Shown piece after piece: positions 1 to 64,000 of a stretch of 64,000 nt of DNA. A program made the position numbers and the translations under genes. The notes under the pieces are model-generated. The model worked only from the letters and a program-made list of their open reading frames with translations, was not told the DNA's origin and searched no databases. Origin of the DNA: a virus (taxonomy: Duplodnaviria > Heunggongvirae > Uroviricota > Caudoviricetes); the IMG/VR virus record IMGVR_UViG_3300034019_002140; one strand, written 5' to 3'. The first letter of the stretch is position 1. Every line of letters begins with the position of its first letter.

Positions 1-1
1 A

Positions 2-2593
2 CCTTCTAGTCCTACTCCAACTCAGACCCAAACCCCAAATACTACTCCAACTCAAACACCGACACCCACAAGTACCCCTTTGAATATTGTCCAATTCCAA
101 GATTGTGATAATTTAGAATTTATCTTTAGATTCGGTGGTCCATCAATGATGGCATTACCCTTGGATGAAACATATTACATCTCAGGAAGTTTGGAGTTTT
201 CGGGATGTGCTACAGTGGTTTCTGGATTTGAGACAGGACCAATCTATAATTCGAATGGTGTTACATTTACTAATATTGCGGGATGTGAAGCAGATGTTTG
301 TCCGAGAACTAATTGGAGGGCAGCTCTTTTTGCCAGATGTTCAGACGGGGCTGTATTATATGCCACTGTTGATGAAGATGTTGCTTTCGATGGGGCGGCC
401 TACATCTACCAAGGGGAATGTTATGAGTTTATTGAATTTTCAGGACCTGGTGGACCATATTTTGGGGAGCCTGATTTTAAAAGTTGTTTCTATTGTAAAA
501 CTACACCAACCCCCACAATTACATCAGCAACACCAACTATTACCCCCACACCTTCTCCAACTCCATCGGGTTGTACTAGCACTGATTTTTGTCTTCAAAC
601 TAATTTACCATCACTCAGTGCATACACTGGAAACTACAGTGAAGGTTCATTTTTTAACAACAGACCAACATACTCTGGTGATGGTTTAACAACCGCCGTA
701 ATTTATTATTTTACATCCTCAACAGAAAATTATTGGTGTCTTTCTGAAACTTTGGGAGGAGCCTGTATATTACAAGGTGCAACACCTTTGTACTCTAGTT
801 GTCCTGATATATCTGCGAATTTTTTCAACTCAGGTCCGTGTCCAACCCCAACTCCATCTCCATCGGCATGTACAATTGATTTTGTTGCGTATTTTGATTG
901 TGATTGGGAACCTGTACCAACCCCATCGCCTAGTATAGATTGTGATGATGTTGATTTTACATTTACAGGATTTGGACTTACACCTACACCTTCAGCAACG
1001 GTTGGTTGTTCAGGAAAAAGTGTCTTGTTCAGTGTTTTACAATCTACACCTACGGCCACACCATCACCTACTCCTACTAAAACTCCTGTTGCTTCACCCA
1101 TCCCAGCTGGTGGGTTGGTAAGTTTCAACATAGTGAATTCACCATTCAACTGTGTGAATGTGAAAATATTAGAAAATTGTTCAACAGGAGAAAGATATTA
1201 TACCGCGAGTGATTTGGTGGTCGGAAATAACGTTGTGGTACCAGGCACTGTGATTTATGCCACTCTGAACGGTAATCCTATGTGTGTAACCTACGTGGGT
1301 GATACAGAGACATTATCTCCTAACACAATAGTAACTGATATTCAAAATGTGTTTGGTAATTGTTCATTCTGTTTACCAACACAAACAGCAACAATTACTC
1401 CGACTCCGACTAAAACACCTACTGCCACTCAAACACCTACTCAAACTCAGACATCCACTCAAACACCTACTCAAACTCCGACGAGAACACCACAAATTAC
1501 ACCAAGTCCAACTCAATCAATTGGAGCAACACCTGAACCCACTCCCACTCAAACACCGACCATGACCAAAACACCTACTAATACCCCATCTATTACACCA
1601 TCTAATACACCTACACCAAGTTGTGCGGCATGTATAAACTATTTGGTTTTGATTGACGATGGTTCACCTAATTATAATCAATATTCATTTGAGTATTTCA
1701 GTTGTGATGGTACGTTGGAAACAACATTATTGGCTAACCAAGCTAAAAATGCGGTTTGTGCAGTTGAGGGTACCTTGGTTTGCACCGAATTGGTTCCACC
1801 GCCATTTATTGCGAGTCAAAGGGGATTCTGTGGTAACATTTGTACACCACCACCAACACCATCTGCAACACCAACTATTTATTATGTTTTCAAACAATGT
1901 GACCAAATAGACAGTGCCACAATTGTTTTCCAAACGTCACCACTTCAGTTCCCAATTACACTGAATAAAACTTTCAGACAAGGAAATTATTGTTGGGAAT
2001 ATTTGGGTATTGTGACAACACCATATTCAAATCCTGGTACTACACAAATAATTTGGACAGGTAACTATTTCGCAGGATTCGGACAAGTACAATACAATGA
2101 TTGTACAACATGTTTATCACAGACAGTTCCTGTAACGTTCCAATGGTCAGTGGAGGAATCAATAGATTTAATTATACCAAGCGGTAATACAACAAACTTG
2201 AATAGTCCCAACTATGGAACTAAGTTTACCACAGGTGACCCTAACTTCAATTTCGAATTGTTCCCTGACTCAGAGGTGATTGCTGGAGGTGGAGTAGTTT
2301 CGAAACTTGTAAACATACCAATATCAGGCGGGACTTCTTATCAGTATGATTTTATAGATTTAGGTGTAATAATTTCAGCGAGTACACCTTACTTAGTATT
2401 CAACGTGAACACTTACATAAACAACGTATTTATTGGTACTAAAGTAGAATTTAGACCAAACAATTTATCGATTCCAAATGGTGAGATTTTAACATCAGTA
2501 TTGTCTGATATAAATTGTATATCAGTACCTTGTCCTAAAGATTTGAGTGCGGGTGACATAATATATTTCGAAATAACTTATCCACAATCATAA
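2..2593 (+). CDS. 5'-truncated large modular structural protein: Cys-rich globular modules joined by Pro/Thr (PTPTPS) linkers, fibre/adhesin-like. The reading frame is open from window position 2.
   Basis: The frame beginning at nt 2 (PSSPTPTQTQTPNTTPTQTPTPTST...) runs without a stop into the ORF-track ORF 80..2593, so the gene begins upstream of the window. There are multiple PT-rich linkers between Cys-containing modules. Confidence 0.6.
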   Translation, partial: PSSPTPTQTQTPNTTPTQTPTPTSTPLNIVQFQDCDNLEFIFRFGGPSMMALPLDETYYISGSLEFSGCATVVSGFETGPIYNSNGVTFTNIAGCEADVCPRTNWRAALFARCSDGAVLYATVDEDVAFDGAAYIYQGECYEFIEFSGPGGPYFGEPDFKSCFYCKTTPTPTITSATPTITPTPSPTPSGCTSTDFCLQTNLPSLSAYTGNYSEGSFFNNRPTYSGDGLTTAVIYYFTSSTENYWCLSETLGGACILQGATPLYSSCPDISANFFNSGPCPTPTPSPSACTIDFVAYFDCDWEPVPTPSPSIDCDDVDFTFTGFGLTPTPSATVGCSGKSVLFSVLQSTPTATPSPTPTKTPVASPIPAGGLVSFNIVNSPFNCVNVKILENCSTGERYYTASDLVVGNNVVVPGTVIYATLNGNPMCVTYVGDTETLSPNTIVTDIQNVFGNCSFCLPTQTATITPTPTKTPTATQTPTQTQTSTQTPTQTPTRTPQITPSPTQSIGATPEPTPTQTPTMTKTPTNTPSITPSNTPTPSCAACINYLVLIDDGSPNYNQYSFEYFSCDGTLETTLLANQAKNAVCAVEGTLVCTELVPPPFIASQRGFCGNICTPPPTPSATPTIYYVFKQCDQIDSATIVFQTSPLQFPITLNKTFRQGNYCWEYLGIVTTPYSNPGTTQIIWTGNYFAGFGQVQYNDCTTCLSQTVPVTFQWSVEESIDLIIPSGNTTNLNSPNYGTKFTTGDPNFNFELFPDSEVIAGGGVVSKLVNIPISGGTSYQYDFIDLGVIISASTPYLVFNVNTYINNVFIGTKVEFRPNNLSIPNGEILTSVLSDINCISVPCPKDLSAGDIIYFEITYPQS

Positions 2594-2594
2594 T

Positions 2595-2807
2595 ATGTCA
2601 AAACTTATTTCAATAGATGCGGTTACAGGTACCTCTCCATATGATGTCTACATATGTGATGAACTCGGTACAAATTGTTTCTATATAACAGAAACATCAA
2701 CAATACCTTTCACTTTTGAAATACCAAAACCTTACGACGAACTTACTGTTTATATGTTAAAATTAGTCGATGCTCAAGGTTGCCAAATAATCAATACTGC
2801 AGAATGA
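2595..2807 (+). CDS. Small structural-associated protein. Its ~60-aa domain is paralogous to the N-terminus of the next gene.
   Basis: [32 protein letters not shown] aligns with [31 protein letters not shown] in the next ORF. It starts 2 nt after the stop of the upstream gene. Confidence 0.4.
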
Positions 2808-3460
2808 GTGAACAAATAACCATAAAATCTTTAACTGCTAACACCCCCGTAGACATTTATTATTGTGACGCAATGAGTGCCTCATGTGTGTACGTCTCAA
2901 CAGTTGCGACTTTTCCATTTGTTTTTGATGTTCCAGTGCCTTATTGTGACTCTGATTTCATAATAAAAATTGTTGATACTCAGGGTTGTGAGTTAGGTTT
3001 ACCATTTCCGATTACTCCCACACCTACACCGAGTTTTACTCCAACACCAACCATAAGCCCAACTCAAACTCTAACTCAAACACAAACACCCACGGTTTCA
3101 CCAACACAATCACCGAGTAATACTCCAACTTTAACATCTACTCCCACCCAAACACCTACTATTTCTGTGACACCAAACATCGCCTCACATGCTGTGGGTC
3201 AGGGTTGTACAGATAGAACGTGGCCTTCATCAGGTGAATGTTGTAACGACCATGTAACAATTCAAAATTATTATACTTATATTGCCGAAGCTAACTTAGT
3301 ACCTGTTGTAGGTGCTAAAGTTTATACAGTACAAAATAATTCTGTTCTTTATTCACCGTTCAATGGTGGAAGTAATTGGTTACTTATGGAGTTCAATGGA
3401 AACAACTATTCAGTCCAAATTGATTCTTCAGGAATTATCTTGGATTATGGTTTATGTTGA
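2804..3460 (+). CDS. Modular structural protein: paralogous N-terminal domain, PT linker, then a C-terminal domain.
   Basis: The ATG at 2804 overlaps the TGA of the upstream gene (ATGA coupling). The ORF-track start at 2780 lies inside the upstream gene and is less likely. A PT-rich linker is present ([19 protein letters not shown]...). Confidence 0.5.
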
Positions 3461-3517
3461 TTTTAGATTTATAAAATAATTCTAATCCTTATAATTATAG
3501 GATATACATTAGTTTAA

Positions 3518-5623
3518 ATGTCGTGTTCTAAGTATCTTATTTATAGTGAAAATGATGGTAATTGGTACGCCACCCATTGTGGTGGTACAGATGCAAGTGG
3601 ACCTATAGTAGGTGGTACTGCAGTTTATACAGATTGTATTATTGATGGAACTTTAGCTACTTCAAGAGGAACAATAATTTTAGAAATCACAGATTGTGTG
3701 GATACAACACCCACACCTACACCTGTGGTCTGTGGTCAAGGTATAACCGATGTAGGTTATTATTATACAGACTGCTGTGGAAATTTCGTAAGAGGTAATA
3801 CTCCAGGACAGATAGTTTCATTAAACTACGGTCTACCATACAACGGAATTAAAATTCTGAATGTTCCTACTTCAGAAATTTGTGCAACTCCTACCCAAAC
3901 TCCTACAACCTCCCAAACTCCCACTCCAACACCTAATTCAACCCCAACTCTAACGCCATCAATAACACAAAGTGCAACACCAACACTCACACCAACACCA
4001 AGTCAAACTCCTGCAGTTGTTTACTATAACGAGTGTGAACCTATTACTATTTTTCCTATGGAAATTGAGTGTATAACAGTTCAAAATCCAACTACTTCAA
4101 CTTCTTTTGATGGTATTTTATATGTAAATGTCACTGGTGGTACCCCTCCTTATAATTTTTATTGGAATACCGGTGAAAGAAGTCAGACTATTTCAAATGC
4201 ACCTGTGGGAAACTATACGGTTCTTGTAATAGATTACTATGGAGACTTTTCAGCAACAACAACATGTTCGTTGATTGGGCCCACTTCAACTGCTACTCCG
4301 ACACCTACTCTTACAATGACACCAACGCCAAGTTTGAGTTTAACAAGTTTGTGTCTGTTATTCACACCTCTTGGAAGCTACGGTTCATCAGGTCAACAAG
4401 CGGGTCTTCAGCTTACTTTCGTTCCATCGGGTAATGCTAATGGTAAACCAACATGGTATAATAGTTCTCAGAACCTGACTATCACTTGGTCAATTACGAA
4501 CAATAGATGGGAAATAACTAATTGGAGTTACGGAGGTATACCAGTAAACACAAATCCAAGCTTGATACCTTCGAGTGGTTGGGTGATTTTAGGTACACCA
4601 ACAACTTATGGAACAATTATCTCAACAGTTGGTAATTGTCCAACAGTGACTCCTCTTACATACACTTTACAAGTAGTACCTTCAAGTTGTAATACAGGTA
4701 CTTGTACTGGCTCAATTTTTGTAAACACTCAAGGAGGTGTTCCCCCATATTCATATTCAATCGATTCGCAAAACTACCAATCAAGTAATATATTCTTGAA
4801 TCTTTGTCCAACTACATATGGACTAATAGTCAAAGACTCTTTGGGAACTATACTTACCCAATCTGTGACAATAACATATAATTCTACCTTTACAACTTAT
4901 ACATTATCACTTGTTGTCGACGGAGTGACAAATCTGAATCAAAACACTAGAAGGATAGACTGGCATGTAGAAGTGGTGCCACCTCTACCTGCGGGACCTT
5001 CTATCGAATTTACTTATTTGGTCAATTCGGTACAACAAAAACAAGGACCTTTTAATGCTAGTCCTAACACGACTATGACAATTACAAGTTCTAACAACAT
5101 AGAAAAGAACCAAGTGCCGATTGTTTTGGCTGTGAATTCAACTTCAGTTCAAACATTACCTAATGTGTGTTCTCCTTCGACTTTGACTATGGAACAAACT
5201 TCCATTTCTCAAAGTAAAAATGTTACTATATCTGCAAACGATACGTTCAGTGGTAATTCTTTATCATTCATTGATGTGTTCAATCCTACTACTCAGGACA
5301 ATTGTGTGTCTACAGGGGTACAAGATATTGGTATTTCATTGCAGAATGTTACGTTAAAGGGTGGAGTTTGTGCGAATGTTGAATATATTCAGGAACCTAT
5401 AACACTCACTCACAGAGTTGTTGGCGTTTTGACTAGTTTGGCCTGTTTAGCTTATACTTGTACGCCTTCAACACCATATGGATTGAGTATCGAGTGGGAA
5501 GATTGTAATGGAAATTACACAACTCAAACATTCTTTGGGGCTACAACTGTTTGTGCAAGGGAAGGTACTTTGAACATAACCAACGGCTCAGGTATAATAC
5601 AAAACATAGGAAGTTGTTCATAA
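3518..5623 (+). CDS. Large PT-linker modular protein carrying two SprB-type repeats and a C-terminal Cys domain shared with the minus-strand gene 57045..58253. Putative adhesin / receptor-binding protein.
   Basis: GGTPPYNFYWNTGERSQTISNAPVGNYTVLVIDYYG and GGVPPYSYSIDSQNYQSSNIFLNLCPTTYGLIVKDSLG match the SprB repeat pattern (GG-x-PY-x-Y-W ... G-x-Y-x-V-x-V-x-D). The C-terminus SIEWEDCNGNYTTQTFFGATTVCAREGTLNITNGSG is similar to SIEWFDCGGSYFTQTFSGQLTICTDGSGYTVTIG in the 57045 gene. Confidence 0.6.
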   Translation: MSCSKYLIYSENDGNWYATHCGGTDASGPIVGGTAVYTDCIIDGTLATSRGTIILEITDCVDTTPTPTPVVCGQGITDVGYYYTDCCGNFVRGNTPGQIVSLNYGLPYNGIKILNVPTSEICATPTQTPTTSQTPTPTPNSTPTLTPSITQSATPTLTPTPSQTPAVVYYNECEPITIFPMEIECITVQNPTTSTSFDGILYVNVTGGTPPYNFYWNTGERSQTISNAPVGNYTVLVIDYYGDFSATTTCSLIGPTSTATPTPTLTMTPTPSLSLTSLCLLFTPLGSYGSSGQQAGLQLTFVPSGNANGKPTWYNSSQNLTITWSITNNRWEITNWSYGGIPVNTNPSLIPSSGWVILGTPTTYGTIISTVGNCPTVTPLTYTLQVVPSSCNTGTCTGSIFVNTQGGVPPYSYSIDSQNYQSSNIFLNLCPTTYGLIVKDSLGTILTQSVTITYNSTFTTYTLSLVVDGVTNLNQNTRRIDWHVEVVPPLPAGPSIEFTYLVNSVQQKQGPFNASPNTTMTITSSNNIEKNQVPIVLAVNSTSVQTLPNVCSPSTLTMEQTSISQSKNVTISANDTFSGNSLSFIDVFNPTTQDNCVSTGVQDIGISLQNVTLKGGVCANVEYIQEPITLTHRVVGVLTSLACLAYTCTPSTPYGLSIEWEDCNGNYTTQTFFGATTVCAREGTLNITNGSGIIQNIGSCS

Positions 5624-5647
5624 TCAAAAATTCAATATTTATTTTAG

Positions 5648-7894
5648 ATGTCATATATTATAAAAAATACTTCAGGTTTAATTAGTACCAGACTTACGGA
5701 TGTAGGGAGGAGAAAAATATCTCAGGGAAATTTTCAAATTTCTTACTTTCAAATTGGTGATAGCGAAGTTAGCTATTCAGCTGCAACTCCATACAATCAG
5801 GTAAGGAACAATATTTTAATGCCATCTTTCAACGCACAAAATGATACAGGATATCCTCAATCCAACAAAGAGGAAATAAAATACCCATATTATGTACAAA
5901 GTGGTTCTGGTATTAAATATGGTATTCCATTCATGGATAGTGGATATGATATTGTTTACAACACTCAGGGTCCTAAAGGATTCTTTTCTGCATCCACAGC
6001 GACTACAATCGTACAAACAAGTTCGGCCTACACAGTAACGTCGAATTATTTCATAGATATGACTACTTTGTCTGGTCAAACAGACATTTATTTGGATTTT
6101 GATTATTGTTCTGCAACTTCAGGAACTCCAAGCATTGGTGATTTCATAACAATTTATTTTGATGGTGTTGGAGATTGTAACTCAATAAATACAGTACCTA
6201 TTCTTACATACCAAATCGTAGGTTTAGTTCCATCGACGGGAACAACCGCGCAAACACCTTGGCACGTTTATCTTGACAGACCAGTACCAAATTATACCGG
6301 AACGACTACTTCAGGAAATTATGCTCGAGCCCAAATTTATCCTTCAGGGATGACAGTTCTATATGATTCGGAGGTTCCTCAAATATATTGGGACCCAACT
6401 ACTTTGACATTTGACGAACCATGTAGTATTCTAAATAAGGAAACTCCGGTCTGGAATATGAATATTCCTTGGTCGGAAAATCCTGCAGGATTATTTCCAA
6501 GTACTTATCAAGATTATTCGACTTACTCTGCGGTAACTTATTTAGGTAGTAAAGAATACTTTGGTTACCAAGAGTCTTCAGGTCAAACCTTTTTTGTTTC
6601 TAATAGATTCAGTGCCGAAACTACTGACACCTACTACTACAATTCATATGATGAAAAAATAAATGTTTTACCAAAAAATCAAAAAGCGATTGCAATAGTA
6701 CATTTCACTAATCAGGATATTGATTTTCCTTATGGTGAAAAGTTTGCAACTTTACCTTTTGACCCTCAAAACCCAACTAACCAGACTGGTTTGGCTAGAC
6801 ACCTGAAAGTAAAACTTCCCACTTTAATGTGGCACAAATCCACGGGAAATACTATTGGTCAAACTTTTATGATTGACCCACCAGGTTATAATCTATGTGT
6901 CCCACATTACATGAAATCATCTAAGAATCCTGATATGAACGACCCGGGTTTAAGGTACTTCCAATTGTGGGATTTGAACCCAGATACGAATGGTAATTTA
7001 AACAGGGTTGGTAAAGTTTTTCCTGATTCTCAGACAATTATTTTTGATGACGAAGAGATTGTTGCGGCTATGTCTTATAAAGCTAACAGAAATTGGACAC
7101 TACCTGCACCCCGTCTTTCAACTGTTCCACCAAACCTTTGTGATTCTAATCAAACAGGTACGCCATTGTTCACAAATCCAAGTGAGAGACTTTGGTTGAC
7201 GTATTTGTTCACGAATACAGGATTTACCAATTCTCTACATTGTAATTATTATTCACAAGTATTGGCTCCTACAGGTACCTCTGTAACGAATCCTTTCAAC
7301 GTCATTACAAAATTTGGACCTGAGTTTCCTTTTATGAGTCAAAATTTTGGACCAATACCTTTGAGTGGTTTCACAGGATTTGTTGCCAACAATTTGATTC
7401 TTCTCGTACAGAAAGTAACGGGTGATACTAAACCCTCTTCAACCTCTTGGAGAAGAATTGACGTCACTAATTCTATGAGTGCAAATACCATAAATGGATA
7501 TTTGACAATGAGTGGAATGACAGGAACTACCTTCCAAATTGATGGCGACATGTACAACGCCGCAGCCTCCAATTTGTATAATTTAGCTAACTACATAAAT
7601 ATTCCTCTTTGGGGTGCTACAGGTCAAACATTGAATTTCGGTCAGGAATACTATTTCTATGGTAATTTTGAAACGGACATTTCGGCAACAATATACGAAA
7701 TGAGATACAAAGTTACACTCGGAAGAAATCAATTCACAAATACAACAAATCCGACTTGGCAATCGGGGACCACTTCATACATTACTGAAATAGGTCTATT
7801 TGACGAAAATTATGATTTGTTAGTTCTATCAAAATTACAATCCCCCCAAATTAGACAGGGTATTCAGCAATTTTTGGTCAAATTAGATTTCTAA
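5648..7894 (+). CDS. Large hypothetical protein (748 aa), probably virion/structural.
   Basis: Long uninterrupted ORF following the fibre-like genes. No motif recognised. Confidence 0.5.
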   Translation: MSYIIKNTSGLISTRLTDVGRRKISQGNFQISYFQIGDSEVSYSAATPYNQVRNNILMPSFNAQNDTGYPQSNKEEIKYPYYVQSGSGIKYGIPFMDSGYDIVYNTQGPKGFFSASTATTIVQTSSAYTVTSNYFIDMTTLSGQTDIYLDFDYCSATSGTPSIGDFITIYFDGVGDCNSINTVPILTYQIVGLVPSTGTTAQTPWHVYLDRPVPNYTGTTTSGNYARAQIYPSGMTVLYDSEVPQIYWDPTTLTFDEPCSILNKETPVWNMNIPWSENPAGLFPSTYQDYSTYSAVTYLGSKEYFGYQESSGQTFFVSNRFSAETTDTYYYNSYDEKINVLPKNQKAIAIVHFTNQDIDFPYGEKFATLPFDPQNPTNQTGLARHLKVKLPTLMWHKSTGNTIGQTFMIDPPGYNLCVPHYMKSSKNPDMNDPGLRYFQLWDLNPDTNGNLNRVGKVFPDSQTIIFDDEEIVAAMSYKANRNWTLPAPRLSTVPPNLCDSNQTGTPLFTNPSERLWLTYLFTNTGFTNSLHCNYYSQVLAPTGTSVTNPFNVITKFGPEFPFMSQNFGPIPLSGFTGFVANNLILLVQKVTGDTKPSSTSWRRIDVTNSMSANTINGYLTMSGMTGTTFQIDGDMYNAAASNLYNLANYINIPLWGATGQTLNFGQEYYFYGNFETDISATIYEMRYKVTLGRNQFTNTTNPTWQSGTTSYITEIGLFDENYDLLVLSKLQSPQIRQGIQQFLVKLDF

Positions 7895-7949
7895 TCTATT
7901 CATTACTTGCACAAGTAGGTTATATTTTTATCTATTATTCATTTAATAC

Positions 7950-8570
7950 ATGAGAAGTGGTAAAAAAAACAAAAAAGATGTTAAAATAGATTCACCCAAA
8001 GTTTTGGGATTGGACGTTTCTACTAAAACAATAGGATTTGCTTTATTTGATATTGGAACCAAAAATTTGTTGGAATTGACTCACGTTTCACCTCGACCAA
8101 TAAAAAAAACTGAAAGTAAAATTGAAGAATTACTTTTGAAAAGTCAGGTGTTCAGAAAAAAACTTGAACAATACGTAGGTTTGGGAATCGAGAAAGTTAT
8201 AATTGAAGAACCATTATTGAACTCCAACAACATATATACAGTTGGAACTCTGATGAGATATAACACACTCATTTGTAGGGAGATTTATGATATATTAAAC
8301 ATAGTACCTGAGTTCATCTCAACATATAATTCAAGGAAGTTCGCCTTCCCTCATTTAGTTCAAAAAAACGACAAAGGAAAATTTGTTCTTTTTGGGGCAC
8401 ACCCAAAAGATTGTGATAAAAAGATGATTATTTGGGAACTTGTTGCAAAAAGAGAACCTCAAATTACGTGGCAGTACACTAGAAATAATACCCTGAGTAA
8501 AGAAAATTTTGACCAAACCGATGCTTACTGTGCGGCGTTGGGCTATATGAAGTCAAAAGAAATTTGGTGA
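7950..8570 (+). CDS. RuvC-like Holliday junction resolvase.
   Basis: N-terminal VLGLDVSTKTIGFALFD resembles RuvC motif I (hhGIDpG..t.G%a). There is an acidic IEEPLL segment and a C-terminal DAYCAALGYM, consistent with RuvC-fold catalytic residues. Confidence 0.5.
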   Translation: MRSGKKNKKDVKIDSPKVLGLDVSTKTIGFALFDIGTKNLLELTHVSPRPIKKTESKIEELLLKSQVFRKKLEQYVGLGIEKVIIEEPLLNSNNIYTVGTLMRYNTLICREIYDILNIVPEFISTYNSRKFAFPHLVQKNDKGKFVLFGAHPKDCDKKMIIWELVAKREPQITWQYTRNNTLSKENFDQTDAYCAALGYMKSKEIW

Positions 8571-8585
8571 TTTTTTTAAATTTAC

Positions 8586-8593
8586 TATCTTTG
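8586..8593 (+). promoter_or_regulatory. Bacteroidetes sigma-A -7 promoter motif TAnnTTTG (TATCTTTG) upstream of gene 8598.
   Basis: Exact match to the -7 consensus, 5 nt before the ATG. The same extended motif nnTATCTTTGT recurs at 55680, 56105, 58702, 62892 and 63653. Confidence 0.4.
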
Positions 8594-8597
8594 TGTT

Positions 8598-8960
8598 ATG
8601 TTACAAATGCAAAGAAGCGAACAAGCGCTCGAAAAAAGATATTTCATTAAAAAGTTTTCTACAGGTATAAAAGTAGATACTCAAAAGATTCGAGGACATT
8701 TCACAATTACAAGTTATAGGAAGTATTCTTACAAAGAAGAAGTTGATGTAGTTTTCAAAGGAGAAATTTTCTGTAAGATTGGAAGAACTCCGGCTCAGTG
8801 GTATGGAAATGAAATTATCGGTATCTATAAGAATATATCTAAGGTCAAATTGAATAGGTTACTTCGTAAAAGTTTATTCGAAGACGTTCGTAGAAGGTGC
8901 AGACTTTTCTCTGCTGACCTTTGGACTTACCATGATATAAAAAAAATAAAATGGAATTGA
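8598..8960 (+). CDS. Hypothetical protein.
   Basis: ORF preceded by a promoter motif. Basic protein. Confidence 0.35.
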   Translation: MLQMQRSEQALEKRYFIKKFSTGIKVDTQKIRGHFTITSYRKYSYKEEVDVVFKGEIFCKIGRTPAQWYGNEIIGIYKNISKVKLNRLLRKSLFEDVRRRCRLFSADLWTYHDIKKIKWN

Positions 8961-8961
8961 T

Positions 8962-9144
8962 ATGGAACTTGTAAAATTTTTGGTCACCGTTTGGTTTATC
9001 TTATTTTGTATCTTCGCTATTGGATTCTTTTTTGGAGTTATAATTGAAAATCATCTCAATGAAACAAACCCAATCAAGAAATGGTGGAGGAAACATATTG
9101 TTGCCCCCGACCCAGATGACAGTTGGAAAAATTTCAGAGGATAA
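8962..9144 (+). CDS. Small membrane protein.
   Basis: Hydrophobic helix FLVTVWFILFCIFAIGFFFGVII. Confidence 0.3.
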   Translation: MELVKFLVTVWFILFCIFAIGFFFGVIIENHLNETNPIKKWWRKHIVAPDPDDSWKNFRG

Positions 9145-10058
9145 TGCAAGACGAAGTCGAAGTATTGGTTGAATTACTTACTGATGTGCTTGGCGACCCC
9201 CATAATCATTATGAGTCCAAGGCGCAGATATCATTCGATTGTCCAGTCTGTGCGGCAGAAAAGGGTCTCGAAAACGGTGATGGTAAAGGTAACCTCGAAA
9301 TAAATTACTCAAGACATGTTTATAAATGTTGGGCTTGTGGTGAAACCTTGGGCACACATGGTCCCTTAGGTAAATTATTTGACAAATTCGGAACTAAAAA
9401 ACAAAAAAAGGTATATGAACTCATAAAACCTGAAGAACTCAAACAAGAGGAAAAGAAACGTGTCTGGTTCAGACTTCCAGAAGGGTACATGACGTTCAAA
9501 GATTCAAATCCAAGATTCATACCTCACATCGAAGCTTACAATTATTTAAAAAGTAGAGGTATCACCGATGAAATAATTGAGAAATATAAGATAGGTTATA
9601 CGGTGAAGGGGGATTTTGCTTACAGGATAATTGTTCCATCATACAATGCGGAAGGTCAATTAAATTATTTTGTGGCTAGGTCATGGACAAACAAGAAGAT
9701 GAAATATAAAAACCCGACCGCACAAAAAGACGAAATCATTTTCAATGAGGGTCTAATTGATTGGAACAAAGATATTTTCTTGGTCGAGGGAGTTTTTGAC
9801 TCATTCTTCTTGGAAAATCCAATTGTTATGTTGGGAAAAAAAATGAGTAGACTACTATTCGAAAATCTGTATAATAGGGCAAACGGAAACATTATAGTTT
9901 GTTGTGATGGAGATGCTTGGGAGGATGGTTTAAAAATCTATCATGAACTAAACGGAGGTAGACTCTATAACAAGGTAAAAATTGTCAAGTTACCTCGTGA
10001 TAAAGATATTTGTGATTTGAAAGGTCAAATTGATGAATATTATTTTGAGATAAAATAA
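9123..10058 (+). CDS. DNA primase with an N-terminal zinc-binding domain and a Toprim domain.
   Basis: CPVCAAEKG...CWACGETLG forms a CxxC...CxxC zinc finger. The Toprim acidic motifs are LVEGVFDSFF (E-G-x-x-D) and CCDGDAWEDG (DxD). Confidence 0.7.
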   Translation: MEKFQRIMQDEVEVLVELLTDVLGDPHNHYESKAQISFDCPVCAAEKGLENGDGKGNLEINYSRHVYKCWACGETLGTHGPLGKLFDKFGTKKQKKVYELIKPEELKQEEKKRVWFRLPEGYMTFKDSNPRFIPHIEAYNYLKSRGITDEIIEKYKIGYTVKGDFAYRIIVPSYNAEGQLNYFVARSWTNKKMKYKNPTAQKDEIIFNEGLIDWNKDIFLVEGVFDSFFLENPIVMLGKKMSRLLFENLYNRANGNIIVCCDGDAWEDGLKIYHELNGGRLYNKVKIVKLPRDKDICDLKGQIDEYYFEIK

Positions 10059-10257
10059 ATTTTGTAGTTTGATTGAGATTCCATATCTTAGCTAAAATTA
10101 CAGACATGACCTTTACAATCGACACCTACACAAGATTCAAACTTCAGTATCTGAAAGCTTCCAACAACAAAAAGGAAAAGTTTACTTTCGATGGTCATGA
10201 TTTTTTGACAGAGTATGCTAAATACTTACTCATGTATCTTAAACCAAAATTTGAAAA

Positions 10258-11103
10258 GTGATGAATCTATCCATTGCAGCACAGGAGATTAGAGAATTGA
10301 TTTCCAAAAGACAGAAAGAGTTGGGACTTGTTTTCGAAGAGGAACGTCACATTTACACCATGAATGGTAAAACAAGTTGGCCATCAGTTTCCAAAGTTCT
10401 TAAAACATTTTACAGGGCATTCCCTACTGAAGAAGCTGCTTATAACAAAGCTGGTGGAGACCCCGAAAAACAACAAGAACTAATCGAACAATGGGCAGCT
10501 GCGGGTACCTATTCCACAAATTTGGGTAGTAGGGTCCATTTTGTTTTGGAAGATGAGTTAGTAAAAAGAAATGGTTCTTACAAAGATGTCAGAAAGCCTA
10601 TCTTTGAGTGTGACCTTACACAACTTATGAAGAGTGACAAGATGATTGTTGCAGGAAAAAGGTACTTAGAATTGTTGGAGCAACGTAATGTTGTGTTGTT
10701 GGATACTGAGATTGTTTTGGGTGACCCCGAATTGGGTTATACAGGACAACCCGATAAGGTTTGGTTGACAATGAATAAAACGGGAGACGAGTTTGGTTTT
10801 CTAATTACTGATTGGAAAACAAACAAACCTAAAAATTTCCAGCAGACAGATTTTACTGAAAGAATGTTCACTCCGTTTGAGAAATTACCAAACAACGCTT
10901 TGGGACACTATTTCGTTCAACTCCCACTTTATGGTAAACTACTTATAAAAATGCTTCAAGGTACGAAATATGAAAACATCAAACTTTATGGGTGTATTGT
11001 TGCTCATCTTAGGGAAGACACTCAATTTGAGGAGTTTAGAGTACCTAAAGAAGTGATAAATACCGTTCTTGAGATGGACATGAAAAATTATTTGAAGAAC
11101 TGA
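10258..11103 (+). CDS. PD-(D/E)XK-family nuclease (RecB/Cas4-like exonuclease).
   Basis: GQPDKVW ... LITDWKT supplies D...D-x-K, followed by QLPLYGKLL (QxxxY). These are typical PD-(D/E)XK nuclease motifs. Confidence 0.4.
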   Translation: MMNLSIAAQEIRELISKRQKELGLVFEEERHIYTMNGKTSWPSVSKVLKTFYRAFPTEEAAYNKAGGDPEKQQELIEQWAAAGTYSTNLGSRVHFVLEDELVKRNGSYKDVRKPIFECDLTQLMKSDKMIVAGKRYLELLEQRNVVLLDTEIVLGDPELGYTGQPDKVWLTMNKTGDEFGFLITDWKTNKPKNFQQTDFTERMFTPFEKLPNNALGHYFVQLPLYGKLLIKMLQGTKYENIKLYGCIVAHLREDTQFEEFRVPKEVINTVLEMDMKNYLKN

Positions 11104-11133
11104 TAAAATTTACTATATTTAAAAAAAACCGTT

Positions 11134-11376
11134 ATGGATATTAAAGATTTATCTCAACCTAGAATTGACCTAAGAGATTGTGAAACTATAAAATGTGAAA
11201 ATTGTGGAGGAATTTATTTTAAAGAAACTCTCATTTTGAAAAAGGTCTCTAAATTACAAGGGGCACCAATGGACCAAAATGTTCCAGTTCCTGTCTTTAG
11301 ATGCGAAGACTGTGGACACGTAAATAAAGGATTCAATCCATTTGAGGAAAACTCAAAACTCGTAGAAAACGAATAA
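11134..11376 (+). CDS. Small zinc-ribbon protein.
   Basis: CENCGG ... CEDCGH gives two CxxC pairs. Confidence 0.4.
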   Translation: MDIKDLSQPRIDLRDCETIKCENCGGIYFKETLILKKVSKLQGAPMDQNVPVPVFRCEDCGHVNKGFNPFEENSKLVENE

Positions 11377-11387
11377 AGATAGAGTAA

Positions 11388-12167
11388 ATGATTAAAAGAC
11401 TCGTACATTTTTCAGACCTACACGTGAGGTTATTCAAGGACCATGAACTTTATCGTTCAATCCTTGAATCTGCACTTAAAGAATGGAAGTCCATATCCCC
11501 CGATAGGATTGTTTTTACAGGTGATTTAGTTCATTCAAAAAATCAAATGACACCAGAGTTGATTGAGTTTGTTGCTTGGGTTCTCACTGAATGCAGTAAA
11601 ATTGCTAAGACAATTGTAATAATTGGTAACCATGATTTTTTGGAGAATAACACCTCAAGGTTAGATGCTTTGACTCCGATTATTGATTCTCTTCAGAATG
11701 AAAACATAGTTTACCTAAAGAATAGGGGGGTTTATGAGGATGAAAATGTAAATTGGTGTGTATACTCTTTAATGGAACATAACATACCACCTGACATAAA
11801 CAAATCTACAAATAAAAATATTGGATTATTTCACGGACCAATTCAAGGATTGTATACTGACATTGGTTATAAGTTTGAAGATGGGTTTGACAAGAGTAAA
11901 TTCAAAGGTTGTGATTTAGTATTGTGTGGTGATATTCACAAGAGACAAATCTTCGATATTCCTGGTGGTAAGAAAGCATACATGATTGGGTCAACCATTC
12001 AACAGAATTTTGGTGAATCCGTTAGGAAACATGGTTATGGAGTATATGACTTAGAAAAAGACGAATATGACTTCATTGATTTACCAAACCCAAAACCATT
12101 CCTGTCTTTTTATATAAACTCTATTGATTGTTTGGCTGACGGCTCTGAGAAGTTAGTCAATTACTAA
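11388..12167 (+). CDS. SbcD/Mre11-like metallophosphoesterase nuclease.
   Basis: The calcineurin-like phosphoesterase motifs HFSDLH (DxH), FTGDLVH (GDxxH) and IIGNHDF (GNHD) are present. Confidence 0.6.
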   Translation: MIKRLVHFSDLHVRLFKDHELYRSILESALKEWKSISPDRIVFTGDLVHSKNQMTPELIEFVAWVLTECSKIAKTIVIIGNHDFLENNTSRLDALTPIIDSLQNENIVYLKNRGVYEDENVNWCVYSLMEHNIPPDINKSTNKNIGLFHGPIQGLYTDIGYKFEDGFDKSKFKGCDLVLCGDIHKRQIFDIPGGKKAYMIGSTIQQNFGESVRKHGYGVYDLEKDEYDFIDLPNPKPFLSFYINSIDCLADGSEKLVNY

Positions 12168-12168
12168 T

Positions 12169-12993
12169 ATGGAAGTAAAAATTAAATTATCCAATCAGGA
12201 ACATAAAGAATTGGTTTCTTATTGTAACCTGAATGATTTACTTATAAGTTCAGTTGTCAAGGATTCCTTTACAACTGGATTTAATATTGAAAGGTATGGT
12301 TTGCTAAATTCAGGGGTATCTCAAGAAAAACAGGTGGTAAAAGAGGTGATTGTTGAAAAACGGGTGGAAATACCTGTTGAAGTCATCAAAGAGGTTGTCA
12401 AAATTGAATATGTTGAGGTTGAAAAACCTGTTGAAATTGTTAAAGAAGTTACAGTTGAAAAAATTGTAGAGGTGGTTAAAGAGGTGCCTGTTGAACGTGT
12501 GGTTGAAAAGATTGTTGAGATTACCAAAGAGGTACCTGTCGAAAAGGTAGTAGTCCAAGAAGTGATAAAAGAGGTGCCTGTAGAGAAAGTTGTCACCAAA
12601 ACAGAATATGTTAGTGATGATACCCAAATAAATGAACTTTTATCAAAAATACAACAGTTGGAAAACCAACCTCCCAAAATAGTTGAGGTGGTTAAAGAGG
12701 TTCCTGTCGATAAGGTAGTTATACAAGAAAAGATTGTTGAGGTAACAAAAGAAATAGTTAAAGAAGTCCCGATTGAGGTTGTCAAAGAGATAGTTATAGA
12801 AAAGGAGAACAATATCGATAAATCCAAAATTGAGGCGCTTCAAAACACAATTAGCAAGTTACGAGAGGACAACATCGAGAAAGAAAAAAAAATCACCAAA
12901 CTTGAACAAACAATAAAAGAAATTCAATCAATTCAAAATAAACAAGCCGTATATTTGCGGGGTTCAAACTTAGATGATAAACTTTATAAATAA
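12169..12993 (+). CDS. Tandem-repeat protein with an EVPVEKVV-type periodic repeat and a C-terminal coiled coil.
   Basis: The motif (V/I)KEV(P)VEK(V/I)V recurs more than 12 times between aa ~50 and ~210, as in VVKEVPVERVVEKIVEITKEVPVEKVVVQEVIKEVPVEKVV. Confidence 0.5.
   Translation: MEVKIKLSNQEHKELVSYCNLNDLLISSVVKDSFTTGFNIERYGLLNSGVSQEKQVVKEVIVEKRVEIPVEVIKEVVKIEYVEVEKPVEIVKEVTVEKIVEVVKEVPVERVVEKIVEITKEVPVEKVVVQEVIKEVPVEKVVTKTEYVSDDTQINELLSKIQQLENQPPKIVEVVKEVPVDKVVIQEKIVEVTKEIVKEVPIEVVKEIVIEKENNIDKSKIEALQNTISKLREDNIEKEKKITKLEQTIKEIQSIQNKQAVYLRGSNLDDKLYK
12340..12800 (+). repeat. In-frame degenerate tandem DNA repeat of ~33 nt units that encodes the KEVPVEKVV periodicity.
   Basis: Variants of gttaaagaggt(g/t)cctgt(t/c)ga(a/t)aaggt(a/t)gt recur. 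Confidence 0.5.
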
Positions 12994-12999
12994 AACTTT

Positions 13000-13335
13000 A
13001 TGACACAATTATTTTTATGGATGGTTATGGTTTATGGACTCAGTAACATTCTTGTTTACGGAAGCATATTTGATAGACCAAGAAATTACATCATCAAACA
13101 ATCGGAAAATGAGGAAAACTATTTTATGGATTTTTTCATTTTCTTGAGAGACATGCTCAGTTGTATGATGTGTACTCCAACATGGGTTGGATTCTTCTTC
13201 GGAATTTTCTTATATTCTCCTGTACATCAAATACTAGAAGTAAATCCATACGTCTCTTGGTTTTTTGATGGTTTGTTAGCATCAGGCTCTACGTGGGCCA
13301 TAAACTCGATTATCGAATGGTTTGAAAAAAAATAA
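13000..13335 (+). CDS. Membrane protein.
   Basis: Several hydrophobic segments (LFLWMVMVYGLSNILVYG, WVGFFFGIFLYSPV). Confidence 0.35.
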   Translation: MTQLFLWMVMVYGLSNILVYGSIFDRPRNYIIKQSENEENYFMDFFIFLRDMLSCMMCTPTWVGFFFGIFLYSPVHQILEVNPYVSWFFDGLLASGSTWAINSIIEWFEKK

Positions 13336-13540
13336 AACTATGGAAGTCAACGCAGAATTCACAATGAAAATCAAAATAAATGATTTTCCTTTCCCCAACA
13401 ATATTTCGGCACAAGAAGTGAAAAAGAGATTATTGGAAGAGGGTGAAAAAAGACTTAGATACTATACCTCAGGATTTTTATTGGACCCTGAAGGAAAGGT
13501 AGTAAGTAAAGACATTAAATTTGAAATTAAACAAGGTTAA
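13322..13540 (+). CDS. Small hypothetical protein.
   Basis: ORF in a tight operon. Start/stop overlap with neighbours. Confidence 0.3.
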   Translation: MKKNKTMEVNAEFTMKIKINDFPFPNNISAQEVKKRLLEEGEKRLRYYTSGFLLDPEGKVVSKDIKFEIKQG

Positions 13541-13721
13541 AATGCCCCAAAGTAAAAAAAGAGGTGGAGCGAAGGCACACCGAAAAAAAATCGAAAACAG
13601 AAACAATCAAGTGAAAGCTCAGCAATCCGCTATGCAAAAACTATTCAACGAAGCCATCAAGGCTCAGATTGATGAATTGAAAAAAAAGAATGAGGAAACT
13701 TCAGGACAAACTGAAAACTAA
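13521..13721 (+). CDS. Small basic protein.
   Basis: K/R-rich (KKRGGAKAHRKKIENRNN). Confidence 0.3.
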   Translation: MKLNKVKMPQSKKRGGAKAHRKKIENRNNQVKAQQSAMQKLFNEAIKAQIDELKKKNEETSGQTEN

Positions 13722-13726
13722 TCAAA

Positions 13727-16105
13727 ATGGAATGGAATTTATTCAATCCATATCCTGAATTCAATTTGAAAAACATGAGTAAAAAACTTGATATCTCGTC
13801 TTTGGATAATCCTAACATTCAGGTTATTTGGGAAGACACTGCAGAAAACTTTACACAGGAGAAAATTAAATCTGTAAAACAATACTTTTACAAAAAATAC
13901 AATTCTACCAACGTAAATGTTATCACGAAAGTTAAAACCACAGATGAAACCCAACAGACTGTAGATGTTTCTGTCAATATAATGGACAAGAATTATCAAA
14001 GGGAACTAATCAAGTCACTTTTGGAATCAAAAGGACAAGAAAAGTATTTCGACCAATTGATGAATATTGACCTTGCGGTTGAAAACAGAATTTCCGCTGA
14101 GGATGTTGAAGTAAGTCCATTCAAGAGATGGTATATCAAGAAAATAGAATTCAGTAATTTCCTTTCTTACGGTGAAAACCAAATAATTGACTTTGAAAAA
14201 TGTAATGGTATCACTGTTGTCGAATCTGACCCACCAAATTTCGGTGGTAAAACAGTTTTGACCGTTGACCTATTACTTTTCTTATTTTTTAATACGACTA
14301 CTAAAACCCAAAAAGCTGAGGAAATCTTCAACAGGTTCACAGATAAAAATGCGGTATCTGTTAGAGGGGAAATTCTTATTGACGGGGAAGAGTATATCAT
14401 TGCAAGAAAGATAGAGAGGAAAAAGGCGAAGAGTGGGGAATGGAATGTCAAAACTGAATTGGATTTCTTTAAAAAGTTGTCTGATGGACAACTTCAAAAC
14501 TTCACCGGAGAACAACGAAGAGAAACTGAAGATTTCATAAAAAAATCCATTGGTAACATGGAGGATTTTTTGATGACTATTGTTACTACAGCATCAAATT
14601 TAGAAGATTTGTTAGAAGCAAAACCAACAGCTCGTGGTCAAGTTCTTTCAAGATTTTTGGGGTTGGAATTTTTGAAGAAAAAAGAAGAGTTTGGTAAAGA
14701 AATATATTCGGAATTTTCCAAAGGGATGTTGTCAAATGTATACAACACCGAATCCTTGAAAAATGATAATCAAAATTCTGAGGAGGAGATAATTGAGTGT
14801 AATAGTTCAATTGCAGATGCTCAAACAAAAATAAAAGATGTTGATAATCGACTGAAAAAGGGTCAAGATTATAAAGACAATCTTTTGAAATCCAAATTCA
14901 CCGATTTGGACCAAGACTTAGTTATTTTGAATCCAGATAGATTACAAATTCAAATCGAGGAGCATAAAACAATCTCTGGTCGATTAAAATCACAAATACA
15001 AGAGATTAAAATCGTTGAACCTAAAAAGTTTTATCACGAAGACCAGCACGACTCGGTAAGGGAGAAAATCAAATCCACAAATGGGGAACTTGTTCTCGCG
15101 GAAAACAAAGTAGAAGAAATAGAAGACCTAATTAAAAAGTATGGTGATGGTATCCAATGTGAACATTGTGGTATTAAACTTATGGAAGCCGAACTCACCA
15201 AAAAGAAAATCGAACAGTTAGAAAAATATAAAAAACTGGTCAAAGAGTTTAAAAAAGAGTTAGAAGGTTTAGAAAAAAAAGAACAATCATTCACACAACT
15301 TAAAAAGGACTTTGATGAATATGAAAAGGCCAAACTCGTAAAAGAAAAGTATGAAGCGTCTTTGGAGGCCAATGATTTAAAACTTGAACAATTCCAAGAT
15401 AAAATGAAAAGGTATTTGGAGGTTCAAGATAAAATCAAAAAGAACAATGAGATTGATGCACAGTTGGTAAAGGCCGGTCTGAGACTTGATGAACTAATTA
15501 AAGAAAAACGAGACTACGAGAAGGTACAAACAACAAACCAGAATCAAATAACATTCCTTGAAGAAAGGATTGAGAAAAACAATGAACTGATTCTCAAAAT
15601 AGCTGAAGAATACGAAAAAGAAAAAGTATACAAGATTTACTTGGACATCTTCGGAAAAAATGGTATCAGTAAAATCATCATGAAAACTATGATGCCACTG
15701 ATAAACCAAGAACTTCAGAGACTTTTAATTGATTCTTGTTATTTCAATTTGGAAATTAGAATCAATGAAAAGAACGAAGTGGAATTTGTCATGATTGATA
15801 ACTCAACAGGTATTGAGAAACTAATGGTTTCTGGTTCTGGTTATGAAAGAACAATTGCAGCTATGGCACTGAGAGCAGTACTAAGTAAAGTTTGTTCACT
15901 TCCAAAACCTAACGTGATTGTATGGGATGAAGTCTTTGGTAAAATATCGAATGATAACTTAGACATGGTGGGTGAATTTTTCCAAAAGATGAGAGAGTAT
16001 TTCGAGAAAATTTTTGTAATCTCACACAACCCTCTTATCAATGCATGGGGTAATAACACTTTGAAAATTTCCAAGTCAGATAATGTTTCAAGAGTAATAC
16101 AATAA
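13727..16105 (+). CDS. SbcC/Rad50-like SMC-family ATPase, partner of the SbcD-like protein.
   Basis: N-terminal degenerate Walker A (DPPNFGGKTVL). A long coiled-coil middle region contains a CxxC zinc hook (CEHCG). The C-terminus has the ABC signature SGSGYER, Walker B/D-loop VIVWDEVFG and H-loop VISHN. Confidence 0.65.
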   Translation: MEWNLFNPYPEFNLKNMSKKLDISSLDNPNIQVIWEDTAENFTQEKIKSVKQYFYKKYNSTNVNVITKVKTTDETQQTVDVSVNIMDKNYQRELIKSLLESKGQEKYFDQLMNIDLAVENRISAEDVEVSPFKRWYIKKIEFSNFLSYGENQIIDFEKCNGITVVESDPPNFGGKTVLTVDLLLFLFFNTTTKTQKAEEIFNRFTDKNAVSVRGEILIDGEEYIIARKIERKKAKSGEWNVKTELDFFKKLSDGQLQNFTGEQRRETEDFIKKSIGNMEDFLMTIVTTASNLEDLLEAKPTARGQVLSRFLGLEFLKKKEEFGKEIYSEFSKGMLSNVYNTESLKNDNQNSEEEIIECNSSIADAQTKIKDVDNRLKKGQDYKDNLLKSKFTDLDQDLVILNPDRLQIQIEEHKTISGRLKSQIQEIKIVEPKKFYHEDQHDSVREKIKSTNGELVLAENKVEEIEDLIKKYGDGIQCEHCGIKLMEAELTKKKIEQLEKYKKLVKEFKKELEGLEKKEQSFTQLKKDFDEYEKAKLVKEKYEASLEANDLKLEQFQDKMKRYLEVQDKIKKNNEIDAQLVKAGLRLDELIKEKRDYEKVQTTNQNQITFLEERIEKNNELILKIAEEYEKEKVYKIYLDIFGKNGISKIIMKTMMPLINQELQRLLIDSCYFNLEIRINEKNEVEFVMIDNSTGIEKLMVSGSGYERTIAAMALRAVLSKVCSLPKPNVIVWDEVFGKISNDNLDMVGEFFQKMREYFEKIFVISHNPLINAWGNNTLKISKSDNVSRVIQ

Positions 16106-16128
16106 TTTTTTTTATTGTTTTAATTCCT

Positions 16129-16136
16129 TACTTTTG
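16129..16136 (+). promoter_or_regulatory. -7 promoter motif TACTTTTG upstream of gene 16141.
   Basis: Matches TAnnTTTG, 4 nt before the ATG. Confidence 0.35.
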
Positions 16137-16140
16137 TCTC

Positions 16141-16614
16141 ATGCAAATATTTCTACCCTATCCTGACTTTAGAGCATCTCTTCAAACATTGGATAATAAG
16201 AGATTGGGTAAACAGAGAGTTGAAACATATCAAATAATCTCTGCAATCACACGTAGACCAAAACTTGACGGTTCTCCATACAAAGGATGGTTGAATCATC
16301 CTTGTACTGTGATGTGGAAAGATTATGTGGATGCTCTCAAAGTCTATATGAATATTTCAATTGAAGAATGGATTGGTCGAGGTTTCAAGAACACCATGGC
16401 AATTGAGACTATTCCAAAATTAGTTACTTATCCACCATTCATTGGTAATGAAAGATTTCATTCCTCTCACAGAGCTAATCTATTGAAGAAAGAACCTGAA
16501 TTTTACGTCAAATATAATTGGGTTGAGAATCCTGAAGACCCTTATGTTTGGATGGATGGTGAGGGTAAATGGTATGAACAACACAGTGGAAAAAAAGGAA
16601 GAGTTTATATTTGA
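16141..16614 (+). CDS. Hypothetical protein. The N-terminal pattern loosely resembles the bacterial Pyr_excise-like conserved-protein family.
   Basis: MQIFLPYPDF...LDNKRLGKQRVE...GW.NHP..VMW. This is weak pattern recognition only. Confidence 0.35.
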   Translation: MQIFLPYPDFRASLQTLDNKRLGKQRVETYQIISAITRRPKLDGSPYKGWLNHPCTVMWKDYVDALKVYMNISIEEWIGRGFKNTMAIETIPKLVTYPPFIGNERFHSSHRANLLKKEPEFYVKYNWVENPEDPYVWMDGEGKWYEQHSGKKGRVYI

Positions 16615-16635
16615 TTTTTACATACATTTGCAATT

Positions 16636-17205
16636 ATGAAAATTACAATCGACACAGAACAATTTACTGAGGAGCAAGTTAGACAGTTGTTCAATATCAT
16701 CGGTGAAAATTATAATATGAGTTTGAGTGGTAAAGAGAAATCAGAACTCTTGGAAGCTCGTATGAGATTCACACTTGGTGAACCTCGTCCTGAAACAACT
16801 GACTACGATTTTCGTACTGGTGAAGAATATTTTTTCACCACGGATAAAGTTGAACTAAAACAATTTGATGCTCTTGGTTCCTCACCTAAACTTCAGCAGG
16901 TTAAACCCGCTCTTTATAATAAAATTTTAGTTGCAGCTGAATTTCCTGAGTTTACTGAGTGGTGGGTAATCAAAACTGACAAGATTTCCCAAGTTGCAGG
17001 TAAAGAAAACAAAGAAGACGGTAAATTGACCTTACAAAGACAACACAAGGGCAATGAACTTGAGGGTCAAATTACTTTTACACAACAATTCAAAAGTATG
17101 GCCACTTACCTTCTCAGCACAGGACCAATTGATTATACACAGAGTAACTTAGGTCTTACTGACGAATACATTTTAGAAATTCTCAACCATGTTAAAAATC
17201 ATTAA
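16636..17205 (+). CDS. Hypothetical protein.
   Basis: ORF with no recognised motif. Confidence 0.4.
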   Translation: MKITIDTEQFTEEQVRQLFNIIGENYNMSLSGKEKSELLEARMRFTLGEPRPETTDYDFRTGEEYFFTTDKVELKQFDALGSSPKLQQVKPALYNKILVAAEFPEFTEWWVIKTDKISQVAGKENKEDGKLTLQRQHKGNELEGQITFTQQFKSMATYLLSTGPIDYTQSNLGLTDEYILEILNHVKNH

Positions 17206-17227
17206 GTATTTAATTCCTTAATGAAAT

Positions 17228-18637
17228 TTGGTACTATTTATTAGTATGATAGAAAACAAAAGTATAAACAACCATAACTATTTCCTTGGTCAATATATGA
17301 CCCCTGTGGATTTAGCTACTGAGCTTTTATCAGAACTTGAGATATCTGACAATATCGTTTATGTAGAACCATCTTTCGGTACTGGTAATTTTATACAAGC
17401 TCTTCTAAAAAGGGGTGTTGACATTAATAAAGTTGTTGGATGTGAATTGGATTCGACCCTTTTTGAGTTTGCGTCTGAACTTAGTTTTGAAAAATATCTA
17501 ATAAATTTTTACGATTGGAAGTTCAAAACAAACAAAAAAATAATTTTTGTTGGAAATCCACCATTCAGAACCCCAGCTTACTCATTACGTTCACATCCCG
17601 ATTTTGTAAAGAAATTGTGTAAAAAGTATGATGTAAAAGGTATACGTGAAGAATCGGTATTTTTTCTCCTTAGATGTTTAGAAATCATAGAGGAAAATGG
17701 TAATGGGGGTGAAATAAGATTCATAATGCCTGAAACACTTTTTACGAACAACTCTAAGTTTTTCGTCAGGTTCCAAAATTTAATTCATGAAAAATTTGAC
17801 ATTGAATATGTGAAAGAAATACCCAACGGACTCTTTGAATCAGCATCACTTAAAATGATTTTTATAGTTTTGAAATACGTCCAAAAAGAAAAGTCTGATA
17901 AAATAAACAATAATGAAGATTATTGGAATTACAATCAGATATTCAAAAGAACTTATTTAGGGTCGGTCCCCTGTGAAAGCATATTTCTGTCTTGCAGGAA
18001 TGAAAATAGGGAGGAGTTCATCGATAGAATGATTAGATTATACAATTCTGATTTGAAGGATTTAGATTCCAATCTCAGGTTCCAAGGACTTGCACATTTG
18101 AAAGTATTGAACAGTCAAAATGAGGAACTCAAATCAAAAAAACTTGAGGTGATTTGGAAATATTTGGAGGAGATAAAGACTAAACTTTCAGATAGATTTT
18201 TGTCGGAGCTTGAGAATGTAGACAATTATAAAAAGATAAATCACAGAAACGAAATCAGATACTATTTTAGAAATCCCATTTTAAAAAAGATGAGTTTTGT
18301 GTATGAAATAAATCCCAACCCAACAAAATCATTTTATTTTACTGGTAACCCCTCTAAATCATCCACCGATTATTTTGGTTACTGTGATTATGACATCACA
18401 AGAAATAGCAGTCCAGGTGCATGTAGAACTATACCAGTTGAGGATGTTGAAAATAATCTTACTGATGAATTCAAGACATGGTGGAACGAAAATAATTTAG
18501 GAGATTATGAAAAAATTTTTGATTTGTTTATTACAACCTCAAAATCAGTTTGGTATAAAAATATGAAAAAAAAATATAACCGATTTTACTTCGGAATACC
18601 AAAAAAATTGAATCAAAACCTAATTTATAATAAATAA
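17228..18637 (+). CDS. N6-adenine DNA methyltransferase, gamma-class.
   Basis: The AdoMet motif I VEPSFGTGNF comes first, followed by catalytic motif IV VGNPPF (NPPF). The I-then-IV order indicates the gamma class. Confidence 0.55.
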   Translation: MVLFISMIENKSINNHNYFLGQYMTPVDLATELLSELEISDNIVYVEPSFGTGNFIQALLKRGVDINKVVGCELDSTLFEFASELSFEKYLINFYDWKFKTNKKIIFVGNPPFRTPAYSLRSHPDFVKKLCKKYDVKGIREESVFFLLRCLEIIEENGNGGEIRFIMPETLFTNNSKFFVRFQNLIHEKFDIEYVKEIPNGLFESASLKMIFIVLKYVQKEKSDKINNNEDYWNYNQIFKRTYLGSVPCESIFLSCRNENREEFIDRMIRLYNSDLKDLDSNLRFQGLAHLKVLNSQNEELKSKKLEVIWKYLEEIKTKLSDRFLSELENVDNYKKINHRNEIRYYFRNPILKKMSFVYEINPNPTKSFYFTGNPSKSSTDYFGYCDYDITRNSSPGACRTIPVEDVENNLTDEFKTWWNENNLGDYEKIFDLFITTSKSVWYKNMKKKYNRFYFGIPKKLNQNLIYNK

Positions 18638-18641
18638 ACCT

Positions 18642-18649
18642 TACATTTG
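18642..18649 (+). promoter_or_regulatory. -7 promoter motif TACATTTG upstream of gene 18656.
   Basis: Matches TAnnTTTG, 6 nt before the ATG. Confidence 0.35.
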
Positions 18650-18655
18650 TAGCTC

Positions 18656-19150
18656 ATGAAAAATTACTTTTTAATCCTTTTAGGAAATTTTGAAAATGAA
18701 TCCGAGACTAAAGATATTGTAGTATCTCTCAGTCCTATTGTTGATTCACCAACTTTGAAATTCAATCAAACAACCGGCTCATTAGTATTTCATTTCGCAT
18801 CTGAAGTAAGTCAAGAAGAGATGTTTGACTACATCATAGTCACAGTTGGTGAGAAGTGTACGTCTTTTTTTCTGACAGAAAATACTGACAAGGTGTCAGT
18901 TTTCCTTCCTTCATCTGTCAGCGAACACTTATTGGACTTAGACAAAGAAACGATGGATTTAAAATGGAAACCCTCAAAAAATTTTGACGAAGAATTAGAT
19001 GAAGAAATCGTGGCATTACTTTTGGAGGGTATCAAGAAATCAAGAAAGAAACCAACCTTAGACGAAATATTAGAAAAAATTTTATCGGGTGGGGTAAACT
19101 CCCTTAGCTTGTACGAAAAAGAAATCTTAGAAAATTATAGTAAAAACTAA
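18656..19150 (+). CDS. Hypothetical acidic protein.
   Basis: ORF. No motif recognised. Confidence 0.4.
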   Translation: MKNYFLILLGNFENESETKDIVVSLSPIVDSPTLKFNQTTGSLVFHFASEVSQEEMFDYIIVTVGEKCTSFFLTENTDKVSVFLPSSVSEHLLDLDKETMDLKWKPSKNFDEELDEEIVALLLEGIKKSRKKPTLDEILEKILSGGVNSLSLYEKEILENYSKN

Positions 19151-19154
19151 TATC

Positions 19155-19952
19155 ATGAAAGAAAAATCAGTTATTCCAATCAATCAAGAAGAAATTGCGG
19201 TTTATCTCAAAGACATTCGTAAAATATCAGTTATGACCCCTGAAAGAGAAAGGGAGTTGGCTGAAAGAATGTTATCAAATAACATTTCGGAACGAGAAAA
19301 GGAAGATATCAAAAAAGAACTTGTTGAAGGCAATTTAAGGTTTGTTATCACAGTTAGTAAACAATATCAAAATCAGGGTTTAGATTTTCCTGACTTGATT
19401 GCTGAAGGGAATTATGGTCTAATGAAAGCTATTGATAATTTTGATTGGTCGAAAAAACTAAGATTTATATCATACGCTGTTTGGTGGATTAGACAGTCGA
19501 TTCTACAATCATTGAATGAAAATGCAAGAACTATTCGCCTTCCCGTAAATGTTGTCCAAGAACTTCAGAAAGCTAAAAAGGAACTTGAAAATGCCGGTGT
19601 AGAGTTACCTGAAAAGTTCGTGAATTTACCATACACTGTAAATCTAGATAGTCCTTTGAATGAGGATGGAGACACTCTAATGGATGTATTAGTAAACCCA
19701 AACGCCGAATCTGCAGACTCCAATCTTTCTACGGAGCAAACTCTAAAAGACAAATTACTTGGTATGTTGGATGTACTTGACGAACGCGAAAGGGTTATAG
19801 TTGAGGATTATTTTGGGTTATCGGGTTCAACACGAACCTTGGAAGATATTGGTAATGATTTTGATTTGACTAAAGAAAGGGTAAGACAAATAAAAGAGAA
19901 GGCTTTACGAAAACTTCGAAATGAAACAGGTAGTCTGTTCGACTACATGTAA
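19155..19952 (+). CDS. Sigma-70 family RNA polymerase sigma factor with regions 2 and 4.
   Basis: Region 2 is GNLRFVITVSKQYQNQGLDFPDLIAEGNYGLMKAIDNFDWSKKLRFISYAVWWIRQSI. Region 4 HTH is TLEDIGNDFDLTKERVRQIKEKALRKLR. Confidence 0.8.
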   Translation: MKEKSVIPINQEEIAVYLKDIRKISVMTPERERELAERMLSNNISEREKEDIKKELVEGNLRFVITVSKQYQNQGLDFPDLIAEGNYGLMKAIDNFDWSKKLRFISYAVWWIRQSILQSLNENARTIRLPVNVVQELQKAKKELENAGVELPEKFVNLPYTVNLDSPLNEDGDTLMDVLVNPNAESADSNLSTEQTLKDKLLGMLDVLDERERVIVEDYFGLSGSTRTLEDIGNDFDLTKERVRQIKEKALRKLRNETGSLFDYM

Positions 19953-20023
19953 AAAGATTATAAAGGGTGTATTTATTATATACACCCTTTATAATTTAGG
20001 GGGTATATTAAAATTACAATTAT

Positions 20024-20302
20024 ATGAAAAAGTTTATCGAGACAAATTTTACTGTAATAGTTTTGGTCATAGCACTTCTGAGTTTTTTCAAAGGGTGTGG
20101 AGATAGCAGAGAACTTTCCAAAATGAGAAAAGAAGTACAGGCTATTAAAGACTCAACATTCACAAAAACTCAATTGGAAAAAAAATTAAAAATTTCTGGA
20201 TTAGAGGCTGAAAAAAGAATGATTCAAGCAACTGATAGAAAACTTCTTGATGTAAGAAGACAAACAGAAATTGAAGATGAAATCAAAAGATTAAATAATT
20301 AA
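20024..20302 (+). CDS. Small protein with an N-terminal TM helix and a coiled coil.
   Basis: FTVIVLVIALLSFF followed by a charged helical region. Confidence 0.35.
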   Translation: MKKFIETNFTVIVLVIALLSFFKGCGDSRELSKMRKEVQAIKDSTFTKTQLEKKLKISGLEAEKRMIQATDRKLLDVRRQTEIEDEIKRLNN

Positions 20303-20305
20303 AAA

Positions 20306-20926
20306 ATGACTTGGATACAAAAAAATTTCAAAAGTATAATATATGCTGCTTTTTTGGTTCCAATTTTAACAGTAGCTTTCGTCTCAATATCACACGTCAC
20401 AAAATGGTACGGTATATCAAACCCATTTAGCTGGGCTATTTACCTGTCGATTGGTATTGAAATTGCGGCACTTTCAGCTTTAGCTGCGATAAGTGCGAGA
20501 ATGGGTAAAAAGGTATATTTCCCATTTGGTATCGTTACTTTAATTCAATTTTTGGGAAACATTTACTTTGCATATTCTTATATAGATGTTGGTTCACAAG
20601 CATTTAAAGATTGGGTTGATTTAGTCGACCCTATTGTTTCTTTCATGGGTGTTGATTCAGGTGACCCTATAGGTCACAAAAGATTTTTGGCAATATTTGC
20701 AGGCGGAATGTTACCTATAATTTCTTTATCCTTTTTACACATGTTGGTCAAATTTGAGCAGGATGAAAGACAAAAACAAATAGAAATTAAAGTTGAGGAA
20801 ATTATTAAAGCCCAACCAACTGAGATTACTAAAGAAGTAAAACCTGAGGAGGTTCCCAATCAAGAAAAGGAAGATAAACCCGAATATAAAGTTTTGAGTT
20901 ATACTAAAAATGTCAACTCTCAATAA
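20306..20926 (+). CDS. Multi-pass membrane protein, a holin-like candidate.
   Basis: At least 4 hydrophobic helices and a C-terminal charged tail. Confidence 0.4.
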   Translation: MTWIQKNFKSIIYAAFLVPILTVAFVSISHVTKWYGISNPFSWAIYLSIGIEIAALSALAAISARMGKKVYFPFGIVTLIQFLGNIYFAYSYIDVGSQAFKDWVDLVDPIVSFMGVDSGDPIGHKRFLAIFAGGMLPIISLSFLHMLVKFEQDERQKQIEIKVEEIIKAQPTEITKEVKPEEVPNQEKEDKPEYKVLSYTKNVNSQ

Positions 20927-21518
20927 ATACGGAAATTTCAAAGCGTTAGGTAAATACAGAAATAAAAAACAAATCATTTTATGTCATACGTCAAGGGAGG
21001 TAGATAAATATCTAACCTCCCTTCGATTTAGATATAACCAAAGGTTTGATAGAATACCTAATTTTGTGATAACCAAAAAAGGAGAAGTGATTCAACTTTT
21101 GGATGAGTCGTCTCACTCAAGATTTTTTTACAACGAAGAGGTAAATAAAAATTCTGTTATAGTTTGCTTAGAAAACTTAGGATGGTTGGAAAAGAAACCC
21201 CTATCTAACGAGTATATTAGTTGGGATGGGAGTATTTATAATGAGAAAGTTTACGAAAAAAAATGGAGAGATTTTTTCTTTTGGGAACCATATTCTGATG
21301 TTCAAATAACAGAAACATCTAAACTTTGTTCCAAATTGATTGAACTTTTCCAAATAAAAAAAAGTTGTGTCGGTCATAACACTAAGGTTGATGGAATAGA
21401 AAGATTCGAGGGAATTTCCACAAGAAGTAATTATGACCAACGGTTCACTGATTTGAACCCCTCTTTTAATTTTGAAAACTTTGTAAAATTTTTAGAAAAT
21501 GAGCAATTTGCACAATGA
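20910..21518 (+). CDS. Possible Amidase_2/PGRP-like N-acetylmuramoyl-L-alanine amidase (T7-lysozyme-like).
   Basis: IILCHTS ~ IFVHCSAT. NFVITKKGEV ~ YHFIIKRDGTV. NKNSVIVCLENLG ~ NHNSIGVCLVG. The match was made by eye and the full set of Zn ligands is not confirmed. Confidence 0.35.
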   Translation: MSTLNKYGNFKALGKYRNKKQIILCHTSREVDKYLTSLRFRYNQRFDRIPNFVITKKGEVIQLLDESSHSRFFYNEEVNKNSVIVCLENLGWLEKKPLSNEYISWDGSIYNEKVYEKKWRDFFFWEPYSDVQITETSKLCSKLIELFQIKKSCVGHNTKVDGIERFEGISTRSNYDQRFTDLNPSFNFENFVKFLENEQFAQ

Positions 21519-22071
21519 AAGATACGATGAAATTAAATCACTTTTGAAGAAATCAAAAATGATTTTCGAACAAAAAAGTGACATGTCACAAATCAACGTA
21601 GCCAAAGATATCGAAACGAAAATATCTCAAGATGCAGATGAGTTCGATATGGATTATGAAGAGGGACCATCATCTCCCAAAGACAAAGTACAAAAGTATA
21701 GAGTGTCTGGTGGAATTTTAGCATTACATGGTAAAAGTAAAACCGACTTAGACATAACAACAGATGATAAAATTGCATTCCAAGACTCCATGGAGGAGTT
21801 CGTGGATGAAGTGTCTGATTTGGTCGATTTCAATACATTGAATGTCTATCCGAATAATGTAGAATGGTCTGGTAAAATTATTGGTGAAGATTTAGATTTT
21901 ACCTTCACCATTGGTGAAGATAGTGGAATCTACATAGAGGGAACCATGATTAAAGTAGATGATGAATTTTTGGAGTTGATAAATAAATTACAACAATATT
22001 ATCAAAAATTCAAAAGTCGTTGGGCTAAAATTATAGCAGGTCGGAAAAAAACAAGAGAGACAAATGAATAA
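21499..22071 (+). CDS. Hypothetical acidic protein.
   Basis: ORF. Confidence 0.4.
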   Translation: MSNLHNERYDEIKSLLKKSKMIFEQKSDMSQINVAKDIETKISQDADEFDMDYEEGPSSPKDKVQKYRVSGGILALHGKSKTDLDITTDDKIAFQDSMEEFVDEVSDLVDFNTLNVYPNNVEWSGKIIGEDLDFTFTIGEDSGIYIEGTMIKVDDEFLELINKLQQYYQKFKSRWAKIIAGRKKTRETNE

Positions 22072-22423
22072 AGTAAAAAATTTTTTAGCTACGAATTACA
22101 AAACTATTTTTAAGATAGGTTTAGTTGTGTTTGCTTTATATTGGGTGGTTTTTGTATTGACCCCAAGAACATCAATTTCAGAACAACAAAAACAAGCTTT
22201 AGACTCCCTATCTGCACAAATAAAGATTTTACATGAGGACAATTTAAAACTTGAAGAAGAAATCACTTCTTTTAATGAAGAAATAAAACAAGTTGATTCA
22301 AAAATTGCTAAAATAAAAAATCAAAAAACAATAGTAAAAGAAATATATCATGAAAAAATCAATAGCGTTGATAGGCTTACTGTTCGTGAGCTTGATAGCT
22401 TTTTCACAGACAGATACAAATAA
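22064..22423 (+). CDS. N-terminal TM plus periplasmic coiled-coil protein, an i-spanin-like candidate.
   Basis: TM segment IGLVVFALYWVVFVL followed by a coiled coil (LKLEEEITSFNEEIKQVDSKIAKIKNQ). It overlaps the next gene in a different frame. Confidence 0.35.
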   Translation: MNKVKNFLATNYKTIFKIGLVVFALYWVVFVLTPRTSISEQQKQALDSLSAQIKILHEDNLKLEEEITSFNEEIKQVDSKIAKIKNQKTIVKEIYHEKINSVDRLTVRELDSFFTDRYK

Positions 22424-22757
22424 TGTGAAATGCTTTCCGATTCCTGTAGTGAAACAAATCATGAAAGATGTTTTAAGTGGTGATTCAGCAAAGGCGCAAC
22501 TCAAACTTGTTGAAAGTGAGGTGGGTGAACTCGAAAAAAAAGTAAGTTTAAAAGATAGTGTTATAAACACTTTAAGACTTAAAGAGGAGAACTACCAAAC
22601 AATAATCAAATCAGAAAAGGAAAAGTTCGGAATTGTGGAATCTTACTCGAAAAAATTAGAATGGGATTTAAAGAAAGAAAAAACAAAAAATAAATTCAAA
22701 TCATTTGTTGGCACTGCAGTTATTGGGGTGCTTGCATTTTTTATAATTCAAAAATAA
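22350..22757 (+). CDS. Secreted/membrane protein with an N-terminal signal peptide and a C-terminal TM helix, an o-/u-spanin-like candidate.
   Basis: MKKSIALIGLLFVSLIAFSQ signal peptide. C-terminal VGTAVIGVLAFFIIQK. Confidence 0.35.
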   Translation: MKKSIALIGLLFVSLIAFSQTDTNNVKCFPIPVVKQIMKDVLSGDSAKAQLKLVESEVGELEKKVSLKDSVINTLRLKEENYQTIIKSEKEKFGIVESYSKKLEWDLKKEKTKNKFKSFVGTAVIGVLAFFIIQK

Positions 22758-23002
22758 TGGCACTCACTAATACAGAGATGAGAGAAATAGAGACAGTTAT
22801 CCGAAAAGAAATAAAGAATTTCTTGGAGACTAACACTATCAAACAGTTTGAAGATAAGTTATTGGATAGAGTACATAAAGAAATGAAACGTGGTAAACTT
22901 GAATCTGAAGTGAAAGATATTGCCGTAAAAATGTTTAGAGAATTCTATCAATTCATGTGGCAAAACAGAAGTTATTGGGAGCCAAGATTAAAAAATTCAT
23001 AA
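22757..23002 (+). CDS. Small hypothetical protein.
   Basis: ORF. Confidence 0.35.
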   Translation: MALTNTEMREIETVIRKEIKNFLETNTIKQFEDKLLDRVHKEMKRGKLESEVKDIAVKMFREFYQFMWQNRSYWEPRLKNS

Positions 23003-23004
23003 TT

Positions 23005-23847
23005 ATGGAAAGCTCAGAAAAAGTATGGAAAGATTCTTTGAAAAAAAGTTACTCCAATGCATTGACAACAGCAACTCAAGGGAGCACAGGTGAAATGCTA
23101 TCAGATATGAACAAGTATTCCAAAGAAATGAGGGAAGAAAAGGATTCAGATAAACCTGTAGAAAATAAAATAACCAAGTCAGATGTGAGTAAGGTTACAG
23201 CCAAACAACAATTCGCTAGAGATTTACAGGATGACCCGGATTTTCAAGACTTCAAGAAAAACGCAAAATACGAGAAGGGTGGCTCAACGTTTACTTTCGG
23301 AGTCCCTAATGTGAGCACGGAAGACCCATACATAAAAAAAAGAACAAAATACGGAAGACCTGGAAGAGGGAAAGAAGAGAATAAAGAAGCCACTACGTCT
23401 GGTTCATCAGGGGCGTTTAGTGCACCTTTGTTCGGAGGTGATGATGATTTTGTAAAAAAAAGTGACTCAGAGACACCAAGTCTAAAAGAGGGAATGTTTT
23501 CAGATGGGATGTACGGTGTTGATAAAATCGAGGCAAAGGAGGCTACCACATCAGGTTCTGTCGGGGGGTACTCAAGTCCTTCAATGTGGGCGAAATCAAC
23601 AAGTAAGAAAGATTGGGGACCCTCAAGAAAAACCCAATATAAAGGTGGTAGTTTTGTAAAAGTCAAAAAAAAATGTACAAGATTTCCATATTGTAATCAA
23701 GGAGATATAAATGCTCTTAAATTGACTAAAACAGAGTCTGTAAAGGAAGCTATTAAAAAAGTCTCACAGAAATTGAATATTAGTGAAGATATAATCGAGA
23801 CTATTATTCAGAAAGAATACGTTAAAACATCAAAAAGGCACAAATAA
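23005..23847 (+). CDS. Hypothetical K/E/S-rich protein.
   Basis: The ATG at 23005 immediately follows the upstream stop at 23002. The ORF-track start at 22957 would overlap the upstream gene. Confidence 0.4.
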   Translation: MESSEKVWKDSLKKSYSNALTTATQGSTGEMLSDMNKYSKEMREEKDSDKPVENKITKSDVSKVTAKQQFARDLQDDPDFQDFKKNAKYEKGGSTFTFGVPNVSTEDPYIKKRTKYGRPGRGKEENKEATTSGSSGAFSAPLFGGDDDFVKKSDSETPSLKEGMFSDGMYGVDKIEAKEATTSGSVGGYSSPSMWAKSTSKKDWGPSRKTQYKGGSFVKVKKKCTRFPYCNQGDINALKLTKTESVKEAIKKVSQKLNISEDIIETIIQKEYVKTSKRHK

Positions 23848-23870
23848 AGATATTTATAAAAAAAAATCAA

Positions 23871-25340
23871 ATGGATAAAACACAACTTGATATTGATAGA
23901 ATGATTTCAAATATCCTAAAGGAAGAAATAGAAATCAAAAGTAAAAAGATTGCTGAGGAAGTAGGTGAGTGGACCGAAATAGAAATTGAAGAGAAACTTC
24001 ATGGTAAGCAACACAAATTGGATAAGAATAAAAATGGCAAAATTGATGCTGAAGATTTCAAGTTGCTCAGAAAAAAGGAAACTAAAGAGGACGATTTTGA
24101 CTCATTGGTTGATGCCGATATTGATGATGAAGAAGAAAGAGATTCTTTGGAGCAGGGAATGTATGAGGAAGATGGTGAGACCGAAGAAGGTAATGAATTT
24201 ACAGGTGAGTTAGAGAAGGCTAGAAAAGAAGGTAAATCATCGTTCAAAGTCGGAGATAAAACTTTCAAGACCGAACCCAAAGAGAAAAGAGACAATTTTG
24301 ACGGTAGAAAATCAGAAGTTATTGGGGTTTACTCAAATATTGATAAGCAGAGAGAAATGAAAGAGGAGAAAAAATGGATTCAAAAAACTGATATGAAAAA
24401 AGGAGCACTACATAAAAAACTTGGAGTTCCTGAAGACGAAACAATTCCTAAATCAAAGTTGAAAAGTTTGAAAAAAGAACTTATGAAAAAAGGTGAAGGT
24501 GATAAAAAATTATCTGCGGCCGACTCTAAAACTTTGAAACAAGTGAATTTGGCAATGACATTAAAGGGTCTTAAAGAGAACGATAATACTCTTAGATTGA
24601 GTGAAAGTGAACTAATTGACATGATTGAAAAAATTGTGTTAGAGGAGAAAAAAAATAAAGAGGTAAAAGACAAGGCAGAAAAACAAAATATCACTAAGAA
24701 AACACCGGAAGGTTTGAAGAAAACTGAAAAGGCACTTAAAGCTTCGAAAAAAGAAAACGAGGATTATGCTAAGGAGGTTGTCAAAAAGATGAAAGATTAC
24801 ATGAAAACAGGGTCTAAGGGTGAGTATACTGAAAACCCTGTAGACTTTCCGAAAAGTAATTTTGCATTAGAAAAAGACCCTAAGGTAAAAAAATATACAC
24901 CTTCACAAGCGGTGGAAGAATATATTGAATATTTTTCATATCCGGGTCAAACAAATTTGGTATTTGACGAAATCAAACCCGATGTTAAAAAAATTGAAAA
25001 ACATCTCAAAGGTGACAGAATAATGGGAAATGCTCAAGTCGATGAGGATGGAAATGCTTTGGGTAACGTTGTACCGAGCAAAGTTGGAGAAAGGTTCTTC
25101 AAAAATTTCCAAGATAATGTTTATGGTAACGAACAAATGCAAGCATCCTACAAGAGATATCCAGCACCTGTTGAAGAAGAGGGTGAGGGACAAACATCAG
25201 GTTCGTTAAAAGACCTTAAAAAACTATCCAAAGGAAATAAAGTTTTAAATAAATTATCAGAGTCTCAGCAATCGAATAAGATTATTGGAGAAATGGAACA
25301 AATGAAAAAACTTATGTCCTACAATAAGAAAACACAGTAA
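23871..25340 (+). CDS. Large K/E-rich hypothetical protein.
   Basis: 489-aa ORF, highly charged. Confidence 0.45.
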   Translation: MDKTQLDIDRMISNILKEEIEIKSKKIAEEVGEWTEIEIEEKLHGKQHKLDKNKNGKIDAEDFKLLRKKETKEDDFDSLVDADIDDEEERDSLEQGMYEEDGETEEGNEFTGELEKARKEGKSSFKVGDKTFKTEPKEKRDNFDGRKSEVIGVYSNIDKQREMKEEKKWIQKTDMKKGALHKKLGVPEDETIPKSKLKSLKKELMKKGEGDKKLSAADSKTLKQVNLAMTLKGLKENDNTLRLSESELIDMIEKIVLEEKKNKEVKDKAEKQNITKKTPEGLKKTEKALKASKKENEDYAKEVVKKMKDYMKTGSKGEYTENPVDFPKSNFALEKDPKVKKYTPSQAVEEYIEYFSYPGQTNLVFDEIKPDVKKIEKHLKGDRIMGNAQVDEDGNALGNVVPSKVGERFFKNFQDNVYGNEQMQASYKRYPAPVEEEGEGQTSGSLKDLKKLSKGNKVLNKLSESQQSNKIIGEMEQMKKLMSYNKKTQ

Positions 25341-25386
25341 TTCACAAAACAAAATATTTTATTTATAATTCTCCATAGCCATCACT

Positions 25387-25845
25387 ATGGAGAATTTTTT
25401 TAAATGGATAGGTAAAGAAATACCTGACGAAGAAGTTATAATATGGTTCAATGTCCATAACATGAACTATGAAAAAATTGAACTTTACGGGGACATTTTC
25501 AAAACCTTGTCATATCTAATACAAGACACCTATTTGGGTGAAGAAAATCATGAAACTAAAATTTCATTATCTGTTGAGGATAAAGAATTGCATTTTGAAT
25601 GGTGTTGGGCTAAAATGATTGAAAATTTCGCAAAAGAAAAAATATTCATCGAATCTGACGGGGAACACAAAAAATATTTAAAAAATTTTTTTGGTGAAAC
25701 CTTTTATAATCAACAAGATAAAAATATCAAAGACGAGGTCTTTGTTTTTGTGGACCAAGTTTTTGAGGTGAATAAAAAGTTTTCAAAGGCCGATTTAGAT
25801 ATCCTTACAGAAATTTATAAGTTCATGGAAAAAAATGTTAAATAA
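25387..25845 (+). CDS. Hypothetical protein.
   Basis: ORF. Its start codon lies in the 3' arm of an 8-bp inverted repeat. Confidence 0.4.
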   Translation: MENFFKWIGKEIPDEEVIIWFNVHNMNYEKIELYGDIFKTLSYLIQDTYLGEENHETKISLSVEDKELHFEWCWAKMIENFAKEKIFIESDGEHKKYLKNFFGETFYNQQDKNIKDEVFVFVDQVFEVNKKFSKADLDILTEIYKFMEKNVK

Positions 25846-25921
25846 AAAAACCTTTATTAGTTTACTTCCAGGGACAAAAAATTACATTTTTAACAAAATA
25901 AACTTTAATTATTAAATCAAA

Positions 25922-26104
25922 ATGGAAACATTAGAACAAATTAAAGAATTGACTGAAGTTTTATCTGTTGATGCTACCAAGTTTTTTAAAGGTAACAAGA
26001 GTGCAGGTACAAGAGCTAGAAAGACAGCTCAAGAGTTGAAAGCTTTACTTCAAAAATTCAGAGGGGAAATTCTTGAACACAAGAAATCAGAAAAAGATGC
26101 ATAA
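25922..26104 (+). CDS. Histone H1-like / Bacteroidetes-type small basic DNA-binding protein.
   Basis: FFKGNKSAGTRARKTAQELKALLQKFR matches the conserved core (F.KGNKAAGTR.RK....LK.L.Q..R) of Bacteroidetes histone-H1-like proteins. Confidence 0.5.
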   Translation: METLEQIKELTEVLSVDATKFFKGNKSAGTRARKTAQELKALLQKFRGEILEHKKSEKDA

Positions 26105-26285
26105 TATTGAATCAACATTTTTTTTTATATTTGTTTTTACAATATTGATTGTATTCAGAAACCTATTTAGGATTATAAGTACCCTGTTAGATAAAGAACC
26201 AAAAAAAATTGTTTATACTAACAGGGAACTTATAATTTTAGGTCTATCATTGTCTTACATTATAACATTTATCAAATTCACATGA
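26073..26285 (+). CDS. Small membrane protein.
   Basis: Hydrophobic FFFIFVFTILIVF. Confidence 0.25.
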   Translation: MNTRNQKKMHNIESTFFFIFVFTILIVFRNLFRIISTLLDKEPKKIVYTNRELIILGLSLSYIITFIKFT

Positions 26286-26698
26286 GTTTTTATAAAGAAA
26301 TTGAACAATTTTCAGAGTATATTAAATCAATAAGGAAATTAAAAGACTATTTAAGTTTTGATTTATATTTTCCTTCAAAATGGGGATTACCTAAGGATGA
26401 TACCCAAATAATTCCTTTTGAATCAGATGTCGCCAATCACAAGGGTTTATCTTTCGTTACAGAAATGAAAGATAAAGAAGTAACAAATACAATCACTAAA
26501 ATACTTAAAGTTATAAAAATAAATAAAGAGAGAGAATTGAAGGAAATGTTGTTTAAACAAACAGTTGAACAATTAAAAAAGACGTTTGAAAACAATGATT
26601 TAGACAAACTTCAGAACCTCTATTTTGATTTTGAAAATCACGAATTAGATGAACCAGAAATCGGAGAAGAATCAGATAGCATTGAATTGGCTGAATAG
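26282..26698 (+). CDS. Hypothetical protein.
   Basis: ORF. Confidence 0.35.
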   Translation: MSFYKEIEQFSEYIKSIRKLKDYLSFDLYFPSKWGLPKDDTQIIPFESDVANHKGLSFVTEMKDKEVTNTITKILKVIKINKERELKEMLFKQTVEQLKKTFENNDLDKLQNLYFDFENHELDEPEIGEESDSIELAE

Positions 26699-26809
26699 TG
26701 AAAAAGGAAAGGATAAGAAAAGTTTAGAAATTGATAAGAAAAAATTCATCCAAGAAATAAAAAAGTATAAGAAAACAGATTTGATTCCAATTCCAAAAAA
26801 ATTGACATT

Positions 26810-27040
26810 ATGGGAGAAAATAAAGATAATGATTTTGGGACAATAAACAAGTTGGCTCTCGTAGCCGAATCTGTACAGACTCTTTTCGAGGGTAAAGCAA
26901 CTGTGGTCTTTGAATTGACTAAAAAAGAATATCAACCGGTAATAAACCAGTTCAGAGAGATTGACAGACATCACAAACAGTTCTCCATAGATATTTCAGG
27001 GACTGAGTTTCATTTTTTACTCATCGAGGATGAGTCGTAG
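26810..27040 (+). CDS. Small hypothetical protein.
   Basis: ORF. Confidence 0.3.
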   Translation: MGENKDNDFGTINKLALVAESVQTLFEGKATVVFELTKKEYQPVINQFREIDRHHKQFSIDISGTEFHFLLIEDES

Positions 27041-27659
27041 ATTGTCTATACAATATTTTTTTATCGAAGCCCGCATCTGATAGTAATTTTAAAAGGTATT
27101 TTCTTTGGGCTACCGACGAATCCTTTATAAATAAACAATTTGTTTTCTTGTTGTCATAGTAAAATTTACTGACACAATCCAAAAACCTCTCAGCATCAGA
27201 TTTATTTTTTACTGAAAATATTTTGAATTCCAAATTCTCTTGTAAAACAATTTTATTATTCAACGAGTATAACATTTTCATTTCATTACCAACCATGTAA
27301 GTTTTAATGAATTTATCGAATGATATTTTGATTGATTTTTTTATGTCGTAAATTTCTTCCTCTTTTTTTATTTTTGAAATCTTTATAAATTTCAAATTTT
27401 CATCTTCTAATTTGACCTTTTTATTCCTTCCAAATTGGTCTGTCAAATAAGTTGGTGACATTTGACTTTTAGTTTTTTCTATGATTGCTAATTCAAATTC
27501 ACATAGTTTACCACTCTCGAATACCTTCTCAAAAATAATTTTTTCAGATTTTGATATATTTGAATTGAAGAATTCCTGAGCCTTCGCTAAAGTTTTATAT
27601 TCCTTTATTATTTTTTTCTTTTTTTTATCCTTGAAAAGAACAATCATATATTGCGACAT
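27021..27659 (-). CDS. Hypothetical K-rich protein on the minus strand.
   Basis: The start is chosen at the internal Met (MSQYMIVLFKDKKKKK) at 27659 so that the gene does not overlap the divergent DnaJ start at 27662. The ORF-track start is 27743. Confidence 0.4.
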   Translation of the reverse strand: MSQYMIVLFKDKKKKKIIKEYKTLAKAQEFFNSNISKSEKIIFEKVFESGKLCEFELAIIEKTKSQMSPTYLTDQFGRNKKVKLEDENLKFIKISKIKKEEEIYDIKKSIKISFDKFIKTYMVGNEMKMLYSLNNKIVLQENLEFKIFSVKNKSDAERFLDCVSKFYYDNKKTNCLFIKDSSVAQRKYLLKLLSDAGFDKKILYRQSTTHPR

Positions 27660-27661
27660 AC

Positions 27662-28579
27662 ATGAAAAATTACTACAAATTATTAGAAGTTGAAGAGAAT
27701 GCTTCAGAAGATGATATAAAAAAGAGTTATAGAAACCTGTCAAAAAAATATCATCCAGACTTGAACCCTCAAGGGGCGGAGAAATTCAAGGAAATCAATG
27801 AAGCATATGAAGTCCTGAGTAACAAGGAAAAAAGAAAGAAATATGATTTTCAGAAATCTAATCCCTACAACGGAAGTGAATTTTCGGACTTTTTCGCATC
27901 TATGTTTTCGAACCAAAATTTCCAACCACCAAGGAACCATCCAGCACCAGATAAGATTTTGAATCTTCAATTGACCCCTTTAGAATCATATTTAGGACAA
28001 GAAAAAAATATTCAATATTTCAGGGAACTTCATTGCGATACTTGCGTAGGAACAGGAGGGGACAGGGCAATTTGTGGATTATGTGAAGGTACAGGTTTTA
28101 TTGTGAAAACATTCGGTACAGGATTTTTAGTTCAACAGGTCCGGATGGCATGTCCAAATTGCGAGGGACGGGGATATAATCTCATAAATAAATGTTATAA
28201 GTGTTCAGGTAAAGGTACCTTAGGTAATGCAAATGAAATAAAGATAAACATACCTAAAGGTATTGATAGTGGACAATTCGTGAGAATACGGGGTATGGGG
28301 GACTATAGAAATGGTAATTATGGTGACCTCTTGATTCAGATAGAATTGAAAAGTTCCGAAGGATTCGAAAAAATGGGTAGTGATTTAGTATATAACCTTT
28401 ATCTCAATTATGAGGACCTATTGAAGGATAAATATTCAATACCACACCCAGATGGAGAACTTATAGTTCCCGCTCCGAAAAATTTTGACACTTCGAAGCC
28501 TTTGAGGCTTAGGGGTAAGGGATACAGTTCAGGAGACATGTTCATCAAAATACATGTCAAATTTGATAGACCTACTTGA
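27662..28579 (+). CDS. dnaJ: DnaJ (Hsp40) co-chaperone with a J domain and a CR-type zinc finger.
   Basis: J domain NYYKLLEVEENASEDDIKKSYRNLSKKYHPDLNP (HPD motif). Four CxxCxGxG repeats follow (CDTCVGTG, CGLCEGTG, CPNCEGRG, CYKCSGKG), then a C-terminal beta-domain. Confidence 0.85.
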   Translation: MKNYYKLLEVEENASEDDIKKSYRNLSKKYHPDLNPQGAEKFKEINEAYEVLSNKEKRKKYDFQKSNPYNGSEFSDFFASMFSNQNFQPPRNHPAPDKILNLQLTPLESYLGQEKNIQYFRELHCDTCVGTGGDRAICGLCEGTGFIVKTFGTGFLVQQVRMACPNCEGRGYNLINKCYKCSGKGTLGNANEIKINIPKGIDSGQFVRIRGMGDYRNGNYGDLLIQIELKSSEGFEKMGSDLVYNLYLNYEDLLKDKYSIPHPDGELIVPAPKNFDTSKPLRLRGKGYSSGDMFIKIHVKFDRPT

Positions 28580-28933
28580 AAAAATTTATCAATAGTTTAA
28601 TAAGAACGTAGTTACCGTAAATTGCTGAAGCTAATATGTAAAAACCGAAAAATAACATCGGAGTTACAGTCTTGAATAAAGATTTTTTTTTACATTTACT
28701 ACAACCTTGAGATTCTTCCATATTTATAAGTATGATTTTAGAGCAAATTATTAGGAGGGTCTTGCATCAATTTTTAGATGAAAAGGACCAAAATAAATTT
28801 AAGAAACCACGTAAATATAGTCAATCGTATTGTAAATCTACACCTTGCTCCAAAATGGGTTTCACTCAGAAAGCTTCTTGTAGACCCTACAAAAATTGTT
28901 ATAAGTAAAATTTGCCTTTTTCTTTTTTTTTCA

Positions 28934-28941
28934 TATATTTG
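28934..28941 (+). promoter_or_regulatory. -7 promoter motif TATATTTG immediately upstream of gene 28946 (leaderless or very short leader).
   Basis: Matches TAnnTTTG, 4 nt before the ATG. Confidence 0.3.
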
Positions 28942-28945
28942 ACTT

Positions 28946-29785
28946 ATGCTAAGTTATATAGGTGGAAAATCAAAAATTGGTAAATGGATTATTGAGTACT
29001 ATCTCGAAGACATGGAGACATATGTGGAAACATTCGGGGGAATGTTTTGGTGTTTTTTCAATATGGATTTAGAAAAATTTCCAAATCTCAAAAGAGTGGT
29101 TTACAATGACTTCAATCCTTTGAATTATAATTTGTTCAAATGTGTACAAAATCCCGCTGAATTACAGAGGGCTTTGGATAACATCCCTGTACAAGAATAC
29201 GGAACATCACTAACTGATATTAGCTTCAAAGATAGATTCAGAGAATTTCAAACTGAAATATTTTCTTCAGGTTTTACGATAAATTATCCTGATTATGAAG
29301 TTGCAGCAAAATATGTTTATGTTGTAACACAAGTTTTCAGTGGTTCAAAACCCGAAACATCGAGTTTTATAGATTTAAAGGGAAAGTACAGGTCTAAATA
29401 TTTAGCTTTCAGAGATAAGTTGTCAAACCCAAAGTGGGTAGAACATTTCTTGAAGATTACAAATGTAGAAAACTTAGATTTTCAAGAAGTAATAGAAAAG
29501 TATGATTCCCCCTCGACCTACATCTATTTAGACCCACCCTATTGGAAAACTGAAAACTATTATTCGAATCATGACTTCGACCGACAGGACCATGAAAGAC
29601 TCTCTGTAATTTTGAATCAAGTTCAAAGTAAATTTAGTTTATCATACTACGATTTCGATTTATTACATCAGTGGTATCCTGAATCTACCTTCCGATGGGA
29701 AAGAAAAAAATTCGCAAAGGCTGCCGCTGCAAAAAAGGGTACAAAACAAAATTTGGGTGAAGAGCTTTTGATTATGAATTATTAG
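28946..29785 (+). CDS. Dam-like (alpha-class, D12-type) N6-adenine DNA methyltransferase.
   Basis: N-terminal SYIGGKSKIGKWII (Dam KWAGGK-like) and ETFGGMFW (FxGxG-like). Catalytic DPPYW at aa ~197. Y.DPPY is typical of the Dam/D12 class. Confidence 0.65.
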   Translation: MLSYIGGKSKIGKWIIEYYLEDMETYVETFGGMFWCFFNMDLEKFPNLKRVVYNDFNPLNYNLFKCVQNPAELQRALDNIPVQEYGTSLTDISFKDRFREFQTEIFSSGFTINYPDYEVAAKYVYVVTQVFSGSKPETSSFIDLKGKYRSKYLAFRDKLSNPKWVEHFLKITNVENLDFQEVIEKYDSPSTYIYLDPPYWKTENYYSNHDFDRQDHERLSVILNQVQSKFSLSYYDFDLLHQWYPESTFRWERKKFAKAAAAKKGTKQNLGEELLIMNY

Positions 29786-29827
29786 TTATTTTTACACTTT
29801 GATTGTATTTATATTAAAGTTTACTAA

Positions 29828-31180
29828 ATGAGATTCACCAATTTATTGAAGTCCATCATTTTGGAGGCACAAGAAAAAATTGATTTTTTGATTGATACTT
29901 ATGCTAAATCAAAAAAGAAGAAAGATGGTTCAATCAAAAAAGCAAAACTTACACCTAAAGAGTTGTCTATCTTAGTTGCGGCTGACCCCGAAACAAATCT
30001 TCATAATGTTGAAATTCCAACCTCAGACGTGAAGGAATTGGCTAAAGTTAAAGCAGGACCATACTCTCCGTGGATTATCAAAAGATATTTGGAATTGAAT
30101 CAGAATACTGAAATTCCTTATGGTGAATCAGGATATGAAAGAGAATTGAAGACGCTCAAGGATAGATTCATGGAGGATTTGTACAAAATTACCGAGGATT
30201 TAAAAAAGTTCGATAGATTTAAATCAAGAATTCCTCAAGAACTAAGAGATATCAATAAGTTGACTCCTGAAAAATTATATGATATCGTAAAAGATTTCGA
30301 TATAACAATCGCCACTACAACCAAAGCAGAAAGAAAATCTGCACCTGTACATCCTGGTGGGAAATTGGTTTTTGATTCACCTAATTTGAGAGTGGTTGAA
30401 ATAACAGACAAAGGAAATTTGGGTAAAGAGGCGGCTTGTTTTTATGGTGGAAATCAACAAGAAACAAGATGGTGTACATCAGCACCCGGTCTATCCCATT
30501 TTGATTATTATATCGGGAAAGGACCTCTATATGTAGTTTTTGACCCTTCAGACCCGAATGTTTCACCAACAACAGGATTACCTGTTGAAAGATTCCAATT
30601 ATCTTTCGAAACTGACCAATTCATGGACAGACATGACCATTCAATTGATATAATTGAAAAGTTGAATGGTCCTTGGAAGGAGCTCAAACAAGTGTTCAAA
30701 CCTAAATTTGCAAGGGGTCTCACAACTGGCGGTACGAAACTTACTATTGATAATTTCAAACATGGTAATGTTGGTAAATTTGTGGCACTTTATGGTTTGG
30801 AGGAACTATTTGAAAGTTTACCTGATACCCTTGATGAAATTGCTATCTCACAAAAATCAGATAAGGGACAAAACATTGACATCAAGATTCCTGCTTCCAT
30901 AAAAAGATTTAAAAATATGGAGGTAATATTGTTAGATAATTGTATTAGTTCTTTACCTGATGAAATTTGTGAACTGAAAGAATTGAAGTTTCTAAGCTTA
31001 CTCAATAACCCCAACTTAAAAGAACTACCTGACTGTTTGAACAATCTCAAAAATTTGGCCTTCATCGCTCTTACAGGTAGTCCCAATGTTCGTATTCCTG
31101 AGTGGTTAAAGAAGAGAGGTAAAACCATGAGAAAAGACGATAGTAATGGTAATCTTTGGGATTTGGAATATGATAAATAA
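29828..31180 (+). CDS. Hypothetical protein with C-terminal leucine-rich repeats.
   Basis: LxxLxLxxN-like spacing is seen in LPDEICELKELKFLSLLNNPNLKELPDCLNNLKNLAFIALTGSPNV. Confidence 0.45.
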   Translation: MRFTNLLKSIILEAQEKIDFLIDTYAKSKKKKDGSIKKAKLTPKELSILVAADPETNLHNVEIPTSDVKELAKVKAGPYSPWIIKRYLELNQNTEIPYGESGYERELKTLKDRFMEDLYKITEDLKKFDRFKSRIPQELRDINKLTPEKLYDIVKDFDITIATTTKAERKSAPVHPGGKLVFDSPNLRVVEITDKGNLGKEAACFYGGNQQETRWCTSAPGLSHFDYYIGKGPLYVVFDPSDPNVSPTTGLPVERFQLSFETDQFMDRHDHSIDIIEKLNGPWKELKQVFKPKFARGLTTGGTKLTIDNFKHGNVGKFVALYGLEELFESLPDTLDEIAISQKSDKGQNIDIKIPASIKRFKNMEVILLDNCISSLPDEICELKELKFLSLLNNPNLKELPDCLNNLKNLAFIALTGSPNVRIPEWLKKRGKTMRKDDSNGNLWDLEYDK

Positions 31181-31197
31181 TTACTAAATTTGTTTTT

Positions 31198-31482
31198 ATG
31201 AGTGTTGATGTAGAAATCTACATGAATAACATAATCAAATTTTTCAGAAATAATCCTAAGGATTTACAAAATCTTGTGCCTCTTCACAAGGAAGATGAGT
31301 TTTATAAAAAAATTCGAGAGGTTGCAACTAAAAATTCGTCAGAAGGGAAGGAGATTAGTTTAACTCAAAAACAATTATTGGACATTTGCGTTGTAATAAA
31401 CGGAAAAGAACCCAAACCCGATGAAATTTTGGATGAAAGAGTTTTCATCCCTTCTCCATTTGGTTTTATTTGTTTGAATTAA
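31198..31482 (+). CDS. Small hypothetical protein.
   Basis: ORF. Confidence 0.3.
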   Translation: MSVDVEIYMNNIIKFFRNNPKDLQNLVPLHKEDEFYKKIREVATKNSSEGKEISLTQKQLLDICVVINGKEPKPDEILDERVFIPSPFGFICLN

Positions 31483-33137
31483 AATTTTTCTTATTTTTGT
31501 GTCCTATGAATGACACAGTTATCTACAAAAAAGTTTTTCAAAGACATGTTTCGAGAGAAGCCCAAAACTATTCCCTCATAGATAGTAACAAAAAAGAATA
31601 TTACGACGGAGTCCACCCTTTTTTTGATTTTATATCAACATACAGAGACGAAGACACATTTAAGACTAATCTTAAAAATCTTTTATTTACAATTATTCAA
31701 GACACTGTAACAATTTTGATTGAACAGAAAGAAGAAAAAATTTCTTTAAAAATTTTCCAAAAATCTTTTTCAAGAAAGGTTGGACTTCAATATTTTAAAT
31801 TATATAAAAATATAAGGTATGTTACCGTCAACATGAAGTACGGTAATATATATTTTGGTGAAATGAACAATTATCAGAATAAGAAAAAAGTCCATAAGAA
31901 AGTTCGTTCAAATTTCATCATAAATGATTCTTTCAAAACTTTCAGAACATCACTCAAGAACATAATCAACGAATTCAGTGCGGACCAAAACACAGATGTT
32001 ATAAACGAAGTATCTAGAATTTTTTTGGATAAAATAGACGGAGGCGTTAAAGGATTATCATTTGGAGATAGACTTTTCAAGTATTATTTAGATAAGAAAC
32101 AAATAAAATACCCAAATAATTTTCCCTTATATTCAAACTTTCTTATTGGTAATTTCAGAAAAAAATTAAAAAAATTAGATAATAGATTGGTTGATACCTT
32201 CATGTTGATGAATGACATAAACGGAAAAAAATTAAAGAAAGTTCTCCATACTGCTAATCATCTAAATGTATCAAACTATAAAGTCGGACTTAAACTATTC
32301 GGTTCCGATTGGATAAATCAAGATGAAAAATTATTGAAGGATATATTCAATAATCAAGTTAGTTTGGATTTGAGTGATAAACAAATATCACAATTTAATT
32401 TGCTGATTTGTCCTAAAGAAAAAAAGAGGGTTTTCCTTTTGTTTAAAACATTCAATTCGAATAATGAAATTGATGAATGGACACTCAAAGACCACTTCCT
32501 TTTCTATATTCAATTGAAAAGTTTTGGGGAAACTGATATTGAGTGGAAATCTACAGATAACTCTGATTTTTTCAGAGAAGAGCATTTAGATTGGGTCAAT
32601 AAGTTAGAACATTATAAGAATGGTACTTACAATAGAATTTATCCAAAAATTTATTATGAGGTAATTCAAAATTTTCTAATAGGTGATATTCAGTTCTATC
32701 CTAAACTTCTCACTAATTCTTCGGAGTATAATAGTGAGAGTTCGATTCAAAGTAACTGTGTCAAAGGTTATATTGGTAGAGTGAGTTCTATAATCATTTC
32801 ACTAAGAAAGAATGATATAGATTCTAATGAAAGACTCACTATCGAATATAGAATTCATTATTTAAAAAATTCAGATAAAAGTCATATAGACCGTGTTCAA
32901 TGTTTGGGGAAATACAATAGCTTACCTGATAGTTCTTGGGATGAGCCTTTGAGAGTCTTGGATTCTCAGGTGAAAAAATTATTGAACGATTCTAATTTCC
33001 CTTTTTACAAACTAACTAAAGAATGTAGTAATGGGGTAAAATTCGAGTCAGATACAATGTTCAATCAGGATGGTTATCTTGAATGGACTTACAAAGCTAT
33101 TGATAATTCAGGTATGTCGGATTATTTTCTGTTTTGA
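31470..33137 (+). CDS. Large hypothetical protein (555 aa).
   Basis: ORF. No motif recognised. Confidence 0.45.
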   Translation: MFELKFFLFLCPMNDTVIYKKVFQRHVSREAQNYSLIDSNKKEYYDGVHPFFDFISTYRDEDTFKTNLKNLLFTIIQDTVTILIEQKEEKISLKIFQKSFSRKVGLQYFKLYKNIRYVTVNMKYGNIYFGEMNNYQNKKKVHKKVRSNFIINDSFKTFRTSLKNIINEFSADQNTDVINEVSRIFLDKIDGGVKGLSFGDRLFKYYLDKKQIKYPNNFPLYSNFLIGNFRKKLKKLDNRLVDTFMLMNDINGKKLKKVLHTANHLNVSNYKVGLKLFGSDWINQDEKLLKDIFNNQVSLDLSDKQISQFNLLICPKEKKRVFLLFKTFNSNNEIDEWTLKDHFLFYIQLKSFGETDIEWKSTDNSDFFREEHLDWVNKLEHYKNGTYNRIYPKIYYEVIQNFLIGDIQFYPKLLTNSSEYNSESSIQSNCVKGYIGRVSSIIISLRKNDIDSNERLTIEYRIHYLKNSDKSHIDRVQCLGKYNSLPDSSWDEPLRVLDSQVKKLLNDSNFPFYKLTKECSNGVKFESDTMFNQDGYLEWTYKAIDNSGMSDYFLF

Positions 33138-33472
33138 TGGATAGACACCAATATATTGTGAATTTAGAGAGAGATGGTAAATTTTTTTCTAATCTAAAAT
33201 TTACCATACCTGATTTAACCATTCCTAAAAATTTGAAGGATAAAAGATATTTTCCGGTTTATTCGGAAAGAATTCTTGGTCCCAATAATAAAACAACCCT
33301 CAAAAACTACATATTAAAATCGGCACAAGGATTTTATTTGTGTTTCGATAAGTTGGAAAATGATTCATCTGAGGTGACTATTTATTTTGAAGAGAGTCAA
33401 GATATCGAATTACAATTTTTCGTAAATAATTTTTTAAAAACTTTCAAAAATGCAACAACTAACAACAAATGA
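33134..33472 (+). CDS. Hypothetical protein.
   Basis: ORF, translationally coupled (overlapping stop/start). Confidence 0.35.
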   Translation: MMDRHQYIVNLERDGKFFSNLKFTIPDLTIPKNLKDKRYFPVYSERILGPNNKTTLKNYILKSAQGFYLCFDKLENDSSEVTIYFEESQDIELQFFVNNFLKTFKNATTNNK

Positions 33473-33776
33473 ACTAAAAGAAAAAATCAATAACAGAGAA
33501 AACTTCATATTAGATTTATATGCTACGTGGTGCGGACCCTGTAAAATGATGTTGTTTAATTTAGATAAATTAGAGGAGCATTTATCTAAAGAATCTGGAA
33601 ATACTCCAAAATACGGAATTTATAAATTTGACATTGACTCAGATAGAGAATTCATAATGAGTGAGATGGGTATCAGAAGCGTACCAACAATCAAAATATT
33701 CAAAGAAGGAAAAGAAGTTTTTTCAAAAGCGGGAGTTATGTCTACTCTTGAAGTTCTAAATTTATTACAAAATTAA
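33450..33776 (+). CDS. trx: Thioredoxin.
   Basis: WCGPC active site (LYATWCGPCKMM). Confidence 0.8.
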   Translation: MQQLTTNELKEKINNRENFILDLYATWCGPCKMMLFNLDKLEEHLSKESGNTPKYGIYKFDIDSDREFIMSEMGIRSVPTIKIFKEGKEVFSKAGVMSTLEVLNLLQN

Positions 33777-33779
33777 AAT

Positions 33780-34079
33780 ATGTCAAAATTATCTGTTATA
33801 GTTTATACAATGAAGGGATGTCCTCATTGCAAAGACTTCAAAGAGTTATTAGTTAAAGAAGGAATCGAATTTCACGATAGAGATATTGATGAATACGAGG
33901 AAGAGTATGATATATTTTCCAAAGTAACAGACAACGATATGATACCTGCTTTACTTGTCATAGAGGGAGACCTTAAAAAACATGAATCTTTTTTATATGT
34001 TCCCGAAAAAAATTACAACGAGCTTACGGAAGCCGTAGATATTATAAGAGGACATCAAAAAAAATTAGGGATTATCTAA
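33780..34079 (+). CDS. Glutaredoxin/NrdH-like redoxin.
   Basis: CPHC active site near the N-terminus (VYTMKGCPHCKDFKELL), ~99 aa. Confidence 0.65.
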   Translation: MSKLSVIVYTMKGCPHCKDFKELLVKEGIEFHDRDIDEYEEEYDIFSKVTDNDMIPALLVIEGDLKKHESFLYVPEKNYNELTEAVDIIRGHQKKLGII

Positions 34080-34765
34080 ATTGAAATAATTCCTTTTATT
34101 TTCTTTTTTAAAAAATCTAAGTCTTTCTCATAAAAATTTAGTTCTTCGTTCCAATTAGATTCGATGACCTCCTTTTTGAATTTCTGAGCATTGGTATCTA
34201 CACAATCTAAAAAAAGAGAGTTCAGAGTTTCTGAGACGGTGCCATCTTCCTCTTGAAATAAGATTTCTATTTGACCTTTATCTTTTTTTATCGTTAGAAG
34301 TAATTTCTCAAAAACTAAATTAGGTGGTATATTGTATACTAGTCTTTTTGCAAAGAAATAAAGAAGTCGTCCCATTTCCAAAGAATAACCGAATGGAAAC
34401 TTAGAACTAATGACAAGTTCGTCCGCCATTTCTAAAATTTCTTTTTTGATACTACAATTCTCTGAGTTATAAAAAAAGCCTGAAAATTTTTTCACCTCTG
34501 ATAGTTTACACCCATAGTCAATCAAATCTATGGTATTTAGAAGTTTCTTCTCATTTTTCAAGTCTGGATTTTTGGTATAAAATTCGTCTTTGACTTTGTT
34601 CAAATCTAATATTTCTTTAGAGGTGGTCTTCCCCTTTACAACGTAAAAATTTTCACAATCAACAACCTGAATTATAGAATTTTCTTTGAATTGTATTTTA
34701 GATAAAATAAACTCTGAGAGAGAATTTACAAAAAATTCACGAGATGTTCTAGATAATATTTTCAT
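34076..34765 (-). CDS. Hypothetical protein on the minus strand.
   Basis: ORF convergent with the redoxin gene. Confidence 0.4.
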   Translation of the reverse strand: MKILSRTSREFFVNSLSEFILSKIQFKENSIIQVVDCENFYVVKGKTTSKEILDLNKVKDEFYTKNPDLKNEKKLLNTIDLIDYGCKLSEVKKFSGFFYNSENCSIKKEILEMADELVISSKFPFGYSLEMGRLLYFFAKRLVYNIPPNLVFEKLLLTIKKDKGQIEILFQEEDGTVSETLNSLFLDCVDTNAQKFKKEVIESNWNEELNFYEKDLDFLKKKIKGIISI

Positions 34766-34878
34766 CTTATATTTATTACTTCTTCAATCATAATTAATTT
34801 TTGAAAAATAATGAAGACTAACTAATATTTCCAAAACATTTAGTGTATTTGGATATTTATCATTAGTATTTAAAAAGG

Positions 34879-37800
34879 ATGGGAAAAAATATTTTAATTG
34901 TTCCGAGTAATTTCACTGAGAGGACTGCTAACCGTACTCCATTTATAAGTTATGAGGGTACCACGGGTCAGGTTATTCTGACGGTTACACCTTCAGGTAA
35001 AATTAAATTCAGCGGTAATACTGTTGGTGATACAAATTTGATGACAGTAGACCCTGCAAATTCTACAGTTTCAGTAAACACTATTTTTGTAGGAAATTAC
35101 CTTGCAATAGGAGGGGTTCAGGTAATAAATGCCACAAACAATTGGATTGGACCCACAACAGGTATAGCTGGTTCTCAGGGTGCAAAAGGATTCAACGGAA
35201 ATACAGGTCCTACGGGTGCAATAGGTAACACAGGAGCACAAGGTGCTATTGGTGCTGCAGGCGCCACAGGACCTCAAGGTGCTCAAGGTACATTTGGGCC
35301 TAAGGGTGCTCAAGGAACTGCCGGAGCACAAGGAAATACGGGTGCTCAAGGTAACAATGGACCCAAGGGTGCCACAGGAGCACAAGGGTCAGCAGGTGCG
35401 CCAGGTAATACAGGTAACCCTGGACCTACAGGACAAAGTGGACACCCTGGTCCACAAGGACCAACGGGAGCCGTTGGTAATACAGGAGCACAGGGTGCGA
35501 TTGGGGTTACAGGACCCACAGGTAATACAGGTGCTCAAGGACCTGTAGGACCAACAGGTGGACAAGGTGCTCAAGGACCACAAGGAGCTCAAGGTCCAAA
35601 AGGATTTTCAGGTGCACAAGGTGCAACAGGAAACACAGGTGGAACAGGACCCACAGGAAATACAGGACATCCTGGCGCTCAGGGTGCTACAGGAAATCCT
35701 GGACCTACGGGTGTCACAGGGTCTCAAGGAGCCGTTGGACCCACCGGTGCTATAGGAGCTCAAGGACCCAAAGGAGCACAAGGGAATACTGGAAACACAG
35801 GGGCACAAGGAGCCACAGGAAATCCTGGTCCACAAGGTTTCACAGGTAATGTTGGTGCGGTAGGGCCCACAGGTGCGATTGGTCCAAAGGGACCACAAGG
35901 ACCTACAGGAAATACAGGTAATGTGGGACCACAAGGTGCCACAGGTACCACAGGCCCAACAGGTGATACAGGAGCTACAGGACCTGCAGGACCACAAGGT
36001 GCTGTGGGACCAAAAGGAGACACAGGTAATACGGGGGCTCAGGGTGCTGTGGGGCCACAAGGAGCAACTGGTCCGACAGGACTTTCAGGTGCTCAAGGTG
36101 CCCAAGGTGGGGTAGGACCGACAGGGGCTACAGGACCACAAGGAGCTCAAGGACCTGCGGGTAATACGGGTCATTCTGGTGCACAAGGTGCTACAGGACC
36201 AACAGGGCCTGGAGGTAACACAGGTGCTCAAGGGGCGGTTGGACCGAAAGGGGCTACAGGACCTCAGGGAGCTCAAGGACCCGCAGGTGGTACAGGTAAC
36301 ACAGGGGCTCAGGGTGCCACAGGACCACAAGGTTCGCAAGGGGCGGGTGGTGGAACAGGTCATCCAGGTGCCCAAGGTCCCCAAGGAGCGATAGGACCAC
36401 AAGGTTCACAAGGAGCCACAGGACACACTGGTGCTCAAGGCCCACAAGGTGCCACAGGACCACAAGGCTCACAAGGGGCTACAGGACATCCTGGTGCCCA
36501 AGGTAGTCAGGGTGCGGCCGGACCAAAAGGACCTAATGGATTCACAGGTCATCCTGGAGCGCAAGGACCGCAAGGTTCAGCGGGAGCAACGGGTGCTCAA
36601 GGTCAGACAGGTCATCCGGGGGCACAAGGTGCAGGTGGACCTACTGGGTCTCAAGGACAAGGGGGTGGTACAGGACATCCTGGAGCTCAAGGTGCCATAG
36701 GACCCAAAGGACCTCAAGGACCTACAGGTGCTACTGGCCATCCTGGTGCTCAAGGTGCTGGTGGAGGTACTGGTAACGAGGGGGCACCAGGTTTCACAGG
36801 ACATCCAGGTGCACAAGGTGCTACAGGACCAGGAGGTAGTCCGGGTGCTCAGGGTTCACAAGGTTCCCAAGGACCTCAAGGAGCTCAAGGAAATACCGGT
36901 CCGACCGGCGTACCGGGAGCTACGGGGCATCCTGGTGCTCAAGGAGCGGTCGGTCCAACTGGCCCACAAGGTCCGTCAGGTAATACAGGACATCCTGGTG
37001 CACAGGGAGCAACGGGTCCTACAGGACCTCAAGGAAATACAGGTGCCACGGGTGCTATTGGACCCCAAGGTGCGGGAGGTGCCACAGGCTCACAAGGGGC
37101 TGTAGGACCTCAAGGAGCAACTGGAGCCACAGGAGCCCAAGGTCCACAAGGTCCAGGTGGTCCTACAGGACCTGGCGGGGCACAAGGTGCTCAAGGAGGA
37201 GGAGGTGCCACAGGACCTCAAGGACCACAAGGTCCAAAGGGACCTCAGGGTGCTACAGGTCCTACAGGGGGTCCTGGTCCAACTGGACCACAAGGTCCTC
37301 AGGGACCAACAGGAGCACCTGGACCTACAGGTGCCACAGGACCACAAGGTCCTACAGGTGGTCAAGGTACACAAGGCTCATTAGGTGCAACAGGAGGGCA
37401 GGGTGCTCAAGGTTCCCAAGGAGCTGTTGGACCTGGAGGTGTAACATGTCAACTGAATAGTATTATTGCTCTTACAGGAAGTAGAAACCCATGTGTAGGT
37501 GTTTGTAATATCACTGTACCCAACGTTTATCCATACACTCAAACTGCTTACACAGCCACACAAAACAAATATTTCGATGCTACGAATTGTTCAAATGGTA
37601 CTTGTGATTGGAATACTTATAACTGGGAACAATGGAATAGTGCATGTTATTCATTAAACGCCACTTGTGGTAATGGTACCTATCAGCAGGCTTGTGCTTA
37701 TTCTGACGTGAAACTTAAAACAGGTATTGAAACCTTGAAAGATTCTCTTATAAAAATATTGGAAATAGAAACTGTTGAGTATGATTGGAACGAAAAAAAT

Positions 37801-38040
37801 TGGGGTACCAAAGAAGAGTATGAATATTTTGCTCAGATGGGAAGATTACATCAGATAGGTCTAATTGCACAAAACGTAAGAATTCATTTCCCTGAAGCTG
37901 TTGGAATCGGTCCTGATGGATATTATTACATTGACTACAAGAAATTAAATTCTGTTGTAGTTGAAGGTATAAAAGAACAACAAGTATTTATTGAAGAGAT
38001 AACTAAACAAGTAGACGAATTAGAAATTAAATTGAGATAA
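34879..38040 (+). CDS. Collagen-like fibre protein 1: N-terminal domain, ~800 aa of G-X-Y repeats, a Cys-rich knob, and a C-terminal peptidase-S74 intramolecular chaperone domain.
   Basis: Continuous G-X-Y triplets ([25 protein letters not shown]...). The C-terminus [12 protein letters not shown]...VEYDWN...IGLIAQNV...FPEAV...[20 protein letters not shown] matches the phage fibre intramolecular-chaperone domain. Confidence 0.8.
35140..37440 (+). repeat. Collagen-like G-X-Y triplet repeat array in fibre gene 1.
   Basis: 9-nt ggt-nnn-nnn periodicity over ~2.3 kb. Confidence 0.8.
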
Positions 38041-41024
38041 TGCCATCTAATGTAATTATATATCCTACCGGTAGAACGTGGAACACTGACCCTCATTTTA
38101 TTTTTGATGATGGAACTAATAAATTACAATTCAACGTTTTAACTGACGCAATAAGTCTGTCTGCTGGGTCAATTTCAAATAATTTTGTAATTGGTACAAA
38201 AGGTTCAGACAATGGTGTCACAACCTCAGGGGCTTCCGCACAGTCACTATATTTCAACGCCTCACAATTCATAGGTTCTGGAGGTGTTTGGGTCGGACCA
38301 ACTGCCGGTATCGCTGGTGCTCAGGGAGCTCAAGGTGCTCAGGGAGCCCAAGGTGGTCAGGGAGCTCAAGGAGCTCAAGGTGCAAATACAGGAGCTCAAG
38401 GTGCTACAGGTGCCCAAGGAGCAACAGGCGCACAAGGTGCGGCAAACACAACACAAGGTGCTCAAGGTACAATTGGGTCTCAAGGAGCTCAGGGTGCCAC
38501 AGGAGCTCAGGGTGGAAATACGGGTGCTCAAGGAGCCACAGGAGCTCAAGGTAACCAAGGAGCTCAAGGTGCTCAAGGAGGAACAGTTGGAGCTCAGGGT
38601 GCTCAGGGTGGTCAGGGAGCTCAAGGTGCTCAAGGTGCTCAAGGTGCAAACACAGGTGCTCAGGGTGCGACAGGTCCCCAAGGAGCCCAAGGAGCGGTAG
38701 GTGCTACAGGAGGAGTTCAAGGTGCTCAAGGTGCCGTCGGTGCCACAGGTGATTTAGGTGCTCAGGGAGCTCAAGGAGCCAATACCGGAGCCCAAGGTGC
38801 TCAAGGTGCACAGGGAACTCAAGGTGCACAAGGTGCTCAGGGAGGAAATACTGGTGCACAAGGTGCTCAGGGTACTCAGGGTACACAAGGTGCTACAGGT
38901 GCTCAAGGAGGAGTACAAGGTGCTCAAGGTGCTATAGGTACTACAGGACCACAAGGTGCTCAAGGGGCCCAAGGGGCAAACACAGGAGCTCAAGGTGCTC
39001 AAGGTGGTCAAGGTGCTCAAGGAGCTCAAGGTGCTCAAGGAGGAGTACAAGGTGCTCAAGGGGCTACAGGTCCTACGGGGGTACAAGGAGCACAAGGTGC
39101 ACAAGGAGGAGTACAAGGAGCACAAGGTGCAACAGGACCTCAAGGAGCTCAAGGGGCTCAGGGATTACAAGGTGGACTTCAAGGTGCCCAAGGTGCAACA
39201 GGTGCTCAAGGTGCACAAGGTTCTACAGGTGCTCAAGGAGGTACCCAAGGAGCTCAAGGTGCCACAGGACCACAAGGTGCACAAGGAGCAATAGGAGCTC
39301 AAGGAGGAGTACAAGGTGCTCAGGGTGCAACAGGAGCAGCGGGAGCTCAAGGTGCTCAAGGAGCCCAAGGTGCAAATACAGGTGCTCAAGGCGCCACAGG
39401 ACCTCAAGGTGCTCAGGGGGCGACAGGAGCCCAAGGGGGTGTACAAGGTGCTCAAGGCGCCACAGGTCCTCAAGGTGCTCAAGGTGCTCAGGGGGCTCAA
39501 GGTGCAAATACAGGAGCTCAGGGTGCTACAGGTCCTCAAGGTGCTCAAGGTGCTCAGGGAGCCCAGGGTGCCAGTCCAGGTGCTCAGGGCGCTCAAGGTC
39601 CAAAAGGACCTCAAGGTGCTCAAGGAGCCCAAGGTGGAAGTGCAGGTGCCACGGGTGCGCAAGGTGCAACAGGTCCTCAAGGAGCTCAAGGTGCCCAAAG
39701 TGGTATAACAGGACAGGCAGGAGCTCAGGGTGCTACAGGTCCCCAAGGGGCACAAGGTGCTCAAGGTGGAAGTGCCGGTGCTACAGGAGCAGTCGGTGCA
39801 CAAGGAGCTACAGGAGCACAAGGAGCCCAAGGTGCTAATCAAGGAGCACAAGGTGCTACGGGTGCTACAGGAGCTCAAGGTGCTCAAGGTGCTCAAGGTG
39901 CTAATCAAGGAGCCCAAGGTGCGACAGGTCCACAAGGTGCTCAGGGTTCACAGGGTGCACAAGGTGCTAATCAGGGAGCACAGGGGGCTCAAGGAGCTCA
40001 AGGTGCTCAAGGTTCTCAGGGAGCACAAGGAGCCAATCAGGGTGCACAAGGTGCTACAGGTCCACAAGGTGCACAAGGTGCAATTGGACCAAATAATACG
40101 ACACAAGGTGCTCAAGGTGCTCAGGGAGGTCAAGGTACTCAGGGAAGTCAAGGAGCACAGGGTGCTAACCAAGGCGCTCAAGGGGCACCTGGAGTTCAAG
40201 GAGCTCAAGGAGCACAAGGTGCACAGGGTGCTAATCAAGGGGCTCAGGGAGCACCTGGAGTTCAAGGTGCTCAAGGTGCTCAAGGTTCTCAAAGTGCTAC
40301 TTCGGGAGCACAAGGTTCTACAGGACCTCAAGGTGCTCAAGGTTCTACAGGACCCGGTCCTGGTCCGCAAGGAGCCCAAGGTCCACAAGGATTGACTGGA
40401 GGTGGAGGGAACACAGGTGCACAAGGGTCCCAAGGAGCTACAGGAGCCACGGGTCCTACAGGTGCTCCTGGTGGAACAGGAGCCACAGGTGCTCAAGGAG
40501 CCACAGGATTTGCTGGAAGTACTCAGGGTGCTCCAGGTGTACCAGGACCACAGGGGGCTCAAGGTCCGACAGGTGTTGGTGGTGCCACAGGCCCAACAGG
40601 CCCAACAGGTTTCAAGGGGAATACAGGCCCAACAGGCCCAACAGGTGCCACAGGTGCTCAGGGAGCACAAGGCGCTAAGTCAGATAAAAGATTAAAAGAT
40701 AATATAGTTGAATTCAAAGAACCTCTCACCCGTCTGAAACAAATCCAAGGTGTTAAATTTACTTGGGACCATGAACATCCTAAAATTAAATTTCATAAGC
40801 ACCTGAATGCTAAAGAAGCGTTCACAGGTGATACTTATGGATTCATAGCTCAAGATGTAGAAAAAGTATTTCCTGAGATTGTTGACACTGACCCAACTGA
40901 TGGATACAAATCTATGGATTATGGACTCTTGGTTAGTTTAGCCTTCGCATCAATTAAAGAGAATCAAAAAAGAATATTGTCAGTGAAAGATAGAATAAAT
41001 AGATTAAAACAAGTAGTGAACTAA
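38040..41024 (+). CDS. Collagen-like fibre protein 2 with a C-terminal S74 intramolecular chaperone domain.
   Basis: The ATG overlaps the upstream TAA (ATGA-type coupling). G-X-Y repeats are dominated by GAQ. The C-terminus is [32 protein letters not shown]...[15 protein letters not shown]...[18 protein letters not shown]. Confidence 0.8.
38290..40680 (+). repeat. Collagen-like G-X-Y triplet repeat array in fibre gene 2.
   Basis: ggtgctcaaggwgc units repeated. Confidence 0.8.
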
Positions 41025-44000
41025 TGGCATCATACGTAGTATATTCAGGGACGAGTTATCTAAATGCGTGTAATTCTGTGGCATCACAGACTATTTATAC
41101 ACCGTGTCCATCACTAAGTGGAGGTTGTGTAGTCTATACAGATGCAGGTTATACTAATGTTATTACTTTCTCTCCATTATTACCTAATTTATATCTAAAG
41201 GATTCTGTTGATACAACGGTTTGGAAGATAAATAGGACAGGAACTGTCACGGAGGTTAGAAAATGTACTGAATTTTCAGGTGATGAAAATATAATTGTTT
41301 ATCCTGATGGAGCCAATTTTCAACTTATAGATTCTGGAGGAACTGCCACTAACTGGTATATGGAGAATGGTGAGTTGAAATTTGGAACTTTAACTTCCAC
41401 TTTAGCAAGAATAAGTACTTCCTATCCAAACCTCAGAGTCAGTGGGGGGTCAATAACACTTACTAACAAACTTGCAAATGCCTCGGGAGATTTAATAAAT
41501 TCAACAGGATGGGTCGGAGCTAAATTACCTCAAGGTCCAACGGGTGCTCAAGGTTCACAAGGTTCTACTGGTGCTCAAGGAGCTCAAGGGGGTCAAGGAG
41601 CACAGGGTACCCAAGGTTCAACAGGTGCCCAAGGTTCTCAGGGTGCTCAAGGGGGACAAGGTGCTCAAGGTGCTCAAGGGTCACAAGGACCTACAGGTGC
41701 ACAAGGTTCACAAGGTGGTCAAGGTTCACAAGGCTCACAAGGTTTTACAGGTGCTCAGGGTTCACAAGGAGCTCAAGGAGGACAAGGTGCTCAGGGTTCA
41801 CAAGGAACTTTGGGACCCACAGGAGCTCAAGGTTCTCAAGGTGGTCAAGGAGCCCAAGGAGCCCAAGGTTCAACAGGTGCTCAAGGTTCGCAAGGAGCAC
41901 AGGGTGGACAGGGCGCTCAAGGTTCACAAGGGGCTAAAGGTCTCACAGGTGCTCAAGGGGCACAAGGTGGACAAGGTGCCCAAGGTGCTCAAGGTTCCCA
42001 AGGTACAACAGGAGCCCAAGGTTCCCAAGGGGGACAAGGTGCTCAAGGTGCTCAAGGCGCAGTTGGTCCTACAGGTGCTCAAGGAGCTCAGGGTGGACAA
42101 GGGGCTCAAGGAGCTCAAGGGGCTGTCGGTCTCACAGGAGCTCAAGGAGCTCAAGGTGGGCAAGGTGCTCAAGGAGCACAAGGGGCTCTCGGTCCTACAG
42201 GAGCTCAAGGTTCCCAAGGTGGACAGGGTGCTCAAGGAGCACAAGGTTCACAAGGTTTAACAGGTGCGCAAGGGTCCCAAGGTGGTCAAGGAGCTCAAGG
42301 AGCTCAGGGAGGACAAGGTGCTCAAGGTGCCCAAGGTCCTAAAGGTCCACAAGGTGCTCAAGGAGCCCAAGGTGCTCAAGGTTCAACAGGAGCCCAAGGT
42401 TCCCAAGGTGGAACAGGAGCCCAAGGTGCTCAAGGTTCAACAGGAGCCCAAGGTTCACAAGGTTCACAAGGTGGAACAGGAGCTCAAGGAGCCCAAGGTT
42501 CAACAGGAGCCCAAGGTGCTCAAGGTTCCCAAGGAGGACAAGGTGCCCAAGGGGCTCAAGGTACAACAGGTGCCCAAGGAGCTCAAGGAGCTACAGGAGG
42601 TCAAGGTGCTCAGGGTTCTCAAGGACCCACAGGAGCCCAAGGTTCTCAAGGTGCCGGAGGAGGACAAGGTGCACAAGGAGCTCAAGGTATAGTTGGAGCC
42701 CAAGGTGCTCAAGGTGGAGGTGGAGGACAGGGTGCACAAGGAGCACAAGGAACGACAGGTCCCGTAGGTGCACAAGGTTCACAAGGTGGGCAAGGTGCTC
42801 AAGGTTCCCAAGGTGCACAAGGTGCCACAGGAGCTCAAGGTTCTCAGGGCGTCGCCGGAGCTCAAGGTGCTCAAGGTGCTCAAGGAGCTGTTGGTAGTCA
42901 AGGTTCACAAGGAGGACAGGGTGCACAAGGAGCTCAAGGTTCACAAGGAGCTCAAGGTGCAACTGGTCCTGGTGGCGGACAAGGTGCTCAGGGAGCACAA
43001 GGAGCCACAGGTTCACAAGGTGCTCAAGGTGGAGGTGGTGGACAAGGTGCCCAAGGTGCTCAAGGGCCCGTCGGTTCACAAGGTTTTCAAGGAACAACTG
43101 GAGGTCAAGGTGCACAAGGTGCGCAAGGACCTACTGGACCTACAGGTATCACAGGACCTAAAGGGGGTCAAGGTGCACAAGGTGCTCAGGGAGGACAAGG
43201 TGCACAGGGACCACAAGGTCATATCGGTGCAAACGGTGCAACTGGTGTTCCTGGTCCTATTGGTCCCAAAGGACCTACGGGTCCTACGGGAGGTCAAGGT
43301 GCTCAAGGAGCTCAAGGACCTGGTGGTGCTCAAGGGGCTCAAGGTCCTACGGGAGGTCAAGGTGCTCAAGGAGCTCAAGGACCTGGTGGTGCTCAAGGGG
43401 CTCAAGGTCCTACGGGAGGTCAAGGTTCCCAAGGTGGAGGAGGAGCTCAAGGGGCTCAGGGTCCAACAGGACCTGGAGGTGCTCAAGGTGCTCAAGGAGC
43501 TCAAGGTCCCAAAGGTCCAATAGGTGGACAAGGTTCTCAAGGTCCCACAGGGGCTCAGGGTACCGCCGGAGGACAAGGTTCTCAAGGCGGTGGTGGTGCC
43601 CAAGGTGCTCAAGGTGCTCAAGGTCCGCAAGGAGGCCAAGGTGCTCAAGGCGGTGGTGGTGCCACAGGAGCTCAAGGACCTCAGGGGGGTCAAGGTGCCC
43701 AAGGACCACAAGGTGGTCAAGGTCCACAAGGTGCACAAGGTGCAACCGGTCCAAATGGTTTACAAGGTGCTCAAGGTGCACAAGGTACCACTGGTTCTGA
43801 CCTAAGATTAAAAAAGGACGTAAAAGAAATACAATCCCCACTAGAAAAAGTCCTGAAATTGAGAGGTGTTTCATTCTATTGGAATAAATTAAATGATGAA
43901 ACATCCCAATCAGGTAAACATGATATTGGATTCATTGCCCAAGAAATAGGTCATATATTACCTGAATTGGTTTTCAAGAAAAACACCGAGAACGCATATT

Positions 44001-44131
44001 TCATGGTAAAATATGCTGAAGTAATAGCTGTTTGTTTAGAAGCCATTAAAGAACAATCCTTGATTTTGGAATCTAAAGAAATAAAACTTGATGAGTTAGA
44101 GACAATAGCCAAGGAAAGAGGACTTATTTAG
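41024..44131 (+). CDS. Collagen-like fibre protein 3 with a longer N-terminal domain and a C-terminal S74 intramolecular chaperone domain.
   Basis: The ATG overlaps the upstream TAA. ~170-aa N-terminal domain, then G-X-Y repeats. The C-terminus is [31 protein letters not shown]...[16 protein letters not shown]...[15 protein letters not shown]. Confidence 0.8.
41535..43795 (+). repeat. Collagen-like G-X-Y triplet repeat array in fibre gene 3.
   Basis: ggtgctcaaggttcacaagg units repeated. Confidence 0.8.
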
Positions 44132-45000
44132 ATTTCGGTCTTTTGAATTAAATCTCTTATTTCGAAACCAGTTTGGTATAACATCGACAGAAATTTTTTC
44201 CAAATTTCTGGGTTATACTTTTTAATCAATTCAACATAATAAATGTAGTAAGGTTCTTCTCCTCCTCTCTCAGACATAAAATCTGCAAGTTGAGGATTAT
44301 CGGTGGTTAAATTTTTGAAAACTCTGATAAGGTCATTTCCCAAATGTTCATCATTTATTCTAAATAAAATATCCTTCGAGAGTTTAGATAGTGGGTCACC
44401 CTTGGCAAAATAATTGATTATATTTTTTAATGATTTTTCTAAAAATTGTAGGTTTTCAATTTTTCTGTTTCTTTTAACTCTTCTTTCAAATTCGAGAACC
44501 AAACCCTCCAAAAATTCATTTGAAATTGCAAAAAATTCTATTGGATGACCCCAATAATCTTTATCTGATTTCTCATTGTAAGTCACCATATATTTGGGAC
44601 TAAACAAATGAGATTGTGTTGGGTCACTGGCATGTATCATTTCATGATATAGTGTAAGATAAAGTGTTTTTTTTGACTCGTAGTGTTTTGGATTTACTTC
44701 GATTACAATATCTGCCGGGTCGACTGACTTTTGAGGTTTTGTACCCATCTGACCCATGTAGGGTAGTCTTGGGTTTACCACGACTCTAGCTAAACCCTCT
44801 ACTCCATCGGCTAATTTAAAAGGAATGACATCAACTAGTTCTTTTCCTTTATAAGGTTTATTTCTATCAGACCATAATTTTTCTGTGACGGATTTCATTC
44901 TATCTCTCACATCATCAGAAAATTTATATCTCTGTGCCTCCAATATTAGATTGGTGATTATATTTCTTATTTTATTCATTTTTGTAAATCTACCCCCCAA
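44128..45000 (-). CDS. Putative zinc metallopeptidase-like protein with an HExxH motif.
   Basis: [16 protein letters not shown] contains HEMIH. Confidence 0.4.
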
Positions 45001-45758
45001 TTTATTGGAATCTCTTTGAGACTTATTTTACTTACGAATTTATCAAAAGAGTTCTTGAAGGTCACCTGAGCTTTCTTGATGTCTTTTATTCTTGCCATAT
45101 CAGGTAAAATCCCTGTAGATAAATATGCTTGAATCTCATCATCAATTACATTTTCACCATAACCCATGTTTTTGATTTTTCTTGTCATGGAATCTAATGT
45201 AGATGGATTTAGGTTATTGATATTATAAGATTGTAAGTTTTTATAGTTAGGTGAACTATACCACAACCCATGTGCTAATTCATGATAGATTAAACTCAAG
45301 TCCTCTCCATCTGTTTGGTCGATACCGATTAAATAAAAATTGTTGTTACCTGTTTTTTCTTTTATGGTATCAATAATTGAAAACATAATAAGGTCAAAAT
45401 AATTTATGTCAGGAATTACTTTTATACACGATTCGATTGAATCACACGGTAAATTATAACCAGACCAATCTTCATGGTAAGTGAAAATGTCATTCTTAGT
45501 TTTTTCCTTATAGAATTTGACAAAATCGACCCATTTAAAACCTTGTCCTCTGAATGTCTCTGAGTCTGACTCATAAAATTCTTGATAACGCATGAAAACT
45601 CTTGCACGGAGTTTATCATCTTTAATTACAACGGCAAAAATCTTTGGGAATATCTCAAACAATCTAATCTTAGATAGAATGTTTTTAATATTCTTCGGGG
45701 GGTTTTTAGGTGGACTTTGAACCCTCTCATGAATGGTATTTATACTTTTATTATTCAT
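44976..45758 (-). CDS. Putative zinc metallopeptidase-like protein with an HExxH motif.
   Basis: LSLIYHELAHGLWY contains HELAH. Confidence 0.4.
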   Translation of the reverse strand: MNNKSINTIHERVQSPPKNPPKNIKNILSKIRLFEIFPKIFAVVIKDDKLRARVFMRYQEFYESDSETFRGQGFKWVDFVKFYKEKTKNDIFTYHEDWSGYNLPCDSIESCIKVIPDINYFDLIMFSIIDTIKEKTGNNNFYLIGIDQTDGEDLSLIYHELAHGLWYSSPNYKNLQSYNINNLNPSTLDSMTRKIKNMGYGENVIDDEIQAYLSTGILPDMARIKDIKKAQVTFKNSFDKFVSKISLKEIPINWGVDLQK

Positions 45759-46741
45759 CAGAAAAAATCACTGAAATACATGTTTATATTTTTATCGACC
45801 TCTCTACTATCGGGGTAGTCAGAAATCCTTGGGTACAAACAATCATTGTTTTCGTCTAATATTCTAATAAAATACGCCTCATCTTCAATTGCGTTTGAAT
45901 ACTTGTTATGTAAGAAATCGTAAATTTGTCCTTCGAAATCCTTTATTTTCATTTTGTATTGATACTTCATAGTATCTTTTTTATAAGGATGTGGGGATGA
46001 TATCCACTCACCCTCATAGAAATAATCACCCAATTCATTCATTATATTTTTATAAATTTGACTCTCATATGCTGAATTGTAAGCGTCGGAGTGTATTCTA
46101 TACAAATCACCTTCAATATCCAAATATTTTTTCATCAATTCATTGAATGTATCTCTATCATCCACAATTCTGGCTATGTTTGATTCGTTTACTTCAACGT
46201 AGTCTGGATGACCTTGTTCAGAGGCAATCAATTCTAGTTCCTCAGTCTCTGTTTCTACCCGTTCATTTTTTAAATCATCTATAATCTTCTTGTATAAAGT
46301 TTTCAAATTTTCTTGATTTAATTCCTCAACCACGTCTCTATGAACATCATCAGTTGTTTCTGAATAATATTCAAACCAATCATTATCCTCACCCAAGATA
46401 TTCTCAATGGTGTCTCGTGAAAAATCTCTACTACTATCACAAAAAAGTGTTGCTAATTCTTTTCTGTCGTCCAAAATCAAATAAGCATCACCTTTTTCAT
46501 CAATTTGAACATCTCCTAAAATGCGATTCATGTATTTGTAAAACTCTTGTTTATCATTCTCCATGGTCCAAATGAAATATTGGTTTTGCCATTCTCTACT
46601 GTCATTGGCTAATGGGTCTAATAAATGAAAAAGTTTTTTCGATTTAAGCACCGCAAAAAAATCATCATAATCATTGTTGAAGTATTTCAACGCCCATGTG
46701 TCACCATCATTAAAATCACTTATAATTTCTTGCCAATTCAT
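45758..46741 (-). CDS. Hypothetical acidic protein on the minus strand.
   Basis: ORF in the minus-strand block. Confidence 0.4.
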   Translation of the reverse strand: MNWQEIISDFNDGDTWALKYFNNDYDDFFAVLKSKKLFHLLDPLANDSREWQNQYFIWTMENDKQEFYKYMNRILGDVQIDEKGDAYLILDDRKELATLFCDSSRDFSRDTIENILGEDNDWFEYYSETTDDVHRDVVEELNQENLKTLYKKIIDDLKNERVETETEELELIASEQGHPDYVEVNESNIARIVDDRDTFNELMKKYLDIEGDLYRIHSDAYNSAYESQIYKNIMNELGDYFYEGEWISSPHPYKKDTMKYQYKMKIKDFEGQIYDFLHNKYSNAIEDEAYFIRILDENNDCLYPRISDYPDSREVDKNINMYFSDFF

Positions 46742-46753
46742 ACATATAAATAC

Positions 46754-46783
46754 AAAAAAAGGGACAAATTTTGTCCCTTTTTA
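46754..46783. terminator. Bidirectional rho-independent terminator.
   Basis: aaaaaaaGGGACAAAttTTGTCCCttttta: a 7-bp GC-containing stem flanked by an A-run on one side and a T-run on the other. Confidence 0.5.
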
Positions 46784-46804
46784 TAAAATACCTTTTTCAG
46801 ATTA

Positions 46805-46972
46805 TTTTCTGACCCAACCATTAGATTTTTGAGCCGTATAATATTTTTCAATTGTTTTTTTCACGGCATCTTTAACCTGTTCTTGTGGAGTTTTTTGAGC
46901 TTCCTGAAGTTGTTGGTTATTCACTTGAGGTTGAGGAGTTTGATTACCTTTGTTTTTACAACCGCATCCCAT
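46805..46972 (-). CDS. Possible small protein (~55 aa, MGCGCKNKGNQTPQPQVNNQQLQEAQKTPQEQVKDAVKKTIEKYYTAQKSNGWVRK).
   Basis: It falls below the ORF-track cutoff. It sits in a 320-nt gap and ends just before the bidirectional terminator at 46754-46783. Confidence 0.25.
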
Positions 46973-47059
46973 AATTTTTGATTTGAAATAAGTTTATTGT
47001 TATAAATAGTGTCGAATCGAAATATAAGAATGAAAAGATATTTATTAAATAAAAATTAG

Positions 47060-48109
47060 ATGAAATTTTCCCAAATATTATCAGAAAAGGTTGATTACTC
47101 AGAGGAGTTGAAGGGTGATAGGAGAAGAGAGAACAAAGAGTGGGAACTTGATATCAATTGTCCACTTGAGGGTAGAAAGGCTTGGGCTTTGTTGTATTAT
47201 TTAGAGTATGAGTCAGAGTTAGAGGTTCTCACACCCGAAGATTTGGAAAATAAAAAAAGAATTTCTGAAAAAATTGAGGAGTTGAACCAAACTTACAATA
47301 CAACAGATGACGAAGATGAAAAAGCTGAATTATTGGATGAAATTTCTGATTTGGAAGACGAAATAGATGAATTCGATAATAAAATTGATGTTTATGACAT
47401 AATTCCAAACGGACAGTATTATGATATGACTCAATTTGAAATTCCCAAGGTAACGAGTAAAACATATGCAGTAGGTACAGAAACGGAGGTTCAAGAATCT
47501 GCGGAGGAATATGTAAGCCAGCTTATTGATGATATAGGTTACGAGGGATTTAGAAAAGGATTTATGGAAAATCACATCGATGAAGAAAAAGTTTTGAGTG
47601 AGTTTGAAAGTATTTTTGAAGACGATATCACGAATAATCCAGATGTGTATTTTGATGATGATGATAGAGAATTGTCTACTCAACAGAAGGAAAAAATAGA
47701 GATTTACAAAGAAAGAATATCTAAAGTTGAAGGACTCATTAGTTTGTTAGAAGAAAGACTTACAGGAGATGAAGATGTTGATGAATTGGTACAAGATAAA
47801 ATCGATGAGTTACAAGAAGAAGTTGATGAAATGGAACAAGAAATAAGTGAAATTGAATCAAATCCTGAAGGGGATATCCCTCAACATTTGATTGATAGGG
47901 CTGTTGAGACAAAAATGACTGATATAAGTAGAAATCCCATCGAATATATGAATGATTATGGGATGGAAATCGATTATTATATTGACAGAGAAAGTTTTAT
48001 AGATGGTGTAATCGACGAGGATGGATATGGGATGTTAGCCTCTTATGATGGTAACATGGACGAAAGAGAAGTTTTGGGACAATACTTTTGGGTATGTAGA
48101 ATTGATTAA
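47060..48109 (+). CDS. Hypothetical highly acidic protein.
   Basis: D/E-rich 349-aa ORF. Confidence 0.4.
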   Translation: MKFSQILSEKVDYSEELKGDRRRENKEWELDINCPLEGRKAWALLYYLEYESELEVLTPEDLENKKRISEKIEELNQTYNTTDDEDEKAELLDEISDLEDEIDEFDNKIDVYDIIPNGQYYDMTQFEIPKVTSKTYAVGTETEVQESAEEYVSQLIDDIGYEGFRKGFMENHIDEEKVLSEFESIFEDDITNNPDVYFDDDDRELSTQQKEKIEIYKERISKVEGLISLLEERLTGDEDVDELVQDKIDELQEEVDEMEQEISEIESNPEGDIPQHLIDRAVETKMTDISRNPIEYMNDYGMEIDYYIDRESFIDGVIDEDGYGMLASYDGNMDEREVLGQYFWVCRID

Positions 48110-48134
48110 ATTTTTTGGTTTAGTATTTTTAATT

Positions 48135-48920
48135 ATGCCGAGAAAGAAAAACATAAAATTCAAGTTAGACCCTGAATGGATGTTCAAAGAACCTTTGGAT
48201 TTTGAATATAACAAATATACTGTCTTGGATTATATTCAAAAATGTGAGAAAAGATTTGACAAGCTTGAGATATATCCAGATTTTGTTGAGTTATCATTAC
48301 ACTTAGCAAATCTTCAATCCTTAGCCAAAGAAAATTTAATTCTTTTCACTACAAAAAAATTTGAATCTTGTGATGATGAAATTCTTCTAAAAGAATTATT
48401 ACCAAAAAAACCAAGAGAACTTTCTCCTGAAGAAGAATCTGAACTTGATAAAACAATAAAATTCTCTGGTTCTAAACTTTTCGACACTTTTAATATTGGA
48501 AAATCTATTTGGAATTTAGCCTTCGACAACATTCATTTATCAATTAGAAAGAACAAGGAAAACATATCAACAGGTAGAGGATTTGTTTATTTTTATTTCA
48601 AAGAAATTGAAAAACTTTTTATATGGGAGTATGAAATCAAAAAGTTAGATAAAGGTGAACAACAAACTAAGTTATATTTAAAATTACTTTACGAAGGACC
48701 CAAAACAGATATAGTAATAGGTAAACTTATTTTAGAAACCTCAACTTGGAAAGAAATATCTGGTTGTGAGTTATTACCTATATTCGAAGTAAAAACTTCC
48801 CAAAACTTCCCGATGGAACAAACTTTCATTCCAATGATGAAGAGAAAACTTATGACTTATGTTTATCAAATTGTCAACATGGAAATTCTAAAAAACTTTG
48901 ACACTTCAATACAATTGTAA
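48135..48920 (+). CDS. Hypothetical protein.
   Basis: The start is chosen at the Met (MPRKKNIKF) downstream of the upstream stop. The ORF-track start at 48045 overlaps the previous gene. Confidence 0.4.
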   Translation: MPRKKNIKFKLDPEWMFKEPLDFEYNKYTVLDYIQKCEKRFDKLEIYPDFVELSLHLANLQSLAKENLILFTTKKFESCDDEILLKELLPKKPRELSPEEESELDKTIKFSGSKLFDTFNIGKSIWNLAFDNIHLSIRKNKENISTGRGFVYFYFKEIEKLFIWEYEIKKLDKGEQQTKLYLKLLYEGPKTDIVIGKLILETSTWKEISGCELLPIFEVKTSQNFPMEQTFIPMMKRKLMTYVYQIVNMEILKNFDTSIQL

Positions 48921-48928
48921 TATATTTG
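48921..48928 (+). promoter_or_regulatory. -7 promoter motif TATATTTG upstream of gene 48933.
   Basis: Matches TAnnTTTG, 4 nt before the ATG. Confidence 0.3.
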
Positions 48929-48932
48929 TGTC

Positions 48933-49148
48933 ATGGGTTTCAATAAAAGATACGTGGATTCAAAAAATAGTATTTTCGCACTCGAATCTAATAATCTTAA
49001 AGGTTATTATGGTAAAAGCGATGCATTGATTTTCGAAGATTCTTTAAGTTCGAAAATTTACGACCTATACAAAGAAGGTAAGTCTGACAAAGAAATTTTA
49101 TCAATTATAAATCAAAACATGGAGGAAAAAACCAATGAAGTGTATTAA
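48933..49148 (+). CDS. Small hypothetical protein.
   Basis: ORF. Confidence 0.3.
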   Translation: MGFNKRYVDSKNSIFALESNNLKGYYGKSDALIFEDSLSSKIYDLYKEGKSDKEILSIINQNMEEKTNEVY

Positions 49149-49380
49149 ATCAATCAAGGAAACCAAAGATGTTGCTCTCGGAACAATTAGGAGAGTCGAA
49201 GACAAAGTTGCAAACAACATGGTAGGTAACTATTGGGCTTACGTTTCTAAATCTGAGTGGAAAAAAGAAACAAGAAAATCCAAACCTACCGAACAGGAAA
49301 CTGAACAAGTTACTGAACAAGTAGAAAAGAAACCGTATAAAAAAGGACAACGTTCCGAAAAACATAAAAACAAAAAATAA
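49135..49380 (+). CDS. Small basic hypothetical protein.
   Basis: ORF. K-rich C-terminus. Confidence 0.3.
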   Translation: MKCIKSIKETKDVALGTIRRVEDKVANNMVGNYWAYVSKSEWKKETRKSKPTEQETEQVTEQVEKKPYKKGQRSEKHKNKK

Positions 49381-49595
49381 TGGCAGAAGTAAAAAAACAT
49401 TTAATCAAAATGCTTGAGCTTGAAGCTGAAGCACAGAAAGCCAAAGCTCTTCTAACTTTGGAACTATTATCTAACCACGCGGCAGGAATAGGCGACCATT
49501 CAACAGGAGATTTCTACAAAAATGCAGAAGAAGCTCTACAAATGTTGGTTGACGCTGATGATAAACTTGAAGCGATAAAAAAATATTTTCTATGA
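49380..49595 (+). CDS. Small hypothetical protein.
   Basis: ORF. ATGA overlap with the upstream gene. Confidence 0.3.
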   Translation: MAEVKKHLIKMLELEAEAQKAKALLTLELLSNHAAGIGDHSTGDFYKNAEEALQMLVDADDKLEAIKKYFL

Positions 49596-49798
49596 AAAGA
49601 TTTACTATAACAGGTGTGAGAACTATCGATGAATATGTTACTTATACTGTCGAAGCGGAAACTGAAGATGAAGCAATTGAGATGGTTGAGAATGGTGAAG
49701 TTGATGATAACGATGACCATTGGCAACGTGAAACATCAGGAGGAGAAGATTATACCGTTACTAATGTTGAAGAATTAGAAGAAGATGAAGAAGAATAA
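49592..49798 (+). CDS. Small acidic hypothetical protein.
   Basis: ORF. ATGA overlap. Confidence 0.3.
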   Translation: MKRFTITGVRTIDEYVTYTVEAETEDEAIEMVENGEVDDNDDHWQRETSGGEDYTVTNVEELEEDEEE

Positions 49799-49812
49799 AT
49801 TTTTCAAAAAAC

Positions 49813-50514
49813 TTGAGTGGTATTTTGATTACTACGTTGCCTATTTTCTCTACAATGGAAACAAACAAGACAGATACGTGCAGTACATGCAAAAAAAGTG
49901 GGGAGATAGAAAATAATTATGGGCTGAATATTTCAGAGGAACACAAAACTTTTCTTTGGTTGTGGGCTAAAACCGGCACGTCCCATTTGAAACAAAATAT
50001 GAAATATTTTGGTTTCAATTTTTATATGTTCGATGGCGGTAAAAGAAGTTTTTTATCTAAAGGAATCACTCAGCAACACACTTGTCAATTATTTGAAGGG
50101 CACCATGATTATAAGATGTTAGCTACGGCTAGAAATCCCTACTCAAGATATGTTTCTTTCTATATAATGGCAAAAAAGGATGAAGCAACAATCGAAAATT
50201 TTGATGATTTTTTAGAAACACAAATATTTCATCATACAAATTTCGATTGTGTAACTTTTCACGATAGAATCCCTGATTATTTTGTTAGAGTTGAAAATTT
50301 GTTCGAGGACTATTCCAAAATTCCTTTCGTTGTTAAAAGTGATTATTATAAATCAGGACTTTTGGAAGAATTCTGTAATAAAAAAATAAATAAATCAAAG
50401 TTTGAAGTTGATTGGAAAGATTATTATAATCAATCAATGGCTGATTTAGTTTTTTATAACACTCAAAATTATTTTGAAATCTTAGGTTACGATAAAAATT
50501 CTTGGAAAAAATAA
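49813..50514 (+). CDS. Sulfotransferase-family protein (PAPS-dependent).
   Basis: 5'-PSB-like P-loop WLWAKTGTSHLKQ (cf. PKSGTTW). 3'-PB-like motif TARNPYSRYVSFY (cf. RNPKD..VSxY). The true start may be the Met at 49855. Confidence 0.5.
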   Translation: MSGILITTLPIFSTMETNKTDTCSTCKKSGEIENNYGLNISEEHKTFLWLWAKTGTSHLKQNMKYFGFNFYMFDGGKRSFLSKGITQQHTCQLFEGHHDYKMLATARNPYSRYVSFYIMAKKDEATIENFDDFLETQIFHHTNFDCVTFHDRIPDYFVRVENLFEDYSKIPFVVKSDYYKSGLLEEFCNKKINKSKFEVDWKDYYNQSMADLVFYNTQNYFEILGYDKNSWKK

Positions 50515-50520
50515 AAATAT

Positions 50521-50745
50521 ATGAATACTGAAATGGTCAATGGACCGATTCACTACGGTGGTGCGGATAATCCCTATGAGGTGATAAAAGTTTGTGAAGC
50601 GTGGGGTTTAGATAAGGACGCATATTTGTTCAATGTTGTAAAATATATTGCTCGTGCCGGTATCAAAGACCCCTCTAAAGAACTAGAAGACCTTAAAAAG
50701 GCTCAATTTTATTTAGATAGAAGAATTAAAAATTTGGAAAAATGA
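50521..50745 (+). CDS. Small hypothetical protein.
   Basis: ORF between the sulfotransferase and the APS kinase. Confidence 0.35.
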   Translation: MNTEMVNGPIHYGGADNPYEVIKVCEAWGLDKDAYLFNVVKYIARAGIKDPSKELEDLKKAQFYLDRRIKNLEK

Positions 50746-51182
50746 TTATTTGGCTAACAGGTCAACCTGGTTCGGGTAAAACAACTATCTGTGAACAGAT
50801 TATGTCTATTCACACAGAGTTTTTCCATGTTGATGGGGATGACCTAAGAGATTTATTTGACAATAAAGATTACTCTAAAACAGGTAGAAGAAAGAATATT
50901 GAACTTGCTCAACAAATATCTCAATATCTTCACAACCAGGGAGTTGATGTTTTAGTATCTTTAGTTTCCCCATATAAAGACCAAAGGGATAGGTTCAAGG
51001 AAAAGATGGGGGATGATTTGAGAGAAGTCTACGTTCATACATCAGAAAAAAGAGGTAGAGAACAATTCTTTGTTAAAGAATACAATGAACCAACAGAAAA
51101 CTATCTTGAGATTGATACAACCAATGAAAGTATAGTTGAGTCAGCAAAAAAAGTTTTAGATTATGCGAAAAATTCACGTTGA
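50742..51182 (+). CDS. cysC: Adenylylsulfate (APS) kinase, CysC-like.
   Basis: MIIWLTGQPGSGKTTI (cf. CysC VLWFTGLSGSGKSTV). HVDGDDLRD (cf. LDGDNVRHG). LVSLVSPYKDQRD (cf. AFISPHRAERQ). Confidence 0.7.
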   Translation: MIIWLTGQPGSGKTTICEQIMSIHTEFFHVDGDDLRDLFDNKDYSKTGRRKNIELAQQISQYLHNQGVDVLVSLVSPYKDQRDRFKEKMGDDLREVYVHTSEKRGREQFFVKEYNEPTENYLEIDTTNESIVESAKKVLDYAKNSR

Positions 51183-51564
51183 GGGTGACCCGAAATTAAA
51201 AAATACTGGAGGTAAGCAATATTCTATGTTTGTGGGACGGTTCCAACCATTTCACGGGGGACATCGATGGATTGTGGATGAATGTCTGAACGAAGGAAAA
51301 AATGTTTTAATTTGTATAAGAGATATTCAACCTGATGATAAAAATCCTTTTAGTGCTCAAGAAGTTGAATCCAATATCAAAAAAGAGTTGTGGAAATATT
51401 TGACCGACGAGAAAGTAAAAGTTATGATTATACCTGATATCGAATCTGTCAATTTTGGTAGAGGTGTTGGTTATGATATAATCGAACACATACCACCTCA
51501 AGAGGTTGGGGAGATATCTGCAACAAAAATTAGAGAAGAATTAAAAAAAGAAGGAAAATTATAA
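51163..51564 (+). CDS. HxGH-motif nucleotidyltransferase of the cytidylyltransferase/NMNAT-like superfamily.
   Basis: FVGRFQPFHGGHRWIV matches the archaeal-NMNAT/NadM-type GRFQPFHxGH signature. C-terminal ISATKIREEL matches the conserved (I/Y)S(G/T)T.IR motif. Confidence 0.5.
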   Translation: MRKIHVEGDPKLKNTGGKQYSMFVGRFQPFHGGHRWIVDECLNEGKNVLICIRDIQPDDKNPFSAQEVESNIKKELWKYLTDEKVKVMIIPDIESVNFGRGVGYDIIEHIPPQEVGEISATKIREELKKEGKL

Positions 51565-52418
51565 TGCAAACTAATAAGATATATCAAGGTGATTGTATTG
51601 AGGTTATGAAAACATTTCCCGAAAATTCAATTGACCTCATAGTAACATCTCCACCCTATGGTGTAGGAATCGATTATGACACTTTTGAAGACGACATCCC
51701 TTTTGAAGATTATAAATTGTTTTCAACAAACTGGATGACAGAAGCTTTCAGAGTGTTGAAGGAAGATGGGAGAATTGCTTTGAACATTCCATATGAAATA
51801 AATCGTCAGAGTCAGGGTGGAAGAATTTTCATGGCGTCTGAACTTTGGCGGATAATGCAGATAATTGGATTCAAGTTTTTCGGGATTGTTGACCTAAAAG
51901 AAAATTCTCCTCATAGGAGTAAAACCACCGCATGGGGTTCTTGGATGTCACCATCCGCACCGTACATTTACAACCCCAAGGAGTGTGTTATTTTGGCGTA
52001 CAAGAAAAACCACATAAAGAAAGTAAAAGGTCAACCAGAGTGGGTAGGAATCCCTGAGGAGGTCACCAACGAAGAGGGAAAGACCCGAACTAAAATGATG
52101 TATACTGAAGAACAGAAAAGAGAGTTCATGGATTTAGTTTACGGGGAGTGGGATTATTTTGCCGACACGAAACAATTGACAAAGGCAACATTTTCATTAG
52201 ATATTCCTTTAAAGGCAATAAAAATTTTAACTTATAAAAATGATTTGGTTCTTGACCCTTTTGCTGGTAGTGGAACAAGTTTGGTTGCTGCAGTTATTTC
52301 CGACCGTAATTGGATTGGTATCGAGCTTAGTGAAAACTACTGTGGAGTCGCTCAAAAACGAGTACAACATTTCATAGATAAAAAAAACCAACCTGAACTT
52401 GATTTTGAAAAGGGGTAA
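51564..52418 (+). CDS. DNA methyltransferase, beta-class (N6A or N4C).
   Basis: Catalytic motif IV LIVTSPPYG comes first. The AdoMet motif I VLDPFAGSGTSLVAA lies near the C-terminus. The permuted order indicates the beta class. Confidence 0.75.
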   Translation: MQTNKIYQGDCIEVMKTFPENSIDLIVTSPPYGVGIDYDTFEDDIPFEDYKLFSTNWMTEAFRVLKEDGRIALNIPYEINRQSQGGRIFMASELWRIMQIIGFKFFGIVDLKENSPHRSKTTAWGSWMSPSAPYIYNPKECVILAYKKNHIKKVKGQPEWVGIPEEVTNEEGKTRTKMMYTEEQKREFMDLVYGEWDYFADTKQLTKATFSLDIPLKAIKILTYKNDLVLDPFAGSGTSLVAAVISDRNWIGIELSENYCGVAQKRVQHFIDKKNQPELDFEKG

Positions 52419-52460
52419 TACCCCTTTTTTTCTTTTCAGTATATTTATAATTAAATTATT

Positions 52461-52835
52461 TTGATGACTGAAGAATTGATAAAGAAACTCGTTCAGATGC
52501 AACTTCAATGGAAGTTTTTACATTGGCAAACTTTTGGGGATGCTAAACACAGAGTTTATGGAGAAATTTACGATGGTTTAGGTGACCTGATTGATGAGTT
52601 TACTGAAACCATGATGGGAAAGTATGGTAGACCTAAGTTTGATGATGAGTTTGCTTTGATGTTTCAAGATATATCAAGTCTCAGTATTCAGAACTTTGTC
52701 GATGGAATAGTTGAATTTTTGGTTTCTATGTCTGAAGAATTGGACCCAAAATACGATACTGACTTGTTGAATATCAGAGATGAGATGCTCGGATTGATAA
52801 ATAAATCAAAATTCCTTTTAACACTTAAATACTAA
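52461..52835 (+). CDS. Hypothetical protein.
   Basis: ORF. Confidence 0.35.
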   Translation: MMTEELIKKLVQMQLQWKFLHWQTFGDAKHRVYGEIYDGLGDLIDEFTETMMGKYGRPKFDDEFALMFQDISSLSIQNFVDGIVEFLVSMSEELDPKYDTDLLNIRDEMLGLINKSKFLLTLKY

Positions 52836-53200
52836 TGAAGAAAATTGTCAGACTTACCGAAACAGATTTGGAAAGAATCGTAACAAGGGTTATAAATGAA
52901 CAAAATGAAACAAGAAGTTTCATTAGAGCAATACAAAGATTTTTAATTGATAAAAAAATTACCGGAGACAATAAAAAACCTCTAACCGTTGACGGTAGAA
53001 CTGATAATAATTTGACCTCTCAAACGGCACAGGCAATATCAAAATACCAATCTATGATAGGAGTTTATCCTGCGGATGGAGTTTGGGAAATAAATACTTG
53101 GGAGAAAATGCCGAAGGAAGACCAAAAAAAGTTAAAAAAACTGATGGCTGAAGAAGGTGACATTTTCGATAAATTCTTACATTGGATGGGTTGGGATTGA
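52835..53200 (+). CDS. Small protein with a possible peptidoglycan-binding-like helical domain.
   Basis: LTVDGRTDNNLTSQTAQAISKYQSMIGVYPADGVW resembles PG_binding_1 (DG.FG..T..AV..FQ...GL..DG). This is a weak match. Confidence 0.3.
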   Translation: MKKIVRLTETDLERIVTRVINEQNETRSFIRAIQRFLIDKKITGDNKKPLTVDGRTDNNLTSQTAQAISKYQSMIGVYPADGVWEINTWEKMPKEDQKKLKKLMAEEGDIFDKFLHWMGWD

Positions 53201-54594
53201 TGAAAAAAATTTTAAAAGAAACAGGTATAAGAGACATTTCGGCTTTGAGGAAGAGATATCCCAAAGCCGAAATTTATTTTCACCAAGACTTAGACGGTGT
53301 CACTACCGCTATAGCGATGAAAAAATATCTTGAGGACAATGGGATTGAAGTTGTTGGTGCACATATAATTCAATATGGTGACAAAGAGTTTGCTGTAAAA
53401 AAAAATGATGCCGAAGGTGACACGATGCCTGTGCTAGTCGATTTTGCTCACGGGAAGCCGATGTTTAAAATTCACACGGACCACCACGATAAACAAGTTG
53501 GTGCTGAAAAAGAAACATCCAAATCATTTAGACAAGCTCGTTCTAACGTTGAAACAATATCTCAAATTGTTTCACCTAAAGATTTATTTCCATCTTCAGA
53601 CATACGTCTGATAAGCACTGTTGATTCTGCAGATTTCGCTAGAAATGAAATTACTCCCGAGGATGTAATAAATTACATTTTTAGATTTGATAAAGAGAAA
53701 CCTCTACAAAAGAACAAAATGCTTTTGGGATTGGTTATAAATAAACTTATTTTAGCCTTCAAGAACAGACGTGGGTTTATGGAAAATCTTGTAATGGATT
53801 CTGAGCCATCTCTGCTTTCGATTCTCACGAACATAAGAAAGTGGATGAAAGAAACAGGGGCTGAACAACCCGAAAAATTACAATCCCATTCTCAAGATTA
53901 TTCACAAAGAATGAAATCTTATCATGGTTTGGAAGTAGATGGGAGTATTTTAACTCAGTACGGTGGTGGGGATATGAGGAAAGCAGGTTCCTATGACAGA
54001 TACACCCCTTTCAAGAACAATCCTGATGCGGATTTTTTGATTATGATTTGGCCTATGGGATTGTTACAAGTTTCGTGTAATCCATTCAAAAAAGATAGAG
54101 AACTCAAAGGTGTGAATCTCGGTGAAATTGCACAAGAGGTTTTATCAAAATGGAAAGATAAATTACAATCAAGGGTAATACCCTTATCAACAATCAAATG
54201 GATTAGTGAAACTTCGGTGAACCCTGAAAGTGTAGGTTTCACATTTAAAGATTTTGATGCTCTTTATGGTGGTAAAATTCAATATATGCAAGGTGGTAAA
54301 GAAATTTTGTCACAAATAAAGGAAATGATGAACAAACCTTTTGTTAAACTTACGGATGAAGAAAAAAATATTTTAGACAAATTAGGAATCAATGCTTGGG
54401 AACTACTTCAGTCCATGTCAGGTGGACATAAATGTATTACAAACATAAGTGGTTTAAATTATTTAGGTAGAAGTAAGAGACCGCCTCAAGGGAACTATAG
54501 ATGGGACCCTGAAAAGGAAGATGCTCCATACATTAAATTTCTTAAAATGTTAGCATCAGAATTCAAAAAAACATTGAAATCCAAAATTCACTAA
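53200..54594 (+). CDS. DHH-family phosphoesterase (NrnA-like), a candidate pAp phosphatase / nanoRNase.
   Basis: All four DHH motifs are present: I IYFHQDLDGV (HxDxDG), II VLVDFAHG, III IHTDHHDKQ (DHH), IV MSGGHKC (GGH). The ATG at 53200 overlaps the upstream TGA. Confidence 0.5.
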   Translation: MKKILKETGIRDISALRKRYPKAEIYFHQDLDGVTTAIAMKKYLEDNGIEVVGAHIIQYGDKEFAVKKNDAEGDTMPVLVDFAHGKPMFKIHTDHHDKQVGAEKETSKSFRQARSNVETISQIVSPKDLFPSSDIRLISTVDSADFARNEITPEDVINYIFRFDKEKPLQKNKMLLGLVINKLILAFKNRRGFMENLVMDSEPSLLSILTNIRKWMKETGAEQPEKLQSHSQDYSQRMKSYHGLEVDGSILTQYGGGDMRKAGSYDRYTPFKNNPDADFLIMIWPMGLLQVSCNPFKKDRELKGVNLGEIAQEVLSKWKDKLQSRVIPLSTIKWISETSVNPESVGFTFKDFDALYGGKIQYMQGGKEILSQIKEMMNKPFVKLTDEEKNILDKLGINAWELLQSMSGGHKCITNISGLNYLGRSKRPPQGNYRWDPEKEDAPYIKFLKMLASEFKKTLKSKIH

Positions 54595-54629
54595 AATGGT
54601 TAGAATTTCTGACTAAAATCTTCAAAAGA

Positions 54630-54980
54630 TTATCTTATTACATAATCCACCCTATCACCTTCATTGATATCTAAATCCCAACAGGTCCCACCCTGAACCT
54701 CGAACACAACATTTCCAGGACCACAATAAGACATACAATCATCCTCTTCACAAGGAGGACAATCGTGATGAATTTTTGTTATAATATTATCTTTGATTAT
54801 TATAATATCCAAATCAATAATACAATTTTTCATCCAAAAACATTGTTCCTTTCCACCCATAAGAAATAACAATCCCTGAAAATCATCATCAAATACTTTT
54901 CCCATCATCCCTTTCATTTGAGATTTTTTATCCAACAAAACCTTTGATTTAAATTCGTTATTTTTTATCTTTACAATCAT
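54630..54980 (-). CDS. Hypothetical Cys-rich protein on the minus strand.
   Basis: CPPCEEDDCMSYCGPG. Confidence 0.35.
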   Translation of the reverse strand: MIVKIKNNEFKSKVLLDKKSQMKGMMGKVFDDDFQGLLFLMGGKEQCFWMKNCIIDLDIIIIKDNIITKIHHDCPPCEEDDCMSYCGPGNVVFEVQGGTCWDLDINEGDRVDYVIR

Positions 54981-54994
54981 ATTTAATAAATACT

Positions 54995-55405
54995 ATGAAA
55001 AAAAGTTATGCGGGTGTAGTGGTAAAACACAAAAAGAAAATTTTATTTTGTAAAAGAAGTTCTAAAGTAGATTATCCAGGTGTTTGGTCAATTCCTGGAG
55101 GTACAATGGAGGAAGGCGAGTCTCCCATCCAAACAGCACGTAGAGAGTTTTTTGAAGAAATGGCTGTTGACATAGATAGTGAAACATTGAACAAAGTTGG
55201 TGTAATTCCAAGATATTCGAGAGACGGTAAGAAGTTGAAGGGTCAGATGCATGTCTTTGAGACAGAACCAATTGAAAAACTCATTCCTGATTTATCAATT
55301 GCGATTGACGGTGAAGAACATACTGAATGTGGTTATTATACTCTCGAAGAAATGCCACCTTCCAAAATTGGAGAGAACCTATACAATCTTTTAAAAAATA
55401 TGTGA
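54995..55405 (+). CDS. Nudix hydrolase.
   Basis: Nudix box GGTMEEGESPIQTARREFFEEMAV (Gx5Ex7REUxEExxU). Confidence 0.75.
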   Translation: MKKSYAGVVVKHKKKILFCKRSSKVDYPGVWSIPGGTMEEGESPIQTARREFFEEMAVDIDSETLNKVGVIPRYSRDGKKLKGQMHVFETEPIEKLIPDLSIAIDGEEHTECGYYTLEEMPPSKIGENLYNLLKNM

Positions 55406-55679
55406 TATGATTTGGTATATGATTGTTGGTTTAGTTTTCACAGGTATTGTAATTTGGTTTGAGTTACGTGAAGAAAAAGAAAAAAATCTTTGAAAAAATA
55501 TTTTCACCAAAGGTTACTTTTTTCACTTTTCGGTATATTTATATGTTCTTACCCGAAAGGGTGAACATCCCCACAGATTCAAGTTTTCAACCGAGAGGTT
55601 GGTAAAAAAACCTGAATCATACGAGACAGAAAAAGTCTCAAAAAAAGTCCCACAAGTTTGGTGTTTCAAAAAAATGTCT

Positions 55680-55687
55680 TATCTTTG
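55680..55687 (+). promoter_or_regulatory. -7 promoter motif TATCTTTG (extended TCTTATCTTTGT) inside the non-coding GC-rich island.
   Basis: The extended sequence is identical to the motif at 56105. It is overlapped by a 9-bp inverted repeat (AGTCCCACAA at 55649 and TTGTGGGACT at 55685). Confidence 0.4.
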
Positions 55688-55791
55688 TGGGACTTTATTA
55701 TCAAAAGAAGTTCTTTAACATATTTCTACTCAAGGTTCAACCAGAGCATGACTTGGATGGTGACACGGGGACTTGAGTAGTTTTATTATAG

Positions 55792-55863
55792 GGCGAGCGG
55801 GAGGTAAGGTATCTCATTGGTCTCATAAGCCAATTGAACTTGGTTCAATTCCAAGGCGTCGCA
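55792..55863 (+). ncRNA. tRNA-like element (anticodon CAT, Met/Ile-like) with a non-canonical acceptor stem.
   Basis: D-arm GAGG-TAAGGTA-TCTC (A14, G18 G19, A21). Anticodon arm TTGGT-CUCAUAA-GCCAA. 5-nt variable loop. T-arm CTTGG-TTCAATT-CCAAG. The proposed acceptor strands GCGAGCG/GCGTCGC pair at only 4 of 7 positions, and an alternative 8-bp hairpin (AATTGAAC/GTTCAATT) competes with the T-arm. Confidence 0.2.
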
Positions 55864-56104
55864 ACAATACAGGTGAAGACTGTGGTGGAACCCCACGGTA
55901 TATGAATCCCAAAGACGCCGTCTTGATTCGCGGTATCAGAGCGGGGAGGGTATAGTTACTATAAGTCAGGAGTAATTAACCAACGACGAAAATGTAACCA
56001 CCAATGTAGGAATATGTTGGTCATGATGTACAAAAGGGTACAAAAAGCCTGTAAATTTTTTATAAAAAACTCTTATAAAATTTGACAGTCTGAAAATGAC
56101 TTCT

Positions 56105-56112
56105 TATCTTTG
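56105..56112 (+). promoter_or_regulatory. Second -7 promoter motif TATCTTTG (extended TCTTATCTTTGT) inside the non-coding island.
   Basis: Flanked by the short inverted repeat GTCTTA...TAAGAC. Confidence 0.4.
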
Positions 56113-57014
56113 TAAGACAATTGAGGGAAATCGTTTCCGAATGTTCGGAGTAAAGATATTTCGGTTTCCTTCAATCTTTGATAGTTCTTTGATTCAAGAT
56201 ATTGGCCGCCTATGGTCGTTAAATAAACTACGAAAGTAGTATAAAGTAGGAACCCCTGGTTTGGTGGTTCCCGCGGTTTCCAAAAGGGAGCTCGAGTAGG
56301 CAAGCAGGATATCACAACACCTTTAGTACCGAGGGTAACACTGTAGGGAACGTGGTGTGGTGACCAAGCGATTCGGGTCGTTTGGTTGAGGTCGGAAGAC
56401 CAACAAGAATCACCTGTAGAATCGATGTAAGAAGTGGTAGTATCCACTGTCACAATTGCGTCATTCAATATCAAAGTTGACTTAAAAACCGAAAGGTAAG
56501 TTTTATTACAGGTGGTGCTGATAGAACCTTAGCAAATGCTCTACCAAGAGGTCTGTTATGAAGTTGACTCGAAGTATGGAGGTGGGGACACTTCAGAGGG
56601 TAGTTTAGTATCGGGTCGTTCAAAAGATGACTTGGCTTCAGACGGGCCACTACCTTCATAATCCGTAAACCAACTTTGGTCTATGCAATGTCCAAAACAT
56701 TAATTAAATCAAGGAAAAGTGCTCGTCAGTTGTGTGTGACAGGTCACTACATAGTAATGAGATGTTCATTGCCGTGAAGGGTCCCAAGCCCGACACGATT
56801 TTCACGAAAGTTCTCTAATCCCGCAAGGATGAATTGGCTCGGCAGGGTCGAAGAGTGATGAGTAATGGGAGAGTTGCAGACAACTTCAGGATTGGTTAAT
56901 CTAATTGACCGTGACTGAGAGTTACTTCTCAAAAGGAAGTGGAAACAGAGGGAACCAAATAATCCTCCTAAAGACTCTTGTCAAGACTTGTATTCTCAGA
57001 GTTTTCGCCTAACC

Positions 57015-57046
57015 CTGACCGTCTCTACGGTTGGGGTTTTTTATTT
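57015..57046 (+). terminator. Rho-independent terminator closing the + strand ncRNA locus.
   Basis: GACCGTCTCTACGGTT stem-loop followed by GGGGTTTTTTATTT. Confidence 0.55.
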
Positions 57047-58253
57047 AACAAGGGTATGGTCCTGAAACAACCGTAACAGCACCAATAGTAACTGTATATC
57101 CACTTCCATCCGTACATATGGTGAGCTGTCCACTAAATGTTTGTGTAAAATAACTACCACCACAATCGAACCATTCTATTGATGCACTTCCACCACCAGC
57201 ATCCAATACATAACCAACACACGTAGAAGGTGTTATTGATGGAGTTGGAGTTACTGTCGGTGTTTCGGCTGGAGTACCTGTATTTGTTGGAGTGACGGGT
57301 GGAGTCGTTGGCGGAGTAGCGGTATTTGTAGGTGTCGTAGTATTTGTTGGGGTCACTGTGGGAGTTGTAGTATTAGTGGGAGTTACCGAAGGTGTAGGTC
57401 CAATCGTTGGGGTAACAGAAGGAGTTTGAGTTTGTGTTGCGGTGACTGACGGGGTTGGTGTAGATGTTCTAGTCGGGGTTGGAGTTGCGGTTGCTTGGCT
57501 TGTAGGAGTTGGTGTCGGAATGTTTGCATTTGTAAGTTCACAAAGACTAATTCTTACACCGCCATATTGTATACTTGGTGGAGATGAAAATGTTATTTCT
57601 GTGAAAGGGGAAGTTGATTGAACTAAAAATCTTGCTAATCCATCAGTATTTACCGCTGTGATTGTACCGTTGTTGATATTGAAATTACAACCTGTACATT
57701 GAGTTATTATTGGAGTTTGAGAATTGTTTAAAGTTATGGTAACTCTATCTCCATTCGGGAAAGCATCACCATTCCAAACACCTGAATTGAACATCAATGA
57801 TGAGATGGCTTGACTAAATCTAAAAGTAACAGTTGCACCTGACCCGAAAGACACGACACCAGTTCCTGGTCCAGGTTTTATTGTAATTGGGATTTCTTGA
57901 CAAGAGTAGTTGTTTGGACCATAGGTAAATGTATTAGTTGAACATACTGAGTTAAAAGTATAACCAGTTATTTGTATACCATTACTTGTTACCACTTGAC
58001 CATTACAAGGGGTATTTATTACATTACATGTAGGACAATTATTCAAATCCCTTTGAAACCATTCTTCACTAATTACTAAAGAATTTTCGTAGAAATTACT
58101 TAAAGAGAAGGTATCGTAAATTGCCCAAACATTTTTTGTTTGATTTGGTAAGAGTGGGACTTGGTTTTCAAATTCGCTTGAATCACATTTTCTATAACTA
58201 AATGTTACAAGAGTGTTACCCGTGTTGGTTAGAGTATATTTTTTACAATTCAC
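57045..58253 (-). CDS. PT-linker modular Cys-rich structural/adhesin-like protein. Its C-terminal domain is paralogous to the C-terminus of gene 3518..5623.
   Basis: Long linker PTPTPTSQATATPTPTRTSTPTPSVTATQTQTPSVTPT.... C-terminal SIEWFDCGGSYFTQTFSGQLTICTDGSGYTVTIG. Confidence 0.55.
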   Translation of the reverse strand: MNCKKYTLTNTGNTLVTFSYRKCDSSEFENQVPLLPNQTKNVWAIYDTFSLSNFYENSLVISEEWFQRDLNNCPTCNVINTPCNGQVVTSNGIQITGYTFNSVCSTNTFTYGPNNYSCQEIPITIKPGPGTGVVSFGSGATVTFRFSQAISSLMFNSGVWNGDAFPNGDRVTITLNNSQTPIITQCTGCNFNINNGTITAVNTDGLARFLVQSTSPFTEITFSSPPSIQYGGVRISLCELTNANIPTPTPTSQATATPTPTRTSTPTPSVTATQTQTPSVTPTIGPTPSVTPTNTTTPTVTPTNTTTPTNTATPPTTPPVTPTNTGTPAETPTVTPTPSITPSTCVGYVLDAGGGSASIEWFDCGGSYFTQTFSGQLTICTDGSGYTVTIGAVTVVSGPYPC

Positions 58254-58350
58254 AATAATGTAGTTTCAAATAAATACTTCGTTAAACAAGAATTTAAAAT
58301 CTACTTGAATAGAGGGTTTAAAAAACTATTTGTGAAAATATTTGTAAATT

Positions 58351-58647
58351 TTAATCAGATTCTTTCTGACCAAAAAACTTGGAGAAGGAGGGAGAACTCT
58401 TGATAGTTTGCTCAAGTTCGGTTTCATATTCACCATCATTTTTCATTTGCTTAAAATAGTCTGCAATCTTAGTTGCAGTTGCTCTACCTAAATCATAAAC
58501 GAAAGTGACAAAAAGAAACGGAGGAGTCATTTCGTCCAGCTCAGAATCTTCCAATCTAACAAGTGCTTTTTCGATGAGAATATTTCTATATTCATCGGAA
58601 TAATGCATGTCTTTTAAAATTTGATTTAATATTTCTGCGTCATTCAT
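58351..58647 (-). CDS. Hypothetical protein on the minus strand.
   Basis: ORF. Confidence 0.4.
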   Translation of the reverse strand: MNDAEILNQILKDMHYSDEYRNILIEKALVRLEDSELDEMTPPFLFVTFVYDLGRATATKIADYFKQMKNDGEYETELEQTIKSSPSFSKFFGQKESD

Positions 58648-58701
58648 ACACTCTTAAATATATTGAAAAAACAATTTTTTGTTTAGTTCGTTAAAATTTT
58701 T

Positions 58702-58709
58702 TATCTTTG
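58702..58709 (+). promoter_or_regulatory. -7 promoter motif TATCTTTG upstream of gene 58726.
   Basis: TTTTATCTTTGTGG lies 17 nt before the ATG. Confidence 0.4.
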
Positions 58710-58725
58710 TGGATAAAATTGTTTT

Positions 58726-59268
58726 ATGTTCGATAAACTAATAGATTTAATTGTAACTTTTATTCACGACGTACTTCCTTTCAAAATAGTGAATCAATGG
58801 GAAGAAGGTGTACATCTTCGTAATGGCAAGTTCTTGAAGGTTGTTGGACCTGGACTTGTCTATAAAAGACCCTTTTTTGATAAAATTTGGGTTACCCCTG
58901 TAATTACGCAAACGGTAAATCTTTCACCCCAAACCGTTACCTCCTTGGATGAAAGAAGTGTTGTTCTATCTTCCATAGTTCGTTATCACATTTATGACGT
59001 AGAGAAGTTTTTACTTGGAGTTATGCATGCTAATGACGTTTTGGTTGATACCACACAAGGAATCATACGGGATATTGTTGAAGATACAACATGGGAGGAC
59101 CTCGTAGATTTAACAAATCGTGTAACTCCCGCGGTGAATAAACAAGTTAAAAAGTGGGGTATCACTGTTCAATTGGTAAGTTTTCCTGATTTAGGGGAAA
59201 TTACCACTTATCGAATCATTGGAGATACACAAAAAAATTCACATAATATTTTACCAGTAAATGTTTAA
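58726..59268 (+). CDS. SPFH/band-7 (prohibitin/HflK-like) domain protein.
   Basis: N-terminal hydrophobic segment. Then VNQWEEGVHLRNGKFLKVVGPGLVYKRPFFDKIWVTPVITQTVNLSPQTVTSLDERSVVLSSIVRYHIYDVEKFL matches the SPFH core pattern. Confidence 0.5.
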   Translation: MFDKLIDLIVTFIHDVLPFKIVNQWEEGVHLRNGKFLKVVGPGLVYKRPFFDKIWVTPVITQTVNLSPQTVTSLDERSVVLSSIVRYHIYDVEKFLLGVMHANDVLVDTTQGIIRDIVEDTTWEDLVDLTNRVTPAVNKQVKKWGITVQLVSFPDLGEITTYRIIGDTQKNSHNILPVNV

Positions 59269-59295
59269 TTCATATTTTTGAAAAAAAATCAGTTA

Positions 59296-59454
59296 TGACC
59301 AACGAAGAAATTATCCAAGAGATTCTGTATGAAGCAAGTAAGTACGGTTTGTTATCAGAAGTAATTGACACCGCCAAATCCATTTTAGATAAAGAACCCA
59401 ATATGGATAGGGTTTTGGCTTACGACATGGCATTTAAGGAGTGGGTGAAATAAT
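59296..59454 (+). CDS. Possible small protein (52 aa, MTNEEIIQEILYEASKYGLLSEVIDTAKSILDKEPNMDRVLAYDMAFKEWVK).
   Basis: It fills the gap between genes 58726 and 59493 and falls below the ORF-track cutoff. Confidence 0.25.
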
Positions 59455-59477
59455 TTTGTGAGTTCAATTTTTTCCTG

Positions 59478-59485
59478 TACCTTTG
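59478..59485 (+). promoter_or_regulatory. -7 promoter motif TACCTTTG upstream of gene 59493.
   Basis: Matches TAnnTTTG, 7 nt before the ATG. Confidence 0.35.
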
Positions 59486-59492
59486 TAAAACT

Positions 59493-59753
59493 ATGAACAC
59501 ATCAATTAAAATTCAACACAAGACATTCGGAGTAATTTGTGACGAGACTTTCGTAGATGCAACTCAATTCAAGATTTTCCTTCAATCTGTTCACGGTTGT
59601 TTGAAGTCTAAGTCGGATTTGGATTTTTTCAACGGACAAAACTTTTTGTTACATATCCCTCATGAAGTGCTCAAAGAAAGTGTTGTAAATACCAAAATGG
59701 AATTTTCGACCTTGACCGAAAAATTCATCAAGGGTTCGTCTTTAGAAAAATGA
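59493..59753 (+). CDS. Small hypothetical protein.
   Basis: ORF. Confidence 0.35.
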   Translation: MNTSIKIQHKTFGVICDETFVDATQFKIFLQSVHGCLKSKSDLDFFNGQNFLLHIPHEVLKESVVNTKMEFSTLTEKFIKGSSLEK

Positions 59754-60040
59754 TTATAACTAAAGAAAATATTATGGAGTGGTCCAAACCTCATCACGGT
59801 GGTGGTCGACAGACGGTAATAAAAACACCCAAAGTCATTATCTCCATCGTGGGTGGTGGAAGAGGACTTTATGGTGACTTCGAAAAAACGTTTGAGTTAG
59901 CCATCATGACCCATAGTGGTTCATTTATTACAAGAATTTTTTGTCCTGGATTGAGTGATGATGTTTGTGGATATATGGAAGAAAATGAACTTATTGAAGT
60001 TATAAACTCACTTACAACAAGAGGTTTCCAAATTTCATAA
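59750..60040 (+). CDS. Small hypothetical protein.
   Basis: ORF. ATGA overlap with the upstream gene. Confidence 0.35.
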   Translation: MIITKENIMEWSKPHHGGGRQTVIKTPKVIISIVGGGRGLYGDFEKTFELAIMTHSGSFITRIFCPGLSDDVCGYMEENELIEVINSLTTRGFQIS

Positions 60041-60075
60041 AATTTGGTGGTGGAGGCGACCGAAAGGTCCTCGAA

Positions 60076-60099
60076 GGGGAACTATGTTCCCCTTTTTTT
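60076..60099 (+). terminator. Rho-independent terminator.
   Basis: GGGGAACtatGTTCCCC followed by TTTTTTTA. A GACC-GAAA-GGTC hairpin lies immediately upstream. Confidence 0.6.
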
Positions 60100-60568
60100 A
60101 TTGAATTTCTGTTTGAAAACCTGTGTCTTCAAAAATTATACCCTCAATATCTCTCAGGATACTATCAATAAAATCTTCTACATTAGACCATTCAGACATA
60201 TCGGCATCATCAAGTAAATCATCAATAGTTCTCGGATTTCCTTTTTCATCGAGAATTTTTGTTGGACCCCAAACAACTGTAAGATAAATTATATTGTTCT
60301 CGAAATCAATCTTCATTTTTTTGATTTCAACACAAACGTTACCTCCTGAGGGGTATTCAGTCAAATCGTAACACAACATATTGTTCCTAAGAATCTTTGA
60401 AAAGGTTTTGTTCACGAATTCCTTTGCCTTCTCTTCACCAAACTCAGAATGTAAATCTTTTAAAAAATTGCCGATTTCATAACCACAAATCTTCGCAACA
60501 CTCAACGTCTTATCTGAAGGATAAGTTGTTTTGGCTAAACAGTTCAAAAAAATTTCGAGTTCTGACAT
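60098..60568 (-). CDS. Hypothetical protein on the minus strand.
   Basis: ORF. Confidence 0.4.
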   Translation of the reverse strand: MSELEIFLNCLAKTTYPSDKTLSVAKICGYEIGNFLKDLHSEFGEEKAKEFVNKTFSKILRNNMLCYDLTEYPSGGNVCVEIKKMKIDFENNIIYLTVVWGPTKILDEKGNPRTIDDLLDDADMSEWSNVEDFIDSILRDIEGIIFEDTGFQTEIQ

Positions 60569-60600
60569 TTGTGGTATTTATATTAAATATTTGTTCAGTA

Positions 60601-60849
60601 ATGAATTATTTAATTTCCGAATCACAATTAGAATCATTAGTATCGGCACAACAACCTGTACCTGTAATGTCATTCAGGTCTGCACTGAAAAAGATTGTAG
60701 ATGTCTTGAAAAAAGATGATTATGAACCAGAACAAATAATGGATTTTATCCTTGGACTAAGATATAAAGATGAGTTTGTTATCAGAAAGGTTCAAAAGTA
60801 CAAGGACGACCCTGAGTTTCTCACTGCGGTTTCCAAAATTATTGGATAA
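60601..60849 (+). CDS. Small hypothetical protein.
   Basis: The start is taken at MNYLISESQ so that the gene does not overlap the minus-strand gene. The ORF-track start is 60397. Confidence 0.3.
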   Translation: MNYLISESQLESLVSAQQPVPVMSFRSALKKIVDVLKKDDYEPEQIMDFILGLRYKDEFVIRKVQKYKDDPEFLTAVSKIIG

Positions 60850-61714
60850 ACTCATCTATATTTTTAGGTGAACTATCGAAACCGTAATATCTGATTTCGA
60901 ACTGAGGACTGAGTAAAATTTGTTTTTCCTCATCGAATTCATTACAGTAAACAACGCCTTCTTCTATCTCTTCTAAAAATTCTATATCTAAATCACCCCA
61001 TTCTCTATAATTGAGAGTTATTATATTCGGGTTGTTTTCGATGTTTTCCCTTGCTCCGACAGGTTCGGGTCTCCCGACATTTAATTCACAAAGATTCTTT
61101 AGATTTTTATCCCAAGAACAAATGAATATAAGCTCGATAGATGAATCCGTACCTTCTAACTCGCCATCGGCATTACAGTTATGACAATCAAGTCGGGATT
61201 CACCGTCACAACGACTACAATTGACTGTACCTCCGCCATCACATTCCTCGCAATCAACTTCTCCACTTCCGTCACACATGTCACAAGAAACCTTTTCACC
61301 TGCGTCACCTTCTATTTTACCTTCCCCATCACAATCACTACAAATTACTTGACCACTACCATCACACTCCGAACACGACTCGTTACCACTTCCGTCACAT
61401 TCTGAGCATTCAAATCTTCCTTCACCATAACAATCACCACACTCCTCAACATATTGTGAACCTGTTTTCCAAAAGAGAGATGCGAAGAAAAGATTTTCCA
61501 AAGCGAAATCGGCGAATTCGAAATTTCCCTTTTTTTTCAAGGACAAGATATAAAAATAAAATTTCAAAAACTCCTGAGGAGTAAAACTAGAAAAATATAT
61601 TGCTTGTTTTTTTGCGACCTTTTTCAACACATTAAAAATGTCATTGTTATGTTCAACGTTACGGAACATTCCGATAAGTTGCTGTGCCAACCTTTTCAAC
61701 CTTTCATCTGTCAT
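60839..61714 (-). CDS. Protein with ~9 tandem DnaJ-CR-type CxxCxGxG zinc-finger repeats.
   Basis: CGDCYGEG, CSECDGSG, CSECDGSG, CSDCDGEG, CDMCDGSG, CEECDGGG, CSRCDGES and CHNCNADG lie within ~110 aa. Confidence 0.5.
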   Translation of the reverse strand: MTDERLKRLAQQLIGMFRNVEHNNDIFNVLKKVAKKQAIYFSSFTPQEFLKFYFYILSLKKKGNFEFADFALENLFFASLFWKTGSQYVEECGDCYGEGRFECSECDGSGNESCSECDGSGQVICSDCDGEGKIEGDAGEKVSCDMCDGSGEVDCEECDGGGTVNCSRCDGESRLDCHNCNADGELEGTDSSIELIFICSWDKNLKNLCELNVGRPEPVGARENIENNPNIITLNYREWGDLDIEFLEEIEEGVVYCNEFDEEKQILLSPQFEIRYYGFDSSPKNIDEFIQ

Positions 61715-61746
61715 GGGAAAAGTTTTTTTTATAAATAGGTTTTTTT

Positions 61747-62208
61747 TTGAAAATAAATCAACTATTTTTTTTTTATAAAACTTTTTATATGGGTATTACG
61801 GTCACACTTACAGAAAATGAAATCTTGGGTAATCCCAATGATTTTGATTTGGGCGAATTGGCTCGAAACAAATATTGGCAAGAAAGAAGAAATCAGGAAG
61901 GTCCACCTGTGGATGATGAACATTTTTTCTTGAATATCGGAGATGATGGTTTGGTTAAATCTATCGGAAGACCATGGACTTGCTCAATTTGTGGAGAAAA
62001 AACTGATAAAGTGGATTATGATTATCTTGTTGGTTGGGACCATTTGAGTTGCAGATTGAAGTCTGAAATGAGTGATGAGAAAGATAAATGTGTAATCTGT
62101 GGAAAAGAATCACCCTATACTAAAAGTACTCATATCGATATGAGAATCGGTTATGTTGAAGGAGGTGGACAAGGTTGTTTTCAACCAAATCAATGCGATA
62201 AAGTATGA
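61747..62208 (+). CDS. Zinc-finger-containing hypothetical protein.
   Basis: CSICGEK...C and CVICGKE pairs. The true start may be the Met at 61789 (MGITV). Confidence 0.4.
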   Translation: MKINQLFFFYKTFYMGITVTLTENEILGNPNDFDLGELARNKYWQERRNQEGPPVDDEHFFLNIGDDGLVKSIGRPWTCSICGEKTDKVDYDYLVGWDHLSCRLKSEMSDEKDKCVICGKESPYTKSTHIDMRIGYVEGGGQGCFQPNQCDKV

Positions 62209-62337
62209 TTGAAACCTTTGACCATGAATTGATTTCTTTGAGTGGTTCCACAACTTTATCTTATACGGAGTGGCATATAAACAGGGACAACATGGCTAGA
62301 GACCAAAGAAATCTCGAAGTTCATAATATTAAAAAAG

Positions 62338-62862
62338 ATGATTGAGGTTTTTGATGAGTTTCTCACCCCTGAGGAAATAACTGAGTTGTTCAAAACTCTA
62401 AGGGAGAGTTCTTGGATTTTGGAAGAAAAGGTCCCTTATCTTTCCGAAGTTCAATTAGAGGGAGGTGCTGATATTGGTTATATAAAAGAGATACCTGAGA
62501 ACACCATATATTGGAAGATTTTGGGTCGATTACATTCTTTACCAATAATATCAGGAAAATACAAATTCTTTTCAGCATTCCGAAATGCATACAAGAGAGG
62601 AGATGTTACAGCTCTCCATACAGATGAGTCAGATATCACAGCACTTTTATATGGTAATCCCAAATGGAACATAAATTGGGGTTCGGAAACCATTTTTACT
62701 GAAAGTTTATCACCTGATACAGAGATAATTGCGAGCATAATACCCAAACCTGGTAGGTTGGTAATTTTCGATTCTTCTATCCCACATTCAGGTAGACCAC
62801 CAAGTTCAAGTTTTGCAAACCACAGATATTCAGTGGCTTATAACTTCAAAAAAATAATTTAA
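62338..62862 (+). CDS. 2OG-Fe(II) oxygenase superfamily protein, a possible prolyl 4-hydroxylase-like enzyme.
   Basis: HxD...H...RxS facial-triad pattern: ALHTDESD, SIPHSG, HRYSVAYNF. Size ~174 aa, like small viral/bacterial P4Hs. Confidence 0.5.
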   Translation: MIEVFDEFLTPEEITELFKTLRESSWILEEKVPYLSEVQLEGGADIGYIKEIPENTIYWKILGRLHSLPIISGKYKFFSAFRNAYKRGDVTALHTDESDITALLYGNPKWNINWGSETIFTESLSPDTEIIASIIPKPGRLVIFDSSIPHSGRPPSSSFANHRYSVAYNFKKII

Positions 62863-62891
62863 AAAAAATTTGTTGGTTTGATGGAATAGTC

Positions 62892-62899
62892 TATCTTTG
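62892..62899 (+). promoter_or_regulatory. -7 promoter motif TATCTTTG upstream of gene 62920.
   Basis: GTCTATCTTTGTGTAACAAAACACAAACATCATG, nearly identical in layout to the promoter at 63653. Confidence 0.4.
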
Positions 62900-62919
62900 T
62901 GTAACAAAACACAAACATC

Positions 62920-63390
62920 ATGACAAACACCACAACCATCCCCGTAGTTAAAGTATCTAACGATTCAATGGCAGGAGACGTATTCTACGGTTCCTTCAAC
63001 ACCACTGTAAAAGGTAAACGTATCACAGTCGGAGTTTCCAATCACATCAAAGACGTAAACAAAACCTATAAGTTCCGTTCAGCTGCTAAATGTAAAGCTG
63101 GTTTCGTGAACATCAGCGATTTCGAAGACACCCCTCAAGGTGCTATCTGTTCTTGGGTAAAAAACGCACTTGTCAACCTTCAAGTTTTGGTTGAGTTCGA
63201 TGGTGGTGTAACACAATGGCACAACGTCTATACCACGAAGGGTGGCGTATGGTACCACATCGACCGTGGACTTCTTGAAGTGTTGACCGTTGGAGCGATG
63301 CGTGAGTCATTCCCCAATATGTGTGACATGAGCCTTTGGGAAATGGTTGGAGCTAAGACTTGGGCAGACAAAGCATTCACTAATCAATAA
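62920..63390 (+). CDS. Hypothetical protein, paralogous at the N-terminus to the gene at 63682.
   Basis: MTNTTTIPVVKVSND compared with MTTTTTISVQDKVRN. The promoter/leader sequences are also duplicated. Confidence 0.4.
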   Translation: MTNTTTIPVVKVSNDSMAGDVFYGSFNTTVKGKRITVGVSNHIKDVNKTYKFRSAAKCKAGFVNISDFEDTPQGAICSWVKNALVNLQVLVEFDGGVTQWHNVYTTKGGVWYHIDRGLLEVLTVGAMRESFPNMCDMSLWEMVGAKTWADKAFTNQ

Positions 63391-63440
63391 TAGCTGACGG
63401 AAGGGGGTTATTCCCCCTTCCACTATGCGAAACAAATCTC

Positions 63441-63626
63441 ATGCGAAACAAAAAAAATAAAACCAGCACTTTGAGTCCGAAACACAAGATGTTCCTCGAG
63501 CTATTGGAGAACCGTATCAAAGAGATTCACGGGGAAAAAAAGGTTGAGGATGTTCGAAAGGAGGTGGGGTACCCTAAGTGTGATGAGGGGGATTATTATT
63601 TTGCTCTTCTAAAATTTTTGAAATAA
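63441..63626 (+). CDS. Small hypothetical protein.
   Basis: ORF. Confidence 0.3.
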   Translation: MRNKKNKTSTLSPKHKMFLELLENRIKEIHGEKKVEDVRKEVGYPKCDEGDYYFALLKFLK

Positions 63627-63652
63627 TTTTTTGTTGGTAACAAATATATCCC

Positions 63653-63660
63653 TATCTTTG
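63653..63660 (+). promoter_or_regulatory. -7 promoter motif TATCTTTG upstream of gene 63682.
   Basis: CCCTATCTTTGTATTCGCAAAACACAACACATATG. Confidence 0.4.
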
Positions 63661-63681
63661 TATTCGCAAAACACAACACAT

Positions 63682-64000
63682 ATGACAACCACTACCACAA
63701 TCTCCGTCCAAGACAAAGTTCGTAACTACCAAGGTCAAAACCGTTTTATTCTGAACATGAAAGACGCCCTCAACAAGTGGGGAGGACTTACCCCAAAACA
63801 ACGCGAAGCCGCTGAAAAGGCTTTGAACTCTGAGGTGAAGGTTATCGATAAGGAAAACCTTCCTGAAAACATTAAACGTATTGTCGAGTACAAGGGTGAT
63901 AACACCTTTGTTAAAGACATCGCTTCCAAGTTCGAGAAATACGGTACTCTCACTTCTAAGCAAATCTCTGCGGCTGTTACGCAGATTCAAAAAGAGGAAG
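63682..64000 (+). CDS. 3'-truncated hypothetical protein, paralogue of the gene at 62920.
   Basis: ORF starts MTTTTTISVQDKVRNYQGQNRF and runs to the window end. Confidence 0.4.
   Translation, partial: MTTTTTISVQDKVRNYQGQNRFILNMKDALNKWGGLTPKQREAAEKALNSEVKVIDKENLPENIKRIVEYKGDNTFVKDIASKFEKYGTLTSKQISAAVTQIQKEE

What the first reader, a model, noticed from the sequence alone, without database searches (positions are those of the whole stretch)
55440..57046. 1.5-kb GC-rich island with no credible protein-coding ORF: promoter-driven structured-RNA locus containing a tRNA-like element
Between the Nudix gene and the minus-strand adhesin gene lies ~1.5 kb whose GC content is visibly higher than the ~33% of the surrounding genome. 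It has no credible ORF. The ORF-track hits 55773..55955 and the minus ORFs 56073..56932 are short and overlap one another. Two copies of the extended promoter motif TCTTATCTTTGT (55676 and 56101) each sit within short inverted repeats. A strong intrinsic terminator at 57015-57046 closes the region. Inside it is a cloverleaf-like element with good D-arm, anticodon arm (CAT) and T-arm but a poorly paired acceptor stem, plus many GC-rich hairpins. In phages, islands like this are usually tRNA clusters, tmRNA-like elements, group I introns or regulatory RNAs. I could not assign this one to any of those classes. The fragment AACGACGAAAAT resembles the start of a tmRNA tag reading frame, but no ALAA-type ending follows. 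This may therefore be an undescribed phage ncRNA.
Basis: seen in the sequence. Interest (0 to 1): 0.65.

Follow-up and report, generated by a model that had tools for sequence, protein, structure and literature searches.

The report
Phage GOLLD RNA with companion RNAs
The gene-free stretch is a cluster of phage RNA genes whose main member is a GOLLD RNA, an already described giant structured RNA that assembles into RNA-only nanocages; ahead of it lie an odd tRNA-like gene and two conserved small RNA motifs that no database names.

Summary
The observation mostly holds. About 1.35 kb (55690-57046, + strand) has no credible ORF, carries two promoter-like sites and ends in a strong terminator.

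The interpretation "undescribed ncRNA" is wrong for the main part. Window 56596-57002 matches Rfam GOLLD (RF02032) at 314.7 bits (threshold 150, E 3e-89). The 400 nt upstream (56202-56595) are the GOLLD 5' domain. The whole RNA is colinear and 65% identical with GOLLD env-38, whose 14-mer nanocage was solved by cryo-EM. In 45 diverse relatives, 162 of 227 predicted pairs show compensatory changes.

The tRNA-like element (55793-55863, anticodon CAU) is real. It belongs to a conserved phage lineage with an irregular acceptor stem. ARAGORN rejects it; Rfam tRNA gives 33 bits.

The "tmRNA-like" fragment lies in a separate ~185-nt structured RNA (module C, 55867-56055). Module C is found in at least 46 phage contigs, always inside tRNA arrays. 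It has 19 covarying pairs and no Rfam match. A fourth element, a hairpin with an invariant 22-nt core (motif H, 55726-55781), occurs in 49 contigs.

The promoters are of the Bacteroidota type (TTTG / TAnnTTTG).

Verdict: a new member of a known kind, with two possibly new small RNA motifs as a side product.

The parts
55641..55699 (.). Inverted repeat (AAAAAAGTCCCACAA / TTGTGGGACTTTATT) bracketing promoter P1. It could be an operator, or a terminator-like hairpin for read-through from the Nudix operon.
   Evidence: the repeat finder pair I1: 15 nt, 93% complementary, 29 nt between the arms. Its function is inferred only.
55657..55687 (+). Promoter P1, Bacteroidota sigma-A type: -33 TTTG (55657-55660), 19-nt spacer, -7 box TATCTTTG (55680-55687). 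The inferred start of transcription is about 55692.
   Evidence: The pattern TTTGN{18,21}TANNTTTG occurs 14 times in the window against 2.97 expected; no shuffle out of 100 reaches 14. Several copies lie directly upstream of ORF starts. The -7 consensus TAnnTTTG is from PMC9723704. Similar sequence recurs upstream of tRNA/GOLLD units in other contigs.
55726..55781 (+). Motif H: a hairpin (CUACUCAAG / CUUGAGUAG) enclosing the invariant core AACCAGAGCAUGACUUGGAUGG (55739-55760). It is an unclassified small RNA motif.
   Evidence: The inverted repeat I4 is 9 nt and 100% complementary. The exact 20-mer occurs in 49 viral contigs. In 39 distinct contexts the flanks pair with each other: median z -2.9, 37 different stem sequences. 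The motif is always on the tRNA strand of tRNA arrays. There is no Rfam match.
55793..55863 (+). Atypical tRNA-like gene with anticodon CAU ('class 2'). It has normal D, anticodon and T arms. The acceptor stem has 6 pairs plus one bulged G in the 3' strand. No CCA is encoded.
   Evidence: Rfam tRNA gives 33.1 bits (threshold 29); ARAGORN does not call it. Twelve distinct homologues keep the odd acceptor stem through compensatory changes, and their anticodon and T stems covary. The relative in Aeromonas phage Akh-2 is annotated 'tRNA-Pseudo-CAT'.
55867..56055 (+). Module C: an unclassified ~185-nt structured RNA. It is a multi-helix junction closed by the stem ACAGG / CCUGU. Its apical loop is palindromic (UUCGCGGU here).
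   Evidence: At least 46 viral contigs carry it. RNAalifold predicts 41 pairs, 19 with changes on both sides. 98.2% of cells are paired against 33-43% when partners are slid, and 0 of 500 shuffles reach the observed values. My own covariance model R1 scores the window copy at 207.5 bits. It always lies inside tRNA arrays on the tRNA strand. There is no Rfam match, no match in the isolate-phage collection and no sequence match in the literature search.
56081..56112 (+). Promoter P2 of the GOLLD gene: -33 TTTG (56081-56084), 20-nt spacer, -7 box TATCTTTG (56105-56112). The inferred start of transcription is about 56117.
   Evidence: The pattern scan finds it. The sigma-70 scan also hits TTGACA-17-TATCTT here. 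The same motif lies within 300 nt upstream of GOLLD in 28 of 44 diverse relatives against 0.15 expected.
56118..56201 (+). GOLLD leader: a long hairpin (UUGAGGGAAACCG... / ...CGGUUUCCUUCAA) that is not conserved. It lies between the transcription start and the conserved core.
   Evidence: The MFE fold is -22.8 kcal/mol. There is no conservation in the 46-sequence alignment. The cryo-EM construct of env-38 starts at the equivalent of 56202.
56202..56595 (+). GOLLD 5' domain. In env-38 this domain forms the cap of the nanocage.
   Evidence: It is colinear with env-38 residues 3-420. The motif TTAAATAAACNNCGAAAGNNGNATAAAGT is shared with at least 118 viral contigs. It aligns to the huge phages LR745206 and LR756502. 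Compensatory changes are dense.
56596..57002 (+). GOLLD 3' domain, the universally conserved half. The variable A-rich linker lies at about 56658-56717. The long-range helix 56728-56737 / 56876-56885 is marked as a pseudoknot in Rfam.
   Evidence: Rfam RF02032: 314.7 bits, E 3e-89, model positions 1-416 of 416, not truncated. Pairs covary in relatives. The loops CCGCAAG and GCUCGGCAGGGU are identical to those of env-38.
57011..57046 (+). Intrinsic terminator closing the GOLLD gene: a 12-bp stem, a 4-nt loop and a T run.
   Evidence: The terminator scan finds it. Alignments to the closest relatives (L217, L200, L159, L096, L009, L021, L108) run through to 57045-57048.

Best explanation
The island is an RNA-gene cluster of an uncultured freshwater phage. 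The promoter type suggests a Bacteroidota host. It holds two co-oriented transcription units.

Unit 1 starts at promoter P1 (about 55692). It encodes a small hairpin RNA (motif H), an atypical tRNA-like RNA with anticodon CAU, and a ~185-nt structured RNA (module C).

Unit 2 starts at promoter P2 (about 56117) and ends at the terminator (57046). It encodes a ~930-nt GOLLD RNA made of a variable leader hairpin, a 5' domain (56202-56595) and a 3' domain (56596-57002).

Shown: the identity and completeness of the GOLLD RNA; the conservation and covariation of all four RNAs; and the enrichment of the promoter motif in this phage and upstream of related GOLLD genes.

Inferred:
- By analogy with its homologue env-38 (65% identical, same domains, same symmetric kissing-loop sequences), this GOLLD folds into two domains and self-assembles into a closed RNA-only 14-mer cage during lytic growth.
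- The tRNA-like element serves, as in tRNA arrays, as a processing signal for RNase P and RNase Z, which release motif H and module C as stable RNAs. Whether it is also charged is open.

The cellular role of GOLLD is unknown in the field. I think the most likely role is in translation or tRNA handling during infection, because of its constant company of tRNA(CAU), tmRNA and tRNA arrays. I put that specific role at about 0.3-0.4.
For: GOLLD identity:
- Rfam gives 314.7 bits against a gathering score of 150, with the full model matched.
- The RNA is colinear with env-38 over 782 nt at 65% identity, covering both domains. The env-38 sequence is from the supplement of PMC12286853.
- In a 46-sequence alignment of relatives that are less than 90% identical to one another, there are 227 consensus pairs. 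162 have compensatory changes and 95% of cells are paired.
- GOLLD also occurs in LR745206 and LR756502 (287 and 275 bits).

Known properties of GOLLD (phage or prophage location, proximity to tRNAs, 5' and 3' domains, 14-mer D7 cage, expression rising at lysis, env-38 lying downstream of a Met-tRNA) come from PMC12286853 and PMC5737381.

Promoters. Terminator.

Linkage to tRNA(CAU): the closest relatives have a tRNA-Met(CAU) 200-300 nt upstream. Among 43 diverse relatives, 13 have one within 500 nt upstream. Among 41, 7 have one within 300 nt downstream. Together these are 20 of the 29 adjacent tRNAs.

Companion RNAs: tRNA-like; module C; motif H.

No protein signal.
Against: There is no expression data for this phage. 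Promoters, transcript ends and processing are all inferred from sequence.

Cage assembly has been shown only for env-38 in vitro. This RNA is 35% different from env-38 and carries an extra leader hairpin and a terminator hairpin.

There is no canonical terminator between module C and P2. Units 1 and 2 may therefore be one read-through transcript.

The tRNA-like element fails ARAGORN, so RNase P or RNase Z recognition is not assured.

The GC excess that drew attention to the region is modest.
Confidence: 0.9

Rival explanations
1. The island is a decayed tRNA array: pseudo-tRNAs and junk left after tRNA genes were lost. It has no function of its own apart from GOLLD.
For: The window has no canonical tRNA at all. 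The tRNA-like element scores only 33 bits, against 50-70 bits for real phage tRNAs. A relative is annotated as a pseudo-tRNA. Elsewhere module C and motif H lie inside tRNA arrays.
Against: The odd acceptor stem is kept by compensatory changes in 12 distinct homologues. In L280 and L185 it stands next to a canonical tRNA-Met, so the two types are distinct. Module C is 98% paired with 19 covarying pairs. Motif H keeps an invariant core with 37 different outer stems. This pattern indicates purifying selection, not decay.
Confidence: 0.07
2. Part of the island is a tmRNA-like or two-piece tmRNA element. On this view AACGACGAAAAT starts a tag reading frame.
For: The fragment resembles the start of the E. 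coli tag-coding sequence (own knowledge). Related phages do encode tmRNAs, and module C directly follows the tmRNA gene in 5 contigs.
Against: ARAGORN, which also looks for permuted tmRNA genes (own knowledge of the program), finds none in the window. Module C has no T arm and no G-U acceptor stem. Its conserved core CGAAAAUGUAAC is partly buried in a helix: UUAC pairs with GUAA, with a covarying flanking pair. The reading frame does not end in a hydrophobic, alanine-rich tag. The true tmRNAs next to module C have ordinary tags (...VAA...VAVA...IAA), so module C is a separate gene.
Confidence: 0.02
3. The region encodes one or more small or frameshifted proteins. The apparent RNA structure would then be incidental.
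For: ORFs of 133 aa (56073-56474, minus strand) and 60-62 aa exist.
Against: These ORFs have no Pfam hits. They are not kept open in relatives: the median longest stop-free stretch is 87 aa, the minimum 52 aa. Substitutions follow base-pair covariation, not codon structure. The covariance-model match has E = 3e-89.
Confidence: 0.01

Closest known systems
GOLLD RNA (Rfam RF02032; Weinberg et al. 2009), in particular GOLLD env-38 (PDB 9MEE; Kretsch et al. 2025, PMC12286853)
   Same: The 3' domain matches the family model in full (314.7 bits). The 5' domain is of the same type as in env-38; both start with (U)GGCCGC-UAUGGUCGU-AAAUAAA-ACGAAAGU. The two RNAs are colinear with 65% identity over about 780 nt. 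Both have a variable A-rich linker after the first 3'-domain hairpin. The loops CCGCAAG and GCUCGGCAGGGU are identical. Both are phage-borne and lie downstream of a tRNA with anticodon CAU.
   Different: The window RNA has its own Bacteroidota-type promoter, an extra non-conserved leader hairpin of about 85 nt, and its own intrinsic terminator. The upstream tRNA is an atypical one. Another structured RNA (module C) is inserted between the tRNA-like gene and GOLLD. Oligomerisation was not tested.
ROOL RNA (Rfam; Weinberg et al. 2017, PMC5737381)
   Same: ROOL is a large ornate phage or prophage RNA found near tRNAs. It forms an RNA-only cage (an 8-mer).
   Different: Its sequence and fold are unrelated. 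There is no ROOL match in the window.
Phage tRNA(CAU) genes annotated as pseudo-tRNAs, for example 'tRNA-Pseudo-CAT' of Aeromonas phage Akh-2 (MK318083)
   Same: It is 88.9% identical to the window tRNA-like element over 54 nt. It has the same D arm and anticodon arm (GGGAGGUAAGGUAUCUCA..GGUCUCAUAAGCC) and a weak acceptor stem.
   Different: The host lineage (T5-like phage of Aeromonas) and the context (inside a large tRNA array, with no GOLLD next to it) differ. The acceptor defect is two U-U mismatches there and a bulged G here.
Phage T4 species 1 and species 2 RNAs (rnaC, rnaD)
   Same: They are stable non-tRNA RNAs of 139 and 119 nt, encoded directly after a tRNA in a phage tRNA cluster. 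Their function is still unknown, and they are released by tRNA-processing enzymes (own knowledge). They are the functional precedent for module C and motif H.
   Different: No sequence or structure similarity was found: the module C covariance model finds nothing in the T4 tRNA region.
tmRNA (ssrA)
   Same: tmRNA is encoded in the same RNA islands of related phages, sometimes 1-43 nt upstream of module C.
   Different: Nothing in the window meets tmRNA criteria.

Membership tests
GOLLD RNA (RF02032) | The score against the curated covariance model reaches the gathering threshold (150 bits) over the full model. | tested here: met
   314.7 bits, E 3e-89, model positions 1-416 of 416, not truncated, window 56596-57002 +.
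GOLLD RNA (RF02032) | A structured 5' domain of about 400 nt lies directly upstream of the conserved 3' domain, giving a total of about 800 nt or more. | tested here: met
   56202-56595 aligns with residues 3-420 of env-38 and with more than 100 viral contigs. Stems are supported by compensatory changes. The conserved core 56202-57002 is 801 nt.
GOLLD RNA (RF02032) | A long-range helix (marked as a pseudoknot in the Rfam consensus) and multi-stem junctions are present in the 3' domain. | tested here: met
   The cmscan alignment pairs 56728-56737 with 56876-56885, with one non-standard pair. The same helix is recovered with covariation in relatives.
GOLLD RNA (RF02032) | A variable, poorly conserved linker follows the first hairpin of the 3' domain. 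It is disordered in the cryo-EM structure and sometimes holds tRNAs. | tested here: met
   About 56658-56717 is A-rich and aligned with low posterior probability. It maps to env-38 497-538. No tRNA lies inside the GOLLD gene, here or in the 45 relatives.
GOLLD RNA (RF02032) | The genomic setting is a phage or prophage, near tRNA genes. | tested here: met
   The window carries a virion structural protein, an SbcC-like nuclease and collagen-like fibre proteins. A tRNA-like(CAU) gene ends about 340 nt upstream of the conserved GOLLD core (about 250 nt upstream of the inferred GOLLD start). Relatives have tRNA-Met(CAU) adjacent.
GOLLD RNA (RF02032) | The RNA self-assembles into a homo-14-mer cage through kissing loops and A-minor bridges. 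| not testable with these tools
   Only indirect evidence is available. The two hairpin loops of the junction that carries the symmetric kissing loops in env-38 have identical sequences here (CCGCAAG, GCUCGGCAGGGU). Residue numbering could not be checked exactly: my copy of env-38, taken from the PDF text, has 815 nt, while the paper numbers residues up to 833.
GOLLD RNA (RF02032) | Expression rises during the lytic cycle. | not testable with these tools
   This is reported for a Lactobacillus prophage (cited in PMC12286853). There are no data for this phage.
tRNA | A cloverleaf with a 7-bp acceptor stem, recognised by tRNA finders. | tested here: not met
   ARAGORN finds none. The acceptor has 6 pairs plus a bulged G (5' GCGAGC, 3' GCGUCGC).
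tRNA | The Rfam tRNA model threshold is reached, the D loop has GG, the T loop reads UUCRANN, and the anticodon loop has U33 and purine 37. | tested here: met
   33.1 bits against a threshold of 29. The D loop is UAAGGUA, the T loop UUCAAUU and the anticodon loop CUCAUAA.
tRNA | The RNA is aminoacylated and used in translation. | not testable with these tools
   Conservation with compensatory changes in 12 homologues argues for a function but not for which one.
tmRNA | A tRNA-like domain with a T arm and G-U acceptor, plus a tag reading frame with a resume codon that ends in a hydrophobic tail and a stop codon. | tested here: not met
   ARAGORN finds no tmRNA in the window, although it finds canonical tmRNAs in 12 related loci. 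Module C lacks a T arm, and its AUGUAA is partly paired.
Any Rfam 15 family (for module C and motif H) | A match at E <= 10 in the window, or E <= 0.1 in 11 homologous loci. | tested here: not met
   Only tRNA and GOLLD match.

The most novel reading that the evidence does not exclude
Module C (55867-56055) and motif H (55726-55781) are two undescribed classes of structured RNA that live in the tRNA/tmRNA/GOLLD 'RNA islands' of freshwater phages. They would be released from tRNA-array transcripts by tRNA-processing enzymes.

Module C may itself self-associate. Its apical loop is always a palindrome at the same position: CGCG, GCGC, CCGG, UCGCGA, UCUAGA, CUCGCGAG, AUCUAGAU or AUCGCGAU. The two central, adjacent bases switch together. 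This is the same signature used to infer intermolecular kissing loops in OLE and GOLLD.

If so, these phages would carry a toolkit of co-encoded self-assembling or tRNA-mimicking RNAs, and the conserved cassette motif H - tRNA(CAU) - GOLLD would be a functional unit.
Probability: 0.45. Interest if true: 0.65.

Novelty: new member of a known kind. Interest (0 to 1): 0.42.

Why it matters
GOLLD is one of the largest and least understood bacterial or phage RNAs, and its function is still unknown after the 2025 cage structures.

This locus places a complete GOLLD of the structurally solved type in an abundant freshwater phage. Its neighbouring Nudix protein is indexed in 325 blocks of the assembly collection.

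The locus has clear sequence-predicted transcription signals of the Bacteroidota type. That points to a host phylum for a large environmental GOLLD clade and gives defined transcript boundaries for experiments.

The recurring company is a concrete lead to function. GOLLD sits with tRNA(CAU) in a normal and an atypical form, with tmRNA, and with two further conserved RNAs of unknown class. This suggests GOLLD works with the translation apparatus.

The two unnamed motifs are ready-made candidates for new RNA families.

Tried and rejected
- tRNA and tmRNA search with ARAGORN on the whole window found nothing, so there is no tRNA cluster or tmRNA here.
- A permissive Rfam scan (E <= 10) of 55300-57150 gave only GOLLD and tRNA above noise. 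The other rows (sar, telomerase, L10 leader and so on) are far below their thresholds, and most overlap the terminator hairpin. No group I intron, ribozyme, 6S, SRP or RNase P RNA was found.
- Megablast of 24 kb of the window against isolate phages gave no match. Blastn of module C against the same collection at E <= 1 gave no match.
- My first viral scan, with a 16-base pattern from the GOLLD 3' domain, returned mostly chance hits. Few of L003-L120 aligned. The 24-base 5'-domain pattern worked.
- I considered module C as a mini RNase P RNA (AAGUCGGG resembles CR-I), an SRP RNA, a 6S RNA, a Y RNA or a T-loop-containing tRNA mimic. I rejected each by inspection: the defining pairings or loops are absent. 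These comparisons rest on my own knowledge of consensus sequences, not on a tool.
- A homology test of module C against T4 rnaC/rnaD with model R1 gave no hit.
- A genome-contig scan for module C gave only a 2.3-kb MAG contig that looks like a phage fragment (a true hit, 195 bits) and one chance match in Paeniclostridium with no model hit. Module C therefore has no cultured host.
- A simple count of 6-nt palindromes in the module C loop region is not above shuffles (15 of 34 observed against a mean of 10.9). The argument for a kissing loop rests only on the fixed position and the coordinated central changes, and it remains weak.
- The 2009 GOLLD paper could not be read. Facts about GOLLD are taken from PMC12286853 and PMC5737381.
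- A full-text search for the conserved sequences of module C and motif H found no paper.
Full report
**What is at the coordinates**

Between the Nudix gene (54995-55405; PHROG and Pfam NUDIX) and the minus-strand 402-aa gene (57045-58253) there is no credible coding sequence, apart from a 28-aa ORF at 55407-55493. That ORF is called as a gene on the source contig.

The remaining ORFs are short and overlapping and have no Pfam match. They are not kept open in relatives: the median longest stop-free stretch in the ~950-nt GOLLD region is 87 aa.

TCTTATCTTTGT occurs exactly twice in the 64-kb window, at 55677 and 56102. A 12-bp terminator hairpin with a T run lies at 57011-57046.

The GC excess is real but modest. 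The stated interval is 40.7% GC, and the RNA part 55690-57046 is 42.2%, against a window mean of 36.5%. The stated interval is at the 83rd percentile of equal-sized windows.

**The main element is a GOLLD RNA**

A gathering-threshold Rfam scan of the whole window gives two hits.
- GOLLD (RF02032) at 56596-57002 +: 314.7 bits (threshold 150), E 3e-89, complete model.
- tRNA at 55793-55863 +: 33.1 bits (threshold 29).

The Rfam model covers only the universally conserved 3' half of GOLLD. The 5' half is also here.
- Blastn finds the upstream 400 nt in two huge uncultured phages, LR745206 and LR756502. Both carry GOLLD (287 and 275 bits) and align from about 56200 onward.
- Dozens of these contigs align end to end with window 56166/56196-57046 at 64-91% identity.
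- I aligned the window with 45 relatives that are less than 90% identical to one another and ran RNAalifold. It gave 227 consensus pairs, 162 with compensatory changes, and 95% of cells paired. Conservation starts sharply at 56202.

The sequence of GOLLD env-38 comes from the supplement of PMC12286853. Its 14-mer D7 nanocage was solved by cryo-EM (PDB 9MEE). It aligns colinearly with window 56202 to about 57000 at 65% identity over 782 positions. The alignment covers the 5' domain (env-38 1-420), the disordered linker (497-538, about window 56679-56715) and the 3' domain. The hairpin loops CCGCAAG and GCUCGGCAGGGU are identical.

This is therefore a full-length GOLLD of the structurally characterised type.

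**Transcription signals**

This fits TAnnTTTG, the -7 box of sigma-A promoters in Flavobacteria (PMC9723704). Each copy has TTTG 19-20 nt upstream.

The combined pattern TTTG-N18-21-TAnnTTTG occurs 14 times in the window against 2.97 expected; the largest shuffle count is 8. Several copies lie directly in front of ORF starts (8598, 28946, 58726, 62920).

Within 300 nt upstream of the conserved GOLLD core, the same pattern is present in 28 of 44 diverse relatives against 0.15 expected. It lies a median of 100 nt before the core; in the window the distance is 90 nt.

GOLLD therefore has its own promoter (P2, 56081-56112), with an inferred start near 56117. A non-conserved leader hairpin (56118-56201) follows, and the gene has its own terminator. 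The promoter type suggests a Bacteroidota host. That is an inference.

**The tRNA-like element**

55793-55863 folds as a cloverleaf with a normal D arm, an anticodon arm (loop CUCAUAA) and a T arm (loop UUCAAUU). The acceptor stem has six pairs and a bulged G. ARAGORN does not call it.

It is not a private pseudogene. Twelve distinct homologues share the 6-nt 5' strand and 7-nt 3' strand. They keep pairing by compensatory changes, for example G3-C to A3-U and C6-G to G6-C. Their anticodon and T stems covary freely.

In L280 and L185 this 'class 2' gene stands in tandem with a canonical tRNA-Met(CAU) that has a C1xA72 mismatch, which resembles initiator tRNA. The two are therefore different genes.

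A relative in the cultured Aeromonas phage Akh-2 is annotated tRNA-Pseudo-CAT.

tRNA(CAU) is the characteristic neighbour of this GOLLD clade.
- The closest relatives have one 200-300 nt upstream.
- Among diverse relatives, 13 of 43 have one within 500 nt upstream and 7 of 41 within 300 nt downstream. Together these are 20 of the 29 adjacent tRNAs.
- This matches the report that env-38 lies downstream of a Met-tRNA.

**Module C**

In contig L199 the tRNA-like gene abuts the GOLLD promoter directly. Window 55868-56063 is absent there, but it is found elsewhere in L133 and L149.

This ~185-nt segment is a family of its own. The pattern TTACTATAAG-N16-26-CGAAAATGTAA finds 46 viral contigs.

A MAFFT alignment of 34 sequences gives an RNAalifold structure of 41 pairs in 9 helices, a multi-helix junction closed by ACAGG/CCUGU. 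Nineteen pairs change on both sides. 98.2% of cells are paired, against 33-43% when partners are slid by 1-3 columns. No shuffle out of 500 reaches the observed values.

Module C always lies in or at the edge of a tRNA array, on the tRNA strand. It usually abuts tRNA-Thr, Asn or Met upstream and tRNA-Asp or Glu downstream. In five contigs it follows a canonical tmRNA gene by 1-43 nt.

The conserved core is CGAAAAUGUAAC, and its GUAA pairs with an upstream UUAC.

No match was found in:
- Rfam;
- isolate phages;
- the T4 tRNA region, tested with my covariance model;
- the literature, searched by sequence.

In 185,579 reference genomes it occurs only in one small MAG contig that looks like phage DNA.

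Its P3 apical loop is a palindrome at the same position in every member, in eight variants with coordinated central changes. That hints at an intermolecular kissing loop. A simple shuffle test of palindrome frequency is not significant, so this remains a hypothesis.

**Motif H**

Upstream of the tRNA-like gene, 55726-55781 is a perfect 9-bp hairpin. It encloses AACCAGAGCAUGACUUGGAUGG.

The exact 20-mer is present in 49 viral contigs. In 39 distinct contexts the flanks pair with each other: median z is -2.9 against shuffles, with 37 different stem sequences. The motif is always on the tRNA strand. It is often 31-40 nt upstream of a tRNA(CAU), or about 26 nt downstream of a tRNA.

L328 shows the cassette motif H - tRNA-Met - GOLLD. 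Motif H has no Rfam match, and I could not assign a function.

**How it most likely works**

Shown: four conserved structured RNAs, two promoter-type motifs and one terminator, all on the + strand.

Inferred:
- P1 drives motif H, the tRNA-like RNA and module C. As in phage tRNA clusters (T4 rnaC/rnaD are the annotated precedent), the tRNA-shaped element would direct RNase P and RNase Z cuts that release the neighbours as stable RNAs.
- P2 drives GOLLD. By homology with env-38, GOLLD would assemble into a closed RNA-only cage.
- With no strong terminator after module C, read-through from P1 into GOLLD is possible.

The biological role of GOLLD is unknown in the literature. Proposals include encapsulating tRNAs or ribosomal components, and expression rises at lysis. 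The constant association with tRNA(CAU), tmRNA and tRNA arrays seen here favours a link to translation.

**Comparison and novelty**

The island is a new, unannotated member of the known GOLLD family. It is not a new kind of RNA. The tmRNA idea is rejected, and the pseudogene idea is rejected.

What may be new:
- Module C and motif H are unnamed conserved RNAs.
- An atypical tRNA(CAU) lineage is conserved across phages.
- A large freshwater GOLLD clade carries Bacteroidota-type promoters.

**Limits**

All transcript boundaries and processing steps are predictions. The covariation statistics do not correct for phylogeny. The module C and motif H families were collected with exact patterns, so their invariant cores are partly a result of how they were found. 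The env-38 sequence was read from PDF text and has 815 nt, while the paper numbers residues up to 833, so residue-level mapping is approximate.

Noticed in passing
window 55867-56055 (+); homologues e.g. L133:2661-2843, L149:37-219, L280:9115-9304, L291:2972-3160(-): Module C is a ~185-nt structured RNA of phage tRNA arrays with 19 covarying pairs and no Rfam, isolate-phage or literature match. Its apical loop is always palindromic (CGCG, UCGCGA, UCUAGA, CCGG and others), which suggests loop-loop dimerisation.
   Followed up: yes
window 55726-55781 (+); 49 viral contigs, e.g. L096:7784, L280:8908, L328:1930(-): Motif H is a hairpin with a freely covarying outer stem around an invariant 22-nt core, AACCAGAGCAUGACUUGGAUGG. 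It is always on the tRNA strand and often 31-40 nt upstream of a tRNA(CAU). Its function is unknown. I did not find what the invariant core binds or pairs with.
   Followed up: partly
L280:8955-9113, L185:10801-10960: Two different tRNA(CAU) genes stand in tandem upstream of GOLLD. One is the atypical class with a bulged acceptor stem. The other is canonical with a C1xA72 mismatch, which resembles initiator tRNA. This suggests the phages supply distinct CAU-anticodon RNAs.
   Followed up: partly
L241:1192-1775, L246:6795-7378, L259:11322-11905, L249:13120-13745, L278:3785-4419: Related phages encode canonical tmRNAs, with tags such as GETFAKLSAIGLIREESVVAA and ATSNVAVA, immediately upstream of module C. 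tmRNA genes occur in 26% of module C loci and 32% of motif H loci, against 10% of the other GOLLD loci.
   Followed up: partly
window 55407-55493 (+): A 28-aa ORF (MIWYMIVGLVFTGIVIWFELREEKEKNL) with a hydrophobic N-terminal half starts 2 nt after the Nudix stop codon. It is called as a gene on the JGI contig and has no Pfam match.
   Followed up: partly
window 55641-55699: A 15-nt inverted repeat brackets promoter P1. It could be an operator. In read-through RNA from the Nudix operon it could form a large-loop hairpin followed by a U-rich tract.
   Followed up: no
window 34879-44131 (+): Three tandem ~1000-aa genes each carry collagen triple-helix repeats and a C-terminal endosialidase-chaperone (Peptidase_S74) domain. 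They are probably tail fibres. They account for the highest-GC stretch of the window, up to 60% near 35.7-37.3 kb.
   Followed up: partly
L284 (JGI 3300008120, contig Ga0114355_1000082, 72,847 nt): This public contig carries the same Nudix gene and an identical RNA island. It ends at the equivalent of about window 56089, between module C and the GOLLD promoter. A related but different GOLLD locus (L280, about 80% identical) comes from the same sample, so the break is probably an assembly break between co-occurring strains.
   Followed up: no
The label 'adhesin' is unverified.
   Followed up: partly
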